Assembly (NCBI RefSeq): GCF_003334305.1
Contig: NZ_QOWS01000020.1
DNA: 64,000 nucleotides
Strand: one strand, 5' to 3'
DNA from: Escherichia coli
GTDB lineage: Bacteria > Pseudomonadota > Gammaproteobacteria > Enterobacterales > Enterobacteriaceae
Part shown: one piece after another, positions 1 through 64,000 of the stretch
Position numbering within the stretch: the first letter of the stretch is position 1
How the letters are laid out: every line of letters begins with the position of its first letter
The notes under the pieces: generated by a model
The model's input: only the letters and a program-made list of their open reading frames with translations
Told to the model about the DNA's origin: nothing
Databases searched by the model: none
Translations under genes and position numbers: made by a program

Positions 1-203
1 CCGGGCAGGGCGATGTCGGTTTCACCGGGAAGGACCTTTGCACCCAGCAGCGGATTGACCGGATGGCCGGACGTCACTCCGCCGGGGCACACCGAACAGG
101 CCACGCCGGTGGGGGCACCAATGCGCACCCCGGCTGAACCCTGAACAATGCTACCGCCATACTGCGTCATGTCGCCCTGACGCGCTGCCGGTTTTCCGCT
201 CAT
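1..203 (-). CDS. rhsA: Rhs-family polymorphic toxin, N-terminal fragment (start codon at 201-203; rest of gene lies beyond the window start)
   Basis: Own translation of minus strand from ATG 201-203 gives MSGKPAARQGDMTQYGGSIVQGSAGVRI..., the conserved Rhs N-terminus; divergent from yibF as in K-12 synteny. Confidence 0.6.
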   Translation of the reverse strand, partial: MSGKPAARQGDMTQYGGSIVQGSAGVRIGAPTGVACSVCPGGVTSGHPVNPLLGAKVLPGETDIALP

Positions 204-431
204 CTGCTCATCCTTGTTTTATCGGGTTATTTGTCTGCTTCCAGGCAAAACCCTACAGATTTATAAGAAAGCCTTAAGTGAGATATCCATCAGATAGAAA
301 CAATTAGGAAAATATTTATATCACCATGATAAATATGTGATTTATTTGGAAGTAACAAACCATCAACATTTTCTGCCCTTTTTCCCATCACCAGGCCATA
401 CTGATATTTTTCCTCGCACAAAGGACTCGGC

Positions 432-1040
432 ATGAAACTCGTCGGTAGCTACACCAGCCCGTTTGTACGCAAACTTTCTATTCTGTTGTTAGAAAAGGGC
501 ATAACTTTCGAATTTATTAATGAACTGCCCTATAACGCGGACAACGGCGTGGCGCAATTTAACCCGTTAGGAAAAGTGCCGGTGCTGGTGACCGAAGAGG
601 GCGAATGTTGGTTTGATTCGCCGATCATCGCTGAATATATTGAATTAATGAATGTCGCTCCGGCGATGTTGCCGCGCGATCCGCTGGAGTCGTTGCGGGT
701 GCGCAAAATTGAGGCACTGGCGGATGGCATTATGGATGCCGGGCTGGTATCGGTGCGTGAACAGGCGCGTCCAGCGGCGCAGCAGTCTGAAGATGAATTG
801 TTACGCCAGCGGGAGAAAATCAACCGCAGTCTGGATGTGCTGGAAGGATATCTGGTCGATGGCACACTCAAAACCGATACGGTCAATCTGGCGACTATCG
901 CCATTGCCTGTGCCGTCGGATATCTCAATTTCCGCCGCGTTGCGCCAGGCTGGTGTGTCGATCGCCCACACTTAGTCAAACTGGTCGAAAACCTGTTTAG
1001 CCGCGAAAGTTTTGCTCGCACCGAACCGCCAAAGGCTTGA
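432..1040 (+). CDS. yibF: glutathione S-transferase family protein
   Basis: 202-aa ORF, ATG 432, TGA 1038-1040; GST-like N-terminal thioredoxin fold motif (SPFVRK); synteny next to selA. Confidence 0.85.
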
Positions 1041-1137
1041 TGCGCGATATGTCCTCCTGACCCATCTCACGTTACAATCCGTGGTTATGTTAAACGCCCT
1101 TCTCCGTGTGAGAGGGCCTTGATCAGCCAGGTTTCCT

Positions 1138-2529
1138 ATGACAACCGAAACGCGTTCCCTCTATAGTCAACTTCCGGCTATTGATCGCTTATTGCGCGAT
1201 AGCTCCTTCCTTTCTTTGCGTGATACTTATGGTCACACCCGCGTGGTGGAATTGTTGCGTCAGATGCTCGACGAAGCGCGAGAAGTGATTCGTGGCAGCC
1301 AGACGCTGCCTGCGTGGTGTGAAAACTGGGCGCAAGAAGTCGATGCCCGGTTGACGAAAGAAGCGCAGAGCGCGCTGCGTCCGGTGATCAACCTGACGGG
1401 AACCGTGCTGCATACCAACCTTGGGCGAGCTTTACAGGCGGAAGCCGCGGTGGAAGCCGTTGCGCAGGCTATGCGTTCGCCAGTGACCCTCGAGTACGAT
1501 CTGGACGACGCTGGACGCGGACATCGCGATCGTGCGCTGGCGCAGTTGCTGTGCCGCATTACGGGGGCGGAAGATGCCTGTATCGTTAATAACAATGCGG
1601 CGGCGGTGTTATTGATGTTGGCGGCCACTGCCAGCGGGAAAGAGGTGGTGGTTTCTCGCGGCGAACTGGTGGAGATTGGCGGCGCGTTTCGTATTCCCGA
1701 TGTTATGCGTCAGGCAGGCTGCACCCTACACGAAGTAGGGACCACCAACCGCACGCACGCGAATGATTATCGTCAGGCGGTGAATGAAAATACCGCACTG
1801 TTGATGAAAGTACATACCAGTAACTACAGCATTCAGGGGTTCACCAAAGCGATAGATGAAGCGGAACTGGTGGCGCTCGGCAAAGAGCTGGATGTTCCCG
1901 TAGTGACTGATTTAGGCAGTGGCTCGCTGGTCGATCTTAGCCAGTACGGTTTGCCGAAAGAGCCAATGCCGCAGGAGTTGATTGCGGCGGGCGTCAGTCT
2001 GGTGAGTTTCTCCGGCGACAAGTTGTTAGGCGGGCCGCAGGCAGGAATTATTGTTGGTAAAAAAGAGATGATCGCCCGCCTGCAAAGCCACCCGCTGAAG
2101 CGTGCATTACGCGCGGATAAAATGACCCTCGCGGCGCTGGAAGCCACGTTGCGTCTTTATTTACACCCTGAAGCTCTGAGTGAAAAATTACCGACCCTGC
2201 GCCTGCTTACCCGCAGCGCAGAGGTCATTCAAATCCAGGCACAACGTTTACAGGCTCCCCTTGCCGCACATTACGGCGCGGAGTTTGCGGTACAGGTTAT
2301 GCCATGTCTTTCGCAGATTGGCAGTGGTTCGCTGCCGGTTGATCGCCTGCCGAGCGCGGCATTAACGTTTACACCCCATGATGGACGCGGTAGCCACCTT
2401 GAGTCATTAGCCGCCCGCTGGCGTGAATTGCCAGTGCCGGTGATTGGTCGTATTTATGACGGACGATTGTGGCTGGATTTACGCTGCCTTGAAGATGAGC
2501 AACGGTTTTTGGAGATGTTGTTGAAATGA
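1138..2529 (+). CDS. selA: L-seryl-tRNA(Sec) selenium transferase
   Basis: 463-aa ORF with recognisable SelA sequence; stop overlaps selB start (ATGA at 2526-2529). Confidence 0.95.
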
Positions 2530-4370
2530 TTATTGCGACTGCCGGACACGTTGACCACGGCAAAACAACCTTATTGCAGGCGATTACTGGCGTAAATGCT
2601 GACCGTCTGCCGGAAGAAAAAAAGCGCGGCATGACCATCGATCTCGGCTATGCCTACTGGCCGCAGCCGGATGGTCGCGTGCCTGGTTTTATCGACGTAC
2701 CCGGTCATGAAAAGTTTCTTTCCAACATGCTGGCGGGCGTTGGTGGTATCGATCACGCGCTGTTGGTGGTGGCGTGCGATGACGGCGTGATGGCGCAGAC
2801 CCGTGAGCATCTGGCGATTTTGCAGCTGACCGGTAACCCGATGCTGACAGTGGCGCTGACCAAGGCCGATCGCGTGGACGAAGCGCGTGTTGATGAGGTT
2901 GAACGCCAGGTAAAGGAGGTGCTGCGGGAATACGGTTTTGCTGAGGCAAAACTGTTTATCACCGCAGCAACCGAAGGTCGGGGAATTGATGCCCTGCGCG
3001 AGCATCTGCTTCAGTTACCAGGACGTGAACACGCCAGCCAACATAGTTTCCGCCTCGCGATCGACCGCGCATTTACCGTAAAAGGTGCCGGGCTGGTCGT
3101 CACCGGTACGGCGTTAAGCGGGGAAGTGAAGGTAGGCGATTCACTCTGGCTGACTGGTGTAAATAAACCGATGCGTGTACGTGCGCTGCATGCACAAAAC
3201 CAGCCAACAGAAACCGCCCATGCCGGGCAGCGTATCGCGCTTAACATCGCGGGTGATGCGGAAAAAGAGCAGATTAACCGTGGCGACTGGCTGCTTGCCG
3301 ATGCGCCGCCAGAGCCGTTCACACGGGTGATTGTCGAGCTTCAAACCCATACGCCGCTGACCCAGTGGCAGCCGCTGCATATTCACCACGCCGCCAGCCA
3401 CGTTACGGGACGCGTTTCGCTGCTGGAAGATAACCTTGCCGAGCTGGTGTTCGATACGCCGCTGTGGCTGGCGGATAACGATCGCTTAGTGCTGCGCGAT
3501 ATCTCGGCCCGCAACACGCTGGCGGGGGCGCGTGTGGTGATGCTTAACCCGCCGCGTCGCGGTAAACGTAAGCCGGAATATCTGCAATGGCTGGCGTCTC
3601 TTGCACGGGCGCAGAGCGATGCCGATGCGTTATCTGTTCATCTGGAACGCGGCGCGGTTAACCTTGCGGATTTCGCCTGGGCGCGCCAGCTCAACGGCGA
3701 AGGGATGCGCGAATTGCTGCAACAGCCTGGCTATATTCAGGCTGGTTATAGCTTGTTGAATGCGCCGGTTGCCGCTCGCTGGCAACGGAAAATTCTCGAC
3801 ACATTAGCGACTTATCATGAGCAACATCGCGATGAACCTGGGCCTGGGCGCGAACGTCTGCGACGTATGGCGTTGCCAATGGAAGATGAAGCGCTAGTAC
3901 TGTTGCTGATTGAAAAGATGCGCGAAAGCGGCGACATCCTCAGTCATCACGGTTGGCTGCATCTGCCGGATCACAAAGCGGGCTTCAGCGAAGAGCAGCA
4001 GGCCATCTGGCAAAAAGCAGAGCCGCTGTTTGGTGACGAGCCGTGGTGGGTGCGTGATCTGGCAAAAGAGACGGGTACCGACGAGCAGGCAATGCGCCTG
4101 ACGCTACGCCAGGCGGCGCAGCAAGGAATAATTACCGCGATCGTCAAAGATCGTTATTACCGTAACGATCGGATTGTCGAATTTGCCAATATGATCCGCG
4201 ATCTCGATCAGGAGTGTGGTTCAACCTGCGCGGCGGATTTCCGCGATCGCTTAGGCGTAGGCCGAAAGCTGGCAATTCAGATTCTGGAATATTTTGACCG
4301 CATTGGCTTTACGCGTCGTCGTGGAAATGATCATTTATTGCGCGACGCATTATTATTTCCGGAAAAATAA
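2526..4370 (+). CDS. selB: selenocysteine-specific translation elongation factor
   Basis: 614-aa ORF; N-terminal GTPase motifs [19 protein letters not shown]; translationally coupled to selA. Confidence 0.95.
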
Positions 4371-4423
4371 GGAAATGATTAATTAATTTTTAAAATAAAT
4401 TAATACAAATTTCTTATGATTTT

Positions 4424-4463
4424 AAAAAAAGCACATTGTTTAATGAATACAATGTGCTTTTTA
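4424..4463. terminator. hairpin with flanking A- and T-tracts in AT-rich selB-yiaY spacer (bidirectional-looking intrinsic terminator)
   Basis: aaaaaaaGCACATTG...CAATGTGCttttt read directly; 9-bp stem. Confidence 0.55.
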
Positions 4464-4559
4464 TTAGATTAATTTTGATAATTAATAATAATGATCATGT
4501 TTTCGAATGAAAATCCTCAGTAAGCTGCCCACCCTTTTTTACACTTTCAGGAGTGTGTT

Positions 4560-5711
4560 ATGGCATCTTCAACTTTCTTTATTCCTTCTGTGAATGTCAT
4601 CGGCGCTGATTCATTGACTGATGCAATGAATATGATGGCAGATTATGGATTTACCCGTACCTTAATTGTCACTGACAGTATGTTAACGAAATTAGGTATG
4701 GCGGGCGATGTGCAAAAAGCACTGGAAGAACGCAATATTTTTAGCGTTATTTATGATGGCACCCAACCTAACCCCACCACGGAAAACGTCGCCGCAGGTT
4801 TGAAATTACTTAAAGAGAATAATTGCGATAGCGTGATCTCCTTAGGCGGTGGTTCTCCACACGACTGCGCAAAAGGTATTGCGCTGGTGGCAGCCAATGG
4901 CGGCGATATTCGCGATTACGAAGGCGTTGACCGCTCTGCAAAACCGCAGCTGCCGATGATCGCCATCAATACCACGGCGGGTACGGCCTCTGAAATGACC
5001 CGTTTCTGCATCATCACTGACGAAGCGCGTCATATCAAAATGGCGATTGTTGATAAACATGTCACTCCGCTGCTTTCTGTCAATGACTCCTCTCTGATGA
5101 TTGGTATGCCGAAGTCACTGACCGCCGCAACGGGTATGGATGCCTTAACGCACGCTATCGAAGCGTATGTTTCTATTGCCGCCACGCCGATCACTGACGC
5201 TTGTGCACTGAAAGCCGTGACCATGATTGCCGAAAATCTGCCGTTAGCCGTTGAAGATGGCAGTAATGCGAAAGCGCGTGAAGCAATGGCTTATGCCCAG
5301 TTCCTCGCCGGTATGGCGTTCAATAATGCTTCTCTGGGTTATGTTCATGCGATGGCGCACCAGCTGGGCGGTTTCTACAACCTGCCACACGGTGTATGTA
5401 ACGCCGTTTTGCTGCCGCATGTTCAGGTATTCAACAGCAAAGTCGCCGCCGCACGTCTGCGTGACTGTGCCGCTGCAATGGGCGTGAACGTGACAGGTAA
5501 AAACGATGCGGAAGGTGCTGAAGCCTGCATTAACGCCATCCGTGAACTGGCGAAGAAAGTGGATATCCCGGCAGGCCTACGCGACCTGAACGTGAAAGAA
5601 GAAGATTTCGCGGTTCTGGCGACTAATGCCCTGAAAGATGCCTGTGGTTTTACTAACCCGATCCAGGCAACTCACGAAGAAATTGTGGCGATTTATCGCG
5701 CAGCGATGTAA
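4560..5711 (+). CDS. yiaY: iron-containing (group III) alcohol dehydrogenase
   Basis: 383-aa ORF; Fe-ADH family sequence ([13 protein letters not shown] motif); synteny. Confidence 0.85.
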
Positions 5712-5875
5712 TCATCATTTCCACAACGGCTGGCAAATTGTCAGCCGCTTTTTCAACTATCTCTGTAACCCTTGCCCGTAAATTCGTGATAGCTGTCGTA
5801 AAGCTGTTACCGACTGGCGAAGATTTCGCCAGTCACGTCTACCCTTGTTATACCTCACACCGCAAGGAGACGATC

Positions 5876-7414
5876 ATGACCAATAATCCCCCTTCAGCAC
5901 AGATTAAGCCCGGCGAGTATGGTTTCCCCCTCAAGTTAAAAGCCCGCTATGACAACTTTATTGGCGGCGAATGGGTAGCCCCTGCCGACGGCGAGTATTA
6001 CCAGAATCTGACGCCGGTGACCGGGCAGCTGCTGTGCGAAGTGGCGTCTTCGGGCAAACGAGACATCGATCTGGCGCTGGATGCTGCGCACAAAGTGAAA
6101 GATAAATGGGCGCACACCTCGGTGCAGGATCGCGCGGCGATTCTGTTTAAGATTGCCGATCGAATGGAACAAAACCTTGAGCTGTTAGCGACGGCTGAAA
6201 CCTGGGATAACGGCAAACCCATTCGCGAAACCAGTGCTGCCGACGTGCCGCTGGCGATTGACCATTTTCGCTATTTCGCCTCGTGTATTCGGGCGCAGGA
6301 AGGTGGGATCAGTGAAGTTGATAGCGAAACCGTGGCCTATCATTTCCATGAACCGTTAGGCGTGGTGGGGCAGATTATCCCGTGGAACTTCCCGCTGCTG
6401 ATGGCGAGCTGGAAAATGGCTCCCGCGCTGGCGGCGGGCAACTGTGTGGTGCTGAAACCCGCACGTCTTACCCCGCTTTCTGTACTACTGCTAATGGAAA
6501 TCGTCGGTGATTTACTGCCGCCGGGCGTGGTGAACGTGGTCAACGGCGCAGGTGGGGAAATTGGCGAATATCTGGCGACCTCGAAACGCATCGCCAAAGT
6601 GGCGTTTACCGGCTCAACGGAAGTGGGCCAACAAATTATGCAATACGCCACGCAAAACATTATTCCGGTGACGCTGGAGCTGGGCGGCAAATCGCCAAAT
6701 ATCTTCTTTGCTGATGTGATGGATGAAGAAGATGCCTTTTTCGATAAAGCGCTGGAAGGCTTTGCACTGTTTGCCTTTAACCAGGGTGAAGTTTGCACCT
6801 GTCCGAGTCGTGCCTTAGTGCAGGAGTCAATCTACGAACGCTTTATGGAACGCGCCATCCGCCGTGTCGAAAGCATTCGCAGCGGTAACCCACTCGACAG
6901 CGTGACGCAAATGGGCGCGCAGGTTTCTCACGGGCAACTGGAAACCATCCTCAACTACATTGATATCGGTAAAAAAGAGGGCGCAGACGTGCTCACCGGC
7001 GGGCGGCGCAAGCTGCTGGAAGGTGAACTGAAAGACGGCTACTACCTCGAACCGACGATTCTGTTTGGTCAGAACAATATGCGGGTGTTCCAGGAGGAGA
7101 TTTTTGGCCCGGTGCTGGCGGTGACCACCTTCAAAACGATGGAAGAAGCGCTGGAGCTGGCGAACGATACGCAATATGGCCTGGGCGCGGGCGTCTGGAG
7201 CCGCAACGGTAATCTGGCCTATAAGATGGGGCGCGGCATACAGGCTGGGCGCGTGTGGACCAACTGTTATCACGCTTACCCGGCACATGCTGCGTTTGGT
7301 GGCTACAAACAATCAGGTATCGGTCGCGAAACCCACAAGATGATGCTGGAGCATTACCAGCAAACCAAGTGCCTGCTGGTGAGCTACTCGGATAAACCGT
7401 TGGGGCTGTTCTGA
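5876..7414 (+). CDS. aldB: NADP-dependent aldehyde dehydrogenase B
   Basis: ORF track starts at 5738 but conserved protein begins [11 protein letters not shown] at ATG 5876 with SD aaggaga upstream; 512 aa; ALDH catalytic motifs. Confidence 0.9.
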
Positions 7415-7444
7415 TATAAGAAGCTGGTCGCATTGGGTATTCAT

Positions 7445-7526
7445 TGCCTGATGCGACGCTTACGCGTCTTATCATGCCTACGGGAACCTGACCGTAGGCC
7501 GGATAAGGCGTACACGCCGCATCCGG
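7445..7526. repeat. REP/BIME element (two inverted REP units) downstream of aldB
   Basis: gcctgatgcgacgcttacgcgtcttatcatgcctac ... gtaggccggataaggcgtacacgccgcatccggc read directly. Confidence 0.75.
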
Positions 7527-7632
7527 CATAAACAAAGCGCACGTTGTTACAATTTACGTTTTAAACCTACGTGCGCAATAACCCAGACTACGCCAACAGA
7601 AGTGCGTTTCTGGGGCGTGTTTTGTCAGGAGT

Positions 7633-7776
7633 TTAATCTCGCGTTTCGATGGTGAGCGGGCGAACCAGGCCGTAAATCACCATTGGTGATCCGAGGCCAA
7701 TCAGCAATAAACGGTAGATAATTGAAGGTTTAATACGCTTAATCTGTACTGTGGATGTTTTACTGGAGTTATTCAT
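7633..7776 (-). CDS. hypothetical small single-pass membrane protein (47 aa from internal ATG; ORF track gives 70 aa to 7845)
   Basis: ORF MNNSSKTSTVQIKRIKPSIIYRLLLIGLGSPMVIYGLVRPLTIETRD with one ~20-residue hydrophobic helix; no obvious SD; intergenic location. Confidence 0.2.
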   Translation of the reverse strand: MNNSSKTSTVQIKRIKPSIIYRLLLIGLGSPMVIYGLVRPLTIETRD

Positions 7777-7958
7777 TAGTTTGGCCAATAGTTCCACTAT
7801 TTCAATATGATAAACCTCGTCCTGTTGAAAAACCAGACAGCACATTTAAGAAAGTATATAAAAAACAATATGTCGTTATATAAATAAGGAAATTGCACTG
7901 CATCATGGCATTTCATAATATGCGTTAATTGTTCTTTTTTATATTCTTTGAGGGAAAT

Positions 7959-8282
7959 ATGTTCCTGGACTATTTTGCACTGGGAGTGCTTATTTTTGTA
8001 TTTCTGGTGATCTTCTATGGGATCATTATTTTACATGATATTCCCTACCTGATTGCCAAAAAACGTAATCATCCTCATGCCGACGCCATTCATGTTGCTG
8101 GTTGGGTGAGTCTTTTTACGTTACATGTTATCTGGCCGTTTTTGTGGATTTGGGCCACGCTTTACCGCCCGGAGCGGGGATGGGGAATGCAAAGCCATGA
8201 TTCATCCGTTATGCAACTGCAACAGCGCATTGCCGGGCTGGAGAAACAGCTCGCCGACATCAAATCCTCTTCTGCCGAGTAA
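7959..8282 (+). CDS. yiaW: small inner-membrane protein (DUF3302 family)
   Basis: 107 aa from ATG 7959 preceded by agggaaat; two hydrophobic helices; 5 nt upstream of yiaV. Confidence 0.8.
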
Positions 8283-8287
8283 TACTT

Positions 8288-9424
8288 ATGGATTTACTGA
8301 TTATTTTGACCTATGTGGCTTTTGCATGGGCAATGTTTAAGATCTTCAAAATTCCCGTAAATAAATGGACCATTCCCACAGCGGCCCTGGGTGGAATATT
8401 TATTGTCAGCGGTCTAATTCTGTTAATGAACTATAACCATCCGTATACCTTCAAAGCGCAAAAAGCGGTTATTTCTATTCCTGTTGTCCCACAGGTGACA
8501 GGCGTGGTGATCGAAGTGACGGATAAGAAAAATACGCTGATTAAAAAAGGTGAGGTGCTATTTCGACTGGACCCGACGCGTTATCAGGCGCGGGTGGATC
8601 GGCTGATGGCGGATATCGTTACCGCAGAACATAAACAGCGGGCGTTGGGCGCAGAGTTAGATGAGATGGCGGCGAATACTCAGCAGGCAAAGGCCACGCG
8701 GGATAAATTCGCTAAAGAGTATCAGCGTTACGCACGCGGCAGCCAGGCGAAAGTAAACCCGTTTTCAGAACGCGATATTGATGTGGCGCGGCAAAATTAT
8801 CTGGCGCAGGAAGCCTCCGTAAAGTCATCGGCGGCGGAACAAAAACAGATCCAGAGCCAGCTGGATAGCCTGGTGTTGGGTGAACATTCTCAAATCGCCA
8901 GCCTGAAAGCGCAGCTCGCGGAAGCAAAATATAACCTTGAGCAGACGATAGTGCGTGCGCCGAGCGATGGTTATGTGACCCAGGTGCTGATTCGTCCGGG
9001 TACCTATGCCGCGTCGCTGCCGCTACGTCCGGTGATGGTGTTTATACCCGATCAGAAACGACAAATTGTGGCGCAGTTCCGTCAGAACTCCTTGCTGCGA
9101 CTGGCCCCTGGCGACGATGCGGAAGTGGTGTTTAACGCTCTGCCAGGCAAAGTGTTCAGCGGTAAGCTGGCAGCCATTAGTCCAGCTGTTCCCGGCGGAG
9201 CTTATCAGTCGACCGGCACCTTACAGACGTTAAACACAGCGCCGGGTTCAGATGGCGTTATCGCGACCATTGAACTGGATGAGCACACTGATTTGAGCGC
9301 TTTACCAGACGGTATTTACGCCCAGGTGGCGGTCTACTCTGATCATTTCAGCCATGTCTCGGTGATGCGCAAAGTGCTGTTACGCATGACCAGTTGGGTG
9401 CATTACCTTTATCTCGATCATTAA
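8288..9424 (+). CDS. yiaV: membrane-fusion (HlyD/EmrA-family) periplasmic adaptor protein
   Basis: 378 aa; N-terminal TM anchor then long coiled-coil-type region; synteny with yiaW. Confidence 0.85.
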
Positions 9425-10395
9425 TCTTCGCTTTCCGCCGCTTGTTCAGGCCGCAGTTGCTGCGACTGAGCAAGCTGGTGGCGAATTTCACGCAGCATTT
9501 CATCCAGCACATACTGGACCCGCCAGGGCTGGTATTCCCGTTTACGGAAGATAGCCACCAGATCCAGCCACCATTCATACGGGTGCTGAAAGCAGGGCAC
9601 CAGCGTGCCGTCTTGCAGATCGCTCTGCACACTTTTGTCTGGCGCAAACACAATCCCCAGGTGATTTCGTGCCAGCTCCAGCGCCGATTGCGTGTTATCG
9701 CAAACGTAATTTCCCTTCACGCGATAATCCCGCACCTCTTTACTCCCGGCGACGTTGAAGCGCCAGATATTCGCGTCATCAATCATCATCGAGTCGATCA
9801 AAATACAGGAGTGATGTTCGAGTTCGTCAGGACGGCTAATAGGATGTTTCTCAAGATAGCGCTGGCTGGCATAAGCGGTTACGGCATATTGGGTAATAAA
9901 ACTGGCAACCAGCGATTCATCTTTTGGTGGAGCGTAGCTGATTAAAACATCACAATCATCAGGAAATTCGACGCCTTCATAAAAGGCATTACGCTCAAGA
10001 TTGCAGGTTTTTAGCGATAAGGTGATATCACCGATATCTTTAATTTTATCGATTACATGTTTGGATAAATAGGTAATTATGCCGGTTGGGGCGTAGATGG
10101 TGACCCGACCACGTTTCTCATGCTTATAATCTGCAATAAAATTATTAAGCTGCTCGTTTCTGTCCAGCATGTCGTTGATGTACGGTAACAGCGCGGTGCC
10201 AAAAGGTGTGAGCATCAGTTGTCGGGTGGTTCGGTCAAAAACTTTTAAACCCACTTTTGATTCAAAATCAGCAAGATATTTGCTGACGTTGGCCTGTGCG
10301 ATGCCAAGTACAGTCGCGGCATGGCTGATATTTTCACTGGCAGCGATTACCGAGATAATTTTTAACTCCCGGTACTTAAGTTGTAATTTTGTCAT
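9421..10395 (-). CDS. yiaU: LysR-family transcriptional regulator
   Basis: 324 aa; N-terminal HTH typical of LysR; 3' end overlaps yiaV 3' end by 4 bp. Confidence 0.85.
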
Positions 10396-10518
10396 CGCAA
10401 CAGCCCAATTATATATAATTTTATATATTACTATATAAATATGAATCTTGCATCGGAGAAATTGTAAGCATTATTATGCCGACTCTTTTTTATCTTATTT
10501 TAAAATGGAATACCGGAC

Positions 10519-11259
10519 ATGTTAATTAATCGCAATATTGTGGCGTTATTTGCGTTGCCTTTTATGGCAAGCGCAACTGCTTCTGAATTATCCATTGGTG
10601 CTGGTGCAGCTTATAATGAATCGCCTTATCGCGGTTATAATGAAAATACAAAGGCAATTCCGCTGATTAGTTATGAAGGTGATTCTTTTTATGTTCGTCA
10701 GACCACATTAGGTTTTATTCTGTCGCAAAGTGAAAAAAATGAACTTAGCCTGACCGCATCCTGGATGCCGCTGGAATTTGACCCTGCCGATAATGACGAT
10801 TATGCCATGCAACAGCTTGATAAGCGTGATAGTACGGCTATGGCGGGGGTTGCCTGGTATCACCACGAGCGTTGGGGAACCGTGAAAGCCTCTGCGGCTG
10901 CGGACGTTCTGGATAACAGCAACGGCTGGGTGGGGGAGCTATCGGTATTCCACAAAATGCAGATAGGTCGCCTGTCGCTGACACCTGCGCTGGGCGTTCT
11001 CTATTATGACGAGAATTTCAGTGACTATTACTATGGCATTTCAGAGAGTGAGTCCCGTCGTAGCGGTCTGGCAAGTTATTCCGCGCAGGATGCCTGGGTG
11101 CCCTATGTCAGCCTGACGGCAAAATACCCGATAGGAGAGCACGTCGTATTGATGGCGAGTGCAGGATACAGCGAGCTGCCGGAAGAGATTACCGACAGCC
11201 CGATGATTGATCGTAATGAGAGTTTTACCTTTGTCACCGGCGTGAGCTGGCGTTTTTAA
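10519..11259 (+). CDS. yiaT: outer-membrane protein, MipA/OmpV family
   Basis: 246 aa with signal peptide (MLINRNIVALFALPFMASATA) and C-terminal aromatic residue (…VSWRF). Confidence 0.8.
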   Translation: MLINRNIVALFALPFMASATASELSIGAGAAYNESPYRGYNENTKAIPLISYEGDSFYVRQTTLGFILSQSEKNELSLTASWMPLEFDPADNDDYAMQQLDKRDSTAMAGVAWYHHERWGTVKASAAADVLDNSNGWVGELSVFHKMQIGRLSLTPALGVLYYDENFSDYYYGISESESRRSGLASYSAQDAWVPYVSLTAKYPIGEHVVLMASAGYSELPEEITDSPMIDRNESFTFVTGVSWRF

Positions 11260-11605
11260 TTCACCGGTGGATGTCGGTGCGGCTGGTGCTCCGTCGTAAT
11301 GCCACAAAGGTTGTTGCTCTGGATTGCTCTGTTCATACCGGGAACCTGGCGTCTGAATCAGGATCTTATGGCTGAACAATCCCTTGCCTTCAAATGTCGT
11401 AAATGGCGCATCGGCGGGCAGCAACAGGTTATGCAGTGACTCGACGTTGTCGGCCTGCTCCATGCAATACGGTTTAATGACGTTGGCTATTTCCGGCAGA
11501 TTTTTCGCAAGCACACCGGTTTAACGCCAGCAGCGTGGAAGCGGCGTTACAGCAAGGAACATATCAATTCGTAGTGCCGGGGCGATGAAGCCCCGGCGTG
11601 AGGGA

Positions 11606-12301
11606 TTACTGCCCGTAATAGGCATTGGCCCCATGCTTACGCAGGTAGTGCTTATCCAGCAGTTCGTTTTGCATCGCAGGGAGCTGCGGCGCAAGCTGGC
11701 GCGAGAATAGGCCCATATAGGCGCATTCTTCGAGTACTACGGCGTTATGCACGGCATCGGCGGCGTTTTTACCCCATGCGAACGGGCCATGAGAATGCAC
11801 CAGCACCGCCGGGATTTGTGCCGGACTCCTGCCACGTTCTTCGAAGGTTTCAATGATCACTTCGCCGGTCTGATATTCATATTCGCCGTTAATCTCCTCT
11901 GCGGTCATCTGTCGCGTGCAGGGGATGGCACCATAGAAATAATCAGCGTGCGTGGTGCCCCAGGCGGGGAGATCCAGCCCGGCCTGCGACCAGATGGTGG
12001 CGTGGCGTGAGTGGGTATGCACAATGCCACCGATTTCGGCGTAGCGACGGTAAAGCGCCAGATGCGTTGGCGTGTCGGACGAGGGCTTTTTGCTACCTTC
12101 CACCACCTTGCCGCTGGCTATCTCAACCACCACCATATCGTCGGCGGTCATCACGTCGTACTCGACGCCGGAAGGTTTGATTACCATCCATTGCCGCGTG
12201 TCGTCTACCGCGCTGACATTGCCCCAGGTGAACGTCACCAGATGGTGAGCGGGAAGCGCCAGATTCGCCGCCAGCACGTCGGCTTTCAGTTGCTCTAACA
12301 T
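11606..12301 (-). CDS. sgbE: L-ribulose-5-phosphate 4-epimerase
   Basis: 231 aa class II aldolase/epimerase; last gene of yiaK-S operon. Confidence 0.85.
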
Positions 12302-13155
12302 ATAAATCCAGCCTCCTGCATACGCGCTTCAATCCAGCGCCGCGCCTGAATGATCTCCAGCACCGGCTCTTTGGCTTTTTCGGTCCACATCTCAATCAGG
12401 AAAGAACCGCGATAGTTCAGTTCATGCAGCGTTTTGAAGATGCCAACGAAATCGACGCAGCCTTCGCCAAACGGCACATCACGGAACTGTCCGGGGCTTT
12501 GCCCGGTGACTGGCTGGGTGTCTTTCAGGTGGATCGCGGCGATACGGTCAATGCCCAGTTTCAGTTCGGCGGGAACATCATTGCCCCAGGCGCTGAGGTT
12601 GCCGACGTCCGGGTAGACGGTGAACCACGGCGAGGCGAGCATCTCGTCCCATTTTTTCCATTTGCTGATGGAGTTCATAAACGCTGTATCCATAATCTCC
12701 ACCGCCAGCATTACTTGTGATGCCGCCGCCTGTTCGACTGCCCACGCCAGCCCTTCAGCAAAACGTTGCCGGGTGCCTTCGTCGTGGTCTTCGTAATAGA
12801 CGTCATAACCTGCCAGCTGGATGGTGCGAATGCCGAGATCGCGCGCCAGGCGAATCGCTTTACTCATGATTTCCCGCGCCCGTTCGCGCACTGCCTCGTC
12901 ACGGCTACCAAAAGGAAAGCGACGATGTGCGGACAGGCACATCGACGGGATCCCAACACCCGTTTCGATCATCGCGGCAACCAGCGAAGTCCTTTGTGCG
13001 GTGCTCCAGTCAAGACGTGAAAGCCGTTCGTCGGTTTCATCCACCGACATTTCGACAAAATCAAAACCGCAGCTTTTTGCCAGCACCAGCCGCTCCGGCC
13101 AGGAGAGATCTTTCGCCAGCGCCTTTTCATAAATCCCTAACGGATGATTACGCAC
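12295..13155 (-). CDS. sgbU: putative L-xylulose-5-phosphate 3-epimerase
   Basis: ORF track extends to 13245; trimmed to GTG 13155 ([14 protein letters not shown]...) which overlaps sgbH stop by 8 nt; 286 aa. Confidence 0.8.
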
Positions 13156-13810
13156 GCTTGCCTCCCCAGATAGCGTCGATTTGCGCATGGAAATCGCCAG
13201 CCACCTGCGCCGGATTTGCTGAGCCTGCCAGTGCTCGCCCGGCAATAAACGCTTTCACGCGAATATCTTTAAACAGCGGCAGGTCAGCAGGGGTAATCCC
13301 GCCGGTAATGGAAAGCTCAAGGCCGATATCGGAAAGCGCCTTCATGCGTGCCAGATCGGCTTCGCCCCACTGTTGCCCGCTGGCCTGTGCATCACGACCG
13401 TGATGATAAATCGCCTGCCGCACGCCAATACGATGCCAGTCGCGGGCGTCGTCCAGCGTCCAGTTACCGAACAGCTCGATCTGAATTTCACCACCGCAGC
13501 GTTGCGCCATCGCGTGGCCTTTTTCCACCGTCGCGAGCGGTGCGGCGCAGATGATGGTCATCCAGTTAGCGCCTGCGCCAAATGCCTGTTGCGCGAGCGT
13601 TTCACCAGCGTCGGCGACCTTCCAGTCGGCAACGATGATTTTGTCAGGGCACTGTTCGCGCAAGGCTTTCACCGCGCCAAGCCCTTCGTTTAAACAGAGA
13701 ATGGTGCCCGCTTCGACAATATCGACGCTGTCTTTTAACTGCGTCACGTCGCGCTGTGCGGCTTCAAGTGATGAGTGGTCGAGTGCCAGTTGCAGAAGTG
13801 GTCGGCTCAT
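13148..13810 (-). CDS. sgbH: 3-keto-L-gulonate-6-phosphate decarboxylase
   Basis: 220 aa OMP-decarboxylase-like fold protein; overlaps lyxK stop. Confidence 0.85.
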
Positions 13811-15303
13811 AATATGTGCTCCTTGATGCGGGCGTGAAAGCCCTGAAGTGCGGCAATGAGATGCTGATAGCGTTGGTATTTTTGTTGGTAAAGCTGATGG
13901 GCGGTCATATCCGGCAGCAGGGTGCGTACCGGGTGCTGTAAGTCACGTTGAGCTTCGCTGAAATCGCGATAAACTCCGGTGCCGACACGGGCGGCAAGTG
14001 CCGCGCCAAAACAGCCGGTTTCTTCCACCTGCGGCAGCTCGATACGCAGACCGCTGACGTCCGCCAGCATTTGCATCCAGACATCGGAGTGCGCCGGGCC
14101 GCCAGTGACGCGCAGGGTGTGCACATCAGTAAAACGTTCGCGCATCCGGTTGAGGTGGGTCATATGGCTGAACACCACCCCTTCATAAATGGCCTGCAAC
14201 AGGTGTGCGCGGGTGTGAATGGCCTGCATCCCGTAGAAACCGCTGGTCATCTCGAGTCCGGCGTTGCTGCCGTACAGGAACGGCAGGAAAAAGAGATCGC
14301 CACCGGCCTTCGGCAAGCTGGCAACGGCCTGGTTGATCTCATCAAACGAGATTTCTCCCCACTGTGCGGTAAACCATTCGAGGTTGCCGGAAGAGGTGGG
14401 GCTGGCTTCGTGAACGATAAATTCACCATCGTTAACGTAGCGACCATAGACATACGGATGCGCTTCACCGTCACGTAAACCGCGGGTTATGCCGCTGGTC
14501 ACCGCCCAGGTGCCCATCACCGCATTAAGGGTAAATTCGTCTTCGATCCCGGCGCAGAGTGCGGTGGAAACCACATCAAACAGGCCGCCGACAACGGGCG
14601 TACCCGCTTTCAGACCGGTCAGTACGGCTGTCTGAGCGGTGATCTCCCCGCAGATTTCGGCAGATCCGACAACAGGCGGCAGGGCGTGATTGATTTCAGC
14701 AATCCCCAGCCAGTCGGTGAGGCACGGGTCATATTCCCCAAGACTCATGTTGTAGAGGTTGGACTCGGAAATATTGCTCTCTTCACAGCCTTTGACGCCG
14801 GTTAAACACCAGCGCAGGTAGTCGTGCGTCATCATCACGCAGCCAATTTGCGCGTAGCGTTCCGGTTCGTGCTCTTTCAGCCAGCGTAACAGCGACACCG
14901 GATGCCCGGTCCACAAGGTTTGTCGGGTCAACGGGTAGAGTTTTTCCGGGATGCCATCTTCCTGCCAGCGACGAACGATTTCCATCGCCCGGCGATCCGA
15001 GGACAAAATGGCGTTACCGAGCGGCTTGTTGTTTTTATCCAGCAAAAACAAGCCTTTTCCTTGTGCGGAGATACCGATACCGACAATTTGTTCCCCGCTA
15101 ACGCCGGAATGGGTAAGCAGTTCGCGAATGACAGCCATGCAGCATTGCCACAGTTCTGCCATATCGCGCTCTGCCCAACCTGGCTGCGGGCTTAATGCGC
15201 ACAGCGGCAGGCGCTGCACGCCTGCCTCCCGGCCTTCGCGGTCATACAGCCCGGCTTTCAGCCAGCTACCGCCACAATCTAACCCCAGCCAGTATTGCGT
15301 CAT
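13807..15303 (-). CDS. lyxK: L-xylulose / 3-keto-L-gulonate kinase
   Basis: 498 aa FGGY-family sugar kinase. Confidence 0.85.
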   Translation of the reverse strand: MTQYWLGLDCGGSWLKAGLYDREGREAGVQRLPLCALSPQPGWAERDMAELWQCCMAVIRELLTHSGVSGEQIVGIGISAQGKGLFLLDKNNKPLGNAILSSDRRAMEIVRRWQEDGIPEKLYPLTRQTLWTGHPVSLLRWLKEHEPERYAQIGCVMMTHDYLRWCLTGVKGCEESNISESNLYNMSLGEYDPCLTDWLGIAEINHALPPVVGSAEICGEITAQTAVLTGLKAGTPVVGGLFDVVSTALCAGIEDEFTLNAVMGTWAVTSGITRGLRDGEAHPYVYGRYVNDGEFIVHEASPTSSGNLEWFTAQWGEISFDEINQAVASLPKAGGDLFFLPFLYGSNAGLEMTSGFYGMQAIHTRAHLLQAIYEGVVFSHMTHLNRMRERFTDVHTLRVTGGPAHSDVWMQMLADVSGLRIELPQVEETGCFGAALAARVGTGVYRDFSEAQRDLQHPVRTLLPDMTAHQLYQQKYQRYQHLIAALQGFHARIKEHIL

Positions 15304-15306
15304 GGT

Positions 15307-16293
15307 TTATTGCACCTCATCCACGGCTTTCAGTAGATCAGCACCCTGCGGAACATCTTTTACAAACATGTCGCGGACCTGAGTACCCAGTGCGTCGCTA
15401 AAGGCTTTGCGGTCGAGATCGGTGATGACTTCCACGCCCGCTTCTTTCATGCCGTCGATGATTTTTTGCTGATCTTCGGCAACCAGTTTGCGCTGGTAGT
15501 TACCCGCTTCCTGCGCAGATGAAATTAGCGCTTGCTGGAACTCCGGGCTTAAGCCATCAAACTTCGCTTTGTTGATCACCACCAGAAGCGGGGAATAGGC
15601 GTGGTGCGTCAGAGAAAGGTACTTCTGCACTTCGAAAAATTTTGCTGACCAGACGACGTTGATCGGGTGTTCCTGAGCGTCGATAGTGCGGGTTTCCAGC
15701 CCGGTATAGACTTCGGCAAACGGCATCGGGATCGGGTTAGCGCCAAAGACTTTGAATGCGGCGATATTCATCGGGCTATTGTTGGTGCGAATTTTCAGCC
15801 CTTTCAGGTCGGCGGGGGTTTTAACCGGTGCGCGCGAGTTGGTGACATCGCGCCAGCCGTTTTCCCAGTAGGCCAGTACTTTTAGTCCTTTACCTTCAAG
15901 TGAGGCTTTCAGATCATCACCGACTTTGCCGTCGAGCGTTTTATGCGCGTGAGCGGTATCGCGGAACAGGAAAGGGACATCAAGCAAGTTCATCACTGGT
16001 GATAACCCGGCAAAGTTATTCGAGCCGGACATTTCCATATCGATGGTGCCGCCACGTACGCCGCTGATCATCGCCTGCGCGTTACCGAGGGTGCTATCCG
16101 GAAACAATTTTAATTTCAGCTCGCCTTTGGTTCTCTCCTGCAATAAATCATTGAATTTTTTCGCCGCAATATGTTGCGAGTCGGTTTGTGAGGTTTCATA
16201 ACCGAAACGTAAAGATTGCGCCGCCAGAGAAGATGTGCTGAATGCAGCCAGGCCAGCAATGAATAATGCGTAGGTTACAGAGCGTAATTTCAT
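15307..16293 (-). CDS. yiaO: TRAP transporter periplasmic substrate-binding protein
   Basis: 328 aa with signal peptide; DctP family. Confidence 0.85.
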   Translation of the reverse strand: MKLRSVTYALFIAGLAAFSTSSLAAQSLRFGYETSQTDSQHIAAKKFNDLLQERTKGELKLKLFPDSTLGNAQAMISGVRGGTIDMEMSGSNNFAGLSPVMNLLDVPFLFRDTAHAHKTLDGKVGDDLKASLEGKGLKVLAYWENGWRDVTNSRAPVKTPADLKGLKIRTNNSPMNIAAFKVFGANPIPMPFAEVYTGLETRTIDAQEHPINVVWSAKFFEVQKYLSLTHHAYSPLLVVINKAKFDGLSPEFQQALISSAQEAGNYQRKLVAEDQQKIIDGMKEAGVEVITDLDRKAFSDALGTQVRDMFVKDVPQGADLLKAVDEVQ

Positions 16294-16305
16294 AATATTT
16301 TCCTT

Positions 16306-17583
16306 TTAATTAATCCATTTCAAAGGGAGGATGATGAGATCGGGAATAAAAACAAATACGACTAATAATGAATATAAAACCAGGACGTAAGGGAAAACGC
16401 CTCTGACTGCATCATCGAATTTGAGTTTTGCCACCCCTGAAATAACGTTAAGTACATTACCGATAGGCGGTGTAATTAAGCCGATTGAGCAGTTAATGAT
16501 AAACATGACACCGAAATAAATCGGATCGATTCCTGCCTCTTTAACTAAAGGCATTAATACCGGGGTAAGAATTAATACCGTCGGCGTTAAATCCATGACC
16601 ATGCCGACAATCAGGATAGCCACCATAATGACGATAAACAGCAGACGCGGTGAATCGACCAACGGTTGCAGTAAATCAGAAACCATCATCGGCAGTTCAG
16701 CAATGGTAATCAGCCAGGCGGAAACTTGTGCCGAGGCCACCAGAAACATAACCACTGAGGTGGTTTTCGCCGCGCCAATGAGTACATGCCAAAGTGTGGC
16801 GAAGGTCATTTCACGGTAAATAACTGTGGCGACAAACAGCGCATAGAAAGCAGCAACGGCCCCGGCTTCGGTAGGGGTAAACAGACCGGAGCGAAACCCG
16901 CCAATAATGATGACTGGAAGAAACAGCGCCCAGATACCGGAGACAAAAGAGTGCCAGATTTCCTGCATCGTTGCTTTTTGCTGGCGGGGTAAATTAAGGC
17001 GACTGGCCTGCCACCACCAGGTAAGCATCAGCGTTGCGCCCATCATCATGCCAGGGGCAATGCCCGCCATAAACAGCTTACTGATGGATAATCCGCTGGA
17101 AACGCCGAAGATAATAAACGGAATGGAAGGGGGAATAATTGGCGCGATAATGCCGCCAGAGGCAATCAGCCCCGCCGCCCGGTTGACCGGGTAGTTGGCG
17201 CTGCGCATCATCGGCACCAGTAGAGCGGCAACGGCGGCGGTATCCGCAACGGCAGAACCAGAAAGGCTCGCCATAATCATAGCTGCCAGCACGCCGACGT
17301 AGCCCAGCCCGCCTGGTTTATGCCCCACCAGTTTCATCGGCAGGTCAACAATGCGTTTTGACAAGCCGCCCGCATTCATGATTTCACCCGCCAGCACAAA
17401 GAACGGAATCGCCAGCAGGGAGAAGCTATCGGCTCCGTTCACCAGCGTTTGTGCCATGATCTGGACATCAAACATGTCCAGCCAGAACATTAACGCCGCC
17501 CCGCACAACAACAGTGCCCAGGCAATAGGCAAACCGATAGCAATACCACCCAACAGACAGCCCAGAAAAATCAGCACAGCCAT
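16306..17583 (-). CDS. yiaN: TRAP transporter large permease (DctM family)
   Basis: 425 aa polytopic membrane protein. Confidence 0.85.
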   Translation of the reverse strand: MAVLIFLGCLLGGIAIGLPIAWALLLCGAALMFWLDMFDVQIMAQTLVNGADSFSLLAIPFFVLAGEIMNAGGLSKRIVDLPMKLVGHKPGGLGYVGVLAAMIMASLSGSAVADTAAVAALLVPMMRSANYPVNRAAGLIASGGIIAPIIPPSIPFIIFGVSSGLSISKLFMAGIAPGMMMGATLMLTWWWQASRLNLPRQQKATMQEIWHSFVSGIWALFLPVIIIGGFRSGLFTPTEAGAVAAFYALFVATVIYREMTFATLWHVLIGAAKTTSVVMFLVASAQVSAWLITIAELPMMVSDLLQPLVDSPRLLFIVIMVAILIVGMVMDLTPTVLILTPVLMPLVKEAGIDPIYFGVMFIINCSIGLITPPIGNVLNVISGVAKLKFDDAVRGVFPYVLVLYSLLVVFVFIPDLIILPLKWIN

Positions 17584-17585
17584 GA

Positions 17586-18059
17586 TTAAGCTCCTTGCGG
17601 TGGCGACGTTAGAGAATTGCTACGCGTGATGAGTTGATATAAATGACGCAGTTCAAAGAATGCGATAACGAGGCTGGTGGGCAGACAAGCGGCATACATC
17701 AGGCCGATGGGTAAACCGAGGATCGATGAATAATCGCTCCAGTCCTGAATTGTTTTTAGCGTTGCGCCCCAGGCCAGTGCGCCACAAATAAATAAGATTA
17801 AGGAATGGGTAACCAGAGCGACTCGTCGTTGCCATGCGGGGGAGAGTTTCTCCACCAGAAAGGTGACCTGAACGTGGGCGTTATCCATAAAAGCCACAAT
17901 CGCGCCAATAAATGTTAACCAGACAAATAAATAACGTGACAATTCATCTACAGATAAAATGCTTGTCTGAAAACCATATCTTAAAATAATGTTTATAAAC
18001 ACAATACAGGAAAGTACGGCGAGATTAATCGCCAGTATTGCTTCAAGTATTTTTTTCAT
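17586..18059 (-). CDS. yiaM: TRAP transporter small permease (DctQ family)
   Basis: 157 aa, four hydrophobic helices; 2 nt from yiaN. Confidence 0.8.
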
Positions 18060-18176
18060 AGCTATTCCTTGAGGCTATGTCTGTCATAATTCAAGTTGCA
18101 TGTGCAGCAACCTAAATTATTAATATAGTTAGAGCAATAACATTACCCAGTCGTTCTGGCGTAGACGATTATTCGA

Positions 18177-18647
<471 letters not shown>

Positions 18648-18655
18648 TTATCTCC

Positions 18656-19654
18656 TTATAACGCCTGGATTTTGGCCCACACGCTGTCATCAACGGTAAT
18701 ACCGTTACGGCGGTTTTCGGCCAGCAGGGTAGTAAATTCGTGGCCGGGTAAGCGGATGGCCTGGTTTTCGTCAGCGCGTTCAGCGGTAGTAACGTAATCC
18801 ATGATACGTTGCAGCTTGGCATCGCGGGTGGGACCGTCGATAAGCTTGTCCACTTCAATGGCAATAAAAATTTGTGAAATGCCGTATTCGTCGCTGTTGT
18901 CCTGGGTGACTTCGGCAACCGATGCGCCGTCGGAAAGGAGAGTAGCGATCATATCCAGCACAATCGACATGCCAGAACCTTTCCAGTAGCCCATCGGCAA
19001 AATGCGGCGATTCTTCTCGATAACGCCAGGTTCTTTGGTCAAATTGCCCTCATCATCAAAGCCACCATCGACCGGGAGCTGACGGCCCGCCAGGCGGTTA
19101 ACTTCTAACATGCCGTAAGAGAACATCGACATCGACATATCGACCATGGTGATCGGCGTGGAAGGAATGGCGACGATCAGCGGGTTAGTGCCAATGCGAC
19201 ACTCTTTTGCGCCCCACGGCGGCATTACGGCGATGGAGTTGGTCCAGCAAATGCCAATATAGCCTTTTTCCGCCGCCTGCCAGCCGTAGCTGCCGCCGCG
19301 CATCCAGTGGTTGGCATTACGAAGTGCCACCAGACCAATACCGTGATCGGCAGCCAGTTCAATGGCGCGATCCATCATCTTTTTCGCCGTCAGGTTGCCG
19401 ATCGAACGCTGGGCATCCCACTGTTCAATTGCGCCGAGGCTGGTTATACGTTTGGGTTGGGCATCAGGAATGATATCGCCGTTTTCCAGTTGTTGAATGA
19501 AACGAGGGAAACGATTAACGCCGTGAGAATAAACGCCGGATTCGGTGGTGCGGGCGAACATCTCTGCACAGGCGTCAGCCGTTTCGCTGTCAACGCCGCG
19601 TGAAATTAAGACCCGATTAAAGGCTGCTTTTAACTGCTCAAATGTCACTTTCAT
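18656..19654 (-). CDS. yiaK: 2,3-diketo-L-gulonate reductase
   Basis: 332 aa; first gene of operon, divergent from yiaJ. Confidence 0.85.
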
Positions 19655-19854
19655 CCCAGGCTTCCTTGTTTTTTTGATCGCTTTTTTGGCTTAAAATTTC
19701 AATATGCGAAACTTGATTTCAAATATATCGATCACTTTTTAACAAAGCAATCTGATTGATGAATTTCAAAAGACATAAAAATCAAGTGGTTATAAATTAT
19801 CTGTCGAGATCGTGAACTACGGCACACTTTGCGCTACCATCAGGACGCGACAAA

Positions 19855-20703
19855 ATGGGGAAAGAAGTGATGGGAAAAAAAGAGAACGAGATGGCGCAGG
19901 AAAAAGAGCGTCCAGCCGGAAGCCAGAGTCTGTTTCGCGGGTTGATGCTGATTGAGATTTTGAGCAACTATCCAAACGGTTGTCCGTTGGCGCATCTTTC
20001 GGAGCTGGCTGGTTTAAATAAGAGTACCGTCCATCGCTTATTGCAGGGATTACAGTCCTGCGGCTATGTGACCACCGCGCCCGCCGCAGGGAGTTACCGC
20101 CTGACTACCAAATTTATTGCCGTCGGGCAGAAGGCGCTGTCTTCGCTGAATATCATTCATATCGCCGCTCCGCATCTTGAGGCACTGAACATCGCCACTG
20201 GTGAAACCATTAACTTCTCCAGCCGCGAAGACGATCACGCTATTTTGATTTATAAGCTGGAACCCACAACCGGGATGCTGCGAACCCGTGCCTATATTGG
20301 CCAGCATATGCCGCTCTACTGTTCCGCAATGGGCAAGATCTACATGGCGTTTGGTCACCCGGACTACGTGAAGTCATACTGGGAAAACCATCAGCATGAG
20401 ATCCAGCCGTTAACCCGCAATACCATTACCGAGCTGCCCGCGATGTTCGACGAACTGGCGCACATTCGTGAAAGCGGAGCGGCGATGGACAGAGAAGAAA
20501 ACGAACTCGGCGTCTCCTGTATTGCTGTTCCGGTGTTTGATATTCATGGGCGGGTGCCGTACGCCGTGTCGATTTCGCTTTCGACATCACGTCTGAAACA
20601 GGTGGGAGAGAAAAATCTCCTGAAACCACTGCGTGAAACCGCGCAGGCTATTTCTAATGAACTGGGATTTACTGTCAGGGATGACCTGGGCGCGATCACA
20701 TAA
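19855..20703 (+). CDS. yiaJ: IclR-family transcriptional repressor of the yiaK-S operon
   Basis: 282 aa; IclR HTH and effector domain; exact start uncertain (several in-frame ATGs). Confidence 0.8.
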   Translation: MGKEVMGKKENEMAQEKERPAGSQSLFRGLMLIEILSNYPNGCPLAHLSELAGLNKSTVHRLLQGLQSCGYVTTAPAAGSYRLTTKFIAVGQKALSSLNIIHIAAPHLEALNIATGETINFSSREDDHAILIYKLEPTTGMLRTRAYIGQHMPLYCSAMGKIYMAFGHPDYVKSYWENHQHEIQPLTRNTITELPAMFDELAHIRESGAAMDREENELGVSCIAVPVFDIHGRVPYAVSISLSTSRLKQVGEKNLLKPLRETAQAISNELGFTVRDDLGAIT

Positions 20704-20804
20704 CGCTTTGGACAAGTGCCAAAACTTTAACATTTCCTTCGTTGGATCAAAGCAGTAGGGACGCGCTCTCTGGCACTCTGCTGTTTTAGTGCAAAGGAGT
20801 GATC

Positions 20805-21278
20805 ATGAACCGGTTTATTATTGCGGATGCGACGAAATGTATCGGTTGCCGTACCTGTGAAGTGGCTTGCGCAGTGTCGCATCAGGAGAATCAGGATTGC
20901 GCTGCGTTGTCACCAGACGAGTTTATTTCCCGTATTCGTGTCATTAAAGACCACAGCTGGACCACGGCAGTAGCCTGTCATCAGTGTGAAGATGCACCGT
21001 GCGCGAATGTCTGCCCTGTTGACGCGATAAGCCGCGAACATGGGCATATTTTCGTTGAACAAACACGTTGCATTGGCTGTAAAAGCTGTATGCTGGCTTG
21101 CCCGTTTGGTGCGATGGAGGTCGTTTCTTCGCGCAAAAAGGCGAGGGCGATTAAGTGCGATCTGTGCTGGCATCGGGAGACGGGACCGGCCTGTGTTGAA
21201 GCCTGCCCGACAAAGGCGTTGCAGTGCATGGATGTCGAGAAAGTGCAGCGGCATCGGCTACGGCAGCAGCCTGTTTGA
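20805..21278 (+). CDS. ysaA: 4Fe-4S ferredoxin-type protein
   Basis: Multiple CxxCxxCxxxCP clusters; start at ATG 20805 (MNRFIIADATKCIGC). Confidence 0.75.
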   Translation: MNRFIIADATKCIGCRTCEVACAVSHQENQDCAALSPDEFISRIRVIKDHSWTTAVACHQCEDAPCANVCPVDAISREHGHIFVEQTRCIGCKSCMLACPFGAMEVVSSRKKARAIKCDLCWHRETGPACVEACPTKALQCMDVEKVQRHRLRQQPV

Positions 21279-21326
21279 AACGTTTTTCCGGCGTTTCTCA
21301 ACGCCGGAATAGTGCGCTTTGTTTAT

Positions 21327-21424
21327 GCCAGATGCGGCGTAAACGCCTTATCCGGCCTACAAATTCTTCCAAATTCAATATATTGCAGAAATCATGTAGG
21401 CCTGATAAGCGTAGCGCATCAGGC
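21327..21424. repeat. REP/BIME element between ysaA and avtA
   Basis: gccagatgcggcgtaaacgccttatccggcctac ... gtaggcctgataagcgtagcgcatcaggc read directly. Confidence 0.75.
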
Positions 21425-21429
21425 AATTT

Positions 21430-22683
21430 TTAGTGACTTTCAGCCCAGGCTCTTTCTATCTCTTCCGCCAGAATCTTCACCCCCGCCTCAATTTTCTCCG
21501 GCTCTGGTACGTAGTTCATGCGCATACATTGATGCGTATGCGGCCACGGTTTATCCAGCCCTGGGAAGAAGTTGTGCCCCGGCACCATCAGCACGCCGCG
21601 TGCTTTCAGGCGCTGATAGAGCTGCTCGGTCGTAATGGGCAAATCCTTAAACCATAGCCAGAGGAAAATGGCTCCTTCCGGTTTATGAATCAGGCAGCGA
21701 TTTTCCGGTAAATAGCGGCGAATGATGGCGATAGTTTCCTGAACACGCTGGTAGTAAAACGGTTTGATGACTGTTTCAGACAGGCGCAGCAGATCGTTAC
21801 GCTTAATCATTTCACACATCATCGCCGGACCAATACCGCCAGGTGCCAGGCTGATAATGCCGTTCATATTGGTGATGGCGGTGATGATTTTTTCATTGGC
21901 GATGATAATGCCGCAGCGGGAGCCAGGCAGCCCCAGCTTGGAAAGACTCATGCACAGCACGATATTCGGATTCCATAGCGGGCGCGCTTCACTGAAGATG
22001 ATACCCGGGAACGGGACGCCATAAGCGTTATCAATCACCAGCGGAATGCCGTGTTGATTCGCCAGCGCGTCAAGCTTCAGCAACTCTTCGTCAGTAATCA
22101 CATTGCCTGTTGGATTCGTCGGCCGGGAGACGCAAATCATCCCGGTTTCTTCGCCAATATGCAGATGCTCAAAATCGACGTGGTATTTAAACTGGCCTTC
22201 CGGCAGCAGTTCAATATTCGGACGCGCAGAGACAAACAGATCTTCTTCCAGTCCGGCGTCAGCGTAGCCAATGTATTCCGGTGCCAGCGGGAACAGCACT
22301 TTTTTGACCCGACCATCGGCACGGCGTCCGGCAAACAGATTAAATAAGTAGAAAAACGCGCTCTGGCTGCCGTTTGTTAGTGCAATATTCTGTGCTTCGA
22401 TATCCCAACCCAACTTCTCGCGCAGCATTCCGGCAAGCAGTGTGAGTAGCTCCGTTTTCCCCTGTGGACCGTCGTAATTGCACAGTGCATCAGTCGCTTT
22501 GCCACTTTCCAGCATGTCGGTCAGTAGCGTCTGGAAGTAGTCCTGCATTTCCGGGATCTGCGCCGGATTACCGCCGCCGAGCATAATCGCGCCAGGCGTG
22601 CGTAAACCGTCGTTCAGATCTTCCATCAGCAGCGTAATGCCGGAGTGGCGGGTAAATTTGTCACCAAAAAGGGAGAATGTCAT
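21430..22683 (-). CDS. avtA: valine-pyruvate aminotransferase
   Basis: ORF track extends to 22788; trimmed to ATG 22683 (MTFSLFGDKFTRHSGITLLMEDLNDGL...); 417 aa. Confidence 0.85.
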   Translation of the reverse strand: MTFSLFGDKFTRHSGITLLMEDLNDGLRTPGAIMLGGGNPAQIPEMQDYFQTLLTDMLESGKATDALCNYDGPQGKTELLTLLAGMLREKLGWDIEAQNIALTNGSQSAFFYLFNLFAGRRADGRVKKVLFPLAPEYIGYADAGLEEDLFVSARPNIELLPEGQFKYHVDFEHLHIGEETGMICVSRPTNPTGNVITDEELLKLDALANQHGIPLVIDNAYGVPFPGIIFSEARPLWNPNIVLCMSLSKLGLPGSRCGIIIANEKIITAITNMNGIISLAPGGIGPAMMCEMIKRNDLLRLSETVIKPFYYQRVQETIAIIRRYLPENRCLIHKPEGAIFLWLWFKDLPITTEQLYQRLKARGVLMVPGHNFFPGLDKPWPHTHQCMRMNYVPEPEKIEAGVKILAEEIERAWAESH

Positions 22684-22860
22684 AGCGGGATATCTGTCGA
22701 ACTCTGTAGCAAGGAAGGTAACAATAACGCTACATTTGCTGGGGTGCAAATCGGTCTGTTGGAGAGTGAGCGGTGCTTTATCCTGCAACGCTGATTAGGG
22801 CTGACATTTTATCCTGGTTGGCGGCTTCCCGAGGTACTGACGAACGGGAAGCCGGAAAAG

Positions 22861-24891
22861 TCACTGTTGCCCAGCCCAGATGACCAGCACTTTATCGTCG
22901 CCATGCTCACGAACAAAGCCGTAGCCCTGCTTCAGCGAAAGTGTCGTTTGTTTGCCCGCGCCAATTGCGGGATGGCGGGCGCGGAACTGGCTGATTTTCT
23001 GCCAGTGCGCGACGTTGGCGGCAGATTTACCGCTAACATCCTGCCAGTTCATATCCGAACGTGTACCTTGCAGCGGATCAGAACCTGTAGGACCGAACGG
23101 ACGCGAGGATTCATCGCCATAAAAGATTTGTACCGCGCCTGGCGCTAATAGTAATAACTCTGCTGCTTTGTCGCCCCCTTCACGGAACAGACGGGTATCA
23201 TGCGACGAGAGGTAGCTCAACACGTTGAAACCCTGCAATTTCTCCGCCATTTGCTGCCAGGTCGTATCCATCTGCGCCAGACAATCGACTGCTTTCGCCG
23301 CCTGCTCCTGATAATCGAAATTGATCATCGCATCGAAGCCGTGGCGATAGTAGTCACTTTGCATCACGCCGTGGCCCCAGGCTTCACCGGTCATCCAGAA
23401 AGGTTTGTCATCTAATGCTTTGTCGGGGTAAGCTTTTTTCCATTCGCGAAGCGCGGCGCTGGCTTCGGTTTTCAGTTGCTGCCAGGCGGGCAACTCAACA
23501 TGTTTGGCGGTATCGACCCGAAAACCATCAATCCCATAGTCGCGGACCCACTGACTTAACCAGTGGGTTAAGTAATCGCGAGGTGTAAAGCCTTCGATGA
23601 CTTTAGCGTGAGTATCCGTTTTGTTTTTATAGAACACCGGCAGACCAGAAGCGGTAGTTGATTCGGTTTTGATATCCGGCAAAAAGGCCAGCGACATAGT
23701 GAGATCGTCGAATCCAGGATTGTCGTAATCGCCGATATCCGTTCTGATCCAGTTTTTTCCCCACCATTTATCCCAGCCTGTTTTGTCGCTGAAATTAATG
23801 TAATCGTTAAAGCTATGCCAGGTTTGCCCGGCGGCAGGTTTCCAGTCGCTCCAGCGTTCACCCAGCGTTTTTTTCACCTCGTCACCAGAAAGATATAACG
23901 CGCCAAACTGATACTCCTGCATATCCGCCAGCGTGGCATAGCCGGTGTGGTTCATCACGACATCAAAGAGAATACGAATACCGCGCTGATGTGCGCTATC
24001 AACCAGCGTCCGTAGATCGGCTTCGTTGCCCATATTGGCATCAAGATTCGTCCAGTCCTGTGTGTAATAACCGTGGTAGGCATAATGCGGGAAATCGCCT
24101 TTTGTACCGCCGCCGACCCAGCCGTGAATTTGCTCAAATGGGGCGCTTATCCATAAAGCATTAACGCCCAACTGCTGGAGGTAATCCAGTTTGTTGGTCA
24201 GGCCGCGTAAATCGCCGCCGTGAAAAGTGCCAATTTCCGCCATACCGTCTTTATGACGTCCGTAACTCTGGTCATTACTGGGATCGCCGTTTTCGAAACG
24301 ATCTGTCAGCACAAAGTAAACCGTGGCGTTATGCCAGTCGAAAGGGGCAGGGGCGTCAGTTTCTGCCCGTTCCAGCAGGAGTAAACCGTTGCTGGTAGCA
24401 GCGGGTTGTAACGTTATTTGACCGTTCTTCACTATCGCAATTTGCTGGCTGTAATAATCCCGTACGGCGGCTCCTTCCGGGAAAGTGGCGCTGACATCCA
24501 GCGTGAGCGGTAATCCATCCCATTTCGGGCATTCACGGACCAGGTTTGCTACCGGTTCGGCGGCGTTCTGGATGGAAATCATCAATGTTGGCGTACCGGA
24601 GCGGGTGTCTATTTGCAGCGTATATTTGCCGTCTCTGAACAATCGCCATTGAGGCGGCGTGTTGCTACAAGGTTGCAGGGAAAGCATCTGATTGAGTTTT
24701 ATCGCATCTGCAGGCTGCCAGCACTGTTGGTCAAAATTTAGCGTGAGTGGACGCGTACCTTTGGGCAACTGCGCGTGGCTGACAAATGTTCCCGTTCCCT
24801 GTTCGCTAAAGGCAGGGAACCCCGGAGAAGTCCAGCTGGCGGCAACGGCGAAGCCAGGAAGGAGTGTCAGAAAACAGGCGGCGAGTTTCAT
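22861..24891 (-). CDS. malS: periplasmic alpha-amylase
   Basis: 676 aa with signal peptide; GH13 catalytic motifs (GFRVDTAKH). Confidence 0.9.
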   Translation of the reverse strand: MKLAACFLTLLPGFAVAASWTSPGFPAFSEQGTGTFVSHAQLPKGTRPLTLNFDQQCWQPADAIKLNQMLSLQPCSNTPPQWRLFRDGKYTLQIDTRSGTPTLMISIQNAAEPVANLVRECPKWDGLPLTLDVSATFPEGAAVRDYYSQQIAIVKNGQITLQPAATSNGLLLLERAETDAPAPFDWHNATVYFVLTDRFENGDPSNDQSYGRHKDGMAEIGTFHGGDLRGLTNKLDYLQQLGVNALWISAPFEQIHGWVGGGTKGDFPHYAYHGYYTQDWTNLDANMGNEADLRTLVDSAHQRGIRILFDVVMNHTGYATLADMQEYQFGALYLSGDEVKKTLGERWSDWKPAAGQTWHSFNDYINFSDKTGWDKWWGKNWIRTDIGDYDNPGFDDLTMSLAFLPDIKTESTTASGLPVFYKNKTDTHAKVIEGFTPRDYLTHWLSQWVRDYGIDGFRVDTAKHVELPAWQQLKTEASAALREWKKAYPDKALDDKPFWMTGEAWGHGVMQSDYYRHGFDAMINFDYQEQAAKAVDCLAQMDTTWQQMAEKLQGFNVLSYLSSHDTRLFREGGDKAAELLLLAPGAVQIFYGDESSRPFGPTGSDPLQGTRSDMNWQDVSGKSAANVAHWQKISQFRARHPAIGAGKQTTLSLKQGYGFVREHGDDKVLVIWAGQQ

Positions 24892-25210
24892 GGTGGATGA
24901 GTCCTTATTGCTGCGATTTCAGACAGTTTGCCAGCGATAAGCCAGACAAAACTCATCCCTGAGCGGTAAGTCCACAGGATGAGAAGCAAGGGTGAGCGAT
25001 CTCGCGCAAAAAACGGCTGAATTTTGCGATAAACCCCACATTTTCTGCGATTTAGCGCCAATCTGAATCGTTAACACGTGACATAGTTTCAGATTTGGAC
25101 TATTCCTTGGGGTGCTCTTGACAGCTATTTTTGATATGATTTGAGATTCAACTCTCAAATTTGTGAAAAATATAAGGTGTTGGAATGATTAAATCCGACC
25201 AGGAGACCTG

Positions 25211-26035
25211 ATGATTTTGACTCCCATACGACGATATGGGGCGATGATTCTTATGTTACTCACTCTGGTGTTTTCGAGTGAGGTGTTAGCGAAGACGCAC
25301 ACAACAACAGCGAGTCAAAAGTCCCACTTAACTAAAGCTAGTAATAAACAGGTAAGCAGTAAACAAGAGTATTCTCGCAATAGTGCAAAGAGTAGTTCAC
25401 TTCCTGATTTGCGAAAATACCCTTCCGGAACACCAAGGAAAAAGGCGTTTCTCCGGACCGTAATGCCTTACATTACCAGCCAAAATGCAGCCATTACTGC
25501 AGAACGTAACTGGCTGATTTCAAAACAGTATCAGGGCCAATGGTCACCTGCTGAGCGTGCGCGTCTGAAAGACATCGCCAAACGCTACAAGGTGAAATGG
25601 TCTGGTAATACGCGAAAAATCCCGTGGAATACCTTGCTTGAACGCGTAGACATTATCCCTACCAGTATGGTGGCGACGATGGCTGCAGCAGAAAGCGGTT
25701 GGGGAACGTCGAAGCTGGCGCGCAACAATAACAATCTGTTCGGCATGAAATGCATGAAAGGACGTTGTACCAATGCGCCGGGTAAAGTGAAAGGGTACTC
25801 ACAGTTTAGTTCTGTCAAAGAATCGGTGAGCGCCTATGTCACTAACCTGAATACGCACCCGGCTTACTCTTCGTTCCGTAAATCGCGTGCGCAGCTGCGT
25901 AAAGCGGATCAGGAAGTGACTGCCACAGCGATGATTCACAAGCTGAAGGGCTACTCGACCAAAGGGAAGAGTTATAATAACTACCTGTTCGCAATGTACC
26001 AGGATAACCAACGGTTAATCGCGGCGCATATGTAA
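25211..26035 (+). CDS. bax: Bax protein (glucosaminidase-domain)
   Basis: 274 aa; SD aggag 8 nt upstream of ATG 25211. Confidence 0.8.
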   Translation: MILTPIRRYGAMILMLLTLVFSSEVLAKTHTTTASQKSHLTKASNKQVSSKQEYSRNSAKSSSLPDLRKYPSGTPRKKAFLRTVMPYITSQNAAITAERNWLISKQYQGQWSPAERARLKDIAKRYKVKWSGNTRKIPWNTLLERVDIIPTSMVATMAAAESGWGTSKLARNNNNLFGMKCMKGRCTNAPGKVKGYSQFSSVKESVSAYVTNLNTHPAYSSFRKSRAQLRKADQEVTATAMIHKLKGYSTKGKSYNNYLFAMYQDNQRLIAAHM

Positions 26036-26049
26036 TTGCATTTCCTTGA

Positions 26050-26084
26050 GCCTTATCTGATTTGTCGGTCGGATAAGGCTTTTG
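26050..26084 (+). terminator. hairpin plus T-tract downstream of bax
   Basis: GCCTTATC...GATAAGGCtttt read directly. Confidence 0.5.
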
Positions 26085-26142
26085 CTCGCATCAGGTGGCT
26101 GTGCTGAGTTCCCTGATGTGACGCCGACAATTCTCATCATCG

Positions 26143-27321
26143 CTACAACATGACCTCGCTATTTACATCGCGATACTCTTTTGGCGTTGTGTCATATGCT
26201 TTTTTAAAAACAGAGTAGAAATATTGCAGCGATGGATAACCGCACATTTGCGATATCTCATTGATCGACAAGGTGGTTGAAATCAGCAGACTGCGCGCTT
26301 TCTCCAGCTTCTCGGCATGAATCATGGCATGGATGGTTTCACCCACCTCTTCTTTAAAACGCTTCTCAAGATTGGAGCGCGAGATCCCGACCGCATCCAG
26401 TACCTGATCCACTTTAATCCCTTTACAGGCGTGATTACGAATGTAATGCATGGCCTGAATAACGGCGGGATCGGTCAGCGAGCGATAATCTGTTGAGCGC
26501 CGTTCAATGACGCGAACTGGTGGGACCAAAATTCGCTGTAGCGGCATTTCTTCTTTATCTAATAATCGATGCAACAGTTTTGCCGCCTGATAGCCCATTT
26601 GCCGCGCGCCCTGAGCGACCGAAGAAAGGGCGACACGCGACAGATAGCGGGTCAGTTCTTCGTTATCGATGCCAATCACGCATAATTTTTCCGGTACGGG
26701 AATATGTAGATGTTCACATACTTGCAGAATATGCCGCGCTCGGGCGTCAGTAACGGCAATAATCCCGGTTTGCGGTGGCAGCGTTTGTAGCCAGTCTGCC
26801 AGCCGATTTTGCGCGTGTTGCCAGTTCTCTGGCGCGGTTTCTAACCCCTGATAAACCACTCCGCGATACTTTTCTTCAGCGACAAGCTGACGAAATGCAT
26901 ATTCGCGCTCAGTGGCCCAACGTTTGCCGCTTGATTCCGGAAGACCATAAAAAGCAAAGCGGTTAACGCCTTTCTCTTTTAAATGCAAAAATGCGCTTTC
27001 AACCAGCGCATAGTTATCGGTGGCAATGTAATGAACGGGTGGGTAACTTTCTGCAAGGTGATACGAGCCGCCAACCCCAACAATGGGGACGTCGACATCA
27101 GCCAGCGCTTGCTCGATCTGTTTGTCGTCGAAGTCGGCAATGACGCCATCTCCTAACCAGTCCTTGATTTTATCAATGCGGGCGCGGAAATCTTCTTCAA
27201 TGAAAATATCCCATTCCGATTGTGACGCCTGTAAATATTCCCCTACGCCTTCTACTACCTGCCGGTCATAGGCTTTATTGGCATTGAACAGTAATGTGAT
27301 GCGGTGACGTTTAGTAAACAT
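26143..27321 (-). CDS. xylR: xylose operon transcriptional activator (AraC family, periplasmic-binding-protein-like sensor domain)
   Basis: 392 aa; C-terminal AraC HTH. Confidence 0.9.
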   Translation of the reverse strand: MFTKRHRITLLFNANKAYDRQVVEGVGEYLQASQSEWDIFIEEDFRARIDKIKDWLGDGVIADFDDKQIEQALADVDVPIVGVGGSYHLAESYPPVHYIATDNYALVESAFLHLKEKGVNRFAFYGLPESSGKRWATEREYAFRQLVAEEKYRGVVYQGLETAPENWQHAQNRLADWLQTLPPQTGIIAVTDARARHILQVCEHLHIPVPEKLCVIGIDNEELTRYLSRVALSSVAQGARQMGYQAAKLLHRLLDKEEMPLQRILVPPVRVIERRSTDYRSLTDPAVIQAMHYIRNHACKGIKVDQVLDAVGISRSNLEKRFKEEVGETIHAMIHAEKLEKARSLLISTTLSINEISQMCGYPSLQYFYSVFKKAYDTTPKEYRDVNSEVML

Positions 27322-27398
27322 GGTTCTTTTCCTGCTGAATCATGCAAAAACTCAAAACCGGTAATACGTAACCGGCTTTGAGAAAATTTTTATCAAAA

Positions 27399-28580
27399 TC
27401 AAGAACGGCGTTTGGTTGCGGAGTCCATCCATACTGCCAGCAACAGAATCGCACCTTTAACGATATACTGCCAGAAGGTCGGTACATCCATCATACTCAT
27501 GCCGTTATCCAGTGAAGCCATGATAAATGCCCCCATTACTGCTCCGGCAACGCTTCCCACTCCGCCAGCCAGGCTGGTGCCGCCAATCACGCATGCTGCA
27601 ATTGCGTCCAGTTCGGCGATATTTCCCGCAGAAGGTGAACCAGCGCCAAGTCGAGAACTAAGGATTAATCCGGCGATGGCTACCATTAATCCGTTAATCG
27701 CGAACACGGCAAGTTTGGTGCGTTCAACGTTAATCCCGGAGAGACGTGCTGCTTCCAGATTGCCGCCGATGGCATAAATGCGTCGTCCAAATGCCGTCCG
27801 CGTTGCCATAAACATTCCGCCGAGTAACAGCAACGTCAGCAGCAGAACAGGAGTGGGAACGCCACGGTAATCATTCAACAGCCAGATTGCGCCTAATACG
27901 ATGATAGCGGTTAAAGCCTGGCGACCGACTACTGCGGTAGAGGCCGGAGACTGCAAACCCAAAGCCTGACGGCGCATTCTTCCGCGCCATTGCCAACCAA
28001 CAAAAGCCATTAAGCCAAGCGCGCCAATGATGAAGCCAGTGCTGGCAGGTAGATAGCTTTGCCCAATTTGTGACATCGCGGCGCTGGTGGGGGAAACAGT
28101 CGTGCCGTTGGTGATGCCAATGAGTATGCCGCGAAATGCCAACATGCCCGCGAGGGTGACAATAAATGAAGGGACTTTGCGGTACGCGACCCACCATCCG
28201 TTCCAGGCACCGAGAAGCAGTCCCAGAACCAACGTCACAATGATGGTAAGTGGCAAAGGCCAGCCTAACCAGACGTCACAAATCGCCGCGACGCCACCTA
28301 ATAGCCCCATCATTGAGCCGACGGAAAGGTCGATTTCAGCAGAAATTATGACGAACACCATTCCTACCGCGAGGATGCCGGTAATCGCGGTCTGGCGTAA
28401 CAGGTTGGAGACGTTACGGGCGCTTAAGTAGGCACCATCGGTGGTCCAGGTAAAGAACAGCATGATTGCGATGATAGCTGCAATCATCACGAAGACCTGC
28501 AAATTCAGTGATTTCAGCCCGGAAAAGCCACCGGATGTCGGTACGGCCAATTTCACTTCAGACGGATTGCTTTTCGACAT
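27399..28580 (-). CDS. xylH: D-xylose ABC transporter permease
   Basis: 393 aa polytopic membrane protein. Confidence 0.9.
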
Positions 28581-30099
28581 GATGTTCGCTCCTCAATGCG
28601 GCTTCCATCACCTGCTCCTGAGTCAGGTTATGATTTATCAGGTTGGCTTTTAGTTTCCCTTCATGCATCACCAGTACCCGATCGCTAAGGCCGAGCACTT
28701 CAGGTAATTCGGAAGAGATGACAATAACGGCAATACCCTGCTGGACGAGTTGGTTAATTAATTTGTAGATCTCGTATTTCGCGCCAATATCGATACCCCT
28801 GGTAGGTTCATCAAGAATGAGGATGCGCGGGTTAAGTAACAGACAGCGAGCGAGGATCGCTTTTTGCTGATTGCCGCCGCTCAAACGTCCAATAGCAAGG
28901 TCGGGGGACGACGTTTTAACTTTGAGTTGCTGAATTGATTCCAGAATACATTTTTGCTCTGCCGCGTCATCAAGCTGGCTAATGCCACCGGTAAATTTAT
29001 TGAGTGCGGCGAGGGTAATATTTTTACCAACCGCCATTACCGGAACGATGCCGTCGCGCTTTCTGTCTTCGGGTACCATCGCAATCCCCTGGGCGATGGC
29101 TTGCTGACAGTTACGAATATCTACCTGTTTGCCATCAATATAAATTTTTCCTTCCCATTGTCCGGGCCACACGCCAAACAGGCACTGAATGGTCTCGGTA
29201 CGTCCGGCACCAACGAGTCCGGCAATACCCAGTATTTCGCCACGTTTCAGGGAAAACGAGACATCATTAACTCGTTTAATATGACGATTGACCGGATGCC
29301 ATGCCGTCAGATGTTCAATACGTAATATTTCATCTCCGGTGGTATGTGGTTCATTAGGGTAAAGCGCGGTTAACTCTCGCCCGACCATCATGGTGATAAT
29401 ATCGTCTTCACTCATTCCGGCAGCATCACGCGTACCAATGTGCTGTCCGTCGCGAATAACGCAAATCGTATCGGAAATCGCTTTGACTTCGTTGAGTTTG
29501 TGCGAAATATAAATACAGGCGATACCGTGCTGTTGTAGATCGCGAATAATATCCAGTAAAACCGACGTTTCCTGCTCAGTTAATGAGGCTGTCGGTTCAT
29601 CGAGAATTAACAAGCGCACCTGTTTATTAAGTGCCTTGGCAATTTCAACCAGTTGTTGTTGCCCAAGCCCTAAATCGCCAACGCGGGTATCAGGTGAAAT
29701 GGATAAACTGACCTGTGCGAGCAGCTTCTGACAGCGTAGCGTCATCAGGTCATAATCCATAATGCCATTGTGGGTTATTTCGTTACCCAGGAAGATATTT
29801 TCCAGCACGGTCAATTCTTTCACCAGGGCCAATTCCTGGTGAATGATGGCGATACCTTTGCGTTCGGTATCGCGGATGTGACTCGCCTGAATCTCTTCTC
29901 CCGCAAAAATAATTTCGCCTTCGTAGGAGCCATGGGGATAAATACCACACAGCACTTTCATCAGTGTTGATTTACCAGACCCATTTTCCCCACAAAGTGA
30001 GACGATTTCGCCAGCATTCAACCGCAAGCAGACGTTATCAATCGCCTTCACACTGCCGAAGGTTTTGGTAATATTCTTCATTTCAAGTAGATAAGGCAT
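28558..30099 (-). CDS. xylG: D-xylose ABC transporter ATP-binding protein (duplicated ABC domain)
   Basis: 513 aa; two Walker A motifs ([18 protein letters not shown]); overlaps xylH by 23 nt. Confidence 0.9.
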
Positions 30100-30176
30100 A
30101 ACGACTCCACCTAAGCCAATTCATTCACGCGGCATGGAGAGAAATCACGCCCCCGCTCCGCGCCGGGGCGTAACGC

Positions 30177-31169
30177 TTACAGCTCGCTCTCTTTGTGGAA
30201 TCCGTCTTTAACTACCGTGTCTTTGATGTTGTTTTTATTCACATCGATCGGTGTCAGGAGGCGGGAGGGCACATCTTTCAGGCCATTATTCAGTGTGGTA
30301 TCTGCTTTTGGTTCCTGACCATTGCCCAACTCAACGGCAATTTCTGCGGCAGTATTTGCCAACAACGTAATAGGTTTATACACCGTCATAGTTTGCGTAC
30401 CGGCAGCAATACGTTTAATACCTGCGAGATCCGCATCCTGGCCGGAAATTGCTACTTTCCCTGATAAACCTTGCGCGCTTAATGCCTGAATTGCCCCACC
30501 TGCGGTGGCATCGTTTGAGGCAACTACAGCATCAATTTTGTTATTATTGGCGGTTAGCGCGTTTTCCATAATTTTCAATGCGTTTTCCGGTAACCAGCCA
30601 TCAACCCATTGGTCACCAACGACTTTAATTTTTCCGGAATCAACGTAAGGTTTTAACACTTTCATTTGTCCGGCGCGGAACAGCTTGGCGTTGTTATCTA
30701 CCGGCGAGCCGCCCATCAGGAAGTAATTACCTTGCGGAACAATATCGACCAGGGCTTTTGCCTGCAGTTCACCGACTTTTTCGTTATCGAAAGAAATATA
30801 AAAATCGATATCCGCATCGTTAATCATACGATCGTAAGCTAATACTTTAATACCTTCTTGTTTGGCTTCTTTTACAACGTTACTTAATACCTGACCGTTA
30901 TACGGAATAATGACAAGAACATCGACACCCCGGTTTATCATGTTTTCAATCTGCGACATTTGTGTTTCTTCATTGCCATTTGCAGACTGTACAAATACTT
31001 TCGCGCCGAGAGATTCTGCCTTTTTCACAAAAATATCTCGATCTTTTTGCCAGCGTTCAAGACGGAGATCATCAATCGCCATACCTATTTTGACTTCTTT
31101 GGCGTGTGCCGCAACGTTGGTAAGCAGAAGTGAGGTGCAAAGGGTGAGTAGAATGTTCTTTATTTTCAT
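30177..31169 (-). CDS. xylF: D-xylose ABC transporter periplasmic binding protein
   Basis: ORF track extends to 31247; trimmed to ATG 31169 (MKIKNILLTLCTSLLLTNVAAHA signal peptide); 330 aa. Confidence 0.9.
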   Translation of the reverse strand: MKIKNILLTLCTSLLLTNVAAHAKEVKIGMAIDDLRLERWQKDRDIFVKKAESLGAKVFVQSANGNEETQMSQIENMINRGVDVLVIIPYNGQVLSNVVKEAKQEGIKVLAYDRMINDADIDFYISFDNEKVGELQAKALVDIVPQGNYFLMGGSPVDNNAKLFRAGQMKVLKPYVDSGKIKVVGDQWVDGWLPENALKIMENALTANNNKIDAVVASNDATAGGAIQALSAQGLSGKVAISGQDADLAGIKRIAAGTQTMTVYKPITLLANTAAEIAVELGNGQEPKADTTLNNGLKDVPSRLLTPIDVNKNNIKDTVVKDGFHKESEL

Positions 31170-31534
31170 GGTGTAGGGCCTTCTGTAGTTAGAGGACAGC
31201 TTTAATAAGTAACAATCACCGCGATAAACGTAACCAATTTTTAGCAACTAAACAGGGGAAAACAATTACAGATTTTTATCTTTCGATTACGATTTTTGGT
31301 TTATTTCTTGATTTATGACCGAGATCTTACTTTTGTTGCGCAATTGTACTTATTGCATTTTTCTCTTCGAGGAATTACCCAGTTTCATCATTCCATTTTA
31401 TTTTGCGAGCGAGCGCACACTTGTGAATTATCTCAATAGCAGTGTGAAATAACATAATTGAGCAACTGAAAGGGAGTGCCCAATATTACGACATCATCCA
31501 TCACCCGCGGCATTACCTGATTATGGAGTTCAAT
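31170..31534. promoter_or_regulatory. divergent xylF / xylA control region; TGTGA-containing candidate CRP site(s) (cacttgtgaattatctcaatagcagtgtgaaata) and presumptive XylR operators
   Basis: Position between divergent xylF and xylA starts; TGTGA motifs read directly; exact operator limits not determined. Confidence 0.5.
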
Positions 31535-32857
31535 ATGCAAGCCTATTTTGACCAGCTCGATCGCGTTCGTTATGAAGGCTCAAAATCCTCAAACCCGTTA
31601 GCATTCCGTCACTACAATCCCGACGAACTGGTGTTGGGCAAGCGTATGGAAGAGCACTTGCGTTTTGCCGCCTGCTACTGGCACACATTCTGCTGGAACG
31701 GGGCGGACATGTTTGGTGTGGGGGCGTTTAATCGTCCGTGGCAGCAGCCTGGTGAGGCACTGGCGTTGGCGAAGCGTAAAGCAGATGTCGCATTTGAGTT
31801 TTTCCACAAGTTACATGTGCCATTTTATTGCTTCCACGATGTGGATGTTTCCCCTGAGGGCGCGTCGTTAAAAGAGTACATCAATAATTTTGCGCAAATG
31901 GTTGATGTCCTGGCAGGCAAGCAAGAAGAGAGCGGCGTGAAGCTGCTGTGGGGAACCGCTAACTGCTTTACAAACCCTCGCTATGGCGCGGGTGCGGCGA
32001 CGAACCCAGATCCTGAAGTCTTCAGTTGGGCGGCAACGCAAGTTGTTACAGCGATGGAAGCAACCCATAAATTGGGCGGTGAAAACTATGTCCTGTGGGG
32101 CGGTCGTGAAGGTTACGAAACGCTGTTAAATACCGACTTGCGTCAGGAGCGTGAACAGCTGGGCCGCTTTATGCAGATGGTGGTTGAGCATAAACATAAA
32201 ATCGGTTTCCAGGGCACGTTGCTTATCGAACCGAAACCGCAAGAACCGACCAAACATCAATATGATTACGATGCCGCGACGGTCTATGGCTTCCTGAAAC
32301 AGTTTGGTCTGGAAAAAGAGATTAAACTGAACATTGAAGCTAACCACGCGACGCTGGCAGGTCACTCTTTCCATCATGAAATTGCCACCGCCATTGCGCT
32401 TGGCCTGTTCGGTTCTGTCGACGCCAACCGTGGCGATGCGCAACTGGGCTGGGACACCGACCAGTTCCCGAACAGTGTGGAAGAGAATGCGCTGGTGATG
32501 TATGAAATTCTCAAAGCAGGCGGTTTCACCACCGGTGGTCTGAACTTCGATGCCAAAGTACGTCGTCAAAGTACTGATAAATATGATCTGTTTTACGGTC
32601 ATATCGGCGCGATGGATACGATGGCACTGGCGCTGAAAATTGCAGCGCGCATGATTGAAGATGGCGAGCTGGATAAACGCATCGCGCAGCGTTATTCCGG
32701 CTGGAATAGCGAATTGGGCCAGCAAATCCTGAAAGGCCAAATGTCACTGGCAGATTTAGCCAAATATGCTCAGGAACATAATTTGTCTCCGGTGCATCAG
32801 AGTGGTCGCCAGGAGCAACTGGAAAATCTGGTAAATCATTATCTGTTCGACAAATAA
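31535..32857 (+). CDS. xylA: xylose isomerase
   Basis: Start at ATG 31535 ([16 protein letters not shown]); 440 aa. Confidence 0.9.
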
Positions 32858-32928
32858 CGGCTAACTGTGCAGTCCGTTGGCCCGGTTATCGGTAGCGATA
32901 CCGGGCATTTTTTTAAGGAACGATCGAT

Positions 32929-34383
32929 ATGTATATCGGGATAGATCTTGGCACCTCGGGCGTAAAAGTTATTTTGCTCAACGAGCAGGGTGAGGTGGTT
33001 GCTTCGCAAACGGAAAAGCTGACCGTTTCGCGCCCGCATCCACTCTGGTCGGAACAAGACCCGGAACAGTGGTGGCAGGCAACTGATCGCGCAATGAAAG
33101 CTCTGGGCGATCAGCATTCTCTGCAGGACGTTAAAGCATTGGGTATTGCCGGCCAGATGCATGGAGCAACCTTACTGGATGCTCAACAACGGGTATTGCG
33201 CCCTGCCATTTTGTGGAACGACGGGCGCTGTGCGCAAGAGTGCACTTTGCTGGAAGCGAGAGTTCCGCAATCACGAGTGATTACCGGCAACCTGATGATG
33301 CCCGGATTTACTGCGCCTAAATTGCTATGGGTTCAGCGGCATGAGCCGGAGATATTCCGTCAAATCGACAAAGTATTATTACCGAAAGATTACTTGCGTC
33401 TGCGTATGACGGGGGAGTTTGCCAGCGATATGTCTGACGCAGCTGGCACCATGTGGCTGGATGTCGCAAAGCGTGACTGGAGTGACGTCATGCTGCAGGC
33501 TTGCGACTTATCTCGTGACCAGATGCCCGCATTATATGAAGGCAGCGAAATTACTGGTGCTTTGTTACCTGAAGTTGCGAAAGCGTGGGGTATGGCGACG
33601 GTGCCAGTTGTCGCAGGCGGTGGCGACAATGCAGCTGGTGCAGTTGGTGTGGGAATGGTTGATGCTAATCAGGCAATGTTATCGCTGGGGACGTCGGGGG
33701 TCTATTTTGCTGTCAGCGAAGGGTTCTTAAGCAAGCCAGAAAGCGCTGTACACAGCTTTTGCCATGCGCTACCGCAGCGTTGGCATTTAATGTCTGTAAT
33801 GCTGAGTGCAGCATCGTGTCTGGATTGGGTCGCGAAATTAACCGGCCTGTGCAATGTCCCAGCTTTAATCGCTGCAGCTCAACAGGCTGATGAAAGTGCC
33901 GAGCCAGTTTGGTTTCTGCCTTATCTTTCCGGCGAGCGTACACCACACAATAATCCCCAGGCGAAGGGGGTTTTCTTTGGTTTGACTCATCAACATGGCC
34001 CCAATGAACTGGCGCGAGCAGTGCTGGAAGGCGTGGGTTATGCGCTGGCAGATGGCATGGATGTCGTGCATGCCTGCGGCATTAAACCGCAAAGTGTTAC
34101 GTTGATTGGTGGCGGGGCGCGTAGTGAGTACTGGCGTCAGATGCTGGCGGATATCAGCGGTCAGCAGCTCGATTACCGTACGGGGGGGGATGTGGGGCCA
34201 GCACTGGGCGCAGCAAGGCTGGCGCAGATTGCGGCGAATCCAGAGAAATCGCTCATTGAGTTGTTGCCGCAGCTACCGTTAGAACAGTCGCATCTACCAG
34301 ATGCGCAGCGTTATGCCGCTTATCAGCCACGACGTGAAACGTTCCGTCGCCTCTATCAGCAACTTCTGCCATTAATGGCGTAA
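32929..34383 (+). CDS. xylB: xylulokinase
   Basis: 484 aa FGGY kinase (MYIGIDLGTSGVK). Confidence 0.9.
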   Translation: MYIGIDLGTSGVKVILLNEQGEVVASQTEKLTVSRPHPLWSEQDPEQWWQATDRAMKALGDQHSLQDVKALGIAGQMHGATLLDAQQRVLRPAILWNDGRCAQECTLLEARVPQSRVITGNLMMPGFTAPKLLWVQRHEPEIFRQIDKVLLPKDYLRLRMTGEFASDMSDAAGTMWLDVAKRDWSDVMLQACDLSRDQMPALYEGSEITGALLPEVAKAWGMATVPVVAGGGDNAAGAVGVGMVDANQAMLSLGTSGVYFAVSEGFLSKPESAVHSFCHALPQRWHLMSVMLSAASCLDWVAKLTGLCNVPALIAAAQQADESAEPVWFLPYLSGERTPHNNPQAKGVFFGLTHQHGPNELARAVLEGVGYALADGMDVVHACGIKPQSVTLIGGGARSEYWRQMLADISGQQLDYRTGGDVGPALGAARLAQIAANPEKSLIELLPQLPLEQSHLPDAQRYAAYQPRRETFRRLYQQLLPLMA

Positions 34384-34551
34384 ACGTTATCCCCTGCCTG
34401 ACCGGGTGGGGGATAATTCACATCTATATATCTCACTAATTAATTAATATTTAGTATGAATTTATTCTGAAAATCATTTGTTAATGGCATTTTTCAGTTT
34501 TGTCTTTCGTTGGTTACTCGTAATGTATCGCTGGTAGATATGGAGATCGTT

Positions 34552-34893
34552 ATGAAAACCTCAAAAACTGTGGCAAAACTATTATTTGTTGTCGGGGCGC
34601 TGGTTTATCTGGTTGGGCTATGGATCTCATGCCCATTGCTAAGTGGAAAAGGCTATTTTCTTGGCGTGTTAATGACAGCAACTTTTGGTAACTATGCATA
34701 TCTTCGCGCAGAAAAACTCGGGCAACTGGATAATTTTTTTACCCATATCTGCCAGTTAGTTGCGTTAATCACTATCGGTCTCTTGTTTATCGGTGTTTTA
34801 AATGCACCTATCAATGCTTATGAAATGGTGATCTACCCCATCGCCTTTTTTGTCTGCTTGTTTGGTCAAATGCGTTTGTTTCGCTCGGTATGA
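34552..34893 (+). CDS. yiaB: inner membrane protein, YiaA/YiaB family
   Basis: 113 aa from ATG 34552 (MKTSKTVAKLL); GLW...KGYF motif. Confidence 0.7.
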   Translation: MKTSKTVAKLLFVVGALVYLVGLWISCPLLSGKGYFLGVLMTATFGNYAYLRAEKLGQLDNFFTHICQLVALITIGLLFIGVLNAPINAYEMVIYPIAFFVCLFGQMRLFRSV

Positions 34894-34935
34894 GCAACAT
34901 AAAGCTCTTACACATTCAGGAATGAAAGGAATACT

Positions 34936-35376
34936 GTGATGGACAACAAAATATCAACCTATTCACCGGCCTTTAGTATTGTGTCATGGATAGCTCTCGT
35001 TGGTGGTATCGTTACCTATCTGTTAGGGCTATGGAATGCAGAGATGCAGTTAAATGAAAAAGGGTATTATTTTGCCGTACTGGTGTTAGGACTGTTTTCT
35101 GCTGCGTCTTATCAAAAGACCGTTCGGGACAAGTATGAAGGCATACCGACCACTTCCATTTATTATATGACCTGCCTGACTGTCTTTATTATCTCTGTTG
35201 CATTACTGATGGTAGGTCTGTGGAATGCGACATTATTACTCAGTGAAAAAGGTTTTTATGGACTGGCTTTCTTCTTAAGCTTGTTTGGTGCAGTAGCGGT
35301 GCAGAAGAATATTCGTGATACCGGAATAAACCCGCCAAAAGAAACACAGGTTACCCAGGAAGAATACAGCGAATAA
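34936..35376 (+). CDS. yiaA: inner membrane protein, YiaA/YiaB family (two internal repeats)
   Basis: 146 aa; GLWNAxxxLxEKGYY/F motif occurs twice. Confidence 0.7.
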
Positions 35377-35417
35377 TTCACGTAAGCCCGGTCAGTCCAA
35401 TGTGAACGGGCTTTTAC

Positions 35418-36413
35418 TTAACTCACTAATCTGTTTCTGTCGATTCGTTGTACCAGCATAGAAAGTAACAAACTCGCTGCCAACGTCGCGCAAAAGATCC
35501 AAATAATATCCAGTATTGGCCAATTTTTAAGCTCAATTCCCCGGGTGCGCAGCGCATGGATAATCAAGGCGTGGAATCCGTATATACCCAATGAATGGCG
35601 GGAGATTAAGCCAAGTCCGCGAATGGTACGCGTATCCAGCGTGTTTTTAACCAGAGTCAATAGCGCGATTGCGCAGATAAAAACCATCGGCCCACAGTAA
35701 AGATACCAGGTATCGGCAAAATTTCCGCGCCACTGCAATTCATATAATGTCCCGCGAGAGATAATAAAAACCCCCGTCGCAAACAGCGCGGCGCTCACCC
35801 ACGACAGTGCTTTATGCTGTGTGTCCATCATCCCTATAGCGCGGCCCAACATGCCATACAGAATGTAGTAAAAAGTATCGCCATTGATATATAAGTTAAT
35901 TGGCAGCCATTCAAAACCGTCAATTTTCTGCGGCACTGTGTTTGGGTTAGCGATAATGCCAATCACCACCATTAGCACCAGCAACATTTTTCCGCCGACG
36001 TTCTTCACCTGAATCAGCGGTGAAACCAGATAAATCACCGCAATCGCGAAGAAAAACCACAAGTGGTAAAACACTGGCTTTTGCAGCAGGTTTTTCAGCG
36101 CTAACTCCATATTGATGGAGGTAAACAGCGCAATGTAGAGCAGTGCGATTGCGCTATAAAAAATCAGACATAAGCCGATACGCAAGAAATGGCGCGGCTG
36201 GGCGCTGCGTTCGCCAAAAAAGAGATAGCCGGAAATCATGAAAAATAGCGGCACGCTGACACGAGAGGCAGAATTCAGAACATTGGCGATATCCCAGGTG
36301 ACGGGGCTAACACTATGAGCATTGGTCACATACCAGGTAGTGGTGTGAATCATCACCACCATTAAACACGCTATCCCTCGCAGGTTATCAATCCAGTAAA
36401 TTTTGGGCTGCAT
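35418..36413 (-). CDS. wecH: acyltransferase-3 family O-acetyltransferase
   Basis: 331 aa polytopic membrane protein. Confidence 0.8.
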
Positions 36414-36587
36414 CTGTGTCTCTGTATCTGGTTAAAAAAAGTCTGACCGATAAATCATTCAGTTGGCGCACTGGAATAATCTGAGTTTTATCACTACAGC
36501 TTATAGAGGCTTAAGGAAATTCGTAAGATATCAGCCACTATACCGATATAAATAATAAGACTCACCTGCAAACCAGACGGTAATTTA

Positions 36588-36887
36588 ATGATGATGAACG
36601 CTTTCTTTCCGGCAATGGCGCTTATGGTGCTAGTGGGTTGTTCTACACCGTCACCCGTGCAGAAAGCACAACGGGTAAAGGTTGATCCTCTGCGTTCGTT
36701 GAATATGGAAGCGTTATGCAAGGATCAGGCGGCAAAACGTTATAACACCGGCGAGCAAAAAATCGACGTCACCGCCTTCGAACAGTTCCAGGGAAGCTAT
36801 GAAATGCGCGGTTATACCTTCCGTAAAGAGCAGTTTGTCTGTTCTTTTGACGCGGATGGCCATTTTTTGCATCTTTCCATGCGTTAA
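36588..36887 (+). CDS. ysaB: putative lipoprotein
   Basis: 99 aa; lipobox LVGCST. Confidence 0.7.
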   Translation: MMMNAFFPAMALMVLVGCSTPSPVQKAQRVKVDPLRSLNMEALCKDQAAKRYNTGEQKIDVTAFEQFQGSYEMRGYTFRKEQFVCSFDADGHFLHLSMR

Positions 36888-36981
36888 GCCCTGCTTTTTC
36901 CCGTTTCGTACTGTATATCTTCCATCCAGCGGGTATACTGATCCCTTCCTTTAAATCCACACGTATCCAGCACGAAATAAT

Positions 36982-37893
36982 ATGCAAAAGTTTGATACCA
37001 GGACCTTCCAGGGCTTGATCCTGACCTTACAGGATTACTGGGCTCGCCAGGGCTGCACCATTGTTCAACCATTGGACATGGAAGTCGGCGCGGGAACCTC
37101 TCACCCAATGACCTGTCTGCGCGCGCTGGGGCCAGAACCGATGGCGGCTGCTTATGTTCAGCCTTCTCGTCGCCCGACCGATGGTCGCTACGGCGAAAAC
37201 CCCAACCGTTTACAGCACTACTATCAGTTTCAGGTGGTCATTAAGCCATCGCCGGACAATATTCAGGAGCTGTACCTCGGTTCTCTGAAAGAGCTGGGCA
37301 TGGACCCGACTATTCACGACATCCGTTTCGTGGAAGATAACTGGGAAAACCCGACTCTGGGTGCCTGGGGACTGGGCTGGGAAGTGTGGCTAAACGGCAT
37401 GGAAGTGACGCAGTTCACTTACTTCCAGCAGGTTGGTGGTCTGGAGTGTAAACCGGTTACCGGCGAGATCACCTACGGTCTGGAACGTCTGGCCATGTAC
37501 ATTCAGGGCGTAGACAGCGTTTACGACCTGGTCTGGAGCGACGGCCCGCTGGGTAAAACCACCTACGGCGACGTGTTCCATCAGAACGAAGTGGAGCAGT
37601 CCACTTACAACTTCGAATACGCGGATGTGGACTTCCTGTTCACCTGCTTTGAGCAGTACGAGAAAGAAGCGCGGCAGCTGCTGGCGCTGGAAAATCCGCT
37701 GCCGCTGCCAGCCTACGAGCGTATTCTGAAAGCCGCCCACAGCTTCAACCTGCTGGATGCGCGTAAAGCCATCTCCGTCACCGAGCGTCAGCGCTACATT
37801 CTGCGCATTCGCACCCTGACCAAAGCAGTGGCAGAAGCATACTACGCTTCCCGTGAAGCCCTCGGCTTCCCGATGTGCAACAAAGATAAGTAA
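36982..37893 (+). CDS. glyQ: glycine--tRNA ligase alpha subunit
   Basis: 303 aa, highly conserved. Confidence 0.95.
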
Positions 37894-37902
37894 GAGGCGG
37901 CT

Positions 37903-39972
37903 ATGTCTGAGAAAACTTTTCTGGTGGAAATCGGCACTGAAGAGCTGCCACCAAAAGCACTGCGCAGCCTGGCTGAGTCCTTTGCTGCGAATTTTACTGC
38001 GGAGCTGGATAACGCTGGCCTCGCACACGGCACCGTTCAATGGTTTGCTGCTCCGCGTCGTCTGGCGCTGAAAGTAGCTAACCTGGCGGAAGCGCAACCG
38101 GATCGTGAAATCGAAAAACGCGGCCCGGCGATTGCCCAGGCGTTCGACGCTGAAGGCAAACCGAGCAAAGCGGCAGAAGGTTGGGCGCGTGGTTGCGGTA
38201 TTACCGTTGACCAGGCTGAGCGTCTGACTACCGATAAAGGCGAATGGCTGCTGTATCGCGCCCATGTGAAGGGCGAAAGCACCGAAGCACTGCTGCCGAA
38301 TATGGTTGCGACTTCTCTGGCGAAACTGCCGATCCCGAAACTGATGCGTTGGGGCGCAAGCGACGTGCACTTCGTGCGTCCGGTGCACACCGTGACCCTG
38401 CTGCTGGGCGACAAAGTCATTCCGGCAACCATTCTGGGCATTCAGTCCGATCGCGTGATTCGCGGCCACCGCTTTATGGGCGAACCGGAATTCACCATCG
38501 ACAACGCCGATCAGTATCCGGAAATTCTGCGTGAGCGCGGGAAAGTCATCGCCGATTACGAAGAACGTAAAGCGAAGATTAAAGCCGATGCCGAAGAAGC
38601 AGCGCGTAAGATTGGCGGTAACGCTGACTTAAGCGAAAGCCTGCTGGAAGAAGTGGCTTCGCTGGTGGAGTGGCCGGTCGTTCTGACCGCAAAATTCGAA
38701 GAGAAATTCCTCGCGGTGCCGGCTGAAGCGCTGGTTTACACCATGAAAGGTGACCAGAAATACTTCCCGGTGTATGCGAACGACGGCAAACTGCTGCCGA
38801 ACTTTATCTTCGTTGCCAACATCGAATCGAAAGATCCGCAGCAGATTATCTCCGGTAACGAGAAAGTCGTTCGTCCGCGTCTGGCGGATGCCGAGTTCTT
38901 CTTCAACACCGACCGTAAAAAACGTCTGGAAGATAACCTGCCGCGCCTGCAAACCGTGCTGTTCCAGCAACAGCTGGGTACGCTGCGTGACAAAACTGAC
39001 CGCATCCAGGCGCTGGCTGGCTGGATTGCTGAACAGATTGGCGCTGACGTTAACCACGCAACCCGTGCGGGCCTGCTGTCTAAGTGTGACCTGATGACCA
39101 ACATGGTCTTCGAGTTCACCGACACCCAGGGCGTTATGGGGATGCACTATGCGCGTCACGATGGCGAAGCGGAAGATGTCGCGGTGGCGCTGAATGAGCA
39201 GTATCAGCCGCGCTTTGCCGGTGATGACCTGCCGTCTAACCCGGTAGCCTGTGCGCTGGCGATTGCTGACAAGATGGATACTCTGGCGGGTATCTTCGGT
39301 ATCGGCCAGCATCCGAAAGGCGACAAAGACCCGTTTGCGCTGCGTCGTGCCGCACTTGGCGTGCTGCGAATTATCGTTGAGAAGAACCTCAACCTTGATC
39401 TGCAAACGCTGACCGAAGAAGCGGTGCGTCTGTATGGCGATAAGCTGACTAATGCCAACGTAGTTGATGATGTTATCGACTTTATGCTCGGTCGCTTCCG
39501 CGCCTGGTATCAGGACGAAGGTTATACCGTTGACACCATCCAGGCGGTACTGGCGCGTCGTCCGACTCGTCCGGCTGATTTCGATGCCCGTATGAAAGCG
39601 GTATCGCATTTCCGTACCCTGGATGCAGCTGCTGCACTGGCGGCGGCGAACAAACGTGTATCTAACATTCTGGCGAAATCTGACGAAGTGCTGAGCGACC
39701 GCGTGAATGCCTCTACCCTGAAAGAGCCGGAAGAAATTAAACTGGCGATGCAGGTTGTGGTGCTACGTGACAAGCTGGAGCCGTACTTTGCGGAAGGTCG
39801 TTACCAGGATGCGCTGGTCGAACTGGCAGAGCTGCGTGAGCCGGTTGATGCTTTCTTCGATAAAGTGATGGTCATGGTTGATGACAAAGAATTGCGTCTC
39901 AACCGTCTGACCATGCTGGAGAAACTGCGCGAACTGTTCCTGCGCGTTGCGGATATTTCGCTGTTGCAGTAA
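37903..39972 (+). CDS. glyS: glycine--tRNA ligase beta subunit
   Basis: 689 aa; 9 nt downstream of glyQ. Confidence 0.95.
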
Positions 39973-39986
39973 TAACGCCGTTATTA

Positions 39987-40016
39987 AAAAGCCTGCCATC
40001 TGGCAGGCTTTTTTTA
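39987..40016 (+). terminator. rho-independent terminator of glyQS
   Basis: aaaaaGCCTGCCatctGGCAGGCttttttt read directly. Confidence 0.85.
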
Positions 40017-40189
40017 TTATCGCTAAATAATACAGCAACCTTTAATAATCTTCTGCTGAATAAAGATTATCTCATATATTAATTTTATGAGGTTTTTTTA
40101 GGATTATATCAAGGAGAAGAAACAAACTTATTAAGCTAGAATAGCCACGGGTGCTTGAGACTGTTTGTCTCAGGTATTCACCGAAAGGC

Positions 40190-40260
40190 AGACAGAGAAA
40201 AGCCCCACCTGACTATAAATCAAAGTGAGGCTACCCTATGCCTGAACACCATAAGGTTAG
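40190..40260 (-). ncRNA. sokA: presumptive Sok-type antisense RNA of the hokA locus (approximate position, opposite the mok start / hok leader)
   Basis: Placement inferred from hok/sok family architecture only; ends not determined from sequence. Confidence 0.25.
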
Positions 40261-40534
40261 CCTCTTACTCGTTGGAAATCAACACAGGGGGCTGGGAATG
40301 CCGCAGAAATATAGATTACTTTCTTTAATAGTGATTTGTTTCACGCTTTTATTTTTCACCTGGATGATAAGAGATTCACTGTGTGAATTGCATATTAAAC
40401 AGGGGAGTTATGAGCTGGCGGCATTTTTAGCCTGCAATTTAAAAGAGTTAGAGTCTTCGGCGGGAAGTTATTCCCGCCTTTCTTACGGCGTTGCGCATTC
40501 TCATTGCACCCAAATTTATTTTTCACAAAAATAA
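40238..40534 (+). CDS. mokA: mok-type upstream reading frame, in frame with and encompassing hokA
   Basis: ATG 40238 with SD gtgagg 8 nt upstream; uninterrupted frame through hokA. Confidence 0.5.
   Translation: MPEHHKVSLLLVGNQHRGLGMPQKYRLLSLIVICFTLLFFTWMIRDSLCELHIKQGSYELAAFLACNLKELESSAGSYSRLSYGVAHSHCTQIYFSQK
40298..40534 (+). CDS. hokA: Hok-family type I toxin; frame open for 78 codons, with no stop at the usual ~50-codon position
   Basis: MPQKYRLLSLIVICFTLLFFTWMIRDSLCELHIKQGSYELAAFLAC... from ATG 40298; first in-frame stop TAA 40532-40534. Confidence 0.7.
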   Translation: MPQKYRLLSLIVICFTLLFFTWMIRDSLCELHIKQGSYELAAFLACNLKELESSAGSYSRLSYGVAHSHCTQIYFSQK

Positions 40535-40580
40535 TACTAGATTTTATTACGCGATCGATTATTTATTTCCTGAAAAACAA

Positions 40581-40612
40581 ATAAAAAAATCCCCGCCAAA
40601 TGGCAGGGATCT
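40581..40612 (-). terminator. cspA intrinsic terminator (hairpin plus T-tract on minus strand)
   Basis: Minus strand reads TCCCTGCCatttGGCGGGGAttttttt just 3' of cspA stop. Confidence 0.65.
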
Positions 40613-40637
40613 TAGATTCTGTGCTTTTAAGCAGAGA

Positions 40638-40850
40638 TTACAGGCTGGTTACGTTACCAGCTGCCGGGCCTTTAGCGCCGCTTTCGATGGTGAAGGACAC
40701 TTTCTGACCTTCGTCCAGAGATTTGTAACCATCGTTCTGGATAGCAGAGAAGTGTACGAACACGTCTTTAGAGCCATCGTCAGGAGTGATGAAGCCGAAG
40801 CCTTTGTCAGCGTTGAACCATTTTACGATACCAGTCATTTTACCGGACAT
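40638..40850 (-). CDS. cspA: major cold-shock protein CspA
   Basis: 70 aa [21 protein letters not shown]... with RNP1/RNP2 motifs. Confidence 0.95.
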
Positions 40851-41046
40851 AGTGTATTACCTTTAATAATTAAGTGTGCCTTTCGGCGATATGGCGTGCT
40901 TTACAGATTTTGAAGCGTTAAAGGAATGTGCACTACGAGGGGTATCAACGATAACTCTTGAAGGGACTTGCCTTACTACACTGCTTTAATGGTCTGTACG
41001 TCAAACCGTTGATGTGCATTAAGCCACGCATTGGCGGGTGATGCAA
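40851..41046 (-). promoter_or_regulatory. cspA: cspA promoter (-35 TTGCAT at 41041-41046, -10 CTTAAT at 41018-41023, AT-rich UP region upstream) and 159-nt 5' UTR with cold-box / thermosensor leader
   Basis: Minus-strand sequence ...TTGCATcacccgccaatgcgtggCTTAATgcacatcaACGGTTTGACGTACAGACC... matches the known cspA promoter and leader. Confidence 0.85.
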
Positions 41047-41130
41047 CAATTATTTTTCATATTTATGATTAATCGGTTGGAAAACGGTCCTGTCATCAGG
41101 ACCGTAAACAGCAATAAAGTGGATAAAAGT

Positions 41131-41421
41131 CTATTCCATCAACTGCTTACTTAATGCCGGGTTGGCTTGAATCAAACGCATCAATTTTAGTTCGGCACTT
41201 GAAGGCTTCACGCGTCTGGATTCCCATTCCTTTACCATGGCGACTGATACGCCCAAAACCCGGGCGAAATCATCGATTTTTAACCCTGTCCCTTTTCGTA
41301 ACTGCTCAATTTCGGTACAGGACGTTGTTCTGTGCGTCAGGGTAATTTTCTGCGTTTCATCTTTAAAAACAATCTGTTCCAGGCTGCTCAACAGCTCATG
41401 CATTGGATCTTTATATTCCAT
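41131..41421 (-). CDS. yiaG: XRE-family HTH transcriptional regulator
   Basis: 96-aa ORF; C-terminal HTH (LRKGTGLKIDDFARVLGVSVAMVKEWE). Confidence 0.8.
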   Translation of the reverse strand: MEYKDPMHELLSSLEQIVFKDETQKITLTHRTTSCTEIEQLRKGTGLKIDDFARVLGVSVAMVKEWESRRVKPSSAELKLMRLIQANPALSKQLME

Positions 41422-41854
41422 TGAAAACTCCTCAAATCACACTGCGGGATCGTGAATTGCATCGAAGCTCATTAAGAATAGTCGGGAAAAGCAGACACAG
41501 CGGGGTGAAGTCAGGGCATGCTCTGGCTATGATTCGATTCAGCCTGTCATTTAGCGTGACTTATAGCCACCTAACGATCTGATAAATGCCGATATATCTC
41601 TTACCACTCCTGTTTTGTAAAGATTTCGAAAATCTAACCTTCTGCGAAGGCGTAAATCTCTGGCTACAAAAAAGGCAACGGCACTATCATTTTTTAACAA
41701 TGAAACAACAAATTAACCTTGTTTCATTTTCTCCATGATTTTACCAGGAAGATTACGTAGAAAGGGTATCCTGCAAGCCTGTCCTGGACTATCCTTGTCA
41801 CGTCAGACACGCGTGTGTCGTTGTGCGCTTTTTTTGGGTGAAAGGAGTAAGAAA

Positions 41855-42565
41855 ATGGCGACAGGAAAGTCCTGCTCTCGCTGGTTTGCGCCTCTTGCGG
41901 CGTTATTAATGGTAGTTAGCCTGAGTGGGTGTTTTGATAAAGAAGGCGATCAGCGTAAAGCGTTTATCGACTTCCTGCAGAATACAGTGATGCGTAGCGG
42001 TGAACGTCTACCAACCCTGACTGCCGATCAGAAAAAACAGTTTGGTCCTTTTGTCTCTGATTACGCGATTCTGTATGGTTATTCTCAGCAGGTGAATCAG
42101 GCGATGGATTCCGGTCTGCGCCCGGTCGTAGACAGCGTTAACGCAATTCGCGTACCGCAGGATTACGTTACGCAAAGCGGTCCGCTGCGTGAAATGAACG
42201 GTTCGCTGGGTGTGCTGGCGCAACAACTGCAAAATGCGAAGTTGCAGGCCGATGCTGCGCACTCTGCGCTAAAACAGACCGATGATTTGAAACCGGTCTT
42301 TGATCAGGCATTCACCAAAGTGGTAACGACGCCAGCTGATGCATTGCAACCGTTGATTCCGGCTGCACAAACTTTCACGCAACAACTGGTGATGGTTGGA
42401 GACTACATTGCTCAGCAAGGTACTCAGGTGAGCTTTGTCGCAAATGGCATCCAGTTCCCGACTTCACAGCAGGCAAGTGAATATAACAAACTGATTGCGC
42501 CATTACCGGCACAACATCAGGCGTTTAATCAGGCCTGGACTACAGCAGTTACTGCAACCCAATAA
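41855..42565 (+). CDS. yiaF: putative lipoprotein (DUF3053)
   Basis: ORF track extends to 41735; trimmed to ATG 41855 (MATGKSCSRWFAPLAALLMVVSLSGC lipobox); 236 aa. Confidence 0.75.
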   Translation: MATGKSCSRWFAPLAALLMVVSLSGCFDKEGDQRKAFIDFLQNTVMRSGERLPTLTADQKKQFGPFVSDYAILYGYSQQVNQAMDSGLRPVVDSVNAIRVPQDYVTQSGPLREMNGSLGVLAQQLQNAKLQADAAHSALKQTDDLKPVFDQAFTKVVTTPADALQPLIPAAQTFTQQLVMVGDYIAQQGTQVSFVANGIQFPTSQQASEYNKLIAPLPAQHQAFNQAWTTAVTATQ

Positions 42566-42573
42566 AGAGTAAA

Positions 42574-42598
42574 AGCCCGAGCGATTATCGGGCTTTAC
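42574..42598. terminator. hairpin between convergent yiaF and ghrB (possible bidirectional terminator)
   Basis: AGCCCGAgcgattaTCGGGCTtt read directly. Confidence 0.45.
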
Positions 42599-42614
42599 TT
42601 CACGCAGTCGCGGC

Positions 42615-43589
42615 TTAGTCCGCGACGTGCGGATTCACACAGTTCTTCTCAACCTTTCCTTGTAACGCATCAATCAAATTATCCACGGCACAGGCGGCCA
42701 TGCCATAACGCGTCTCATGGGTGGCAGATCCAATATGCGGTACTGCGACGACGTTGGCCATTGAGAGCAACGGCGAATCTACGGACAGTGGCTCTTGTTC
42801 GAAGACATCCAGCCCGGCGGCGTGAATTTCGCCTTTCTGCAATGCAGCAATCAGTGCATTTTCATCAACCACCGGGCCACGTCCGGCATTAATGAAAATG
42901 GCGGAGGATTTCATTTTGGCGAATTGTTCTGCGCCAAACAGATGATGCGTCTCATCAGTTAACGGCAGGATCAGGCAAACGAAATCTGACTCTTGTAACA
43001 GAGTATCCAAATCGCAGTAGCGGGCGTTGAAGCGTTCTTCTGCTTCTTTATGGTGGCGGCGCGCGTTATAGAGGATGGGCATGTTGAAGCCAAAGTGCGC
43101 ACGTTGTGCCAGCGCCATACCGATCCGTCCCATCCCGACAATGCCCAGTGTTTTATGGTGAACGTCAGTGCCGTACCAGTCCGGGCCTATGCTCGCGGTC
43201 CATTCGCCTGCTTTTACCCGTTCTGCTACCTCCACAACCCGACGAGCGGTAGACAACACCAGCGCCATCAGCGTATCGGCGACGGTTTCTGTTAATACGG
43301 TTGGCGTGTGCATCAGCAGAATTTTTCGGGCGGTAAGCGCATCGACATCAAAATTGTCATAGCCGACGGAGATCGTTGATGTGGCACGCAGTTTCGGCAT
43401 TTTTTCCAGCAATGCGGCATCAACATTCTCGTTTGAACCCAGTAAACCTTCAGCTTCGGCAAAAATTGCTGCATTTTGTTCGACGGTTTGTGGGCTGAGG
43501 TTTGCCACCTGGTGAACGGTGAAATGCTCTTGCAGGCGTTGCAGTAAATCATCAGGTAAGGCTTTGTAGAGGATAACGGACGGCTTCAT
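42615..43589 (-). CDS. ghrB: glyoxylate/hydroxypyruvate reductase B (2-ketoaldonate reductase)
   Basis: Start at ATG 43589 ([16 protein letters not shown]); 324 aa D-2-hydroxyacid dehydrogenase. Confidence 0.85.
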
Positions 43590-43692
43590 GCTTCTCTCCA
43601 TTCACTGATAAGGCGATCACCTTAGCCTGAAATATGATGAAGGAAAACTGAAGAATGCCAGGTGATTTCTGCATCACCTGGCATGAAAGGGA

Positions 43693-44352
43693 TTACAGCG
43701 GGCTTAAGGTAATTTCTACACGGCGGTTTTGCGCCTTACCTTCTGCGGTGCTGTTGCTGGCGATTGGGTTAGCCGGGCCAAGGCCCTGAGTACGGATGCG
43801 GCTGGCGTCCACGCCCTGGGTGATCAACGCGCTGGCAACGGAATCCGCACGTTGCTGGGAGAGACGCATGTTCAGGTCGTGACCACCCGTGCTGTCGGTA
43901 TAACCAATCACGTTAACCGCCGTTTTCGGATACTCTTTCAGCACCATTGCCACGCCGGTCAGGGTGTTAGCGCCCGCAGGTTTCAGGGTCGCGCTGCTGC
44001 TGTCGAAGGTCACATTGTTCGGCATATTGAGGATAATGTTATCCCCGCTGCGGGTTACGCTAACACCAGTGCCGCGCATTTTGTCACGCAGCTTCGCTTC
44101 CTGCACATCCATGTAATAACCCACGCCGCCGCCCAGAGCTGCGCCTGCTGCTGCGCCAATCAGCGCGCCTTTACCGCGATCTTTCTTCGAAGAAGAGAGC
44201 GCACCAATACCCGCGCCCACGAGAGAGCCCAGACCTGCGCCGATAGCAGATTTACCTGCTTCGCGTTCGCCGGTGTAAGGGTTAGTTGTGCAGCCAGATA
44301 CCGCCAGAGCGCCACTCACTACGGCGGCAATAAGATAAACACGTTTCTTCAT
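43693..44352 (-). CDS. yiaD: OmpA-domain lipoprotein
   Basis: 219 aa; lipobox AVSGC; Gly-rich linker; C-terminal OmpA-like domain. Confidence 0.8.
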   Translation of the reverse strand: MKKRVYLIAAVVSGALAVSGCTTNPYTGEREAGKSAIGAGLGSLVGAGIGALSSSKKDRGKGALIGAAAGAALGGGVGYYMDVQEAKLRDKMRGTGVSVTRSGDNIILNMPNNVTFDSSSATLKPAGANTLTGVAMVLKEYPKTAVNVIGYTDSTGGHDLNMRLSQQRADSVASALITQGVDASRIRTQGLGPANPIASNSTAEGKAQNRRVEITLSPL

Positions 44353-44504
44353 TGTTAATCCTTAATAACCTTTTTATTCTTTGCCACGGGTTCCGTGGCG
44401 GGAGATTATGCCGCGTGAACATGAAGATTATTCCTGGGAATACTCGGAAATTTGTAAGTAATATTTAACTGCTCAATACATCTAACCTTTCAGGAGTTTT
44501 CGGT

Positions 44505-46838
44505 TTGGCCAACTCATCCTCACGATATTCCGTTCTGACTGCCGCCCATTGGGGGCCCATGCTGGTTGAAACCGACGGCGAAACCGTGTTTAGCTCGCAT
44601 GGCGCGTTAGCCACAGGAATGGAAAACTCCTTGCAGAGCGCGGTTCGCGACCAGGTTCACAGCAATACACGGGTACGATTTCCAATGGTGCGCAAAGGCT
44701 TTCTTGCGTCACCGGAAAATCCGCAAGGCATTCGTGGGCAGGATGAATTTGTTCGCGTGAGTTGGGATGAGGCGCTGGATCTTATTCACCAACAACATAA
44801 ACGCATTCGTGAGGCTTATGGTCCGGCATCGATTTTTGCTGGTTCCTACGGCTGGCGTTCAAACGGCGTGCTGCATAAGGCCTCGACATTATTACAACGC
44901 TATATGGCGCTGGCAGGCGGTTATACCGGGCATCTGGGGGATTATTCGACCGGCGCGGCACAGGCGATCATGCCGTATGTCGTGGGTGGTAGCGAAGTTT
45001 ATCAACAGCAAACCAGTTGGCCGCTGGTGCTGGAACATAGCGATGTCGTGGTGTTGTGGAGTGCTAACCCACTCAATACGCTGAAAATTGCGTGGAATGC
45101 ATCTGATGAGCAGGGGCTTTCTTACTTTTCCGCACTGCGTGACAGCGGGAAAAAGCTGATCTGTATTGATCCAATGCGATCGGAAACCGTCGATTTCTTT
45201 GGCGATAAAATGGAGTGGGTGGCACCGCACATGGGCACCGATGTTGCGCTGATGCTGGGGATCGCCCATACGCTGGTGGAAAATGGTTGGCACGACGAAG
45301 CGTTTCTGACGCGTTGCACCACAGGTTATGCCGTCTTCGCCTCTTATTTGCTGGGCGAGAGTGACGGAATAGCGAAAAACGCCGAATGGGCGGCAGAGAT
45401 TTGTGGGGTTAACGCAGCGAAAATCCGCGAGCTGGCGGCTCTTTTCCACCAAAACACGACCATGCTGATGGCTGGCTGGGGAATGCAGCGCCAACAGTTT
45501 GGTGAGCAAAAACACTGGATGATCGTCACGCTGGCGGCAATGTTGGGGCAAATCGGCACACCCGGCGGCGGTTTTGGTCTTTCTTATCATTTTGCCAATG
45601 GTGGTAACCCCACGCGGCGTTCTGCGGTGCTCTCTTCCATGCAGGGCAGCTTGCCGGGTGGCTGCGATGCGGTGGATAAAATCCCTGTTGCCCGCATTGT
45701 TGAAGCACTGGAAAACCCTGGTGGCGCATATCAACACAACGGTATGAACCGACATTTCCCGGATATTCGTTTTATCTGGTGGGCGGGCGGTGCCAACTTT
45801 ACTCATCATCAGGATACCAATCGTCTGATCCGTGCCTGGCAAAAACCGGAGCTGGTGGTGATCTCTGAATGCTTCTGGACGGCGGCGGCGAAACACGCGG
45901 ATATCGTTCTGCCTGCGACTACCTCTTTTGAGCGTAATGATCTCACCATGACCGGTGATTACAGTAATCAGCATCTGGTGCCGATGAAGCAAGTGGTGCC
46001 GCCACGCTATGAAGCGCGTAATGATTTTGATGTTTTTGCCGAGTTGAGTGAACGTTGGGAGAAGGGCGGCTATGCGCGGTTTACGGAAGGAAAAAGTCAG
46101 CTGCAATGGCTGGAAACGTTTTATAACGTTGCCCGGCAGCGCGGGGCAAGCCAGCAGGTTGAATTGCCGCCATTTGCTGAGTTCTGGCAAGCCAACCAGT
46201 TAATTGAGATGCCGGAAAACCCGGACAGCGAGCGGTTTATTCGCTTCGCTGATTTTTGCCGCGATCCGCTGGCGCATCCGTTAAAAACCGCCAGCGGCAA
46301 GATTGAAATCTTCTCACAGCGTATTGCCGATTACGGTTACCCGGATTGCCCTGGGCATCCAATGTGGCTGGAGCCGGACGAATGGCAGGGCAATGCCGAA
46401 CCAGAACAGTTGCAGGTACTTTCTGCCCATCCGGCGCACCGCCTGCACAGCCAGCTGAATTACAGTTCTCTGCGCGAATTGTACGCGGTAGCAAACCGTG
46501 AGCCTGTCACCATTCATCCTGACGATGCTCAGGCGCGCGGCATAACCGAAGGGGATATGGTGCGGGTGTGGAACTCCCGTGGGCAGATCCTTGCCGGAGC
46601 GGTCATTAGCGAGGGAATTAAACCTGGCGTGATTTGCATTCACGAAGGGGCATGGCCGGATCTGGATTTAACCGCTGACGGTATTTGTAAAAACGGCGCA
46701 GTGAACGTGCTGACCAAAGATCTCCCCAGCTCGCGGCTGGGGAATGGCTGTGCGGGTAATACGGCGCTGGCATGGCTGGAAAAATACAACGGTCCGGAAC
46801 TGACACTTACAGCGTTTGAACCACCGGCCAGCTCATAA
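44505..46838 (+). CDS. bisC: biotin sulfoxide reductase (molybdopterin oxidoreductase)
   Basis: 777-aa ORF beginning at TTG 44505 per ORF track; start codon choice uncertain. Confidence 0.85.
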
Positions 46839-47247
46839 TCCAGGTGGGTAGTTGGGTTTCATCCTGCCATGCGCAATCGACAATGTGAAAACCCTGCGCA
46901 CGGTAAAAATCTATCGCCGGTTGATTTTTTTGATAAACCTCCAGCATCAGATGGGGATAGCGCTGCTGCACATACTGCATCAGCGCCTTACCAATACCGC
47001 GTCTGACGGCCTTCGGTGCGACAAACATTGCTGCCAGAAATCGGCCTTCCATAATGCTGACAAAACCGAGAAGCTTACCGTCCTCTTCCCAGACCCAGTT
47101 TTGCGCGTTGGCAAGATAGGCATCCCGCACCAGCGGAATGCAGTCACGCCAGTAATTCGCTTTTATAAAGGGATGCCCCCAGGTTGTACTTTCCAGCCAC
47201 AGTTCGAGGATCGCGGGGAGTTCTGAACGTTGCGCTTCCCGAATCAT
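46807..47247 (-). CDS. yiaC: GNAT-family N-acetyltransferase
   Basis: 146 aa; 3' end overlaps bisC 3' end by 32 bp (convergent). Confidence 0.75.
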
Positions 47248-47807
47248 GGTTTATTTCCCGGATAGCAACAGCAGCCAACCACATGATCATTCACCAGCCC
47301 ACATGCCTGCATAAAGGAGTAACAGATTGTGGTGCCGACAAACTTAAAACCACGCTTTTTCAGGGCTTTAGATAGAGCGTCGGAGGCGGACGTAGATGTG
47401 GGAATTTCGCTCAACGTTGTGGCTTGTGTCACCTGTGGCTGATGATTTACAAACGACCAGACAAAGTCGGCAAACGGTTCGCCGTTCTGTTCCATTTGCA
47501 GGTACGCCCGCGCATTACCAATAATTGCCTGAATTTTCCCTCGATGGCGGATAATCCCGGCGTCCTGTACCAGTCTTTCGACATCCTCTTCCTGCATTGC
47601 TGCGACCTTCACCGGATCGAACTGATGAAAGCAGGCGCGATAGTTTTCGCGTTTTTTGAGGACGGTGATCCACGATAACCCAGCCTGCTGCCCTTCAAGG
47701 CAGATCATTTCGAACAGTTTTTTACTGTCAGTTTCAGGCACGCCCCATTCATTATCATGGTAGGCAATATAAAGCGGGTCCTGACTCACCCAGCCGCAAC
47801 GTTCCAT
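47244..47807 (-). CDS. tag: DNA-3-methyladenine glycosylase I
   Basis: ORF track extends to 48044; trimmed to ATG 47807 (MERCGWVSQDPLYIAYHDNEWGVP); 187 aa. Confidence 0.85.
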   Translation of the reverse strand: MERCGWVSQDPLYIAYHDNEWGVPETDSKKLFEMICLEGQQAGLSWITVLKKRENYRACFHQFDPVKVAAMQEEDVERLVQDAGIIRHRGKIQAIIGNARAYLQMEQNGEPFADFVWSFVNHQPQVTQATTLSEIPTSTSASDALSKALKKRGFKFVGTTICYSFMQACGLVNDHVVGCCCYPGNKP

Positions 47808-47964
47808 ACTTTCCCTCGCTATGTACCCGATCGTAAAAATTTCAGCCGCTTTTCTTGACGCATCGGTGAAAAAGTCAATATTTAATACAGGGCTACTATG
47901 CCCGATATCCTTCATACAATGACAATAATATTGCCGAATTCGGCTCTTCCCTGGAGTCGTGTTA

Positions 47965-48663
47965 ATGATCATAAAAAAAAGCGGTGGTCGCTGGCAGCTA
48001 AGCCTGCTGGCGAGCGTGGTAATCAGTGCCTTTTTTCTCAACACAGCTTACGCCTGGCAACAAGAATATATCGTTGATACGCAACCCGGACATTCCACAG
48101 AGCGTTACACCTGGGATAGTGATCATCAACCTGATTACAACGATATTTTGTCGCAACGTATTCAAAGTAGCCAAAGGGCGCTGGGACTGGAAGTCAATCT
48201 GGCGGAAGAAACTCCTGTGGATGTGACCAGCAGTATGAGTATGGGCTGGAATTTTCCTTTATATGAACAGGTTACAACCGGCCCGGTCGCGGCATTACAT
48301 TACGATGGCACAACCACCTCGATGTATAACGAGTTTGGCGACAGTACTACCACGCTGACCGATCCGTTATGGCATGCCAGCGTGAGTAGCTTAGGCTGGC
48401 GTGTTGACTCCCGGCTTGGCGATCTCCGACCCTGGGCGCAAATCAGCTATAACCAGCAATTTGGCGAGAATATCTGGAAGGCGCAATCAGGCCTGAGCCG
48501 GATGACGGCGACAAACCAGAACGGCAACTGGCTGGATGTCACCGTAGGCGCTGATATGTTGCTCAATCAAAATATTGCCGCCTATGCCGCGCTAACTCAG
48601 GCAGAAAATACCACTAATAATAGCGACTATCTGTATACGATGGGGGTTAGTGCCAGATTTTAA
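47965..48663 (+). CDS. yhjY: autotransporter beta-domain-like outer membrane protein
   Basis: ORF starts GTG 47959 / ATG 47965; signal peptide; C-terminal ...GVSARF. Confidence 0.7.
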   Translation: MIIKKSGGRWQLSLLASVVISAFFLNTAYAWQQEYIVDTQPGHSTERYTWDSDHQPDYNDILSQRIQSSQRALGLEVNLAEETPVDVTSSMSMGWNFPLYEQVTTGPVAALHYDGTTTSMYNEFGDSTTTLTDPLWHASVSSLGWRVDSRLGDLRPWAQISYNQQFGENIWKAQSGLSRMTATNQNGNWLDVTVGADMLLNQNIAAYAALTQAENTTNNSDYLYTMGVSARF

Positions 48664-48891
48664 CGTAACAGTCACAATTGAAACCATTGAATAACAACAG
48701 TTGTGGCGATAGTGGGTGCTAACTTACCAAATAATAAATTTGGTGAATAATTGTCGCGTCATTCATTCCTGAACTAAGGCATTTCATTCCGTTCTGATGG
48801 CATTTCATGCCGTTTTTCCCCAGGCATAAAGTGCACTTCGTTATGGTTGTCGGCAGAGATTTTTCCTTTTTATTACTGCAGGAATACTGCC

Positions 48892-50100
48892 ATGACACCT
48901 TCAAATTATCAGCGTACCCGCTGGCTGACACTCATCGGTACAATCATTACCCAGTTTGCGCTGGGGTCGGTTTATACCTGGAGCCTGTTTAATGGCGCGC
49001 TTTCCGCCAAGCTGGATGCGCCGGTAAGCCAGGTCGCTTTCTCTTTCGGCTTGTTAAGTCTGGGGCTGGCAATTTCGTCTTCTGTTGCGGGCAAATTGCA
49101 GGAACGTTTTGGCGTTAAACGCGTCACCATGGCTTCCGGCATTTTGCTGGGATTAGGCTTCTTCCTGACCGCGCATTCCAACAACCTGATGATGCTGTGG
49201 TTAAGCGCCGGTGTGCTGGTCGGTCTGGCGGATGGCGCGGGTTACCTGCTGACGCTCTCTAACTGCGTGAAGTGGTTCCCGGAGCGTAAAGGTCTGATCT
49301 CCGCGTTCGCTATCGGTTCTTATGGTCTGGGTAGCCTGGGTTTCAAATTTATCGACACGCAGCTGCTCGAAACGGTGGGTTTGGAAAAAACATTTGTGAT
49401 TTGGGGAGCGATTGCGCTGGTGATGATTGTTTTCGGCGCAACGTTAATGAAAGACGCACCAAAACAGGAAGTGAAAACCAGCAATGGTGTGGTGGAGAAA
49501 GATTACACGCTGGCAGAGTCGATGCGTAAACCGCAGTACTGGATGTTAGCGGTAATGTTCCTGACTGCCTGCATGAGCGGCCTGTACGTGATTGGGGTAG
49601 CGAAAGATATCGCCCAAAGTCTGGCACACCTTGATGTGGTTTCCGCAGCCAATGCAGTCACTGTTATTTCCATCGCTAACCTTTCAGGTCGTCTGGTGCT
49701 GGGCATTCTGTCTGACAAAATTGCCCGTATCCGTGTTATCACCATTGGTCAGGTGATTTCGCTGGTGGGTATGGCGGCCCTGCTGTTTGCACCATTAAAT
49801 GCAGTGACGTTCTTTGCAGCGATTGCCTGCGTGGCATTTAACTTTGGCGGCACTATTACCGTCTTTCCATCACTGGTCAGTGAGTTCTTCGGCCTCAATA
49901 ACCTGGCGAAAAACTACGGTGTGATTTACCTCGGTTTCGGTATCGGTAGCATTTTTGGTTCGATTATCGCCTCACTGTTTGGCGGTTTCTATGTGACCTT
50001 CTACGTGATTTTCGCCCTGCTGATTCTGTCATTGGCGCTTTCTACGACGATTCGTCAGCCAGAGCAGAAAATGTTGCGTGAGGCGCATGGCTCCCTTTAA
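48892..50100 (+). CDS. yhjX: MFS transporter (oxalate/formate antiporter family)
   Basis: Start at ATG 48892 (MTPSNYQRTRWLTLIG); 402 aa, 12 TM. Confidence 0.8.
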   Translation: MTPSNYQRTRWLTLIGTIITQFALGSVYTWSLFNGALSAKLDAPVSQVAFSFGLLSLGLAISSSVAGKLQERFGVKRVTMASGILLGLGFFLTAHSNNLMMLWLSAGVLVGLADGAGYLLTLSNCVKWFPERKGLISAFAIGSYGLGSLGFKFIDTQLLETVGLEKTFVIWGAIALVMIVFGATLMKDAPKQEVKTSNGVVEKDYTLAESMRKPQYWMLAVMFLTACMSGLYVIGVAKDIAQSLAHLDVVSAANAVTVISIANLSGRLVLGILSDKIARIRVITIGQVISLVGMAALLFAPLNAVTFFAAIACVAFNFGGTITVFPSLVSEFFGLNNLAKNYGVIYLGFGIGSIFGSIIASLFGGFYVTFYVIFALLILSLALSTTIRQPEQKMLREAHGSL

Positions 50101-50423
50101 TGCTCAGCCGCGAGCTACTGGGCTTCAGCTTCCGTGTGCATCAAACGCATCAACGAAATGTATAAACAATGACTCGTAAAATTTGGGCCAGTTAACTGGC
50201 CCTTTTTACTGCTTTTTGTAACGCTAAAGTCTCTTTTCAAACTTGCATTTTTGTAAATTTGTGCTTCATGCACACTCTTTCCCCACACTTTTTCGCTTTG
50301 CTGTGGTCTACTTATTCGCGCGTGTAGATTTTACTTATCTGACTACCTCCGCACTTTTCCCCTGCCGGGCCTGAAAAGCCGCTAAGCAGGGTGTTATCAC
50401 CTGTTTGTCCAGGGTTTGTTTGC

Positions 50424-52115
50424 ATGAGATACATCAAATCGATTACACAGCAGAAGCTGAGCTTTTTGCTTGCAATCTATATTGGCCTTTTTATGAATGG
50501 CGCGGTTTTTTATCGCCGCTTCGGCAGCTATGCGCACGATTTTACCGTCTGGAAAGGCGTTTCTGCCGTTGTTGAACTGGCCGCCACCGTACTGGTGACC
50601 TTCTTTTTACTACGTCTTCTATCGCTGTTTGGCCGCCGCAGCTGGCGTATTCTGGCGTCGCTGGTGGTGCTCTTTTCCGCAGGTGCCAGCTATTACATGA
50701 CCTTCCTTAATGTGGTCATTGGTTATGGCATCATCGCTTCCGTCATGACCACCGATATCGACCTGTCAAAAGAAGTTGTTGGTCTGAACTTTATTCTCTG
50801 GTTAATCGCCGTTAGTGCATTGCCTCTTATCCTTATCTGGAATAACCGCTGTCGCTACACCTTGCTCCGACAACTGCGAACCCCAGGGCAGCGTATTCGC
50901 AGCCTGGCGGTCGTCGTACTGGCGGGTATTATGGTTTGGGCACCGATTCGTTTGCTGGATATCCAGCAGAAGAAAGTGGAGAGGGCGACCGGCGTTGATT
51001 TGCCGAGTTATGGCGGTGTCGTAGCGAACTCTTATCTGCCATCAAACTGGCTTTCTGCGTTGGGGCTGTATGCCTGGGCGCGGGTCGATGAATCTTCCGA
51101 TAATAATTCATTGCTTAATCCGGCGAAGAAATTCACTTATCAGGCACCGCAAAACGTTGATGACACTTATGTCGTGTTTATCATCGGTGAAACCACGCGT
51201 TGGGACCATATGGGCATTTTCGGCTATGAGCGTAATACCACGCCGAAACTGGCCCAGGAGAAAAATCTGGCGGCGTTCCGTGGTTACTCCTGTGATACCG
51301 CAACCAAACTCTCACTGCGTTGCATGTTTGTACGTCAGGGGGGCGCGGAAGATAATCCGCAGCGCACATTAAAAGAACAGAACATTTTCGCGGTTCTGAA
51401 GCAGTTAGGATTCAGTTCTGACCTCTACGCTATGCAGAGCGAAATGTGGTTCTACAGCAACACGATGGCGGACAACATTGCTTATCGTGAGCAGATTGGT
51501 GCGGAGCCACGTAATCGTGGCAAGCCGGTAGATGATATGTTGCTGGTAGACGAAATGCAGCAATCGCTAGGGCGCAACCCGGATGGTAAGCATCTGATCA
51601 TTCTGCATACCAAAGGTTCGCATTTTAACTACACCCAGCGTTATCCGCGTAGCTTCGCGCAGTGGAAGCCGGAATGTATTGGTGTTGATAGCGGCTGTAC
51701 CAAAGCGCAGATGATCAACTCCTATGACAACTCGGTGACCTATGTGGATCACTTTATCTCCAGCGTGATTGATCAGGTTCGCGATAAGAAAGCGATTGTG
51801 TTCTACGCAGCTGACCACGGTGAGTCAATTAATGAACGCGAGCACCTGCACGGCACGCCGCGTGAACTGGCACCGCCGGAGCAGTTCCGCGTACCGATGA
51901 TGGTCTGGATGTCAGATAAATATCTGGAAAATCCGGCCAATGCTCAGGCATTTGCGCAGCTGAAAAAAGAAGCCGACATGAAAGTGCCACGCCGTCATGT
52001 AGAGCTGTACGACACCATCATGGGTTGTCTTGGCTATACTTCACCGGATGGTGGAATTAACGAAAACAACAACTGGTGTCACATCCCGCAGACAAAAGTG
52101 GCAGCGGCTAACTAA
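50424..52115 (+). CDS. eptB: Kdo2-lipid A phosphoethanolamine transferase
   Basis: Start at ATG 50424 ([16 protein letters not shown]); N-terminal TM domain plus sulfatase-like periplasmic domain; 563 aa. Confidence 0.85.
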
Positions 52116-52206
52116 GCGGCCTGCTGACTTTCTCGCCGATCAAAAGGCATTTTGCTATTAAGGGATTGACGAGGGCGTATCTGCGCAGTAAGATGCGCCC
52201 CGCATT

Positions 52207-52283
<77 letters not shown>

Positions 52284-52290
52284 AATTCGA

Positions 52291-52318
52291 AAAGCCTGCT
52301 CAACGAGCAGGCTTTTTT
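52291..52318 (+). terminator. rho-independent terminator of proK
   Basis: aaAGCCTGCTCaacgGAGCAGGCTtttttt read directly. Confidence 0.85.
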
Positions 52319-52374
52319 GCATTTGTAGCTCATGAGGATGAGAACCTCCGGGGGCGGGGAGGTTCGACTCGACG

Positions 52375-52461
52375 TAGGCCTGATAAGACGCGTCAGCGTC
52401 GCATCAGGCAACGGCACCGCACTTATTGTCGGATGCGGCGTGAACGCCTTATTCGACCTAC
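52375..52461. repeat. REP/BIME element between proK and dppA
   Basis: gtaggcctgataagacgcgtcagcgtcgcatcaggc ... gtcggatgcggcgtgaacgccttattcgacctac read directly. Confidence 0.7.
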
Positions 52462-52989
52462 ACGCCACACATTTCCCTGCCAAATTTGCGCCCCATATCT
52501 CACTATCCATTAACGGATTTGTGACAGAAACCATTGTCTTTTTTTATATTTGCTTAAATCTTTTTTTTCGTAACTTATGGCTGGCGCTGGCATTTTCCGC
52601 TGTGCGTTTTAGCGTTCATGGTATTAATCGCTCAGATATCCACCTTTTCCTCAGATTTTTTTCACTAAATGCATAAAACTTAATCACCAAATGTTGCTAA
52701 ATATTAAGCTGATTGTTCTGGTCATGTTGGAGTAGCACAAATTTCTCTGCTGCAAATAGCTGTTTGAAGTTTTTTTAATCTTTGTTTGTGGATTCTCACC
52801 GTTGGTGTAAATCCCGGTTGGCTGTATTGACGTTTTCACATTCTGTTGACAGATTGTAGGTCACGAGGGGCATTTTATGGAGGATCCGCACTGTTACACT
52901 GATGTTAATTAGTACGGCATCCCCACCTCATAACGTTGACCCGACCGGGCAAAAAACAAAAAAGGTCAGGCAGCGACAACCCACTGCAA

Positions 52990-53027
52990 AGGGTTAAAAC
53001 AACAAACATCACAATTGGAGCAGAATA
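52990..53027 (+). promoter_or_regulatory. dppA leader: CA-rich element immediately upstream of SD/ATG (candidate GcvB sRNA target site)
   Basis: aaaacaacaaacatcacaattggagcagaataATG read directly; GcvB targets CA-rich sites in ABC-transporter leaders including dppA. Confidence 0.5.
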
Positions 53028-54635
53028 ATGCGTATTTCCTTGAAAAAGTCAGGGATGCTGAAGCTTGGTCTCAGCCTGGTGGCTATGACCGTCGCAGCAA
53101 GTGTTCAGGCTAAAACTCTGGTTTATTGCTCAGAAGGATCTCCGGAAGGGTTTAACCCGCAGCTGTTTACCTCCGGTACCACCTATGACGCCTCTTCCGT
53201 ACCGCTTTATAACCGCCTGGTTGAATTTAAAATCGGCACCACCGAAGTGATTCCGGGCCTCGCTGAAAAGTGGGAAGTCAGCGAAGACGGTAAAACCTAT
53301 ACCTTCCATCTGCGTAAAGGTGTGAAGTGGCACGACAATAAAGAATTCAAACCGACGCGTGAACTGAACGCCGATGACGTGGTGTTCTCGTTCGATCGTC
53401 AGAAAAACGCGCAAAACCCGTACCATAAAGTTTCTGGCGGCAGCTACGAATACTTCGAAGGCATGGGCTTGCCGGAGCTGATCAGCGAAGTGAAAAAGGT
53501 GGACGACAACACAGTTCAGTTTGTGCTGACTCGCCCGGAAGCGCCGTTCCTCGCTGACCTGGCAATGGACTTCGCCTCTATTCTGTCAAAAGAATATGCT
53601 GATGCGATGATGAAAGCCGGTACACCGGAAAAACTGGACCTCAACCCAATCGGCACCGGTCCGTTCCAGTTACAGCAGTATCAAAAAGATTCCCGTATCC
53701 GCTACAAAGCGTTTGATGGCTACTGGGGCACCAAACCGCAGATCGATACGCTGGTCTTCTCTATTACCCCTGACGCTTCCGTGCGTTACGCGAAATTGCA
53801 GAAGAATGAATGCCAGGTGATGCCGTACCCGAACCCGGCAGATATCGCTCGCATGAAGCAGGATAAATCCATCAATCTGATGGAAATGCCGGGGCTGAAC
53901 GTCGGCTATCTTTCATATAACGTGCAGAAAAAACCACTCGATGACGTAAAAGTTCGCCAGGCTCTGACCTACGCGGTGAACAAAGACGCGATCATCAAAG
54001 CGGTTTATCAGGGCGCGGGTGTATCAGCGAAAAACCTGATCCCGCCAACCATGTGGGGCTATAACGACGACGTTCAGGACTACACCTACGATCCTGAAAA
54101 AGCGAAAGCCTTGCTGAAAGAAGCGGGTCTGGAAAAAGGTTTCTCCATCGACCTGTGGGCGATGCCGGTACAACGTCCGTATAACCCGAACGCTCGCCGC
54201 ATGGCGGAGATGATTCAGGCAGACTGGGCGAAAGTCGGCGTGCAGGCCAAAATTGTCACCTACGAATGGGGTGAGTACCTCAAGCGTGCGAAAGATGGCG
54301 AGCACCAGACGGTAATGATGGGCTGGACTGGCGATAACGGGGATCCGGATAACTTCTTCGCCACCCTGTTCAGCTGCGCCGCCTCTGAACAAGGCTCCAA
54401 CTACTCAAAATGGTGCTACAAACCGTTTGAAGATCTGATTCAACCGGCGCGTGCTACCGACGACCATAACAAACGCGTTGAACTGTACAAACAAGCACAG
54501 GTGGTGATGCACGATCAGGCTCCGGCACTGATCATCGCTCACTCCACCGTGTTTGAACCGGTACGTAAAGAAGTTAAAGGCTATGTGGTTGATCCATTAG
54601 GCAAACATCACTTCGAAAACGTCTCTATCGAATAA
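53028..54635 (+). CDS. dppA: dipeptide ABC transporter periplasmic binding protein
   Basis: 535 aa with signal peptide. Confidence 0.95.
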   Translation: MRISLKKSGMLKLGLSLVAMTVAASVQAKTLVYCSEGSPEGFNPQLFTSGTTYDASSVPLYNRLVEFKIGTTEVIPGLAEKWEVSEDGKTYTFHLRKGVKWHDNKEFKPTRELNADDVVFSFDRQKNAQNPYHKVSGGSYEYFEGMGLPELISEVKKVDDNTVQFVLTRPEAPFLADLAMDFASILSKEYADAMMKAGTPEKLDLNPIGTGPFQLQQYQKDSRIRYKAFDGYWGTKPQIDTLVFSITPDASVRYAKLQKNECQVMPYPNPADIARMKQDKSINLMEMPGLNVGYLSYNVQKKPLDDVKVRQALTYAVNKDAIIKAVYQGAGVSAKNLIPPTMWGYNDDVQDYTYDPEKAKALLKEAGLEKGFSIDLWAMPVQRPYNPNARRMAEMIQADWAKVGVQAKIVTYEWGEYLKRAKDGEHQTVMMGWTGDNGDPDNFFATLFSCAASEQGSNYSKWCYKPFEDLIQPARATDDHNKRVELYKQAQVVMHDQAPALIIAHSTVFEPVRKEVKGYVVDPLGKHHFENVSIE

Positions 54636-54785
54636 TTAAAAGCCATACCCGGTGGCGCTGTGCCTCTGCGTGCAGCGCCATCCGGCAGCAATACTTCATT
54701 CTCTGTCCGACAAGGGCGGGAATTGATTTGTGAGCAATACAGACACGCAGTTCCAGGCTGCGGGTCATTATAGAGAATCCGGGTT

Positions 54786-55805
54786 ATGTTGCAGTTTATT
54801 CTCCGACGTTTGGGACTCGTCATCCCCACGTTTATCGGTATTACCCTTCTCACATTTGCCTTTGTCCACATGATCCCGGGCGATCCGGTGATGATCATGG
54901 CGGGCGAACGTGGGATCTCCCCTGAGCGTCACGCGCAGCTGCTGGCTGAACTCGGCTTAGATAAACCGATGTGGCAGCAGTATCTCCATTACATTTGGGG
55001 CGTAATGCACGGCGATCTAGGCATTTCAATGAAAAGCCGAATTCCAGTATGGGAAGAGTTCGTGCCGCGCTTTCAGGCCACGCTGGAACTTGGCGTCTGC
55101 GCGATGATTTTTGCTACGGCAGTCGGTATTCCGGTTGGTGTGCTGGCTGCGGTTAAACGCGGTTCCATTTTCGATCACACTGCAGTTGGCCTGGCGCTGA
55201 CCGGCTACTCGATGCCGATCTTCTGGTGGGGCATGATGCTGATCATGCTGGTTTCGGTGCACTGGAACCTGACGCCCGTCTCCGGTCGCGTGAGCGATAT
55301 GGTGTTCCTCGATGACTCCAATCCGTTAACCGGTTTTATGCTAATCGACACCGCCATCTGGGGTGAAGACGGCAACTTTATCGATGCCGTTGCCCATATG
55401 ATCTTACCGGCCATTGTGCTGGGTACTATTCCGCTGGCGGTCATTGTACGTATGACACGCTCCTCGATGCTGGAAGTGCTGGGTGAAGATTACATCCGCA
55501 CCGCGCGCGCCAAAGGGTTGACCCGCATGCGGGTGATTATCGTCCATGCGCTGCGTAACGCGATGCTGCCGGTAGTGACCGTTATCGGCCTGCAGGTGGG
55601 AACATTGCTGGCGGGGGCGATTCTGACCGAAACCATCTTCTCGTGGCCCGGTCTGGGGCGCTGGTTGATTGACGCGCTGCAACGCCGCGACTATCCGGTA
55701 GTGCAGGGCGGCGTATTGCTGGTGGCGACGATGATTATCCTCGTCAACCTGCTGGTCGATCTGCTGTACGGCGTGGTGAACCCGCGTATTCGTCATAAGA
55801 AGTAA
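54786..55805 (+). CDS. dppB: dipeptide ABC transporter permease
   Basis: 339-aa polytopic membrane protein in dppABCDF gene order. Confidence 0.9.
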   Translation: MLQFILRRLGLVIPTFIGITLLTFAFVHMIPGDPVMIMAGERGISPERHAQLLAELGLDKPMWQQYLHYIWGVMHGDLGISMKSRIPVWEEFVPRFQATLELGVCAMIFATAVGIPVGVLAAVKRGSIFDHTAVGLALTGYSMPIFWWGMMLIMLVSVHWNLTPVSGRVSDMVFLDDSNPLTGFMLIDTAIWGEDGNFIDAVAHMILPAIVLGTIPLAVIVRMTRSSMLEVLGEDYIRTARAKGLTRMRVIIVHALRNAMLPVVTVIGLQVGTLLAGAILTETIFSWPGLGRWLIDALQRRDYPVVQGGVLLVATMIILVNLLVDLLYGVVNPRIRHKK

Positions 55806-55814
55806 GGGGACATC

Positions 55815-56717
55815 ATGTCACAGGTTACTGAAAATAAAGTGATTAGCGCACCGGTGCCGATGACCCCGTTACAGGAGTTCTGGCACTATTTTAAACGCAA
55901 CAAAGGCGCGGTCGTCGGGCTGGTTTACGTCGTCATCGTGCTGTTCATCGCGATCTTTGCCAACTGGATTGCACCCTATAACCCGGCGGAACAGTTCCGC
56001 GATGCACTGCTCGCCCCGCCAGCCTGGCAGGAAGGCGGCAGCATGGCGCACTTGCTGGGCACCGATGACGTAGGCCGTGATGTGCTGTCGCGCCTGATGT
56101 ACGGTGCGCGCCTGTCGCTGCTGGTTGGCTGTCTGGTAGTTGTGTTATCGCTGATTATGGGCGTTATTCTCGGCCTGATCGCCGGTTACTTTGGCGGCCT
56201 GGTCGATAACATCATTATGCGCGTGGTCGATATCATGCTGGCGCTGCCAAGTCTGCTGCTGGCGCTGGTGCTGGTGGCAATTTTCGGCCCGTCGATTGGT
56301 AACGCCGCGCTGGCACTGACCTTCGTTGCCTTGCCGCACTATGTGCGCTTAACCCGCGCCGCCGTGCTGGTGGAAGTTAACCGCGATTACGTCACCGCGT
56401 CTCGCGTGGCGGGTGCCGGGGCGATGCGTCAGATGTTTATTAACATCTTCCCGAACTGCCTTGCGCCGCTGATTGTTCAGGCGTCGCTCGGTTTCTCTAA
56501 CGCCATTCTCGATATGGCTGCTCTTGGTTTCCTCGGCATGGGGGCACAGCCGCCAACGCCGGAGTGGGGCACCATGCTCTCCGACGTGTTGCAGTTCGCG
56601 CAAAGCGCCTGGTGGGTCGTGACCTTCCCGGGTCTGGCGATCCTGCTGACGGTGCTGGCATTTAACCTGATGGGTGACGGTCTGCGTGACGCGCTCGATC
56701 CCAAACTGAAGCAGTAA
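55815..56717 (+). CDS. dppC: dipeptide ABC transporter permease
   Basis: 300-aa polytopic membrane protein in dppABCDF gene order. Confidence 0.9.
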
Positions 56718-56727
56718 GAGGTTCGAG

Positions 56728-57707
<980 letters not shown>

Positions 57708-57711
<4 letters not shown>

Positions 57712-58712
57712 GTACGCAAGAGGCCACCTCGCAACAACCGCTGTTGCAGGCGATTGACCTGAAAAAACATTACCCGGTGAAGAAAGGGATGTTTGCGCCG
57801 GAACGTCTGGTGAAGGCGCTGGACGGCGTTTCGTTTAACCTTGAACGTGGCAAAACGCTGGCGGTAGTGGGCGAATCTGGCTGCGGTAAATCGACCCTCG
57901 GTCGGTTGCTGACGATGATCGAAACGCCCACCGGCGGTGAGCTGTATTACCAGGGGCAGGATCTGCTTAAGCACGATCCGCAGGCGCAGAAGCTGCGTCG
58001 GCAGAAAATCCAGATCGTCTTCCAGAATCCCTACGGTTCGCTGAATCCGCGTAAAAAAGTTGGGCAAATTCTCGAAGAGCCGCTGCTTATTAACACCAGC
58101 TTAAGCAAAGAACAGCGTCGGGAAAAAGCCCTGTCGATGATGGCGAAAGTCGGCCTGAAAACCGAGCATTACGACCGCTATCCGCACATGTTTTCCGGCG
58201 GACAACGTCAGCGTATCGCTATTGCCCGTGGTCTGATGCTCGACCCGGACGTGGTGATTGCCGATGAACCGGTTTCTGCGCTGGACGTCTCGGTGCGCGC
58301 GCAGGTGCTCAACCTGATGATGGATTTGCAGCAGGAACTGGGGCTTTCTTATGTCTTTATCTCGCACGACCTGTCGGTTGTGGAGCACATTGCCGATGAA
58401 GTGATGGTGATGTACTTGGGCCGCTGCGTGGAGAAGGGGACGAAGGACCAAATCTTCAATAACCCGCGTCATCCTTACACTCAGGCGCTGCTCTCCGCGA
58501 CGCCGCGCCTGAACCCGGACGATCGCCGCGAGCGCATCAAGCTCACCGGTGAACTGCCAAGCCCGCTGAATCCTCCGCCGGGTTGCGCCTTCAACGCCCG
58601 CTGTCGTCGACGCTTCGGCCCCTGCACCCAGTTGCAGCCAGCACTGAAAGATTACGGCGGTCAACTGGTGGCCTGCTTTGCCGTTGATCAGGATGAAAAT
58701 CCGCAGCGGTAA
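57708..58712 (+). CDS. dppF: dipeptide ABC transporter ATP-binding protein
   Basis: 334 aa; Walker [10 protein letters not shown]. Confidence 0.9.
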
Positions 58713-58717
58713 TGTTC

Positions 58718-58743
58718 AAAACCGGAGCCTTGTGCTCCGGTTT
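58718..58743. terminator. hairpin between convergent dppF and yhjV (bidirectional terminator candidate)
   Basis: aaACCGGAGCcttgtGCTCCGGTtt read directly; yhjV stop lies within it. Confidence 0.5.
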
Positions 58744-60013
58744 ACTCAATCAGCTTCAACAGTGGCGACAAGCATAGCAAAATGCCGTACAGCAGAATCA
58801 GCCAGGCTTTAAATCCGCGAAGTTTTTCCAGTTGTGCGACTTTATAGATCAGGAAAAACGGAATGAGGCACGACACAATGCCATATAACGGGCTTCCCAA
58901 CTGAAAGAACACCAGCACCGATACACGAAACGAAACCCAAATCGTCAACGTAATGACGATAAAAGCGCAGATCGCCAGAGTCAGCACGCGTGAGTTAATT
59001 TTCTTGGTATCAATAATACGGCTTAACAGATTGAGAATAATGCCTTTAATGGCCTCGTGGAAACCGAGATAAATGCCAAAGAATGCGGTCAGTACGGCAA
59101 AGATATTCAGTACCGTAGAGGTGATATGAATGATATGCCCAGGGATCACCTGCGCGGCCAGTGCCAGTGCCGAGATATTTTGTTCAAAGGCAGAAACGGC
59201 TTCTTCGTGGCTAATTGAGAAGGTAAACGAAAAGGCAAAAAACAGTATCACCGCGATGAGCGTGACATAACTAATTCGGTGGGTACGCAGCGCGAGCCGG
59301 GTTGCCAGTACTTTATCCGCTTCCCGTTTACGATAGGCAATATTCATTGGGTTAAGTACCTGAATAAATACCGCAGAAAAGAAGCAAAAGGGAATGGTAA
59401 GCAGGACATCGTGGAAAAAGACGGAGGCTTGCGGGAAGGCGGTTATATTGGCGAAATTCCAGTGCGGGATCATCGCAAAACCGAACACGACAATAATCCC
59501 TACTTTGACCACCACCATTGGCCCAGAAATCTTAAACAGTAATCGTTCACCACCAGACGCAATCGCCACCAGTACGGCGAAAATAGCGACTTTATAAAGT
59601 AGAGATTGTGAAAGATCGGCATCGGTTAAACCGAAGGTTTTCAGGTACGAGGCGCTGTCGAAAACCACGGAGAGAGAGTAGATAAAAATCCCGTGGATAA
59701 TCATCAAAAAGTAGATAACCCCGAGGAAAATTCCCCAGTTCTTCCCCAGGTAATGACTGATAATATCGGTGTAGTCATTACAGGAATCGCTTTCAGAAAG
59801 GGTTTTTAAATAAATGTCCTGCACTACCCAAGTGGCAGGATAAGCAATGATCGCTGCGGTAATAAATACCCAAATTCCCTTCAAGCCAATTTGTACTGGC
59901 ATCAGCACGGTTCCGGCACCAATCGCCATGCCTATGCATAATAAAACCCAGCCGAAGTCGTAGCGTGTAAACGGCAATTTCTGATCGTGTTTCGGTAGTG
60001 TGTTGTGCTGCAT
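58742..60013 (-). CDS. yhjV: amino acid (HAAAP/serine-type) transporter family protein
   Basis: ORF track extends to 60076; trimmed to ATG 60013 ([32 protein letters not shown]); 423 aa. Confidence 0.8.
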
Positions 60014-60294
60014 AAAGTCCTGTCCAGAAAGAAGTCGGCCTCGCAAAAATGAATAAACCCAGATTCTCTTGCGCAACAGGTGGAGAAGTCGAATACGCAG
60101 TATGTAAAAAATGAGGCAACAGATTCACTGGGGAGGTCGCGAGGAGGCGCAATTCTACAAAATTGCGCATTTCACTACCAGTCTGGAGTCAGCCCGGATA
60201 TGAACTGCAACTATTGCAAATTAAGAAATTAAGCTGGAAGGCATCACGCAATGAGGAAGATTGCCGGGTGCTGACAGTAAAAAGCAATCGTAAA

Positions 60295-60365
60295 ATCAGC
60301 GGCAAGCCGGAAGGGTTCCGGTGAGGCGCAATGTTGCGGGGGCTTTATCCCTGGTGGCATTGGTT
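60295..60365 (-). ncRNA. rdl: presumptive Rdl-type cis-antisense RNA of LDR copy 1 (approximate)
   Basis: Position inferred from published ldr/rdl architecture (antisense to ldr mRNA 5' leader); minus-strand hairpin CCGGAAcccTTCCGG followed by T-rich run lies here. Confidence 0.25.
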
Positions 60366-60488
60366 GCTGGAGAGAGAAAACCCCCGCACGTTGCAGGTAT
60401 GCACCTGACAACATAACGGGGGCTAATCTTGAACCTAAACAACTCAAGAATAGCCGCGAAACGTTGTCATTACAACACAGGCGGCTAT

Positions 60489-60596
60489 ATGACGCTCGCA
60501 GAGCTGGGCATGGCCTTCTGGCATGATTTAGCGGCTCCGGTCATTGCTGGCATTCTTGCCAGTATGATCGTGAACTGGCTGAACAAGCGGAAGTAA
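60489..60596 (+). CDS. ldr: Ldr-family type I toxin peptide, 35 aa
   Basis: ATG 60489 to TAA 60594-60596: MTLAELGMAFWHDLAAPVIAGILASMIVNWLNKRK. Confidence 0.85.
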   Translation: MTLAELGMAFWHDLAAPVIAGILASMIVNWLNKRK

Positions 60597-60646
60597 CGTG
60601 TCATGCGGGCGTCAGGCTGCCGTAATGGCAATTTGCGCCCGGACCA

Positions 60647-60678
60647 GGCCGCAGGGGTGAAACTCTGCGGCCTTTTTC
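60647..60678 (+). terminator. intrinsic terminator of ldr mRNA, copy 1
   Basis: GGCCGCAGgggtgaaactCTGCGGCCttttt read directly. Confidence 0.75.
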
Positions 60679-60777
60679 GTAAGAAAAATGCAACGGTTGC
60701 AAGCGGATAATATTCTGCGGAATGCGCAGCACAGAGTGAGTAAGTGATGGATTTCGGAACAGAAAAACAGTCGTAGA

Positions 60778-60848
60778 ATCAGCGGCAAGCCGGAAAGGTT
60801 CCGGTAAGGCGCAATGTTGCGGGGGCTTTATCCCTGGTGGCATTGGTT
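60778..60848 (-). ncRNA. rdl: presumptive Rdl-type cis-antisense RNA of LDR copy 2 (approximate)
   Basis: Same reasoning as copy 1. Confidence 0.25.
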
Positions 60849-60971
60849 GCTGGAGAGAGAAAACCCCCGCACGTTGCAGGTATGCACCTGACAACATAAC
60901 GGGGGCTAATCTTGAACCTAAACAACTCAAGAATAGCCGCGAAACGTTGTCATTACAACACAGGCGGCTAT

Positions 60972-61079
60972 ATGACGCTCGCAGAGCTGGGCATGGCCTT
61001 CTGGCATGATTTAGCGGCTCCGGTCATTGCTGGCATTCTTGCCAGTATGATCGTGAACTGGCTGAACAAGCGGAAGTAA
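60972..61079 (+). CDS. ldr: Ldr-family type I toxin peptide, 35 aa (identical to copy 1)
   Basis: ATG 60972 to TAA 61077-61079; identical 108-nt ORF. Confidence 0.85.
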   Translation: MTLAELGMAFWHDLAAPVIAGILASMIVNWLNKRK

Positions 61080-61129
61080 CGTGTCATGCGGGCGTCAGGC
61101 TGCCGTAATGGCAATTTGCGCCCGGATCA

Positions 61130-61161
61130 GGCCGCAGAGGTTAAACTCTGCGGCCTTTTTC
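61130..61161 (+). terminator. intrinsic terminator of ldr mRNA, copy 2
   Basis: GGCCGCAGaggttaaactCTGCGGCCttttt read directly. Confidence 0.75.
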
Positions 61162-61165
61162 GTGC

Positions 61166-62845
61166 TTACTGCGGGTAAGGCACCCAGTCGCCGCCGTTCA
61201 GGCGAACGTACGGTTTATCCTGGTATTGAATAACTACTGCATTTGAGTTCTCGGAGACCGGTGCTGTTTGTGGCAACCCACTGGTGAGTTTTTTCCAGTC
61301 AACATTGTCTTCGGTGAAAATCTTGCCATCAAGAACGCGAACCACCAGATCGGAGATAGCCAGGAAGCTGCTCGGTTGGTCAATGACAATCGGTGCCCCC
61401 TGATGTGGTGCCTTCATGCCGAAGAATTTCACCCCAACGGGGACGTCTGTGATAGACGGGCTAGGGATATCACGTAGGCCAGATACCTGCATTCTGTCGC
61501 CCTTCAGCGCGCCGCCGTGTTCCGGCACCACGACCACCATCACTTTACGACCCGATTTCTCCAGTTCAGTAAAGAAGGCGTCCAGTTCATCAAAGAATTT
61601 CTGCGCCCGCGCTTTGTAATCCGCTGTTTTGCTGACCCCCGGATAATGGTTGCCGTCATGCAGTGGAAGCGTGTTGTAGAACGTGGCACTACGGCTATTT
61701 TTATCTTTTTCGGTAACGTCCAGCCAGCGGTTAAGCACGGCGGTATCGTCATAAACCGGCGAACCATCAAAGCCCAGCAAAATAACCGGCAGATTTGTTT
61801 GATCCATCAATTCAGTCTGCATGCCGCCATTTTCGCGAACTTCTTTCAAAAAACCGCCGAACTGGCCGTTATGCCCCATCATCAGGTGCTGGGTAAAGCC
61901 CAGTTTCGAAAGGTTATCAAACAGATAGCAGTCGTTATTTGCCGGTTGATACAGATTAGTGTGCGAAGTCTGCCCGCAGCTGGCGCGCAGTAAACGGATC
62001 GCCGCCGGGCCACTGTAGGAGGTGGCGGAGTTAAAGTTCTTGAACTCAATATCGAAATGCGACCACAGTGGATGCGACATCAACCCGGCGGCTTCTATAT
62101 CCGACCAGGAAAGCGAACAGATGTTAATCACCAGTAGTTCAAATGGCTGAGCATCAGCGGGCAGCGAAGACGGGAAGGTCGATTTACGTTTCGCCTCCGC
62201 GTTATAGAAATTATTCAGCCAGGCGTTAAGGTTCGCCGTTGTTGGCGGTGCAGTTTGTGCGGGCATATCACCCACTACCGGTGCGCCACCCGTCGCCGCA
62301 ACGGTTGCCGCTGCGTTACCACCCGTCGTTGTTACAGTGGTCGTCGGTTGTCCGGCTGGCCACAAGGAGAAACTTGGTCCCGCCAGGGTAAGTACGCTCA
62401 GCCATAGCAGTATGGCAACCACAAAAACGGTAATGCGAATCCATTGTGACAGGAATAACCAGGCCACTAATAAAACAAAAATGGCCCCAATCATCTGCCA
62501 GTTAATAAAGCGTGTGACAAGGTCGATTAAATAATCGGTACTGAACCCCGCCACCTGCGAACCCTGGCTCATTATGCTTTCCGGGCCAGGCAACCAGGTG
62601 TCATGCCAGAACAAAGCAAAGCCGATCGGCAGGGCAATCCAGTGGCGCAAGCGATGCAGGCTGTAGCGCGGAATGGGCATCAGCAGAAACGCGGCAAACA
62701 CCAAATTGAGGAGCGGATGGAAGTTAAGATATCCCGCCCACAACAGGCCGAACTTAACCAGAAAATAGAAGTTCCAGCCGGAAAGGCCGCGCCAGTATTG
62801 CCAGAGGGAAGAAGGCATGGCGGTATTTTGTGTAAATTGAGTCAT
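61166..62845 (-). CDS. bcsG: cellulose biosynthesis protein BcsG (phosphoethanolamine transferase)
   Basis: 559 aa; N-terminal TM domain plus sulfatase-like domain; overlaps bcsF by 4 nt. Confidence 0.85.
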
Positions 62846-63033
62846 TTTTTGGTTGCCCTAGCTTTTTCCGTGCGGCGTAACGTCCCGGCCGGTTTAACAT
62901 AACGAGGTTTAGCAAAGAACAAACGTAAGGTGTCGCGAATGCGTCGCAAAGAGTGCCGCGCCAGATAGCCCAGCGGGAAAAATATCAGTGCGCAAACGAC
63001 AATAATTTCAATGATATCGCTGATGGTCATCAT
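62842..63033 (-). CDS. bcsF: cellulose biosynthesis protein BcsF
   Basis: 63 aa single-TM protein; overlaps bcsE stop by 4 nt. Confidence 0.8.
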
Positions 63034-64000
63034 GATGAGCGCTCCACAGCATCATCTAACAGTCGCATGGGTTCTGGTATTCGTCGCCAGTGGCGACCAT
63101 CGTGCTCGGCATTGATGACCGGTTTAGAACTTTGCGTTAAAGGCAGCGGCATGCCCCATTGTTCTGGGGCAAGCAAGCGCATCTGCACCAGCTCGGCACT
63201 GATTTGATCATCTTCAAACCAGACCATACGGTTTGAGAAAATGTCGCCAGTAGGCAATGGGAAAATATGATTCAACGCGGTATCCAGATCGTTAATCCGA
63301 CAGAATGAGAGAAACAGCACCAGCCGATTACCGCCAATGGTCATGATATCGCCGGTACGGTTAGGGCGACACAGCGTCAGGGCTTGTTCAACGCGGATAC
63401 CCGGTACCGGACGTAGGGCAACCAGAACGCCTTTACCGTGGGCAGGCAAGAGAGGGTTATTCATCATGTTGTTGACGGCATTACAGAACACATCCCACTT
63501 CTGGAAACCACGCAGTTTGAGCGGCTGGGTCATTGACAGCAAGGTAGTGATATCTTCCGGCACATAGCGACTAAACTTCTGCCCTTGCACGCTTTCGATC
63601 ATCGTCAGACAACGGGAGAGTGGCGCATTCCACGGAATAACCATATTTGCACCGCAGGCCAATAACAAACGTTCATCGGTGGCGCGCAGGCTAGCGGTAT
63701 TTTCCCGCACGAGGATTTTCATCGCACTACCGCGCTGGCGACGCAGGGTATGAATGCTGCGGGCCAGTGGCTCGATTTGCGCATTTTGCTGTAAAGAAAA
63801 GACCACCGTCGCCGCCTGAGCGGTACGGGCTTCATTGAACAGGACTTCGTTATTGTTGAACAGTTGCCAGTGTTCCGATAGCGGCGGCGCACCTTCCAGT
63901 ACAGCAACATTACTCAGAATGCGTTTTTCGTCGCTGCGTGGTTGGATCTCCGCCTCTTCGCTTTGAACTAATGTCCAGATACCATTTTGTTGCTGAACGC
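63030..64000 (-). CDS. bcsE: cellulose biosynthesis protein BcsE (C-terminal part; N-terminus lies beyond the window end)
   Basis: Frame stays open from stop 63030-63032 to the window end (checked codon by codon); track start at 63806 is an internal GTG. Confidence 0.8.

Follow-up and report, generated by a model that had tools for sequence, protein, structure and literature searches.

The start of a known rhs gene at the rhsA locus of an Escherichia coli contig and its predicted continuation into a Tox-JAB-2/YhhH module

The first 203 nucleotides of the 64,000-nucleotide stretch of Escherichia coli DNA analysed here (the window; assembly GCF_003334305.1, contig NZ_QOWS01000020.1) carry, on the minus strand, the 5′ portion of the rhsA locus's main rhs gene. 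The Tox-JAB-2 toxin tip of this gene and its YhhH partner would be encoded beyond the window edge, and delivery of the product by a type VI secretion system (T6SS) is most likely; to this reading as a whole we assign a probability of about 0.85. Work on the rhsA locus next to yibF goes back to the 1980s, and the feature is confirmed as an already known one, the Rhs gene of that locus, in agreement with both the observation and the interpretation offered by a first-pass annotation of the same DNA.

Results

An Rhs gene start at the edge of the window

Reading positions 1-203 as the reverse complement yields 67 codons and 2 further bases that stay free of stop codons up to the edge (MSGKPAARQGDMTQYGGSIVQGSAGVRIGAPTGVACSVCPGGVTSGHPVNPLLGAKVLPGETDIALP), with a peptide that begins MSGKPAARQGD. 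The ATG occupies 201-203 on the minus strand, and a Shine-Dalgarno element, AAGGA, can be read from the sequence 7 nt 5′ of it (211-215, minus strand). The peptide aligns to positions 1-67 of the NCBIfam profile RHS_core (NF041261) with an E value of 1.7e-38, as a conserved enterobacterial Rhs N terminus of this family, and its 132 bits lie under the whole-protein cutoff only because 67 of the 1261 profile positions fall in the window. All 67 residues are identical to those of K-12 RhsA and equally to those of K-12 RhsB, and in the identical sequence of strain A7 (see below) an rhsB coding sequence is annotated from the same start. The first-pass annotation had placed the opening of a conserved Rhs N terminus at this ATG, divergent from yibF and with only 67 codons inside the window, and each of these points is borne out.

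A chance open reading frame at 1-203 is ruled out by the profile E value together with the complete identity to K-12. Also rejected was a plus-strand frame of 43 amino acids at 13-144, an artefact that the GC-rich core produces on its antisense strand. GC content reaches 66.5% in 1-203, against 36.8% in the adjoining spacer (204-431) and 51% in the whole window, and such a GC-rich segment is a classic signature of the Rhs core. A tblastn search across the window found no second Rhs-like sequence.

The AT-rich spacer between rhs and the divergent yibF contains the rhs Shine-Dalgarno element and presumably the promoters of both genes. A scan of positions 1-700 for sigma-70 promoters and terminators found no consensus promoter in the spacer and nothing on the rhs strand; a SELEX paper that names rhsA lists only one peak for it, inside the gene. 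The yibF gene (432-1040, plus strand) is annotated as such, encodes a glutathione S-transferase-like protein matched over its full length by NF007682 (E 7e-123), and is the conserved flank that defines the rhs insertion site.

Farther into the window, yiaW-yiaV (7959-9424), which encode a DUF3302 and an HlyD-family protein, are paralogous to yibI-yibH at the far boundary of the rhs element outside the window, so that similar two-gene modules stand a few kb to either side of the rhs locus. Between yiaT and the sgb/araD operon, positions 11281-11574 hold two short pseudogene remnants, a hypothetical gene and an AraC-family regulator in the A7 annotation.

A predicted N-terminal fragment, cleavage site and plug

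A single PAAR-like motif covers residues 2-29 of the peptide (nt 117-200), which also has a Cys-rich linker, CSVCPGG. Matches to the PAAR families are weak, with an E value of 0.0058 for NCBIfam T6SS_PAAR_dom (NF033420; aligned to positions 68-94 of a 94-position profile, with 16.7 bits where the cutoff is 124) and of 0.18 across 19 residues for Pfam PAAR_motif (PF05488). A complete PAAR domain was rejected on these scores, which lie far under the thresholds of both families. Because the stretch aligns only with the last repeat of the PAAR proteins 9rce_c and 4jiv_D, we call this N terminus PAAR-like and not a PAAR domain.

In Tse5, secretion depends on residues 1-47, a PAAR-like fragment of 5 kDa; cleavage falls between K47 and P48, and DUF6531 follows the cleavage site as an N-terminal plug (PMC10684867). 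Chain B of the Tse5 structure 8cp6 starts at P48 (PVNPMLGSKLLPEE) and from its first residue aligns with residues 48-140 of the E. coli protein (PVNPLLGAKVLPGE). In Pseudomonas protegens RhsA, cleavage occurs at H304/P305, with Ala-Lys at +7/+8 (PMC8765631); the E. coli sequence has H47/P48 and, at the same +7/+8, A55 and K56. Pfam DUF6531 covers residues 46-123 of the full-length A7 protein (E 4.8e-18). The E. coli protein therefore has the layout of Tse5, namely an N-terminal fragment of about 47 residues, an X/P site and a DUF6531 plug, the alignment starting exactly at P48.

From these alignments and the placement of DUF6531, the window is predicted to contain the N-terminal fragment in full, the autocleavage site and the first 20 plug residues. 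The fragment, equivalent to Tse5-NT, would correspond to codons 1-47 (63-203, minus strand), the His-Pro autocleavage site to codons 47-48 (60-65, minus strand) and the beginning of the N-terminal plug of the Rhs shell to codons 48-67 (3-62, minus strand). Autocleavage at His47/Pro48 is thus proposed by analogy with the two Pseudomonas proteins.

Pseudomonas aeruginosa Tse5 (PA2684) is the best solved relative. Besides the 47-residue PAAR-like fragment and the X47/P48 site, it shares the sequence PVNPxLGxKxLP after the cleavage site, the DUF6531 plug, the YD shell and aspartyl-protease cleavage at DPxGL. It differs in its C-terminal toxin tip (CT), which is pore-forming whereas that of the protein considered here is Tox-JAB-2, and in having Lys rather than His before the proline. 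P. protegens RhsA (7q97) likewise has an Rhs cocoon, a plug and an H/P site with Ala-Lys at +7/+8. However, RhsA depends on an Eag chaperone and has a long N terminus in which a prePAAR motif and transmembrane helices accompany a full PAAR domain, while in the E. coli protein the predicted cleavage site comes after only 47 residues.

Strain A7 as a proxy for the sequence beyond position 1

Everything past position 1 was read from a proxy genome, that of strain A7, and not from the window's own record. The first 6 kb of the window have a match in all 5426 complete E. coli genomes, the best being A7 (NZ_CP028767.1), a strain from orangutan faeces, at 100%. By direct comparison the window and A7 are base-for-base identical over 1-26000, 26001-60400, 61101-63517 and 63518-64000, with 61101-63517 at a constant offset of 483 bp. 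Their sole difference is one 483-bp ldr/rdlD repeat unit. The window's array (60375-61100), which belongs to a type I toxin-antitoxin family, has two rdlD copies, at 60375-60440 and 60858-60923, against three ldr genes in A7; this could reflect real copy-number variation or assembly collapse, and no exact match to the window's array was found among complete RefSeq E. coli genomes. The window would thus come from a genome of the A7 lineage or from another assembly of A7 itself. Judged by these identities, A7 is a very strong proxy for the sequence beyond position 1, and still a proxy. An exact-protein look-up returned the 1411-residue Rhs protein only from the A7 assembly, so there is no independent second source for it.

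Several small elements elsewhere in the window were noted during this comparison. The cspA thermoregulator gives a full-length Rfam match of 501 bits at 40583-41010 (minus strand), and the A7 record names the coding sequence at window positions 40638-40850 cspE, which looks like a slip in annotation naming. The window also has a remnant of the hokA/sok type I toxin-antitoxin system (40149-40447), with sok matched by Rfam at 40149-40300 and hokA (40298-40447) marked as an incomplete pseudogene in the A7 annotation. A tRNA-Pro gene (52207-52280) adjoins a match to naRNA4, a REP-derived nucleoid-associated RNA (52377-52458), and an ES036 sRNA match lies at 21361-21403.

The full-length Rhs protein and its toxin module in A7

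In A7 the frame that opens in the window runs on as an intact Rhs gene of 1411 codons, and the rhs gene of the window, given its identity to A7, almost certainly continues in the same way. A frame ending just past the window edge, which the first-pass annotation had named as the outcome that would speak against it, is not what A7 has. The A7 protein is identical to K-12 RhsB at 1391 of 1411 residues (99%) and has 97% identity to K-12 RhsA over the first 1250. As a full-length member of the RHS_core family it scores 2631.7 bits on NF041261 against a cutoff of 2000, and it also matches YD_repeat_2x (E 2.1e-38) and Rhs_assc_core (TIGR03696; 83.8 bits, cutoff 32.5). Its core ends at P1238-ISDI-D1243-PLGL1247 (PISDIDPLGL), which fits the delimiter motif of Rhs proteins, PxxxxDPxGL (PMC3150448), and D1221 provides the other of two putative catalytic aspartates. 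The solved structures closest to the full protein all belong to T6SS Rhs effectors, namely Tse5 (8cp6, E 2.4e-126), P. protegens RhsA (7q97), Tse15, Tre23 and the Rhs core from Salmonella bongori (8qjd) with related T6SS Rhs cores.

The CT of the A7 protein comprises 164 residues and, from DPLGL on, is 100% identical to the K-12 RhsB-CT. The GC fraction is about 0.62 ahead of this point and about 0.33 in the CT. The CT matches Pfam DUF4329 (E 1.7e-39), which is Tox-JAB-2, a domain with the signature E, H[ST]H, S, D (Zhang et al. 2012, PMC3482391), and H1343-T-H1345, S1359 and D1362 of the A7 protein are among these signature residues. Tox-JAB-2 domains are predicted nucleases, and their partners are immunity proteins of the Imm-NTF2-2 type, which are confined to E. 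coli (PMC3482391); a later paper terms Tox-JAB-2 an RNase with reference to other work. In A7 the gene that overlaps the 3′ end of rhs is yhhH, an Imm-NTF2-2 gene (PF15631), so that DUF4329 is followed by a PF15631 gene as in other Tox-JAB-2/Imm-NTF2-2 modules. At the level of sequence the A7 pair shows no difference from the pair described by Zhang et al., a toxin type whose activity is only predicted, and the literature searched yielded no experiment on RhsB-CT/YhhH toxicity or neutralisation.

Downstream of yhhH, A7 has about 35 bp of the 3′ end of rhsA-CT and then an intact yibA, whose product neutralises RhsA-CT according to work cited in PMC3150448. An orphan Rhs-CT 99% identical to K-12 yibJ follows, then yibG, and at the distal end a short Rhs fragment and a frameshifted Imm57 pseudogene precede yibH. 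The A7 locus accordingly has the layout of an Rhs polymorphic toxin, with an AT-rich CT, an immunity gene and orphan CT/immunity modules, and its content is the usual, expected trace of C-terminal displacement (PMC2935791). The first-pass annotation had placed the toxin tip, the immunity gene and the orphan modules beyond position 1, where A7 indeed has them. Its suggestion that the tip and immunity gene might be novel fails in A7, where both are those of K-12 rhsB and yhhH. Given the identity of the window to A7, the RhsB-type Tox-JAB-2/YhhH module is almost certainly the unseen part of the window's rhs gene.

Distribution of the locus and comparison with K-12

Of 5426 complete E. coli genomes, 3721 (about 69%) have the junction of the Rhs start with yibF, and the query finds a median of 3 matching places per genome. 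Where yibF lacks an Rhs neighbour, homology to the window starts at position 395 in most of the genomes sampled and at 432 in a few. Contiguous yhhH-yibA occurs in 1185 of the complete genomes. The interval yibF-yibH is rhs position 10 of E. coli, and nikR-yhhJ is likewise a standard rhs position (PMC2935791). At its nikR-yhhJ site (record positions 4527051-4527682; L003 27052-27683), A7 has a hicAB toxin-antitoxin pair instead of an rhs element.

The K-12 rhsA locus (rhsA-yibA-yibJ-yibG) has the same insertion site and divergent yibF as A7, the same first 67 residues, a core that is 97% identical, and yibA, a yibJ-type orphan CT and yibG downstream. It differs in that RhsA-CT is replaced in A7 by RhsB-CT/yhhH, with about 35 bp of its 3′ end left, and in that yibS, yibW, yibV and yibU occupy the distal end where A7 has the Imm57 pseudogene.

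K-12 RhsB/YhhH (b3482/b3483) matches A7 in the protein (1391/1411, CT 100%), in the overlap of yhhH with the 3′ end of rhs, and in the yibA 5′ sequence that comes after yhhH. In both strains (K-12, L005 6783-7133; A7, L001 15450-15700) yhhH is followed by the last ~35 bp of rhsA-CT and the 5′ part of yibA. The two differ in site, K-12 rhsB lying at nikR-yhhJ and the A7 gene at the rhsA site beside yibF. They differ also in yibA, which is intact in A7 but in K-12 is cut down to the pseudogene yrhC, directly 3′ of which lies the transposase gene yhhI. From yrhC after yhhH, and yhhI downstream, the K-12 rhsB element would seem to be a truncated copy of the rhsA-locus element in its A7-type form.

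A complete T6SS in A7

The T6SS cluster of A7 is complete, with tssM, A, H, K, J, G, F, E, C, B, hcp and vgrG, and is followed by a gene for another Rhs protein of 1411 amino acids. This protein is 69% identical overall to the yibF-linked Rhs and identical at 56 of 67 residues over the stretch encoded in the window. The cluster and its Rhs gene lie at about 950500-985650 of the A7 record (L009 1-35151), next to yafV, a region whose later part has a second, frameshifted rhs together with ydcD and three transposase pseudogenes of ISAs1 (H-repeat) type. The yibF-linked rhs is unlinked to vgrG, and we therefore treat its VgrG loading and T6SS export as plausible steps only. K-12 shares this Rhs clade but, to our knowledge, lacks a T6SS, which counts against the preferred reading and makes a T6SS route for the clade in E. 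coli a putative one.

Discussion

The sequence identities, the domains and the T6SS genes were observed directly; for the cleavages, VgrG loading, secretion and toxicity we infer a course of events from related effectors. By analogy with Tse5, the 47-residue PAAR-like fragment would dock the toxin on the VgrG spike, and the protein would cleave itself at His47/Pro48. The DUF6531 plug, the first strands of which lie in the window, would close the YD-repeat shell, and this YD-repeat cocoon, with a putative aspartyl autoprotease region (D1221, D1243) that ends in PISDIDPLGL, would precede the 164-residue CT. YhhH, from the overlapping gene, would act as the immunity protein to the Tox-JAB-2/DUF4329 CT. 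The RhsB-CT/yhhH module would have displaced rhsA-CT, leaving its remnant with the intact yibA. Delivery would most likely proceed through the strain's own T6SS into neighbouring cells that lack YhhH.

Near relatives of the window bear on whether the source gene is intact. In TUM12355, which over the first 6 kb departs from the window at about one base, an out-of-frame deletion of 1838 bp after about codon 313, in the YD-repeat core (L006 7806-10203), breaks the gene into a DUF6531 fragment and a distinct DUF4329 ORF, and in WL164 and FCI51 only a 'DUF6531 domain-containing protein' is annotated at the rhs position. The TUM12355 deletion could be real decay or a repeat-induced misassembly. Points that weigh on the other side of our preferred explanation are the use of a proxy genome beyond position 1, an ldr array matched exactly by no complete RefSeq genome, PAAR scores under the family thresholds, the absence of vgrG linkage and the negative promoter scan. 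Counted against our preferred explanation, this frameshifting deletion means that rhs inactivation occurs in the lineage, and the source gene might accordingly be a pseudogene, with a genuine N terminus and a frame broken later by deletion, frameshift or IS so that no toxin results. We consider this unlikely, however, because A7, identical over 64 kb outside the ldr array, keeps its 1411-codon frame intact, the rhs of strain H15 is also intact, and the TUM12355 frame, even when deleted, does not end shortly past the window edge. Much harder to sustain is the idea that the source locus has a different, possibly undescribed, tip/immunity pair in place of the RhsB-type tip of A7. The yibF-linked Rhs is indeed polymorphic across E. 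coli, being annotated variously as rhsA, rhsB, DUF8616 and polymorphic toxin type 34, and the yhhH-yibA arrangement is found in only 1185 of 5426 genomes. Yet the window equals A7 save for one repeat unit, both close relatives inspected (TUM12355 and H15) keep the order yhhH-yibA-orphan-yibG-Imm57, most other close relatives are annotated rhsB at the yibF site, and an exchange of the CT that left not a single SNP in the neighbouring 60 kb would be improbable in itself. A source that departs from A7 immediately past position 1, with an undescribed tip/immunity pair at the yibF locus, has, in our estimate, a marginally smaller chance still.

Whether the protein leaves the cell is a separate matter. 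It might act inside it, for example as part of a module resembling a type II toxin-antitoxin system, or be silent as in K-12; the lack of vgrG linkage and of an adjacent chaperone gene, and the failure of the promoter scan to find a consensus promoter, would fit such a role, as would the toxin-antitoxin-like behaviour that a Salmonella study reports for Rhs elements (PMC7043789). Against this, the N-terminal fragment shows conservation with Tse5-NT, a part without which Tse5 is not secreted, and 56 of the 67 residues encoded in the window recur in the vgrG-linked Rhs of A7, a genome with a full T6SS. We accordingly regard an unexported Rhs as improbable and retain T6SS delivery of the Tox-JAB-2 tip as the preferred reading.

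The significance of the finding is small, since the locus is catalogued and common and the inferred toxin/immunity pair is identical to one in K-12. The 67 residues encoded in the window can now be annotated on the Tse5 structure as a predicted N-terminal fragment, cleavage site and plug start. The A7-type order, in which RhsB-CT/yhhH stands before an intact yibA, explains the presence of the yibA fragment yrhC behind K-12 rhsB.

Follow-up and report, generated by a model that had tools for sequence, protein, structure and literature searches.

What does the DNA between selB and yiaY of Escherichia coli do, and why is it so poor in G+C? The window analysed here, i.e. a stretch of 64,000 nucleotides of an E. 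coli contig (accession number NZ_QOWS01000020.1), carries according to its ORF map yibF (432-1040), selA (1138-2529), selB (2526-4370), yiaY (4560-5711) and then aldB, all on the + strand. The gene names selB and yiaY follow RefSeq, as annotated in E. coli genomes that are identical or nearly so. Since selA and selB overlap, they were regarded as one operon, selAB. A 431-bp query around the spacer matches 5,411 of 5,426 complete E. coli genomes, in which the annotation is always selB followed by yiaY. The segment in question, the gene behind it and its longest A/T run are:

4371-4559, + strand: selB-yiaY intergenic spacer, 189 bp with 23 % G+C, more AT-rich than any other segment of the 64-kb window
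4560-5711, + strand: yiaY, annotated as L-threonine dehydrogenase (Fe-containing alcohol dehydrogenase)
4378-4405, unstranded: longest pure A/T run of the window (28 bp), within the rapidly evolving distal spacer

A first-pass annotation of this DNA, made from the sequence alone, had called the spacer far more AT-rich than its surroundings, and this was borne out: its G+C content is 23.3 %, compared to 51.1 % for the window, and is the lowest in the 64 kb. Among the ~63,800 segments of 189 bp, 74 (0.12 %) are as low in G+C, every one of them overlapping the selB-yiaY spacer locus, and the lowest value over 100 bp (14 %) is reached in the segment starting at 4373, i.e. in the spacer core. The run taattaatttttaaaataaattaatacaaattt, quoted in the earlier annotation, was found at 4379-4411. 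TpA steps are likewise frequent (19 vs a median of 8), placing the spacer in the top 1.8 % of the window. The first ~250 bp of yiaY are also AT-rich (38-45 % G+C), and the gene as a whole has an ordinary G+C content of about 51 %.

Next in AT content after the spacer rank four other patches of the window (7706-7856, 10321-10430, 34412 and 39953-40013), with 19-30 % G+C over 100-189 bp, and the patch near 10340-10430 holds the most TpA steps of the whole window. Small ORFs of 24-30 aa with TTG or ATG starts lie within the spacer; they were rejected as genes, being unconserved between E. coli alleles and lacking ribosome-binding sites.

The distribution of the spacer was followed in 80 loci around SelB homologues, with one genome per species. 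In 22 of them, selB is followed by yiaY after a spacer of 143-189 bp; these loci come from Escherichia, Citrobacter, Kluyvera, two Enterobacter, Intestinirhabdus, Pseudocitrobacter, Pluralibacter and another Enterobacteriaceae genome. Spacers of up to 189 bp between the two genes have 23-38 % G+C in at least seven genera. In species without yiaY, the 150 bp past selB have 47-64 % G+C, except in Buttiauxella (33-39 %); apart from this yiaY-less genus, AT-rich DNA past selB was confined to loci in which yiaY, intact or decayed, comes next. Where yiaY is missing, selB often reaches, within 87-106 bp, the conserved upstream region of aldB, which in E. coli is located between yiaY and aldB (window 5784-5877). 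This upstream region contains the palindrome GACTGGCGAAGATTTCGCCAGTC, and yiaY has a terminator of its own at 5718-5752, which is canonical and GC-rich (GGCTGGCAAATTGTCAGCC followed by T5).

Presence and absence of the unit can be seen within a single species, i.e. Enterobacter asburiae TN152 has the spacer plus yiaY and strain AEB30 is without them, the junctions being at the stop codons. In Escherichia sp. MOD1-EC7003 and Citrobacter sp. Cu233, yiaY is decayed by multiple internal deletions, and the AT-rich spacer and its hairpin persist. The spacer and yiaY thus behave as one unit of gain and loss, a pattern that is compatible with deletion in the yiaY-less lineages as well as with insertion.

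Two spacer alleles are found within E. coli, the distal spacer (window 4371-4496) being only 76 % identical between them vs 96-97 % for the flanking selB and yiaY; with the 431-bp query, about 1,170 of the 5,411 matching genomes show 80-90 % identity, and in about 50 of them all the locus is covered only partly. In E. coli 2017.15.02CC, an IS1 element is located exactly at the selB stop codon (equivalent to window 4368-4371), where the junction recreates a TAG stop, and the spacer, yiaY, aldB and the genes up to part of yiaL are deleted. Since the AT-richness has been kept in at least seven genera despite the turnover of the sequence, selection on composition is suggested.

The first half of the spacer is dominated by a hairpin, which comprises the following elements:

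4426-4462, + strand: stem-loop of the putative selAB intrinsic terminator, from fold energy and covariation
4424-4430, + strand: A7 tract 5' of the hairpin, part-paired with the T-tract; provides U7 as a tail in - strand RNA; differs among alleles and genera
4458-4465, + strand: T-tract TTTTTATT 3' of the stem, the expected release site of selAB transcripts; kept in most genera

Positions 4426-4439 pair with 4449-4462 around a 9-nt loop (4440-4448), the T5 tract being 4458-4462. The core palindrome (4431-4439 with 4449-4457), which has 4 G-C pairs in 9, reaches -10.6 kcal/mol alone, and the full hairpin folds with -16.8 kcal/mol on the + strand and -15.9 kcal/mol on the - strand (z about -5.8; 0 of 200 shuffled sequences fold as well). 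It lies 55-95 nt past the selB stop codon on the sense strand. A consensus terminator scan did not call it, because the scan's loop limit is 8 nt and the loop has 9 nt. Permissive E-value searches of the hairpin against Rfam families gave best scores of at most 23 bits, with gathering thresholds of 37-211, i.e. chance matches, and an origin from a mobile element or repeat was rejected, the locus being single-copy (median of one place per E. coli genome).

Every one of the 22 short selB-yiaY spacers has a hairpin at the matching relative position, in most cases followed by at least five T. In an alignment of 13 homologous but distinct versions (from Escherichia, Citrobacter, Kluyvera and Intestinirhabdus), RNAalifold predicted 11 pairs, eight of which show compensatory double changes; 96.5 % of the alignment cells are paired, and on none of five measures did any of 500 shuffles attain the observed values. 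When, as a control, the 3' partner was slid by 1-3 columns, pairing fell to 22-55 %. Even within the species, the B2-type allele (strains E5 and XDL) carries two double compensatory changes within its stem and retains CTTTTTATTA, but its A-run is gone, with TTAAGAAG in place of AAAAAAAG.

Since the stem covaries and the T-tract is kept, but the A-tract is not, the hairpin with its T-tract is best read as a + strand intrinsic terminator of selAB that is not obligately symmetric, at which the operon's transcripts would end. The earlier description as a symmetric terminator, flanked by an A-tract and a T-tract, is thus right as to the hairpin, the A7 and the T5, while the symmetry is allele-specific: among the sequences compared, the mirror-image A-tract belongs to the present allele and some genera only. 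In support of a terminator, selB transcripts are measurable in MG1655 and yiaY is untranscribed, as would be expected if the two genes are effectively insulated from each other. Pointing in the other direction, the stem contains more A/T than is usual for a terminator, the loop is long, and the tables of the one Term-seq dataset consulted (Adams et al. 2021, PMC7815308) list neither a 3' end at the expected position of ~3,757,920 (3,757,90x-95x) nor an entry for selB, which could reflect low expression of selAB.

The hairpin resembles known intrinsic terminators in having a stem-loop directly followed by a U-run past the last gene of an operon, and in a stem kept by compensatory substitutions; in the present allele, it also resembles bidirectional terminators, in that an A-tract mirrors the U-tract. 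It is unlike both in its unusually AT-rich stem, its 9-nt loop and its unconserved A-tract. A true bidirectional terminator, the A7 of which (U7 on the - strand) would halt antisense or spurious transcripts arising in the AT-rich DNA or in yiaY and running back into selB, is an alternative that we regard as unlikely. The - strand folds about equally well (-15.9 kcal/mol) and with the longer U-run, several genera retain at least 4-5 A before the stem, and the - strand carries the sole sigma-70-like match between 4200 and 4700 (4513 to 4485), which, read in this direction, immediately precedes the hairpin. Unlike the genes around typical bidirectional terminators, however, selB and yiaY are co-directional (both on the + strand) rather than convergent, and the A-tract is degraded in the B2-type E. 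coli allele, in E. albertii and in most Citrobacter, whereas the T-tract is retained. The sigma-70-like match itself consists of TTTTCA, a 17-bp spacer and TATTAT and is directed into the hairpin with its U7 tail; it could give rise to an antisense RNA of ~50 nt or be a spurious promoter of the kind that is common in AT-rich DNA.

The region downstream of the hairpin, with the putative core promoter of yiaY, contains the following elements:

4475-4488, unstranded: weak FNR-like box TTGATAATTAATAA, 2 mismatches to TTGAT-N4-ATCAA, ~51 bp from the putative transcription start
4493-4503, + strand: GATCATGTTTT block, its GATC and TTT invariant in 23 spacers; overlaps the expected -35 or activator position and contains a Dam site
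4521-4526, + strand: TAAGCT, a -10-like hexamer; TAnnCT is invariant across genera and at a fixed distance of 28 bp from GATC
4549-4553, + strand: Shine-Dalgarno sequence AGGAG of yiaY, within a small predicted 5'-UTR hairpin (about 4541-4558)

The promoter comparison included 23 spacers from at least seven genera. GATC (4493-4496) and TTT (4500-4502) are invariant, and a fourth T (4503) is kept in at least 80 % of the 23 sequences. Ahead of the ATG, an AGGA-type ribosome-binding site keeps its position, with none of its bases invariant, and outside the invariant promoter positions the rest of the spacer is scrambled. We infer from this pattern that TAnnCT is the -10 hexamer and that transcription of yiaY would start near 4533. 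A sigma-70 promoter scan of the + strand from 4200 to 4700 gave no match, the -35 region being poor, and a search for a mapped yiaY transcription start found none. Two predicted promoters, yiaYp4 and yiaYp6, are reportedly listed in a 2018 NAR paper.

A poor -35 region and an invariant block at the activator position raise the question of which regulator is involved, and here the physiology and the sequence diverge. In Shigella flexneri, yiaY is up by 3.18 log2 units anaerobically and down by 2.73 in Δfnr; since it is induced anaerobically in Shigella, yiaY is inducible and not a dead gene. This FNR dependence is unmatched in K-12, i.e. the tables of Myers et al. (2013, PMC3688515), those for Δhns ΔstpA included, contain neither an FNR peak nor a predicted FNR site at yiaY. 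An FNR class II box near -41.5 was not found either, the best box having 2 mismatches and lying at about -51. This box (4475-4488) is probably a chance occurrence in AT-rich DNA and is unconserved outside Escherichia. Consensus scans for FNR, CRP, IHF, Fis, ArcA, NarL, Lrp and sigma-54 gave weak, AT-driven matches only, none of them conserved across genera, and yiaY is not mentioned in the supplements of the ArcA ChIP paper.

The extreme composition of the spacer had led to the earlier proposal that an H-NS-type nucleoid protein binds there and may silence yiaY. Published genome-wide data allow this to be followed at the locus itself, where two regions are of particular relevance:

3746-5351, unstranded: aerobic K-12 H-NS ChIP-chip region, mapped to the window from PMC3688515 Table S3 by coordinate conversion
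4959, + strand: window equivalent of a Rho termination region inside yiaY (NC_000913.3 position 3,757,428, - strand; PMC7815308 Supplementary file 2)

Myers et al. (2013) reported H-NS regions at 3,755,059-3,756,664 with O2 and 3,755,039-3,757,215 without O2 (PMC3688515 Table S3), and an IHF region at 3,756,423-3,756,791 in the same tables. Their coordinates are those of U00096.2, with an offset of 1,977 bp to NC_000913.3; the 'aer/ygjG' peak at 3,217,359, used as a landmark for the version, is located between aer and patA in NC_000913.3 only if the offset is added. The spacer corresponds to 3,757,828-3,758,016 in NC_000913.3 and 3,755,851-3,756,039 in U00096.2. On this basis, the anaerobic H-NS region maps to about 3195-5371 of the window, and both H-NS regions span the whole spacer and extend ~800-1000 bp into yiaY and 600-1200 bp into selB. 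The aerobic region has its midpoint at ~4549, i.e. inside the spacer. The IHF region maps inside selB (about 3619-3987).

Expression data point in the same direction. In the study of Myers et al., yiaY shows an O2 response only in Δhns ΔstpA, with a ratio of 0.15 (+O2 over -O2; PMC3688515 Table S11), and is absent from the wild-type FNR and O2 tables. In enteropathogenic E. coli (EPEC), Ler, an H-NS paralogue and H-NS antagonist, activates yiaY 5-fold in mid-log and 9-fold in late log phase, and the other targets outside the island that were found alongside it include leuO and pagP, which are classic H-NS targets (PMC3891560). The supplements of Srinivasan 2015 do not list yiaY, and a direct fold change between Δhns and wild-type was not found for it in the published tables consulted. 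Termination by Rho inside a gene is typical of H-NS-bound genes. A Rho termination region was indeed reported ~400 nt into the yiaY ORF (Adams et al. 2021, PMC7815308). The proposal is therefore supported by published K-12 ChIP-chip and expression data; H-NS occupies the spacer, and yiaY is not constitutively expressed.

The best match of the spacer to the high-affinity H-NS motif TCGATAAATT is only 8 of 10 positions (TAGATTAATT at 4465-4474). Such a motif is not obligatory for H-NS binding. The 28-bp A/T run at 4378-4405 is a likely nucleation tract, and we infer that H-NS would nucleate on the spacer itself rather than on the flanking AT-rich start of yiaY.

It could be argued that H-NS is only a passive occupant, i.e. 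that the spacer is a terminator with a weak promoter and nothing else, its AT-richness being non-coding drift, and that yiaY is silent for want of an activator or inducer. The poor -35 region with the conserved block at the activator position would agree with this, as would the strong FNR-dependent anaerobic induction in Shigella, and the distal AT-rich part evolves as fast (76 % identity within E. coli) as expected if it were unconstrained. However, O2-dependent expression of yiaY appears only on deletion of hns and stpA, expression of Ler alone raises yiaY 5-9 fold, and the low G+C content (23-38 %) was retained in at least seven genera despite sequence turnover. Taken together, we consider a merely passive role of H-NS rather improbable.

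A role of the spacer mainly as curved DNA, or as a Fis- or UP-element-like upstream activating region for yiaY, rather than as a silencer, is very improbable in our view. The first-pass annotation had counted the spacer among curved-DNA and Fis-type regions. According to a wedge model, its curvature peaks at ~19 degrees, around the 90-94th percentile, where the window maximum is 36.9 degrees. Predicted curvature is thus only moderately above average, but the spacer is not singled out, and the search for the Fis consensus GNNYAWWWWWTRNNC with up to one mismatch found no match in it. Several A/T tracts, local curvature peaks near the 93rd percentile and an end-to-end ratio that ranks at the 5.6th percentile within the window would favour such a role; against it stand the 12 other sites in the window that score far higher in curvature, the lack of a Fis consensus match, and the silence of yiaY in growth conditions where Fis is abundant.

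The invariant GATC of the promoter lies close to a second group of Dam sites:

4139-4248, unstranded: seven clustered GATC (Dam) sites in the 3'-terminal part of selB, shortly before the spacer and outside it

An eighth GATC follows at 4329-4332, and the rest of selB has about one GATC per 250 bp. The cluster is conserved across the Enterobacteriaceae, with 5-10 sites in the last 250 nt of selB, yiaY-less species included; in Kluyvera, it is nearly absent (1-3 sites) though the protein sequence there is unchanged. A 2025 study of K-12 described a '7 Dam site cluster' with dam-dependent occupancy by RNA polymerase (RNAP) and protein, the binding protein not being identified. The promoter GATC (4493-4496) may be a transcription-factor site (TGATCA) or a Dam-sensitive position. 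Control of yiaY by Dam methylation or SeqA through this GATC and the seven-site cluster is hardly credible: the GATC has stayed invariant from genus to genus while the spacer around it is scrambled, and the neighbouring cluster is conserved across the family, with RNAP and protein occupancy that change in a dam-dependent manner, but yiaY is untranscribed in the wild-type, Δdam, Δdcm and the double mutant, the GATC may be just part of a transcription-factor site, and the cluster is also found in species without yiaY. We would give as little credence to the related idea that the promoter GATC and the 7-8 sites located 250-350 bp upstream form a Dam/SeqA-sensitive switch gating the escape of yiaY from H-NS silencing. 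Such a switch, if true, would be epigenetic or replication-linked and would account for the dam-dependent protein occupancy at the selB cluster.

In summary, the spacer very probably combines the 3' untranslated region and terminator of selAB with an H-NS-silenced, activator-dependent promoter of yiaY. Its first half would be the selAB 3' untranslated region, ending in the Rho-independent terminator at 4426-4462 with its T-tract, which would halt selAB transcripts ahead of yiaY. The last ~70 bp would constitute the core promoter and leader of yiaY, with GATC-N3-TTT at the -35 or activator position, TAnnCT, a start at ~4533 and AGGAG. Recruitment of H-NS (and StpA) would be due to the very high AT content of the spacer and the opening few hundred bp of yiaY, and the resulting filament of 1.6-2.2 kb, centred on the spacer, would hold the weak, activator-dependent promoter off under standard growth. 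Transcripts that escape would be stopped by Rho ~400 nt into yiaY, and expression would be expected when H-NS is removed or antagonized (Δhns ΔstpA, Ler) and under anaerobiosis.

The locus conforms to known mechanisms. The bulk of the functional evidence could already be found in published genome-wide tables, though the locus is not known to have been described on its own. Comparable H-NS-silenced, activator-dependent promoters are that of hlyE, with FNR and CRP opposing H-NS, the 'category 7' FNR targets of Myers et al., which are unmasked in Δhns ΔstpA, and the Ler-relieved LEE promoters. Like these, yiaY has an AT-rich promoter in an H-NS region of 1.6-2.2 kb, anaerobic induction visible only without H-NS and StpA, activation by Ler and Rho termination inside the silenced gene; unlike such FNR targets, it has no FNR ChIP peak or good FNR box in the tables of Myers et al. 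The comparison with targets of xenogeneic silencing is similarly mixed. While the AT-rich spacer and yiaY come and go together between selB and aldB, as such targets may do, AT-richness is confined to the spacer of ~190 bp and the beginning of yiaY, mobility genes or junction repeats are lacking, and yiaY, with ~51 % G+C, belongs to the core genome of several genera and to no obvious foreign island.

What the analysis yields is an annotation, backed by evidence, of the terminator of selAB and the core promoter of yiaY; its practical value is small. The gene yiaY is often deleted in metabolic engineering. For the biology of E. coli, the proposed arrangement would account for the silence in laboratory K-12 of yiaY, a cryptic Fe-dependent alcohol/threonine dehydrogenase, and offers a compact example of a short AT-rich intergenic segment that lies beside a gene of normal composition and is central to a kilobase-scale H-NS region. 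What is mildly unusual about the locus is the invariant promoter GATC near the conserved Dam cluster of selB, as well as an AT composition that has been preserved despite rapid sequence turnover.

Follow-up and report, generated by a model that had tools for sequence, protein, structure and literature searches.

The analysed stretch of DNA, a 64,000-nucleotide window from Escherichia coli, carries the gene order yiaY, aldB, a spacer, yiaW, yiaV and yiaU. Both genes bordering the spacer are on the plus strand: aldB at 5876–7414 (assigned by annotation, called genes and tblastn) and yiaW (DUF3302, from the annotation) at 7959–8282. A sequence-only reading of this DNA had described a minus-strand open reading frame (ORF) in a spacer of ~540 bp, with a hydrophobic helix and no convincing Shine-Dalgarno (SD) sequence, and these observations were confirmed. 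The spacer, from the end of aldB at 7414 to the start of yiaW at 7959, measures 544 bp. The ORF list holds a 70-codon ORF beginning with ATG at 7633–7845 (translation, MCCLVFQQDEVYHIEIVELLAKLMNNSSKTSTVQIKRIKPSIIYRLLLIGLGSPMVIYGLVRPLTIETRD), within which an internal ATG at 7776 opens a version of 47 codons plus stop (7633–7776). The hydrophobic stretch was likewise found (IIYRLLLIGLGSPMVIYGLV; maximum 19-residue Kyte-Doolittle mean, 1.71). Neither ATG, at 7845 or at 7776, has an SD upstream, and the sequence ahead of the ATG at 7776 reads ...tattggccaaacta. When the spacer was shuffled with its dinucleotides preserved, 6–31% of the trials gave an ORF of 70 codons or more (p 0.06–0.31, varying with the region and the set of start codons used), which places the length of the ORF within chance.

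Over 5 kb, 80 differences separate the window from MG1655; in the spacer a single base (7604) is changed, and the 70-codon ORF is identical. A window position x corresponds to MG1655 position 3762387 − x, so that the ORF lies on the MG1655 plus strand, from 3754542 (70-codon version) or 3754611 (47-codon version) to 3754754. The curated MG1655 record, NC_000913.3, has zero features between yiaW and aldB. In most RefSeq E. coli, PGAP calls the 47-codon version a "hypothetical protein" (WP_001066080.1 in the window, allelic variants in other genomes); elsewhere it calls a 67-codon version with a GTG start in some strains and makes no call in some others, O157:H7 for example.

E. coli E400634 carries, in the same place, an ORF of 104 codons (WP_001064341.1), with hicA-hicB between this ORF and aldB. 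DNA alignment and codon comparison showed that the window allele equals the 104-codon allele minus an internal 171 nt (codons 39–95, 57 codons). Codons 1–38 of the window allele correspond to the part of the full gene that encodes the N-terminal tail and transmembrane helix 1, codons 39–47 to the part for the final nine residues, and the segment removed holds the second helix together with the best-conserved motifs of the protein family described below. The scar of the deletion is found at 7660–7668 on the minus strand, where codon 38 (GTT, 7665–7663) meets codon 39 (CGC, 7662–7660). The deletion is flanked by direct repeats of 8–11 nt, (G)CCTGGT(T/C)-(T/C)GC, both in one codon phase: the long allele reads TAC GGT CTG GTT TGC GGC at codons 35–40 and TAC AGC CTG GTC CGC CCG at codons 92–97, and the short allele reads TAC GGC CTG GTT CGC CCG across the junction. 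Because the repeats are in phase, the reading frame stayed open after the deletion. The repeats of E. whittamii and E. sp. E1V33 read GCCTGGTT-T/C-GC. O157 and UTAK-15-type alleles have TGC (Cys39) at the junction, a second variant that could reflect either a C/T transition or a separate deletion between the same repeats. Collectively, we consider it almost certain that the ORF is an in-frame internal-deletion derivative of a conserved gene for a membrane protein of ~104 residues, and that its hydrophobic helix is the first transmembrane helix of that protein.

The 104-residue form belongs to a protein family. A HMMER search among 1.84 billion representatives returned 169 proteins at E ≤ 1e-3, 29 of them at E ≤ 1e-10; nearly all of the matches are 95–125 residues long and aligned end to end, with the Citrobacter protein at 6.8e-34, and a word-indexed search gave matches in Escherichia relatives only. 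The family alignment revealed a conserved segment in the first helix (R-I/L...IYKL...GL), a conserved loop running into the start of helix 2 (FG..TV.WNG...HG..AL..GP, in shorter form W-N-(G/D)...H-G) and a conserved C-terminal motif (GLW.YS.FRPL) covering the end of helix 2 and the C-terminus. G46, G59, G88, L89 and W90 are invariant or nearly so, and all of them lie within the deleted segment; the window allele retains RPL only. Covering family positions 1–38 and 96–104 only, the window allele shows no similarity over the whole core of ~95 residues and lacks the motif set of the family, but it occupies the orthologous position, convergent with aldB and immediately downstream of it.

The long form was modelled with AlphaFold2 (pLDDT 84). 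The model comprises a strand (residues 7–10), a helix (17–44), a short hairpin (51–56), a second helix (59–95) and a final strand (100–103), and the N-terminal tail is basic. From the model, the long form is predicted to form a membrane hairpin of two helices, with the N-terminal and the C-terminal strand on one and the same side. A Foldseek search against AFDB50 found many neighbours labelled DUF3566 (TM 0.8–0.9, E 1e-8 to 1e-4), the labels being automatic and the two-helix hairpin a simple fold; a PDB fold search with the same model returned zero matches. The neighbours so labelled in UniProt and the AlphaFold DB, among them many of the best-scoring ones, have ~100 residues, TM-scores of 0.8–0.9 and 22–34% identity to the long-form model. 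One Franconibacter orthologue bears the DUF3566 name in UniRef, whereas the E. coli protein has no match to Pfam PF12089. Indeed, no Pfam-A family, DUF3566 included, matched the 104-residue E. coli protein at an i-Evalue ≤ 0.1. Among the 102 family members scanned, any Pfam-A family reached this threshold in a few at most, DUF3566 was not listed for them, and the precomputed Pfam fields of family members are empty. Pfam, NCBIfam and PADLOC together gave nothing meaningful for the short or long E. coli forms or for the 102 members.

The gene is syntenic beyond Escherichia. Citrobacter amalonaticus carries a 104-codon orthologue (57% identity) exactly between divergent yiaW and convergent aldB, without hicAB; yiaW is thus the divergent neighbour both in this species and in Escherichia. 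Franconibacter carries a 103-codon orthologue that is likewise convergent with aldB, with different upstream genes. A species-level genome scan additionally gave E. whittamii, E. sp. E1V33, C. sedlakii and Enterobacter sp. kpr-6; the scan was built from a seven-sequence alignment and recovered eight species. By tblastn of AldB, aldB adjoins the gene in 8/8 related loci, in keeping with its place as the convergent neighbour of the full-length gene across Enterobacteriaceae. The long architecture was found in every outgroup recovered and in more than 100 distant family members, and the short form in none of the outgroup genera. On this comparison of sequences, the long form is ancestral. E. whittamii has an intact 104-codon gene beside a hicB stub of ~27 codons (L020, 4307–4387), which indicates that the loss of hicAB and the 171-nt deletion were separate events.

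On its aldB side, the ORF abuts a remnant of hicB, the antitoxin gene of the hicAB toxin-antitoxin pair. Alignment placed the last 23 codons and stop of hicB, with an internal deletion of four codons, at 7565–7636 on the plus strand. The remnant translates as TYVRNNPDYANRSAFLGRVLSGV followed by its stop, compared with ...TYVRNNPDYANRSAFLAEAARRVLPGV and stop at the C-terminus of intact HicB, and a stop codon lies just upstream of it. The TAA of the stub and the stop of the ORF overlap in the palindrome TTAA (7633–7636). hicA is missing from the window, which accordingly holds no intact hicA/hicB pair; intact hicAB is found at this site in 28 E. coli genomes (E400634 included), E. sp. E1V33 and Enterobacter sp. 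kpr-6. In the window, hicA and the larger part of hicB are replaced by REP/BIME-type repeats (7404–7577, no strand assigned), where Rfam gave three sub-threshold matches to naRNA4, which is REP-derived, at 7404–7478, 7445–7528 and 7497–7577. Parts of this stretch are found several times in each genome, and a query with the whole spacer matched a median of three places per genome. Insertions and deletions evidently cluster in the 3′ flank of aldB.

The same region was considered as a possible small RNA or type I toxin locus. This candidate was rejected, as the Rfam scan of 7000–8400 returned sub-threshold REP-like matches only and the 47-residue peptide had no NCBIfam or PADLOC match. Mobile elements were seen here in individual genomes. 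In E. coli KTa005 (NZ_CP147084.1, 4241988–4243310), an IS1 sits inside the aldB-yiaW spacer and splits the match in two. In one Citrobacter amalonaticus genome, an insertion sequence with an rve-family transposase lies between the intact 104-codon gene and aldB (L008, 5388–6751), in the gap that is filled by hicAB in Escherichia and Enterobacter.

The homologues also bear on where the coding frame begins. The sequence-only reading had given the 70-codon frame as the ORF and the 47-codon frame as its internal alternative. The genes of Citrobacter, Franconibacter and Enterobacter begin at the ATG equivalent to 7776 and have an SD there, so that the longer frame did not hold up as a coding frame. 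Its 23-codon in-frame extension (7777–7845, minus strand) is the most variable segment of the spacer, with a divergence of 10–14% between E. coli strains versus 3–6% for the ORF core. The extension is interrupted by a 1-nt gap or a stop in TOE51-type and O157 alleles, and it is absent outside Escherichia. The 70-codon reading was rejected on these grounds, and the extension is probably not coding.

In Citrobacter, C. sedlakii, Franconibacter and Enterobacter, an SD (AGGA, AAGGAG, AGGAG or GGGGA) stands 6–9 nt ahead of the corresponding ATG. Every Escherichia allele, whether long or short, instead carries ...ttggccaaact(a/t) at this place and has no SD. The intact Escherichia alleles are thus without a canonical SD and yet are under purifying selection, as shown below; a missing SD is therefore no proof of missing translation. 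A promoter scan of the minus strand gave no site, and a relaxed scan nothing above 8 of 12 matches. A weak -10-like TATACT (7858–7853, minus strand) would start a transcript near the ATG at 7845, possibly a leaderless one, in the frame that is not conserved. On the plus strand, the published sigma-70 promoter of yiaWV (CAGACA-17-TATAAA; PMC3946193), which we located by sequence at 7834–7862, has its spacer over the upstream ATG at 7845. This promoter, at map position 80.87, is listed as H-NS-associated (PMC3946193). Turning to published small-protein surveys, the main text of the Weaver et al. preprint mentions neither a flanking gene nor the ORF coordinates. The supplements of Fesenko 2024, Schumacher 2023 and smORFer contain neither the coordinates nor the peptide, which is uninformative and not evidence of absence.

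A match to the gene was detected in 3,801 of 5,426 complete E. coli genomes, as the full-length form in 28 and as the deleted form in ~3,770 (about 70%); the other ~1,625 genomes had no match. In about 1,600 complete genomes the 3′ flank of aldB is of a different kind. There, as in the examples AR13438 and JNEC-KY174, aldB is followed by hicAB, in some cases with a gene for a type I restriction endonuclease, and then by genes for a GH127 glycoside hydrolase and an MFS transporter. In flanks of this type the relic ORF is not on the aldB side, and hicA is frameshifted in one of them.

Selection was compared between the two forms by the Nei-Gojobori method. Three distinct long alleles gave dN/dS values of 0.09–0.13, whereas seven distinct short alleles from 13 loci ranged from ~0.2 to ~1.0, and a single pair, with very few changes to count, exceeded 4. 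The segregating changes among short alleles amount to ~8 synonymous and 12 non-synonymous, versus 13:5 for the long alleles in the same 47 codons and 21:8 over their full length. The contrast between short and long alleles yields a Fisher p of 0.03–0.09, the value varying with the treatment of multi-hit codons. Divergence between strains is 3–6% for the 47-codon core, 3–5% for the upstream non-coding DNA and 2–4% for yiaW, with the core equal to or above the other two. The 47-codon frame is open in 13/13 sampled short-allele loci (seven distinct alleles), an absence of stops that would be no improbable outcome of neutral evolution, given ~20 substitutions in 141 nt. Rare disrupted alleles were present in the protein collection, namely a frameshift (P0027), a stop-loss (P0007) and N-terminally rearranged variants. 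This small sample of sequences suggests that the short alleles are under relaxed constraint, and the pairs with dN/dS of 0.2–0.35 may reflect weak residual constraint.

Four explanations of the ORF were weighed. The sequence-only reading had left room for a chance ORF, taken here as one arising in AT-rich intergenic DNA with no coding history. The non-significant length test and the missing SD agree with such an origin, but codons 1–38 and 39–47 line up in order with a 104-codon gene, for which 169 family representatives and, in four genera, syntenic orthologues were found. Homology and synteny thus refute a chance ORF in spite of the length test, and we regard this origin as highly improbable. 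Still less credible is the reverse polarity, in which the short form would be ancestral and the 104-codon form the product of a 171-nt insertion in a few strains. The rarity of the long form within E. coli (28 genomes) is what this proposal could explain. Against it, the long architecture is present in all outgroups and the distant members, the extra 57 residues hold conserved motifs, and the junction bears the signature of a deletion between direct repeats; the outgroup comparison refutes it. The idea of a small single-pass membrane protein put forward by the sequence-only reading was partly supported, in that the helix is a genuine transmembrane helix, namely helix 1 of a conserved protein; the window allele itself, however, is internally deleted, shows relaxed constraint and has no SD. 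Similarly, conservation of the frame in relatives, which that reading had named as a check, was observed in other genera, but solely in the form of the longer gene.

The remaining two explanations accept the deletion and differ in what became of the product. The shortened allele might be a working gene, its 47-residue single-pass peptide retained or co-opted in most E. coli. The frame is open at every short-allele locus sampled, the allele is carried by ~3,770 of the 5,426 genomes, several pairwise dN/dS values lie at 0.2–0.35, the shape matches that of known small inner-membrane proteins, and the intact Escherichia alleles are constrained despite having no SD either. Against this stand the ~8:12 ratio of synonymous to non-synonymous changes, which is near the neutral ~1:3 and unlike that of the long alleles, and a core that diverges as fast as the adjacent non-coding DNA. 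The best-conserved motifs of the family are gone, an SD and a convincing promoter are both missing, ~1,625 E. coli genomes do without the locus, and the ORF appears neither in the curated MG1655 annotation nor in the main text of the Weaver et al. preprint. We therefore judge a working short gene to be unlikely. Rather more doubtful still is the specific proposal that the deletion-born peptide is translated and kept in ~70% of E. coli for a function; such a peptide might, for example, be a dominant fragment that binds the partner of the parental protein, or act in the membrane as a new modulator. The explanation that we favour, and consider well supported on balance, is that the ORF at 7633–7776 on the minus strand is the deletion relic of a real gene, most likely a non-functional one. 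The loss of motifs, second helix and strand pairing, the near-neutral substitutions, the missing SD and the H-NS-associated spacer make it likely, if somewhat less firmly so, that the relic is without function.

Under the favoured explanation, the ancestor of Escherichia, Citrobacter, Franconibacter and Enterobacter would have carried a gene of ~104 codons, convergent with aldB and encoding a small inner-membrane protein. On the branch that led to the majority of E. coli, exactly 171 nt would have been lost through slippage between the repeats GCCTGGTT.GC, or through their illegitimate recombination, and helix 1 thereby fused directly to the final nine residues. Any protein still made would be a single-pass peptide of 47 residues, without the loop motif and without the second helix. 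According to the model, its C-terminal strand would then lie across the membrane from its N-terminal partner strand, making the parental fold impossible. Separately, the hicAB genes between the gene and aldB would have shrunk to the 23-codon hicB stub, with REP elements in their place. The relic would since have been free of the selection acting on the parental gene and, within an H-NS-associated spacer, is probably translated poorly or not at all.

The full-length orthologues (WP_001064341.1, 104 residues; Citrobacter, 104 residues; Franconibacter, 103 residues) share the position, start codon and first transmembrane helix of the window allele. The latter differs from them in having lost residues 39–95, with the FG..V.WN...HG loop, the second helix and GLW.YS, and it has no SD, unlike the orthologues outside Escherichia. 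Validated small inner-membrane proteins of E. coli K-12 (≤50 residues) were found by comparative genomics and start-codon-arrest ribosome profiling. Like them, the ORF is intergenic and encodes 47 residues with a polar, basic N-terminus and one hydrophobic helix; unlike them, it is SD-less, is unannotated in NC_000913.3, derives from a truncated larger gene and appears to be under relaxed constraint. Its 8–11-nt repeats, degraded hicB neighbour, REP elements and rearrangement-prone spacer are instead those of E. coli pseudogenes formed by deletion between direct repeats. It departs from the typical deletion pseudogene in that the deletion is in frame, as a result of which annotation pipelines call an intact "hypothetical protein".

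The case is an ordinary but instructive one, a probable relic that resembles a gene for a small membrane protein. Thousands of RefSeq E. coli genomes annotate the ORF as an intact protein (47, 51 or 67 residues), for which "internally deleted remnant" would be the better description, and in-frame relics of this kind are expected to pass the "conserved ORF plus TM helix" filters of small-protein screens. If the peptide were nevertheless made and kept for a function, it would be a documented small protein born by the truncation of a larger gene. Our analysis also identifies a fairly widespread family of ~100-residue membrane proteins that has neither a Pfam nor an NCBIfam model, and its intact members in Citrobacter, Franconibacter and rare E. 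coli are the right ones for study.

In Enterobacteriaceae, adjacency to aldB is the sole consistent association of the family, and the neighbourhoods of the four distant members examined are unrelated and have no common partner. One of the distant members, P0062 from a metagenome contig (L036, 2706–3041), was found in a dehydrogenase operon of the 2-oxoacid/acetoin type (E1-alpha, E1-beta, E2), where it separates the E1-beta gene from the E2 gene (lipoyl/2-oxoacid_dh) and overlaps the start of the latter by 4 nt. Together, the linkage to aldB and this operon hint at a metabolic association of the family, and a role of the parental proteins connected with aldehyde or acetoin metabolism is conceivable.

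What the first reader, a model, noticed from the sequence alone, without database searches (positions are those of the whole stretch)
7959..11259. yiaW-yiaV membrane-fusion pair with LysR regulator and MipA-like OMP but no transporter in cis
A DUF3302-type small membrane protein (yiaW, 107 aa) is followed 5 nt later by an HlyD/EmrA-family adaptor (yiaV, 378 aa). A LysR regulator (yiaU) converges on it with a 4-bp 3' overlap, and an OmpV/MipA-family outer membrane protein (yiaT) follows. The layout resembles aaeR-aaeXAB (LysR, small membrane protein, adaptor, pump), but the inner-membrane pump is missing. Either the adaptor uses a transporter encoded elsewhere or the pair has a non-efflux role; the function is essentially uncharacterised.
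Basis: partly seen in the sequence, partly recalled or inferred. Interest (0 to 1): 0.4.

Follow-up and report, generated by a model that had tools for sequence, protein, structure and literature searches.

The report
Pump-less adaptor pair yiaW–yiaV
The E. coli genes yiaW and yiaV are one copy of a widespread, always-paired module (a tiny histidine-capped membrane hairpin plus an EmrA-like periplasmic adaptor) that in other bacteria sits in operons with a TolC-like outer-membrane channel but never with a conventional efflux pump, so the 'missing pump' is a trait of the whole family, not a deletion.

Summary
yiaW (DUF3302, 107 aa) lies 5 nt before yiaV (378 aa). yiaU converges on yiaV with a 4-bp overlap, yiaT follows, and no transporter is encoded in cis.

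The aaeR-aaeXAB analogy is only superficial.
- YiaV is a true EmrA-fold adaptor, but a distinct subfamily with two N-terminal TM helices and a conserved C-terminal helix.
- YiaW shows no homology to AaeX.
- yiaU-yiaT is an independent older unit. It occurs without yiaWV in Enterobacter, and YiaU is reported to regulate yiaT.
- yiaWV is a local duplicate of yibIH (77%/75% identity).

In about 120 pairs, from about 160 DUF3302 genes sampled, the adaptor directly follows DUF3302, and no ABC/RND/MFS/FUSC pump shares the operon. Outside the enterics, a dedicated TolC-like lipoprotein is co-operonic in at least 8 lineages. An orthologous short NhaP-type cation/proton antiporter is adjacent in 5 lineages, in four arrangements.

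The best reading is a separate class of adaptor/outer-membrane-channel system. Its inner-membrane partner would be the DUF3302 hairpin itself or a cation/proton antiporter. In E. coli it would use TolC in trans. The substrate is unknown; neighbouring genes hint at cations. Interest is moderate, and I rate it a new variant of a known kind.

The parts
7777..7958 (+). AT-rich upstream region of yiaW. It holds a weak sigma-70-like site (TGGCCA-18-TATGAT, 7782-7811) and the Shine-Dalgarno GAGGGA (7950-7955).
   Evidence: Sequence read; promoter scan. That scan found 8 sites against 6.5 expected by chance, so the promoter is not established.
7959..8282 (+). yiaW: a DUF3302 two-helix membrane hairpin. 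H26, D27, R36, H38, P39, H40, D42 and H45 cluster at the hairpin tip, and a separate C-terminal helix follows.
   Evidence: ORF. Pfam E 2.7e-43. AF2 pLDDT 90, with helices 2-35, 41-68 and 80-105. Conservation over 369 sequences. No PDB fold match.
8283..8287 (+). 5-nt yiaW-yiaV spacer. The two genes are probably translationally coupled.
   Evidence: The same 2-5 nt gap or 4-nt overlap is seen in about 120 pairs from other genomes.
8288..9424 (+). yiaV: an EmrA-fold periplasmic adaptor. It has two N-terminal TM helices joined by the [11 protein letters not shown] turn, a lipoyl domain, a 122-residue alpha-hairpin, a beta-barrel, and a conserved C-terminal helix (355-371). It has no membrane-proximal domain.
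   Evidence: Pfam. NCBIfam 112 bits against cut-offs of 376 and 390.8. PDB EmrA by sequence, E 7.5e-12. AF2 pLDDT 82.9. Foldseek top hits are EmrA of EmrAB-TolC, E about 1e-21, TM 0.60-0.66. Family invariants. Comparison with AaeA and EmrA.
9421..10395 (-). yiaU (LpsR): a LysR regulator, convergent on yiaV with a 4-bp overlap. It is a neighbour and most likely not part of the yiaWV system.
   Evidence: It is reported to regulate the divergent yiaT (PMC9068703). It occurs with yiaT but without yiaWV in other genera. Listed as a convergent excludon with yiaV (PMC12288877).
10396..10518 (.). yiaU-yiaT divergent control region (123 bp).
   Evidence: Promoter-like sites fall here on the minus strand. 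The LysR-target arrangement is conserved in Enterobacter and Lelliottia.
10519..11259 (+). yiaT: a MipA/OmpV-family outer-membrane protein and the target of YiaU. It is a neighbour and not demonstrably part of the yiaWV system.
   Evidence: The OmpV match is 94.8 bits, below the equivalog cut-off of 400.

Best explanation
yiaW-yiaV is one of two E. coli copies (the other is yibI-yibH) of an obligate two-gene inner-membrane module.

The two proteins:
- YiaW is a 2-TM helical hairpin whose tip carries an almost invariant His/Asp cluster.
- YiaV is an EmrA-fold periplasmic adaptor. It has its own two-helix membrane anchor and a conserved C-terminal helix.

The module defines a separate class of adaptor/outer-membrane-factor systems that never encodes an ABC, RND, MFS or FUSC pump.

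Likely mechanism (inferred):
1. YiaV oligomerises like EmrA.
2. YiaW holds and completes it in the inner membrane.
3. Its long EmrA-length hairpin docks to an outer-membrane factor. In E. coli this would be unlinked TolC, as for the other E. coli systems. In many other bacteria it is a dedicated lipoprotein OMF encoded in the same operon.
4. The inner-membrane working part is either the DUF3302 ring itself or a cation/proton antiporter. A short NhaP-type CPA1 is adjacent in several lineages; none is linked in E. coli.

The substrate is unknown. Neighbouring genes hint at cation, osmotic or pH homeostasis.

yiaU-yiaT is a separate, older regulatory unit. A duplicate of yibIH was inserted next to it.

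Shown: the pairing, the fold, the family signatures, the OMF and CPA1 linkage, and the absence of pumps. Inferred: the physical complex, OMF docking in E. coli, and the transport function.
For: Pairing:
- The adaptor directly follows DUF3302 in essentially every locus with DNA available, about 120 pairs. They fall in at least 6 unrelated enteric contexts and about 30 non-enteric lineages.
- All 270 DUF3302 proteins listed are 242 aa or shorter, and those listed with Pfam annotation carry only PF11742. No fusion to another domain was seen.

Fold:
- The AF2 model of YiaV (pLDDT 82.9) best matches EmrA chains from the EmrAB-TolC cryo-EM structures.

Distinct subfamily:
- Two N-terminal TM helices, the FK[IV]FK[IV]P[VL]NKW turn and the C-terminal R361/R366/W370 helix are conserved down to 36% identity.
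- These elements are absent from EmrA and AaeA.
- NCBIfam scores lie far below every curated adaptor cut-off.

OMF linkage:
- OEP-DUF3302-adaptor or DUF3302-adaptor-OEP operons with gaps of -1 to 17 nt occur in L076-79, L082/83, L084/89/92, L086, L087, L095, L103 and L178/179.
- These OMFs form their own subfamily, and most carry lipoprotein signals.
- Within two gene positions of the pair, 10 of 70 genes are OMFs, against 1 of 96 further away (Fisher p about 9e-4).

No pump:
- No FUSC, MFS, ABC or RND gene is in any of these operons.
- L084 carries a complete FUSC-OMF-DUF1656-adaptor operon 2 kb from a separate DUF3302-adaptor-OMF operon.

CPA1 linkage:
- An orthologous short antiporter (34-60% identity between lineages) is adjacent in 5 lineages, in four arrangements.
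- 9 of 70 nearby genes are CPA genes (8 of this CPA1 group plus the unrelated CPA2 gene of L075), against 0 of 96 further away (p about 3e-4).
- The reciprocal look-ups confirm the adjacency.
- The closest non-enteric relative of YiaV (46% identity) belongs to a CPA1-linked lineage.

DUF3302 constraint:
- H26, D27, R36, H38, P39, H40, D42 and H45 are at least 80-90% conserved across 369 sequences. They sit at the hairpin tip in a pLDDT-90 model.

Physiology:
- yibI is induced 5.6-fold in urine, and a yibI deletion mutant is outcompeted there (CI 0.33; PMC5404293).
Against: - No experiment shows a YiaW-YiaV or YiaV-TolC interaction, or any transported substrate.
- A 2-TM hairpin has no known energy-coupling mechanism.
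- In enterics, neither an OMF nor a CPA1 gene is linked.
- The hairpin tip keeps the conserved Ser/Asp but not the full R-L-S docking motif.
- yiaWV is dispensable. It is absent from about 30% of complete E. coli genomes and is hit by IS1. yiaW and yibH mutants show little phenotype.
- The non-enteric sample is small and biased: about 30 lineages, many on short metagenomic contigs, and not phylogenetically independent.
- Two well-flanked lineages have neither an OMF nor a CPA gene nearby.
- In L082 a MacB-type permease gene lies two genes upstream.
Confidence: 0.55

Rival explanations
1. Orphan adaptor borrowing a canonical pump. YiaWV (and YibIH) would be spare adaptors that pair in trans with an MFS, ABC or FUSC transporter encoded elsewhere in E. 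coli. YiaW would be an accessory subunit, comparable to AcrZ or AaeX.
For: YiaV has an EmrA-like fold and hairpin length. Its best family matches are the MdtN and EmrA/EmrK adaptors. OMFs already act in trans in E. coli (established knowledge; tabulated in PMC8277102).
Against: Adaptor genes are normally linked to their pump. Here no canonical pump is linked in any of about 40 lineages, even where the OMF is co-operonic. L084 keeps a complete FUSC system separate from the DUF3302 system. The unusual two-helix anchor and C-terminal helix co-occur strictly with DUF3302, not with any pump family.
Confidence: 0.2
2. Non-conduit role in ion or envelope homeostasis. The pair would regulate or scaffold cation transporters or channels (a CPA1 antiporter, K+ or MscS channels), or sense envelope state, without forming an export tube. 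At least in enterics, this would be without an OMF.
For: Neighbouring genes recur as cation-related: CPA1 in 5 lineages, CPA2 in L075, Ion_trans_2 in L084 and L168-171, MscS in L170, CorA in L178. DUF3302 has a His/Asp-rich cap. yibI shows urine induction and a fitness effect there. A yiaW deletion raises Ca2+-mediated transformation efficiency (cited in PMC12844161).
Against: A dedicated OMF is co-operonic in at least 8 lineages. The adaptor keeps the full lipoyl, hairpin and barrel architecture. Both argue for a trans-envelope assembly. Apart from CPA1, the cation-gene neighbours are single cases.
Confidence: 0.15
3. Dispensable or decaying genes in E. coli. yiaWV would be a redundant recent duplicate with no current function.
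For: yiaWV is absent from about 30% of complete E. coli genomes, where another cassette occupies the site. There are IS1 insertions and an IS1-mediated deletion. The yibH locus is used as an integration site for expression cassettes in engineered E. coli strains.
Against: The sequence aligns over at least 80% of its length, at 95-100% nucleotide identity, in 3770 genomes. All family-invariant residues are retained. Orthologues are kept across Citrobacter and Pseudocitrobacter at 84-92%.
Confidence: 0.07
4. One reading: a degenerate aaeR-aaeXAB-type operon under YiaU control that has lost its pump gene.
For: There is a superficial layout similarity: a small membrane protein, an adaptor, and a nearby LysR gene.
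Against: DUF3302 is unrelated to DUF1656. No FUSC remnant is present. yiaU is convergent, is paired with yiaT, pre-dates the yiaWV insertion, and scores only 33.8 bits against the AaeR model, whose cut-off is 425. Pump absence is family-wide.
Confidence: 0.03

Closest known systems
EmrAB-TolC (MFS-type tripartite efflux pump; EmrA adaptor, PDB 8ZAL/8ZAR/4TKO)
   Same: YiaV has the same domain set as EmrA: a lipoyl domain, a long alpha-hairpin and a beta-barrel, with no membrane-proximal domain. EmrA chains are the best structural match (E about 1e-21, TM 0.60-0.66) and the best PDB sequence match. Both are anchored in the inner membrane by N-terminal helices, and the OMF is unlinked in E. coli.
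   Different: There is no MFS pump gene. YiaV is only about 20% identical to EmrA and scores far below the EmrA/EmrK cut-off (112 against 390.8 bits). It has two N-terminal TM helices instead of one, plus a conserved C-terminal helix. It has an obligate DUF3302 partner.
AaeXAB / YdhIJK / MdtNOP (small membrane protein + adaptor + FUSC-type pump, with AaeR LysR regulator)
   Same: The gene order matches: a small 2-TM protein immediately upstream of an EmrA-like adaptor. A LysR gene lies nearby. An OMF is co-operonic in some non-enteric versions (L084).
   Different: The small protein is DUF3302, not DUF1656, with no detectable homology. There is no FUSC pump. The LysR gene is convergent and serves yiaT. 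The two systems coexist as separate operons in one genome (L084).
Small accessory subunits of tripartite pumps (AcrZ with AcrB; YbjP lipoprotein with TolC)
   Same: Each is a short membrane or envelope protein associated with an adaptor/OMF machine.
   Different: Those subunits bind a large pump or TolC and are dispensable accessories. DUF3302 is the only inner-membrane protein encoded with the adaptor, and it is far more conserved, at 60-80% identity across phyla.
NhaP/CvrA-type CPA1 K+(Na+)/H+ antiporters
   Same: The recurrent neighbour matches PF00999 and the NhaP2/CvrA models and carries the TDAA, ESGLNDG and FGPRG motifs.
   Different: It is about 400 aa, with a membrane domain only and no C-terminal regulatory domain. 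It scores 127-142 bits against a cut-off of 355. It has no PDB relative at E<=1e-5. The review of tripartite systems read here lists only ABC, RND and MFS partners, and I know of no CPA transporter reported to work with an adaptor/OMF. No such gene is linked in E. coli.

Membership tests
Periplasmic adaptor / membrane fusion protein (HlyD-EmrA type) | Lipoyl + alpha-hairpin + beta-barrel fold | tested here: met
   Pfam CusB_dom_1 and HlyD_D23. AF2 pLDDT 82.9 with all three domains. Foldseek top hits are EmrA, MacA and AcrA.
Periplasmic adaptor / membrane fusion protein (HlyD-EmrA type) | N-terminal inner-membrane anchor | tested here: met
   Helices 2-19 and 28-50. This is a variant form, with two helices where EmrA and AaeA have one.
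Periplasmic adaptor / membrane fusion protein (HlyD-EmrA type) | Gene adjacent to its inner-membrane transporter (ABC, RND, MFS or FUSC) | tested here: not met
   None was found in the window, in about 70 enteric loci, or in about 50 non-enteric loci.
Periplasmic adaptor / membrane fusion protein (HlyD-EmrA type) | Works with a TolC-family OMF (genetic linkage, or the hairpin-tip R-L-S motif) | tested here: inconclusive
   An OMF is co-operonic in at least 8 non-enteric lineages but not in E. coli. The tip keeps the conserved Ser/Asp, while the Leu of the R-L-S motif is not conserved. Physical docking was not tested.
EmrA/EmrK subfamily (TIGR00998) and MdtN (NF007785) | Score above the curated NCBIfam cut-off | tested here: not met
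   112.0 bits against 390.8, and 112.2 bits against 376.
AaeXAB-type (FUSC/PET) system | Small subunit of the DUF1656/AaeX family | tested here: not met
   0 of 30 DUF3302 members hit DUF1656. hhalign of A1 against AaeX gives probability 0.1%.
AaeXAB-type (FUSC/PET) system | FUSC pump gene downstream of the adaptor | tested here: not met
   yiaU follows yiaV. The only FUSC hit in any locus belongs to a separate operon in L084.
AaeXAB-type (FUSC/PET) system | Divergent AaeR-type LysR activator | tested here: not met
   yiaU is convergent. The AaeR model scores 33.8 bits against a cut-off of 425. The reported target is yiaT. yiaU-yiaT exists without yiaWV.
DUF3302 (PF11742) | Match to the Pfam model over its full length | tested here: met
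   E 2.7e-43, covering model positions 1-76 of 77. All 30 diverse members also match.
MipA/OmpV outer-membrane proteins (YiaT) | Family-level HMM match or equivalog cut-off | tested here: inconclusive
   The OmpV model matches at E 5.9e-27, but at 94.8 bits, below the equivalog cut-off of 400. RefSeq names it MipA/OmpV family. Family membership is likely; it is not an OmpV equivalog.
Anti-phage defence systems / phage protein families | Match to PADLOC or a functional PHROG | tested here: not met
   PADLOC gives 0 hits for both proteins. PHROGs gives only unknown-function and coiled-coil-like hits for YiaV.

The most novel reading that the evidence does not exclude
DUF3302 + YiaV-type adaptor + OMF would be a previously unrecognised class of trans-envelope machine, alongside the ABC, RND, MFS and FUSC types. 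Its inner-membrane component would be a ring of His/Asp-capped 2-TM hairpins. In some lineages a short CPA1 cation/proton antiporter would energise or feed it. The machine would move cations or protons, or vent periplasmic solutes, across the outer membrane. E. coli would carry two such systems, YiaWV and YibIH, working through TolC.
Probability: 0.3. Interest if true: 0.8.

Novelty: new variant of a known kind. Interest (0 to 1): 0.55.

Why it matters
Tripartite envelope-spanning systems are central to efflux, resistance and secretion. They are currently classified by their inner-membrane engine: ABC, RND, MFS or FUSC.

YiaV and YibH are two adaptor-family proteins of E. coli K-12 with no assigned partner or function. 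The tripartite-systems review never mentions them, and the 2024 y-ome survey lists yibH and yibI in a cluster of uncharacterised genes.

Three results turn a vague 'orphan' into a defined, testable system:
- The pair always comes with a specific, extremely conserved 2-TM protein.
- It often comes with its own OMF.
- It never comes with a canonical pump.

The tests follow directly: TolC dependence, YiaW-YiaV stoichiometry, the role of the His/Asp cap, and cation, pH or osmotic phenotypes. The urine fitness defect of the yibI deletion mutant is a starting point.

If the recurrent CPA1 antiporter really is a partner, the repertoire of transporters known to couple to adaptors and OMFs would widen.

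Tried and rejected
- **DUF3302 related to AaeX/DUF1656.** Rejected. The Pfam scan of 30 members gave no hit, and hhalign gave probability 0.1%.
- **YiaU as the dedicated regulator of yiaWV.** Not supported. yiaU is convergent on yiaV. Published ChIP-exo and RNA-seq data point to yiaT and the waa genes. yiaU-yiaT occurs without yiaWV. YiaU-like LysR genes lie beside other copies in only 3 loci, at 34-36% identity. LysR genes are very common, so this is uninformative.
- **Defence-system or phage origin.** No PADLOC hit and no informative PHROG hit.
- **Fold search for YiaW.** No significant PDB match. The best hit is GldL at E = 2.
- **PDB relatives of the short CPA1.** None at E<=1e-5.
- **Junction alignment of aldB/yiaU against yiaV/yiaU.** It shows only a shared TTAA stop overlap and is uninformative.
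- **Other polytopic neighbours as the pump.** The candidates were a NosR/NapH-like 410-aa protein, a DASS fragment, a TRAP DctQM protein, a MacB-type permease in L082 and DUF1538 in L176. Each occurs in a single lineage, most are unrelated to export, and none recurs.
- **The L075 CPA neighbour.** It is a CPA2 protein unrelated to the CPA1 group, so it was not counted as the same association.
- **First near/far enrichment test.** It was biased by loci ascertained through the CPA1 protein. It was redone without them.
- **Rfam scan of 7000-12000.** Only sub-threshold REP/naRNA4 matches.


Full report
**1. What is in the window**

The window is E. coli chromosome, 100% identical to several complete genomes.
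- yiaW: 7959-8282 (+), 107 aa.
- yiaV: 8288-9424 (+), 378 aa, after a 5-nt gap.
- yiaU: 9421-10395 (-), 324 aa, overlapping yiaV by 4 bp. The overlap is a TTAA containing both stop codons.
- yiaT: 10519-11259 (+), 246 aa, divergent from yiaU.

RefSeq annotates them as a DUF3302 protein, a HlyD-family protein, a LysR regulator and a MipA/OmpV protein. Pfam and NCBIfam agree.

The flanks are yiaY-aldB upstream and the sgb/yiaK-S sugar-acid operon downstream. No efflux transporter is nearby.

**2. YiaV is a real adaptor, but of its own kind**

By sequence, YiaV's nearest relatives are the MdtN and EmrA/EmrK adaptors, but at 112 bits against curated cut-offs of 376-391.

An AlphaFold2 model built on 48 DUF3302-linked adaptors has mean pLDDT 82.9. 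Its elements are:
- two N-terminal TM helices (2-19, 28-50);
- a split lipoyl domain;
- a hairpin of two helices of about 56 residues each;
- a beta-barrel;
- a C-terminal helix (355-371);
- no membrane-proximal domain.

Foldseek places EmrA chains from the EmrAB-TolC cryo-EM structures on top (E about 1e-21, TM 0.60-0.66), followed by MacA and AcrA.

It differs from E. coli EmrA and AaeA, with about 20% identity to each. Those have one TM helix and lack the C-terminal helix. YiaV-type adaptors keep the following even at 36% identity:
- TM1, then FK[IV]FK[IV]P[VL]NKW, then TM2;
- an [IV][IM]RK[VI]LLRMxSWxNY helix with invariant R361, R366 and W370.

**3. YiaW**

DUF3302 is a compact family of 881 clusters at 50% identity. 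Its 80-residue core is 60-80% identical across phyla.

AF2 models YiaW at pLDDT 90:
- a long helical hairpin (2-35 and 41-68), with the turn at R36-N-H-P-H40;
- a linker;
- a separate helix (80-105).

Over 369 sequences, H26, D27, P29, R36, H38, P39, H40, D42, H45, W49, S51, W59, P60, W63 and W65 are at least 80-90% conserved. The result is a His/Asp-rich cap projecting from the membrane. For a 2-TM protein this is an unusually strong constraint and implies a functional site, either proton or metal binding or a tight protein interface.

There is no fold match in the PDB. There is no relationship to AaeX/DUF1656.

**4. The pair is obligate, and duplicated in E. coli**

E. coli has a second pair, yibI-yibH, 17 kb away across an Rhs element. 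It is 75% and 77% identical to yiaW and yiaV and also has no pump.

In 72 species-representative genome loci, the adaptor follows DUF3302 with a 2-5 nt gap or a 4-nt overlap wherever the DNA is present.

Enteric synteny shows the following.
- The ancestral locus is mtlA | yibIH | yibF-selAB.
- yiaWV is a duplicate placed after aldB, found only in Escherichia, Citrobacter and Pseudocitrobacter.
- Serratia, Yersinia, Rahnella, Buttiauxella, Budvicia and Pantoea carry the pair in other, unrelated contexts.
- No polytopic protein recurs next to it.

**5. yiaU-yiaT is a separate unit**

- In Enterobacter, Lelliottia and Leclercia, aldB is followed directly by convergent yiaU and divergent yiaT, with no yiaWV.
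- Published ChIP-exo and RNA-seq data assign YiaU (LpsR) to yiaT and the waa operon. yiaT rises 2.8 log2 in a yiaU deletion mutant, and yiaWV is not reported (PMC9068703).
- YiaU scores 33.8 bits against the AaeR model, whose cut-off is 425.

The aaeR-aaeXAB analogy therefore fails on every defining feature.

A regulatory interaction by convergent transcription remains possible, since yiaU-yiaV is listed among convergent 'excludons' (PMC12288877).

Within E. coli the four genes behave as one indel block.
- yiaWV is present in 3801 of 5426 complete genomes.
- The strain examined that lacks the block (E14) carries a GH127-MFS-AraC cassette at the site.
- The window strain retains only a truncated AraC fragment of that cassette.

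**6. Beyond the enterics: the central result**

I used the most distant DUF3302 representatives and one metagenome scan. Neighbours were annotated with HMMs built from Pfam-labelled genes. I found three patterns.

(a) The adaptor is again directly downstream of DUF3302.

(b) A TolC-like OMF (PF02321) is in the same operon in at least 8 independent lineages.
- The gene order is either OMF-W-V or W-V-OMF, with gaps of -1 to 17 nt.
- These OMFs form a coherent subfamily. They are 28-57% identical to each other, against 19-25% to the FUSC-system OMF of the same genome.
- Most carry lipoprotein signals.
- They always accompany adaptors with a short, 60-residue hairpin. Enteric-type adaptors have a 120-122-residue hairpin, which is EmrA-like.

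(c) No FUSC, MFS, ABC or RND gene is ever in the operon.

L084 is diagnostic. It holds a complete FUSC-OMF-DUF1656-adaptor operon and, 2 kb away, a separate DUF3302-adaptor-OMF operon.

That is not what the data show. Pump absence is a property of the family.

**7. A recurrent cation/proton antiporter**

A short (about 400 aa) NhaP/CvrA-like CPA1 gene lies beside the pair in five lineages, in four arrangements:
- W-V-OMF-CPA1 on one strand (L084, L089, L092);
- CPA1-W-V (L100, L116);
- convergent and overlapping (L130, L153);
- convergent, one gene away (L156).

These proteins are orthologous, at 34-60% identity between lineages with shared TDAA, ESGLNDG and FGPRG motifs. The CPA2 neighbour in L075 is unrelated.

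I ran an enrichment control on 50 non-identical loci ascertained only through DUF3302 (the loci are not fully independent):

| Gene type | Within two positions of the pair | Further away | Fisher p |
|---|---|---|---|
| CPA (8 CPA1 + the L075 CPA2) | 9 of 70 | 0 of 96 | about 3e-4 |
| OMF | 10 of 70 | 1 of 96 | about 9e-4 |

Reciprocally, CPA1 homologues at about 80% identity, in Woeseiaceae-type genomes, again converge on a W-V operon.

Other neighbours are also cation-related: Ion_trans_2 K+-channel domains, an MscS channel and CorA. I treat those as hints only.

The lineage with the convergent CPA1 has the adaptor closest to YiaV outside the enterics (46% identity, same length, same YLYLDH end).

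**8. Mechanism**

Shown:
- an obligate DUF3302-adaptor pair;
- the EmrA fold;
- subfamily-specific membrane elements;
- OMF and CPA1 linkage in relatives;
- no canonical pump.

Inferred:
- YiaV oligomerises like EmrA.
- Its two TM helices and C-terminal helix engage YiaW hairpins in the inner membrane.
- The hairpin docks an OMF, which in E. coli would be TolC in trans.
- The inner-membrane working part is the DUF3302 assembly or a cation/proton antiporter.

The substrate is unknown. The His/Asp cap, the CPA1 linkage and the urine phenotype of yibI (5.6-fold induction, CI 0.33; PMC5404293) point weakly to cation, pH or osmotic homeostasis.

Against this reading:
- there is no biochemical evidence;
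- a 2-TM protein has no precedent as a transporter engine;
- the pair is dispensable in E. coli;
- the comparative sample is modest and biased.

I put 0.55 on the 'distinct adaptor/OMF system with a DUF3302 partner' reading.

**9. Novelty and literature**

- The genes themselves are long-annotated y-genes.
- DUF3302 appears in only two searchable papers, neither of them functional.
- The comprehensive review of tripartite systems lists ABC, RND and MFS (plus AaeAB and MdtNOP) partners. It does not mention YiaV, YibH or CPA transporters.
- The y-ome survey lists yibH and yibI in a cluster of uncharacterised genes.

The family-level picture appears not to have been described in the literature I could search: an obligate DUF3302 partner, a dedicated OMF, no pump, and a recurrent CPA1. 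I rate it a new variant of a known kind, of moderate interest.

**10. Caveats on method**

- Neighbour genes in un-annotated loci were called with a simple longest-ORF procedure.
- They were labelled with small home-made HMMs and hydropathy counts.
- Many metagenomic contigs are short.
- Lineages were dereplicated at 80% DUF3302 identity, not by phylogeny.
- Topology (which side the YiaW cap faces) rests on the positive-inside rule only.

Noticed in passing
window 7404-7577: There are three overlapping REP-type repeats just after aldB. They match Rfam naRNA4 (RF02564) below the gathering score (33-40 bits against 59.5).
   Followed up: no
window 7636-7776 (-): A 47-aa ORF is annotated as a hypothetical protein (WP_001066080.1). 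It has one hydrophobic segment and lies antisense in the aldB-yiaW spacer. Its 135-member protein cluster carries only E. coli, Shigella or Enterobacteriaceae names among the members listed. Function unknown.
   Followed up: partly
window 11281-11574: This stretch holds remnants of another cassette: a partial hypothetical gene (11281-11469, -) and the C-terminal fragment of an AraC regulator (11473-11574, +). About 30% of complete E. coli genomes lack yiaWVUT; in the strain I examined (L173), the site between aldB and araD holds GH127 hydrolase-MFS transporter-AraC instead.
   Followed up: partly
L002 14259-15760 (same chromosome, about 17 kb from yiaW, outside the window): The paralogous pair yibI-yibH is 75% and 77% identical to yiaW and yiaV. 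It sits between mtlA and an Rhs/immunity-gene cluster. It is the ancestral copy, syntenic across Enterobacteriaceae.
   Followed up: yes
L172 (NZ_CP028166.1); hit H9 (NZ_CM177971.1): IS1 activity affects this locus. One strain has an IS1-bounded deletion from yiaW to yiaO. Another has IS1A inserted within yiaWV. An IS1 insertion in yiaW also arose during experimental evolution with macrophages (PMC5495878).
   Followed up: partly
L084 957-5851 and 8001-11933: One MAG contig carries two systems 2 kb apart. The first is a FUSC-OMF-DUF1656-adaptor operon. The second is a DUF3302-adaptor-OMF-CPA1 operon. An Ion_trans_2 K+-channel-domain gene lies upstream. It is a natural side-by-side comparison of the two systems.
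   Followed up: partly
L168-L171; L170 6972-8552; L178 5912-6847: Cation-channel genes lie next to DUF3302-adaptor operons. Ion_trans_2 is beside the CPA1 gene. An MscS-type channel is divergent from DUF3302 in L170. CorA is divergent from DUF3302 in L178. A conserved 111-aa ORF of unknown function follows the adaptor in L168-L171.
   Followed up: no
L125 2838-4091; L176/L177 8539-9792; L178 10524-11900: A glutamate dehydrogenase gene recurs one or two genes downstream of the DUF3302-adaptor(-OMF) operon in several marine or hydrothermal lineages. This may simply be shared synteny.
   Followed up: no
window 9421-9424; L067 18108-18111: yiaU ends in a 4-bp tail-to-tail overlap with whatever gene precedes it: yiaV in E. 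coli, and aldB in Enterobacter mori, Lelliottia and Leclercia. In E. coli the overlap is a TTAA holding both stop codons.
   Followed up: partly
L048 (433-bp contig labelled Myxococcus) and L018 (labelled Chryseobacterium): Enteric-type yiaW sequences (71-83% identical) appear in assemblies labelled as unrelated phyla. L018 has full enteric synteny. These are probably contamination or mislabelled assemblies.
   Followed up: no

Follow-up and report, generated by a model that had tools for sequence, protein, structure and literature searches.

The genes yiaT and sgbE run towards each other on the chromosome of Escherichia coli, and in the window analysed here, a 64-kb stretch of E. coli DNA to whose numbering all positions refer, they are held apart by 346 nt (11260-11605). 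Why should such a junction contain a spacer of this length, and what is the origin of the open minus-strand frame and the perfect G+C hairpin found in it? An earlier note on this DNA, made from the letters alone, had pointed to these three features, all of which we confirmed, and had left two explanations side by side, a gene remnant or a small unannotated gene. From comparisons with intact versions of the locus, we estimate a probability of roughly nine in ten that the spacer is a deletion scar rather than a gene. The scar is made of two annotated pseudogene fragments and an ancestral intergenic stem-loop, and the finding is already known, since both fragments are annotated in E. coli K-12 as ysaC and ysaD. 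The elements of the region are as follows.

10519-11259, plus strand: yiaT, MipA/OmpV family outer-membrane protein, left flank (ORF list; annotation of a 100% identical record and of K-12)
11041-11514, minus strand: the open frame of the earlier note, GTG start, 157 aa (ORF list)
11260-11286: ancestral spacer retained 3' of yiaT, 27 nt (blastn)
11281-11470, minus strand: internal fragment of a GH127 gene, K-12 ysaD; 190 bp, 63 codons, from within the C-terminal domain (residues 559-621 of 659)
11471-11574, plus strand: 3' fragment of an AraC-family gene, K-12 ysaC; 104 bp, last 33 codons (frame from 11473), TAG stop at 11572-11574
11576-11597: hairpin GCCGGGGC-gatgaa-GCCCCGGC, its loop of 6 nt closed by a perfect 8-bp G+C stem
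11606-12301, minus strand: sgbE (L-ribulose-5-phosphate 4-epimerase), which closes the yiaK-S operon; right flank (ORF list; annotation)

A 461-bp query covering 11200-11660 was 100% identical to strain 120899. Against K-12, the identity was 98.7% over 551 bp, without gaps and with 7 SNPs, and these strain-level differences indicate that the window is not K-12 itself.

Remnants of two genes between yiaT and sgbE

The intact configuration of the site is found in E. coli EC71 (locus L004), where the order is yiaT(+), GH127(-), a GPH/MFS transporter gene(-), an AraC-family regulator gene(+) and sgbE(-). The three genes enclosed by yiaT and sgbE encode products of 659 aa (GH127), 466 aa (transporter) and 271 aa (regulator). 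Pfam finds three domains in the intact GH127 protein, the catalytic one at residues 12-427 and Glyco_hydro127C at residues 534-649, and intact E. coli GH127 scores 454 bits against the NCBIfam aceric acid hydrolase model, below its cut-off of 950. The transporter is assigned by NCBIfam to the glycoside-pentoside-hexuronide:cation symporter family.

Pieces of two of these genes are present in the window, on opposite strands, a point that the earlier note did not contain. The GH127 fragment is 89.5% identical in DNA to the intact gene, and its translation, stop-free in frame (YCMEQADN...WHYDGAPA), matches residues 559-621 in 56 of 63 positions (E = 3e-38); 63 codons of the frame that had been called an orphan thus come from a known gene, and the gene-remnant alternative was the correct one. 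The AraC-family fragment is 100% identical in DNA to the intact gene, and its 33 codons give residues 239-271 of 271 without a difference (33/33, E = 2e-23). PGAP annotates both as partial CDSs, the former as a 'hypothetical protein' with both termini missing and the latter as an 'AraC family transcriptional regulator' with its N-terminus missing. In K-12 MG1655, ysaC (b4648, 102 bp) and ysaD (b4649, 192 bp) are RefSeq pseudogenes with the same locus, order and strands between sgbE and yiaT, and the GH127 remnant of the window is 100% identical to the remnant in an MG1655-derived record.

As expected of pseudogene remnants, the two fragments match in frame intact genes that occupy the same position between yiaT and sgbE, and they are heavily truncated, with GH127 residues 1-558 and 622-659 and AraC-family residues 1-238 gone. 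Compared with the GH127 beta-L-arabinofuranosidase family (PF07944 catalytic, PF20736 middle and PF20737 C-terminal domains), the relic in the window is homologous, in frame, to residues 559-621 and retains nothing of the catalytic domain, the middle domain or either terminus; the PF07944 domain (residues 12-427), by which a functional GH127 enzyme would be recognised, is therefore missing. Compared with AraC/XylS regulators, the window keeps the identical last 33 residues and the stop codon but has neither a start codon nor the sensor domain. The DNA-binding domain of AraC/XylS proteins is formed by two helix-turn-helix motifs within the C-terminal ~100 residues, so that a fragment without any residue before 239 has this domain incomplete as well. 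Since the GH127 fragment has no catalytic domain, and the AraC-family fragment has no start and only its last 33 residues, neither of them can perform the function of its family.

The earlier note had proposed to look in the Enterobacteriaceae for a longer intact homologue, and the outcome is positive, the 659-aa GH127 being present at the same site in E. coli and in others. A literature search on ysaC and ysaD returned nothing but the use of their junction as a chromosomal reporter integration site in MG1655 (PMC12361893), and a search on yiaK-S, sgbE and yiaT returned nothing on the spacer.

In one strain, E. coli MLI105 (NZ_CP116929.1, L086 488-1300), an IS1A lies against the GH127 remnant, which is cut to 99 bp, and the yiaT side is replaced.

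Anatomy of the deletions

The junctions were mapped by blastn of the window against the intact EC71 locus L004, which gave three collinear segments with exact junctions.

Window 11150-11286, L004 774-910: end of yiaT plus 27 nt, 98.5% identity
Window 11281-11470, L004 1121-1310: inside GH127, 89.5% identity
Window 11471-11700, L004 5332-5561: end of the AraC-family gene, hairpin and sgbE, 100% identity
Window 11470/11471: deletion junction 2 (blastn), window 11470 being L004 1310 and window 11471 being L004 5332

The first junction falls inside a 6-bp microhomology, GGCTGG (11281-11286), which appears as a 6-nt overlap of the blastn segments. The corresponding deletion removed 210 bp between two GGCTGG copies, taking with it the yiaT/GH127 spacer and the last 38 codons of GH127. 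In the intact locus, this spacer (L004 884-1003) contains, by sequence and predicted fold, a strong hairpin, GTCGGTGCG..CGCACCGAC, and two REP-like palindromes. The deletion begins within that hairpin, of which only the 5' arm GTCGGTGCG is left in the window (11273-11281), so that yiaT in the scar haplotype is without all of the structured elements that lie downstream of it in the intact one; the folding of the yiaT-side spacer in its window version is not in excess (z = +0.16). The second deletion, of 4,021 bp, took GH127 codons 1-558, the whole GPH/MFS gene with the divergent promoter region, and codons 1-238 of the AraC-family gene. No microhomology was seen at its junction.

Distribution of the intact cluster and of the scar

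Five other genera (Citrobacter, Enterobacter, Lelliottia, Pseudocitrobacter and Huaxiibacter) share the order sgbE–AraC–MFS–GH127–yiaT, which indicates that the full cluster is ancestral and the state of the window derived. Within the species, we surveyed 5,426 complete E. coli genomes by megablast with 11200-11660 as the query. The whole scar was recovered in one piece in 2,461 of them, and the GH127 remnant at an identity of at least 99% in 2,459. A GH127 allele of 80-95% identity was present in 2,318 genomes (~43%), and the sampled rows of this class were all annotated as an intact GH127 gene; in other genomes than those with the scar, the two halves of the query matched ~4 kb apart, under an intact GH127 gene and an intact AraC-family gene. 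About 650 genomes had no GH127 sequence whatever. The identity of at least 99% and the same junctions across 2,459 remnants are consistent with a single origin of the scar.

A third haplotype was observed in E. coli 'clone D i14' (NC_017652.1, L005 6954-6999), where aldB adjoins sgbE across a 46-nt spacer that carries a different G+C hairpin, GCCCGGCG..TGCCGGGC; relative to window 9421-11605, this haplotype is without yiaW, yiaV, yiaU and yiaT, and it is also without the GH127/transporter/AraC-family cluster. In Escherichia whittamii (L006 4624-5560), it is sgbE that is gone: a homologue of sgbU (297 aa, ending ..EAGFGE) reaches the position of the sgbE stop, and its end directly precedes the hairpin, which is conserved there and is followed by an intact AraC-family gene. 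The loss of sgbE in E. whittamii would appear to be an independent deletion at this junction.

Outside the genus, a record labelled Chryseobacterium sp. 18061 (CACSKA010000004.1, L027) has an AraC–MFS–GH127 locus of the enterobacterial type, with a GH127 protein 84% identical to that of E. coli, and the assembly has probably been mislabelled or contaminated. In Bradyrhizobium, several genomes (L076-L085) have a GH127 protein ~71% identical to that of E. coli, without AraC-family or MFS neighbours.

Divergence and constraint of the GH127 remnant

The remnant differs from the intact alleles by far more than its surroundings do. Between the window and intact alleles, the GH127 island (11281-11470) is 10.5% diverged and its flanks 0-1.5%, with no difference in 230 bp on the side of the AraC-family fragment and sgbE and 2 in 137 on the yiaT side. 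The intact E. coli GH127 alleles are all 87.9-90.5% identical to the remnant, and no intact E. coli allele nearer than 90.5% was found. Nor was a closer allele found in other species, the identities being 89% in Escherichia sp. E1V33, 87% in E. whittamii and at most 72% in other genera. About half of the changes in the island are assigned to the intact branch. Recombination may have evened out the flanks while sparing the island between the two indel junctions.

We polarised the 20 differences between the remnant and the intact gene with E. whittamii and Escherichia sp. E1V33. The remnant branch received 8 changes, spread 3/3/2 over the codon positions and 6:2 as non-synonymous to synonymous, whereas the 8 changes of the intact branch are distributed 3/0/5 with a ratio of 1:7. 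The contrast between the branches reaches a Fisher p of 0.04 on 16 polarised substitutions only. The substitutions of the remnant fit a sequence without a selected protein product and indicate, within this small sample, that constraint on the protein has been relaxed. The remnant haplotype is nearly invariant (at least 99%), and therefore data from within the haplotype allow no test of selection on the open frame.

The minus-strand open reading frame

Judging from its make-up, the 157-codon ORF is the GH127 frame prolonged by chance on both sides. From its GTG onwards it passes through 15 codons opposite the AraC-family fragment, 63 of GH127 and 7 of spacer, and it ends after a further 72 codons, with its stop, on the antisense of yiaT; the earlier note had given ~85 codons before the frame runs into yiaT antisense, and 85 is the number that we counted. 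The length of the frame is unexceptional, since equally long antisense ORFs occur in the same list, one of 183 aa over yiaU and one of 158 aa over sgbU and its upstream neighbour.

Could the frame, or a shorter part of it, nevertheless be a real small gene that yields a chimeric protein from read-through of the yiaK-S mRNA? It is open for 157 codons, it has the orientation of sgbE and lies 91 nt downstream of the sgbE stop, and the hairpin between the two has no U-tract, which makes read-through plausible. However, the frame is pieced together from three stretches of unrelated origin (antisense of the AraC-family gene, a piece of GH127 and antisense of yiaT), and it shows neither of the marks of a small protein-coding gene, a ribosome-binding site and purifying selection: no Shine-Dalgarno-like sequence precedes the GTG at 11514, where an in-frame TAA stands two codons upstream, and the changes on the remnant branch, mostly non-synonymous, are even over the codon positions. 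The only trace of a protein family in it is that of GH127, as a search of the 157-aa product against NCBIfam gave no family, and the sole Pfam match was a sub-threshold one to Glyco_hydro127C (E = 0.034). Moreover, IS1 truncates the frame in one strain, comparable antisense ORFs are common nearby, the region is annotated as pseudogene, and the ysaC/ysaD junction has served for reporter integration (PMC12361893). We regard a real small gene as scarcely credible, and the suggestion of a small unannotated gene does not survive, given that both fragments are annotated pseudogenes (ysaD and ysaC in K-12, partial CDSs by PGAP) and the substitutions of the GH127 remnant look unconstrained.

Structure and conservation of the G+C hairpin

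The remaining element of the spacer is the hairpin. The earlier note was right about a perfect 8-bp G+C stem without a T-tract; the start that it gave, 11575, is one base early, the stem beginning at 11576, and a U.G pair can lengthen the structure to 11575-11598. It is the sole perfect 8-bp all-G/C stem with a loop of 3-8 nt in the 64-kb window, and a stem of this kind arises in only 0.03% of shuffles of the spacer. As RNA, it folds with -19.9 kcal/mol (z -3.5) on the sgbE strand and with -25.1 kcal/mol (z -4.0) on the other strand.

The hairpin lies 1 nt past the TAG stop of the AraC-family gene and 8 nt past the sgbE stop, within an ancestral convergent gap of 31 nt. In strains with the intact cluster it is identical base for base, and it is therefore older than the deletion and part of the junction between the AraC-family gene and sgbE, an origin that the earlier note had not considered. 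Within E. coli, the sole variant seen is a change in the loop in one strain. In E. whittamii, the hairpin has one compensatory change from G-C to U-A, one improvement from U.G to C-G, and one A.C mismatch; the case for covariation thus comes from one outgroup, in which a single compensatory pair is set against a single mismatch. In Enterobacter, Lelliottia, Huaxiibacter, Pseudocitrobacter, Salmonella diarizonae and some Citrobacter, the AraC-family and sgbE stops are 0-5 nt apart and there is no hairpin, and other taxa have REP elements or other palindromes at its position. Being missing or replaced in other genera, the hairpin is lineage-specific and unnecessary for the gene pair.

In five loci of other Enterobacteriaceae (L010, L028, L032, L051 and L061), REP-type palindromes, e.g., GCCGGGTGGCGCTGCGCTTACCCGGCCTAC, stand right after the AraC-family stop, and it appears that small palindromic elements have repeatedly settled at this gene end.

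This raises the question of whether the hairpin itself is a copy of a dispersed repeat, REP/BIME-like or from a CRISPR, or whether the spacer encodes a small RNA. The REP elements at the equivalent position in several other genera speak for a repeat, and so does a weak Rfam match of the hairpin to CRISPR-DR16 (E = 0.45). However, the hairpin occurs only once in the 64-kb window, also when up to 2 mismatches are tolerated, whereas REP/BIME elements are recognised by their many copies; no repeat array is found at it, and the K-12 annotation has no repeat feature at the site. In an Rfam scan of 10400-12400 (E <= 1), the CRISPR-DR16 match reached 19 bits against a gathering score of 35 and was rejected as chance, and no other RNA family was found. 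A dispersed repeat or a small RNA is, in our opinion, highly improbable.

Possible role of the G+C hairpin

A bidirectional intrinsic (Rho-independent) terminator, serving sgbE and either yiaT or the AraC-family gene, is a more familiar proposal, and a G+C stem of high stability, set between transcription units that converge and so close behind the stops of sgbE and of the AraC-family gene, would suit it. Of the two elements by which such terminators are known, however, only the G+C-rich stem-loop is there; a U-tract 3' of the stem is absent on both strands, where the tails are ACUACGAAUUG (sgbE strand) and GUGAGGGAUUA (other strand). A scan with promoter and terminator consensus sequences did not call the hairpin and gave counts at the expectation from shuffles, and the genera with closely abutting AraC-family and sgbE stops do without the hairpin altogether. 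We consider an intrinsic terminator unlikely.

A protective or pausing role, rather than that of a classical intrinsic terminator, may be inferred from the same properties. The hairpin, already in place before the deletion, most likely forms in the 3' end of the yiaK-S mRNA, as it formerly would have in the mRNA of the AraC-family gene, where a stem-loop without a U-tract could hold up 3' exonucleases, serve as a non-canonical site of termination or pausing, or do both. Stable stem-loops without U-tracts have been described at the ends of Rho-dependent transcripts (PMC6061677). A protective stem-loop of this type would be recognised by a Rho-dependent, steady-state RNA 3' end right behind the stem and by a rut site further downstream. 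The hairpin of the window resembles them in being stable, in lying just past the last gene of the operon, and in having no U-rich stretch, but it differs in that no rut-like, C-rich and G-poor region follows immediately downstream: on the sgbE strand there is no rut-like bias of C over G past the hairpin, the C/G ratio being ~1.1, a value that says little either way. The Term-seq supplements of PMC7815308 have no entries for sgbE, ysaC, ysaD or yiaT.

Meaning of the scar

The extra length of the spacer, its open frame and its hairpin can all be traced to the loss of the GH127/transporter/AraC-family cluster, and taken by themselves they matter little. Their practical consequence is that gene calling should pass over the 157-codon ORF.

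In the scar haplotype, yiaT is without its hairpin and REP block and sgbE has only a hairpin that lacks a U-tract, and hence read-through from the two sides could overlap. It is conceivable, and we think very unlikely, that convergent yiaK-S and yiaT transcripts do overlap across the scar, with antisense interference between them or translation of the 157-codon chimera as the result. If this were true, such interference, here of a sugar operon with a gene for an outer-membrane protein, or else a new protein, would be a side-effect of gene loss in ~45% of E. coli.

For the species, the site represents a polymorphism of three states, namely the intact cluster, the scar, and a larger absence in which aldB stands beside sgbE, and it could serve to mark lineages. 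What the scar documents is that a function encoded beside the yiaK-S operon, probably the utilisation of beta-L-arabinofuranosides, has been lost.

Follow-up and report, generated by a model that had tools for sequence, protein, structure and literature searches.

The glyS-cspA spacer contains a chromosomal hokA/mokA/sokA locus

The window analyzed here is a 64,000-nt stretch of the E. coli chromosome in which glyS ends at position 39972 on the (+) strand and cspA occupies positions 40638 to 40850 on the (−) strand (ORF list). Positions 39973 to 40637 are exactly the glyS-cspA spacer (665 bp), and the gene order at the site is glyQ and glyS on the (+) strand, cspA on the (−) strand, then yiaG and yiaF. 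Each end of the spacer carries an intrinsic terminator. The glyQS terminator (39986 to 40013, + strand) is a 13-bp perfect hairpin followed by a T-run, found both by the terminator scan and as inverted repeat I6, while the cspA terminator (40586 to 40613, − strand) was found by the terminator scan and as the 3′ end of the Rfam cspA thermoregulator model, which spans 40583 to 41010 with a score of 501 bits on the window copy. The hokA/mokA/sokA locus lies between both terminators. The original prediction had described the interval as the terminators of glyQS and cspA plus the mokA and hokA frames, all of which we located by the ORF list, the terminator scan, and profile matches.

Residues 1–50 of HokA match NCBIfam NF007290 (HokA equivalog) with 130 bits, against a cutoff of 89, and Pfam PF01848 (HOK_GEF) with an E-value of 6.8e-23. 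In addition, the whole of Rfam RF01794 (“sok,” modelled on the hok-mRNA strand) is matched by positions 40149 to 40300 (124.9 bits; gathering score, 59). On the basis of these matches and of synteny with K-12, the interval can be assigned with certainty to hokA/mokA/sokA, the known chromosomal type I toxin-antitoxin locus of the Hok/Gef family, which is found here at its established position. It does not represent a new kind of system: the IS-free form of hokA, including versions from wild isolates, has been known since 1999, and the stop-less allele presented below is already a RefSeq pseudogene. A 140-aa ORF on the (+) strand (40491 to 40913) was rejected, being antisense to cspA and without support. 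The gene at the cspA position is named “cspE” by PGAP in all non-K-12 genomes examined.

Elsewhere in the window, two matches to the rdlD antitoxin RNA (91 bits each) were observed on the (−) strand at 60375 to 60440 and 60858 to 60923, i.e., 483 bp apart, implying tandem copies of an ldr/rdl type I toxin-antitoxin system. K-12 presumably has a single ldrD/rdlD at the corresponding locus.

The shared stop codon of mokA and hokA is lost

The mokA frame (40238 to 40534, + strand) begins at an ATG (40238) located 20 codons upstream of, and in frame with, the hokA ATG (40298), and has its own Shine-Dalgarno (SD) sequence GAGG at 40227 to 40230. The frame agrees with the mokA annotation of K-12, where mokA and hokA have a common end coordinate. 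Normally, mokA comprises 70 codons ending at 40450; with the shared stop lost, the ORF list and the translation give 98 codons in the window. Codons 1–50 of the hokA toxin (40298 to 40447, + strand) include the cysteines C14, C29, and C46, as seen in the translations and in the NF007290 and PF01848 matches. These 50 residues are identical to WP_001135738 and differ from those of K-12 by E36G and K47N.

Directly after the conserved C-terminus, where an ORF of ~50 codons would close, codon 51 (40448 to 40450, + strand) reads TTA in place of TAA, owing to an A-to-T change at 40449. The change is evident from alignments, translations, and PGAP pseudogene flags. Specifically, the closest canonical allele, that of strain 14EC029, is 99.8% identical to the window, and the one mismatch in 665 positions is this very substitution. 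Since TAA is kept in the alignments of K-12, ST131, E. albertii, and Kluyvera, TTA is the derived state. The codon list contains no in-frame stop between 40448 and 40532, and translation would continue through a read-through extension (40451 to 40534, + strand) of 27 further sense codons to a TAA at 40532 to 40534, as also given by the ORF list. Counting the TTA codon (40448 to 40450), the extension amounts to 28 extra residues, LESSAGSYSRLSYGVAHSHCTQIYFSQK, which bring a fourth cysteine and lengthen the hokA ORF to 78 codons. In E. coli W and in strain 504838, the latter with an interval 100% identical to that of the window, PGAP flags hokA as a “missing C-terminus” pseudogene.

Judged from its sequence, the locus lacks one defining feature of a functional Hok member, the closed toxin ORF of ~50 codons, while the other features that could be tested are present. 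The description of the mok/hok/sok locus as “intact” in the original prediction does not hold, given the TTA at the shared mokA/hokA stop and the pseudogene flag, and annotators should not call this hokA copy intact. The allele is not restricted to a single isolate. At least 60 complete genomes, recovered from many different hosts, contain the identical 665 bp, and an exact 81-mer with TTA was found in 141 of 5426 complete E. coli genomes; the TTA allele is thus present in at least 141 genomes.

Two further differences among alleles were observed in this region. On the (−) strand, translations and annotations place a ysaE-like small antisense ORF at 40448 to 40498, with 16 codons (MRNAVRKAGITSRRRL, then a stop); the hokA stop-loss substitution turns a Leu codon of this ORF into a stop, and the ORF is longer in K-12 (23 codons) and in 14EC029 (19 codons). 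The SD sequence of hokA (40286 to 40290) reads GGGGG in the window, 14EC029, and E. albertii, and GGAGG in K-12, ST131, and Kluyvera.

The predicted hok and Sok RNA elements appear complete in silico

The predicted −10 box of the hokA promoter, TAGAAT (40137 to 40142, + strand), fits TANNNT, lies 6 nt upstream of the predicted +1, is accompanied by no good −35 element, and is also found in the Kluyvera locus. From there, a full-length mokA/hokA mRNA of about 368 nt (40149 to 40516, + strand) is predicted, with its 5′ end at the start of the RF01794 match and its 3′ end given by the fbi element plus a T-run. In the minimum free energy (MFE) fold of this RNA, the two ends pair (GGGUGC..UGAG with CUCA..GCACCC, i.e., tac with fbi; z = −7.1 relative to shuffled sequences), and the GCCC box of ucb pairs with the mok SD. 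The tac element, GGGUGCUUGAG (40149 to 40159, + strand), was recognized from the folds and is identical in Kluyvera, whereas the fbi element, CUCAUUGCACCC (40500 to 40511, + strand), was recognized from its complementarity to the 5′ tac and from the fold, and is conserved in E. albertii and Kluyvera.

Upstream of fbi, a 3′ stem-loop, GGCGGGAAGUUAUUCCCGCC (40459 to 40478, + strand), was recovered as a terminator-like match and in the folds, and shows compensatory stem changes in Kluyvera. By analogy with the R1 model, this stem-loop is presumed to be the stop point of 3′ exonucleolytic trimming and hence the end of the truncated, active mRNA. When the last 34 nt are taken off, back to the GC-rich stem-loop (40149 to 40482), tac pairs instead with ucb (AAGCCCC, 40200 to 40206, + strand), its partner once the 3′ end is removed, and the mok SD comes to lie inside a hairpin at 40227 to 40264 (+ strand). 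This putative Sok-target hairpin, also detected as inverted repeat I20, contains the mok SD GAGG, the mok ATG (40238), and a CUGA loop of the YUNR (U-turn) type. Both the tac/fbi pairing and the alternative tac/ucb pairing were thus obtained in MFE folds, with elements conserved in E. albertii and Kluyvera. The hok start region (40290 to 40304) is in turn complementary to 40418 to 40432.

On the opposite strand, a sokA antisense RNA of about 52–56 nt (40192 to 40247, − strand) is predicted from the K-12 sokA remnant, the fold, and a predicted promoter. The annotated K-12 remnant maps to 40192 to 40226, and in the fold of the predicted RNA, a short 5′ tail precedes a hairpin (z = −4.7). Its size fits the sokA target of 52 bp given in PMC3562002. 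The predicted sok promoter consists of a −35 element TTGATT (40282 to 40277), a 17-nt spacer, and a −10 element TAACCT (40259 to 40254), placing the Sok start near 40247; the match to the consensus is weak, and the hexamers are conserved in Kluyvera. Both the hok and the sok promoter escaped a strict sigma-70 consensus scan and were therefore assigned by position and conservation only. Overall, the hok/Sok RNA elements appear complete in silico, with transcript ends and promoters that we infer from these models.

IS150 is absent from the window and recurs at hokA in other E. coli genomes

The spacer was originally said to have no transposase ORF and no IS terminal repeat, and both statements were borne out: the ORF list contains no insJ or insK transposase ORF in the interval, and neither end of IS150 was found in the whole 64-kb window with up to three mismatches allowed. 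In K-12 MG1655, the glyS-cspA spacer measures 2066 bp, compared to 665 bp in the window, and contains IS150 (insJ/insK) at 3720633 to 3722075, between the mokA and sokA pseudogenes. The MG1655 annotation thereby agrees with the original statement that K-12 carries IS150 beside hokA with disruption of mokA, and adds that sokA is disrupted as well. The target duplication that had been expected in a K-12 alignment does not exist; instead, K-12 shows a 39-bp deletion corresponding to window positions 40227 to 40265, which takes out the mok SD and ATG, the Sok-target hairpin, and the predicted sok −10 box. A K-12-type IS150 without target duplication and with a 39-bp deletion looks like the result of an IS-mediated adjacent deletion.

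Among 5426 complete E. coli genomes, the interval was uninterrupted, defined as at least 80% of it in one piece, in 2831 (52%), and the K-12-type IS150/hokA junction was found in 1663 (31%). By subtraction (5426 − 2831 − 1663), roughly 930 genomes have a second junction type; the raw count of 1133 for this ST131-type junction is inflated, since K-12-type genomes also give alignments of about 85% identity over the similar IS150 end. In the second type, initially noticed in an ST131 strain, IS150 is opposite in orientation to that of K-12 and forms a clean insertion at AAG (40223 to 40225), with a 3-bp duplication and 2 nt upstream of the mok SD.

The flanks of the insertion in E. coli W correspond to the window haplotype, with 0 mismatches in 253 + 415 nt, TTA included, while those of ST131 differ from the window at 28 of about 670 aligned positions. 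A sequence-identical IS150 in the same orientation, at the same AAG, and with the same 3-bp duplication was observed in E. coli W (record L005, 1372 to 2814) and ST131 (record L004, 2560 to 4002). The window haplotype is therefore the exact empty-site counterpart of the E. coli W insertion, and in the W lineage, IS150 appears to have entered a hokA copy that was already without its stop. The IS150 copies of K-12, ST131, W, and MSB1_1D showed no differences in the comparisons made, and because of this identity, recent and repeated insertion of IS150 at one preferred site in the hokA leader is favored. The alignments also suggest that the leader, 2 nt upstream of the mok SD, is a hot spot for IS150 insertion. 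Strain MSB1_1D (record L008) has an identical K-12-type junction, flanked on the left by K-12-like and on the right by window-like sequence, i.e., it is recombinant; recombination thus moves hokA alleles, too.

The uninterrupted arrangement is older and widespread

In Kluyvera sichuanensis, a homologous hok locus directly follows glyS, and in E. albertii, hokA adjoins cspA; both keep the TAA stop. Because glyS-hok linkage is found in the former and hok-cspA linkage in the latter, the uninterrupted arrangement is the older one. The view that the window keeps an ancestral, uninterrupted configuration stands as regards both the lack of interruption and the age of the arrangement; what does not stand is the notion of a rare relic, since with 2831 of 5426 genomes uninterrupted, the IS-free state of hokA is the majority state in E. 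coli. In a scan of genome contigs, a degenerate hok pattern was matched in E. albertii and Kluyvera alone; no E. coli was recovered although K-12 fits the pattern, and the scan is therefore uninformative on distribution.

Several other rearrangements were observed at or near hok. The contig of E. albertii NBRC 107761 ends 15 nt upstream of the hokA ATG (record L006, 9683), where E. coli carries IS150, and the break may have been caused by a repeat. In Kluyvera sichuanensis (record L007, about 575 to 705, − strand), the glyS-linked hok is split after about codon 7 by a ~127-bp element, which we take to resemble an ERIC (enterobacterial repetitive intergenic consensus) element; the split would be yet another route by which a hok locus is inactivated. 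In E. coli YL03 (record L009, about 850 to 1340), an extra segment of ~390 bp with an annotated YidD-like protein lies just after fbi and the T-run and before the cspA terminator, a place consistent with the hok module ending, on its 3′ side, near window position 40520.

Loss of the stop codon probably disarms the toxin

Chromosomal hok loci are inactivated in different ways in different strains. Our preferred reading, to which we assign a probability of roughly 0.8, is that the IS-free hokA/mokA/sokA locus of the window is a natural, lineage-wide pseudogene allele that, by analogy with R1 hok, is most likely non-toxic through loss of its stop codon. This route of inactivation differs from the IS150 insertions of K-12 and many other strains. 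According to the proposed mechanism, a weak promoter would drive the mokA/hokA mRNA, the full-length form of which would be closed by pairing of the 5′ tac with the 3′ fbi; after trimming back to the GC-rich stem-loop, ucb would take over tac. Translation of mok would drive that of hok, and the ~52-nt Sok antisense RNA would cover the mok start. With TAA changed to TTA, translation would yield a Hok with 28 extra C-terminal residues or, alternatively, ribosomes would run off a stop-less message. The latter is possible because the next stop (40532) lies beyond both the predicted trimmed (~40480) and full-length (~40516) 3′ ends. Non-stop messages are rescued by tmRNA, and their product is tagged. 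Should transcripts extend further in the direction of the cspA terminator, translation would end as usual and yield the 78-aa protein.

Experimental data on R1 hok bear on the consequences of such a change. In a saturation screen of R1 hok by FASTBAC-Seq, the suppressors of toxicity included six substitutions by which the stop codon is abolished, and an 8-residue C-terminal FLAG tag abolishes the toxicity of R1 Hok (PMC9841398); the stop-loss result concerns a different homologue with a 17-aa extension, which limits the analogy to HokA. By this analogy, we consider it likely, with somewhat less assurance than for the allele as a whole, that stop loss disarms the HokA toxin, by extension or by a stop-less message. 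The allele is one base from intact, and reversion or suppression could occur.

It is unlikely that the window carries an intact, killing-competent ancestral mok/hok/sok locus, in which the extension is harmless or the toxin otherwise still works and is restrained by Sok. Such a locus would agree with the lack of IS150, the RNA architecture that is complete in silico, the residues 1–50 that are unchanged from the annotated intact allele (C29 and C46 included), and the toxicity of overexpressed HokA coding sequence, the only form in which HokA is described as toxic in bioRxiv 10.1101/2025.08.07.668861. However, it conflicts with the lost stop codon, the PGAP pseudogene call, and the abolition of R1 hok toxicity by stop-loss mutations and a C-terminal tag. 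Moreover, the IS-free hokA of E. coli C displayed neither post-segregational killing nor activation by rifampicin (Pedersen and Gerdes 1999, as cited in that preprint), which, as far as this secondhand account goes, contradicts the claim that the IS-free configuration kills its hosts in wild isolates.

A conditional toxin seems more doubtful still. Here, the non-stop Hok would be tagged by tmRNA and degraded, and would build up only under impaired trans-translation or proteolysis. The lack of an in-frame stop from 40448 to 40532, with both predicted ends upstream of that stop, would allow for such an outcome, and tmRNA rescue of non-stop messages is established knowledge; yet the 3′ ends are predictions, the toxicity of a tagged or extended peptide is hypothetical, and the picture looks like simple decay, with a single SNP, confined to a limited lineage, in a haplotype that subsequently acquired IS150 in E. 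coli W. We give slightly less credence again to the stronger version, modelled on these same ends, that the stop-less hokA is not mere decay and makes Hok only as a tmRNA-tagged non-stop product, i.e., a natural stress-gated toxin; if true, HokA toxicity would hinge on the state of trans-translation and proteolysis. Finally, a sequencing or assembly error at a canonical locus, as a single-base difference from the closest canonical allele might suggest, was rejected as virtually inconceivable, given identical 665-bp intervals in at least 60 independently sequenced complete genomes, the TTA 81-mer in 141, and TTA in three separate E. coli W-lineage records.

Returning to the preferred reading of a toxin disarmed by stop loss, this natural allele offers a ready-made test of whether a C-terminal extension disarms a chromosomal Hok as it does R1 Hok.

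Comparison with known hok/sok systems

The hokA/mokA/sokA locus of K-12 MG1655 (b4455, b4647, and b4614) occupies the same glyS-cspA site, encodes a HokA identical at 48 of 50 residues, and has the same 3′ UTR elements and antisense ysaE region as the window. In contrast, K-12 carries a 1443-bp IS150 (minus strand in the orientation of the window) and the 39-bp deletion of 40227 to 40265 and has kept its TAA, whereas the window has neither insertion nor deletion and has lost the stop. The hokA region of E. coli W (ATCC 9637) matches the window exactly on both flanks, TTA included, and differs by IS150 at AAG 40223 to 40225, a site that is empty in the window. The hokA/sokA locus of E. coli C (Pedersen and Gerdes 1999, as summarized in PMC3562002 and bioRxiv 10.1101/2025.08.07.668861) is described as uninterrupted, as in the window, and as equipped with a sokA antisense RNA, the 52-bp target of which fits the RNA predicted here at 40192 to 40247; the window additionally lacks the stop codon.

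The hok/sok (parB) system of plasmid R1 resembles the window locus in mok-coupled hok translation, tac/fbi closure, tac/ucb refolding, and a Sok RNA over the mok start, all of which are in silico features here. The two differ in that R1 hok/sok is plasmid-borne and the window locus chromosomal with a shorter leader (mok ATG at about +90, compared to +116 in R1), and in that mokA shares the reading frame of hokA, while a different frame is implied by the R1 data. Unlike R1 hok/sok, chromosomal hokA is credited with no killing phenotype in bioRxiv 10.1101/2025.08.07.668861. The closest parallel to the lost stop is provided by the R1 stop-codon suppressor mutants (PMC9841398), which also have a C-terminally extended Hok and have lost toxicity; these are laboratory mutants with a 17-aa extension, whereas the allele of the window occurs naturally, in at least 141 sequenced genomes, and extends the protein by 28 aa.
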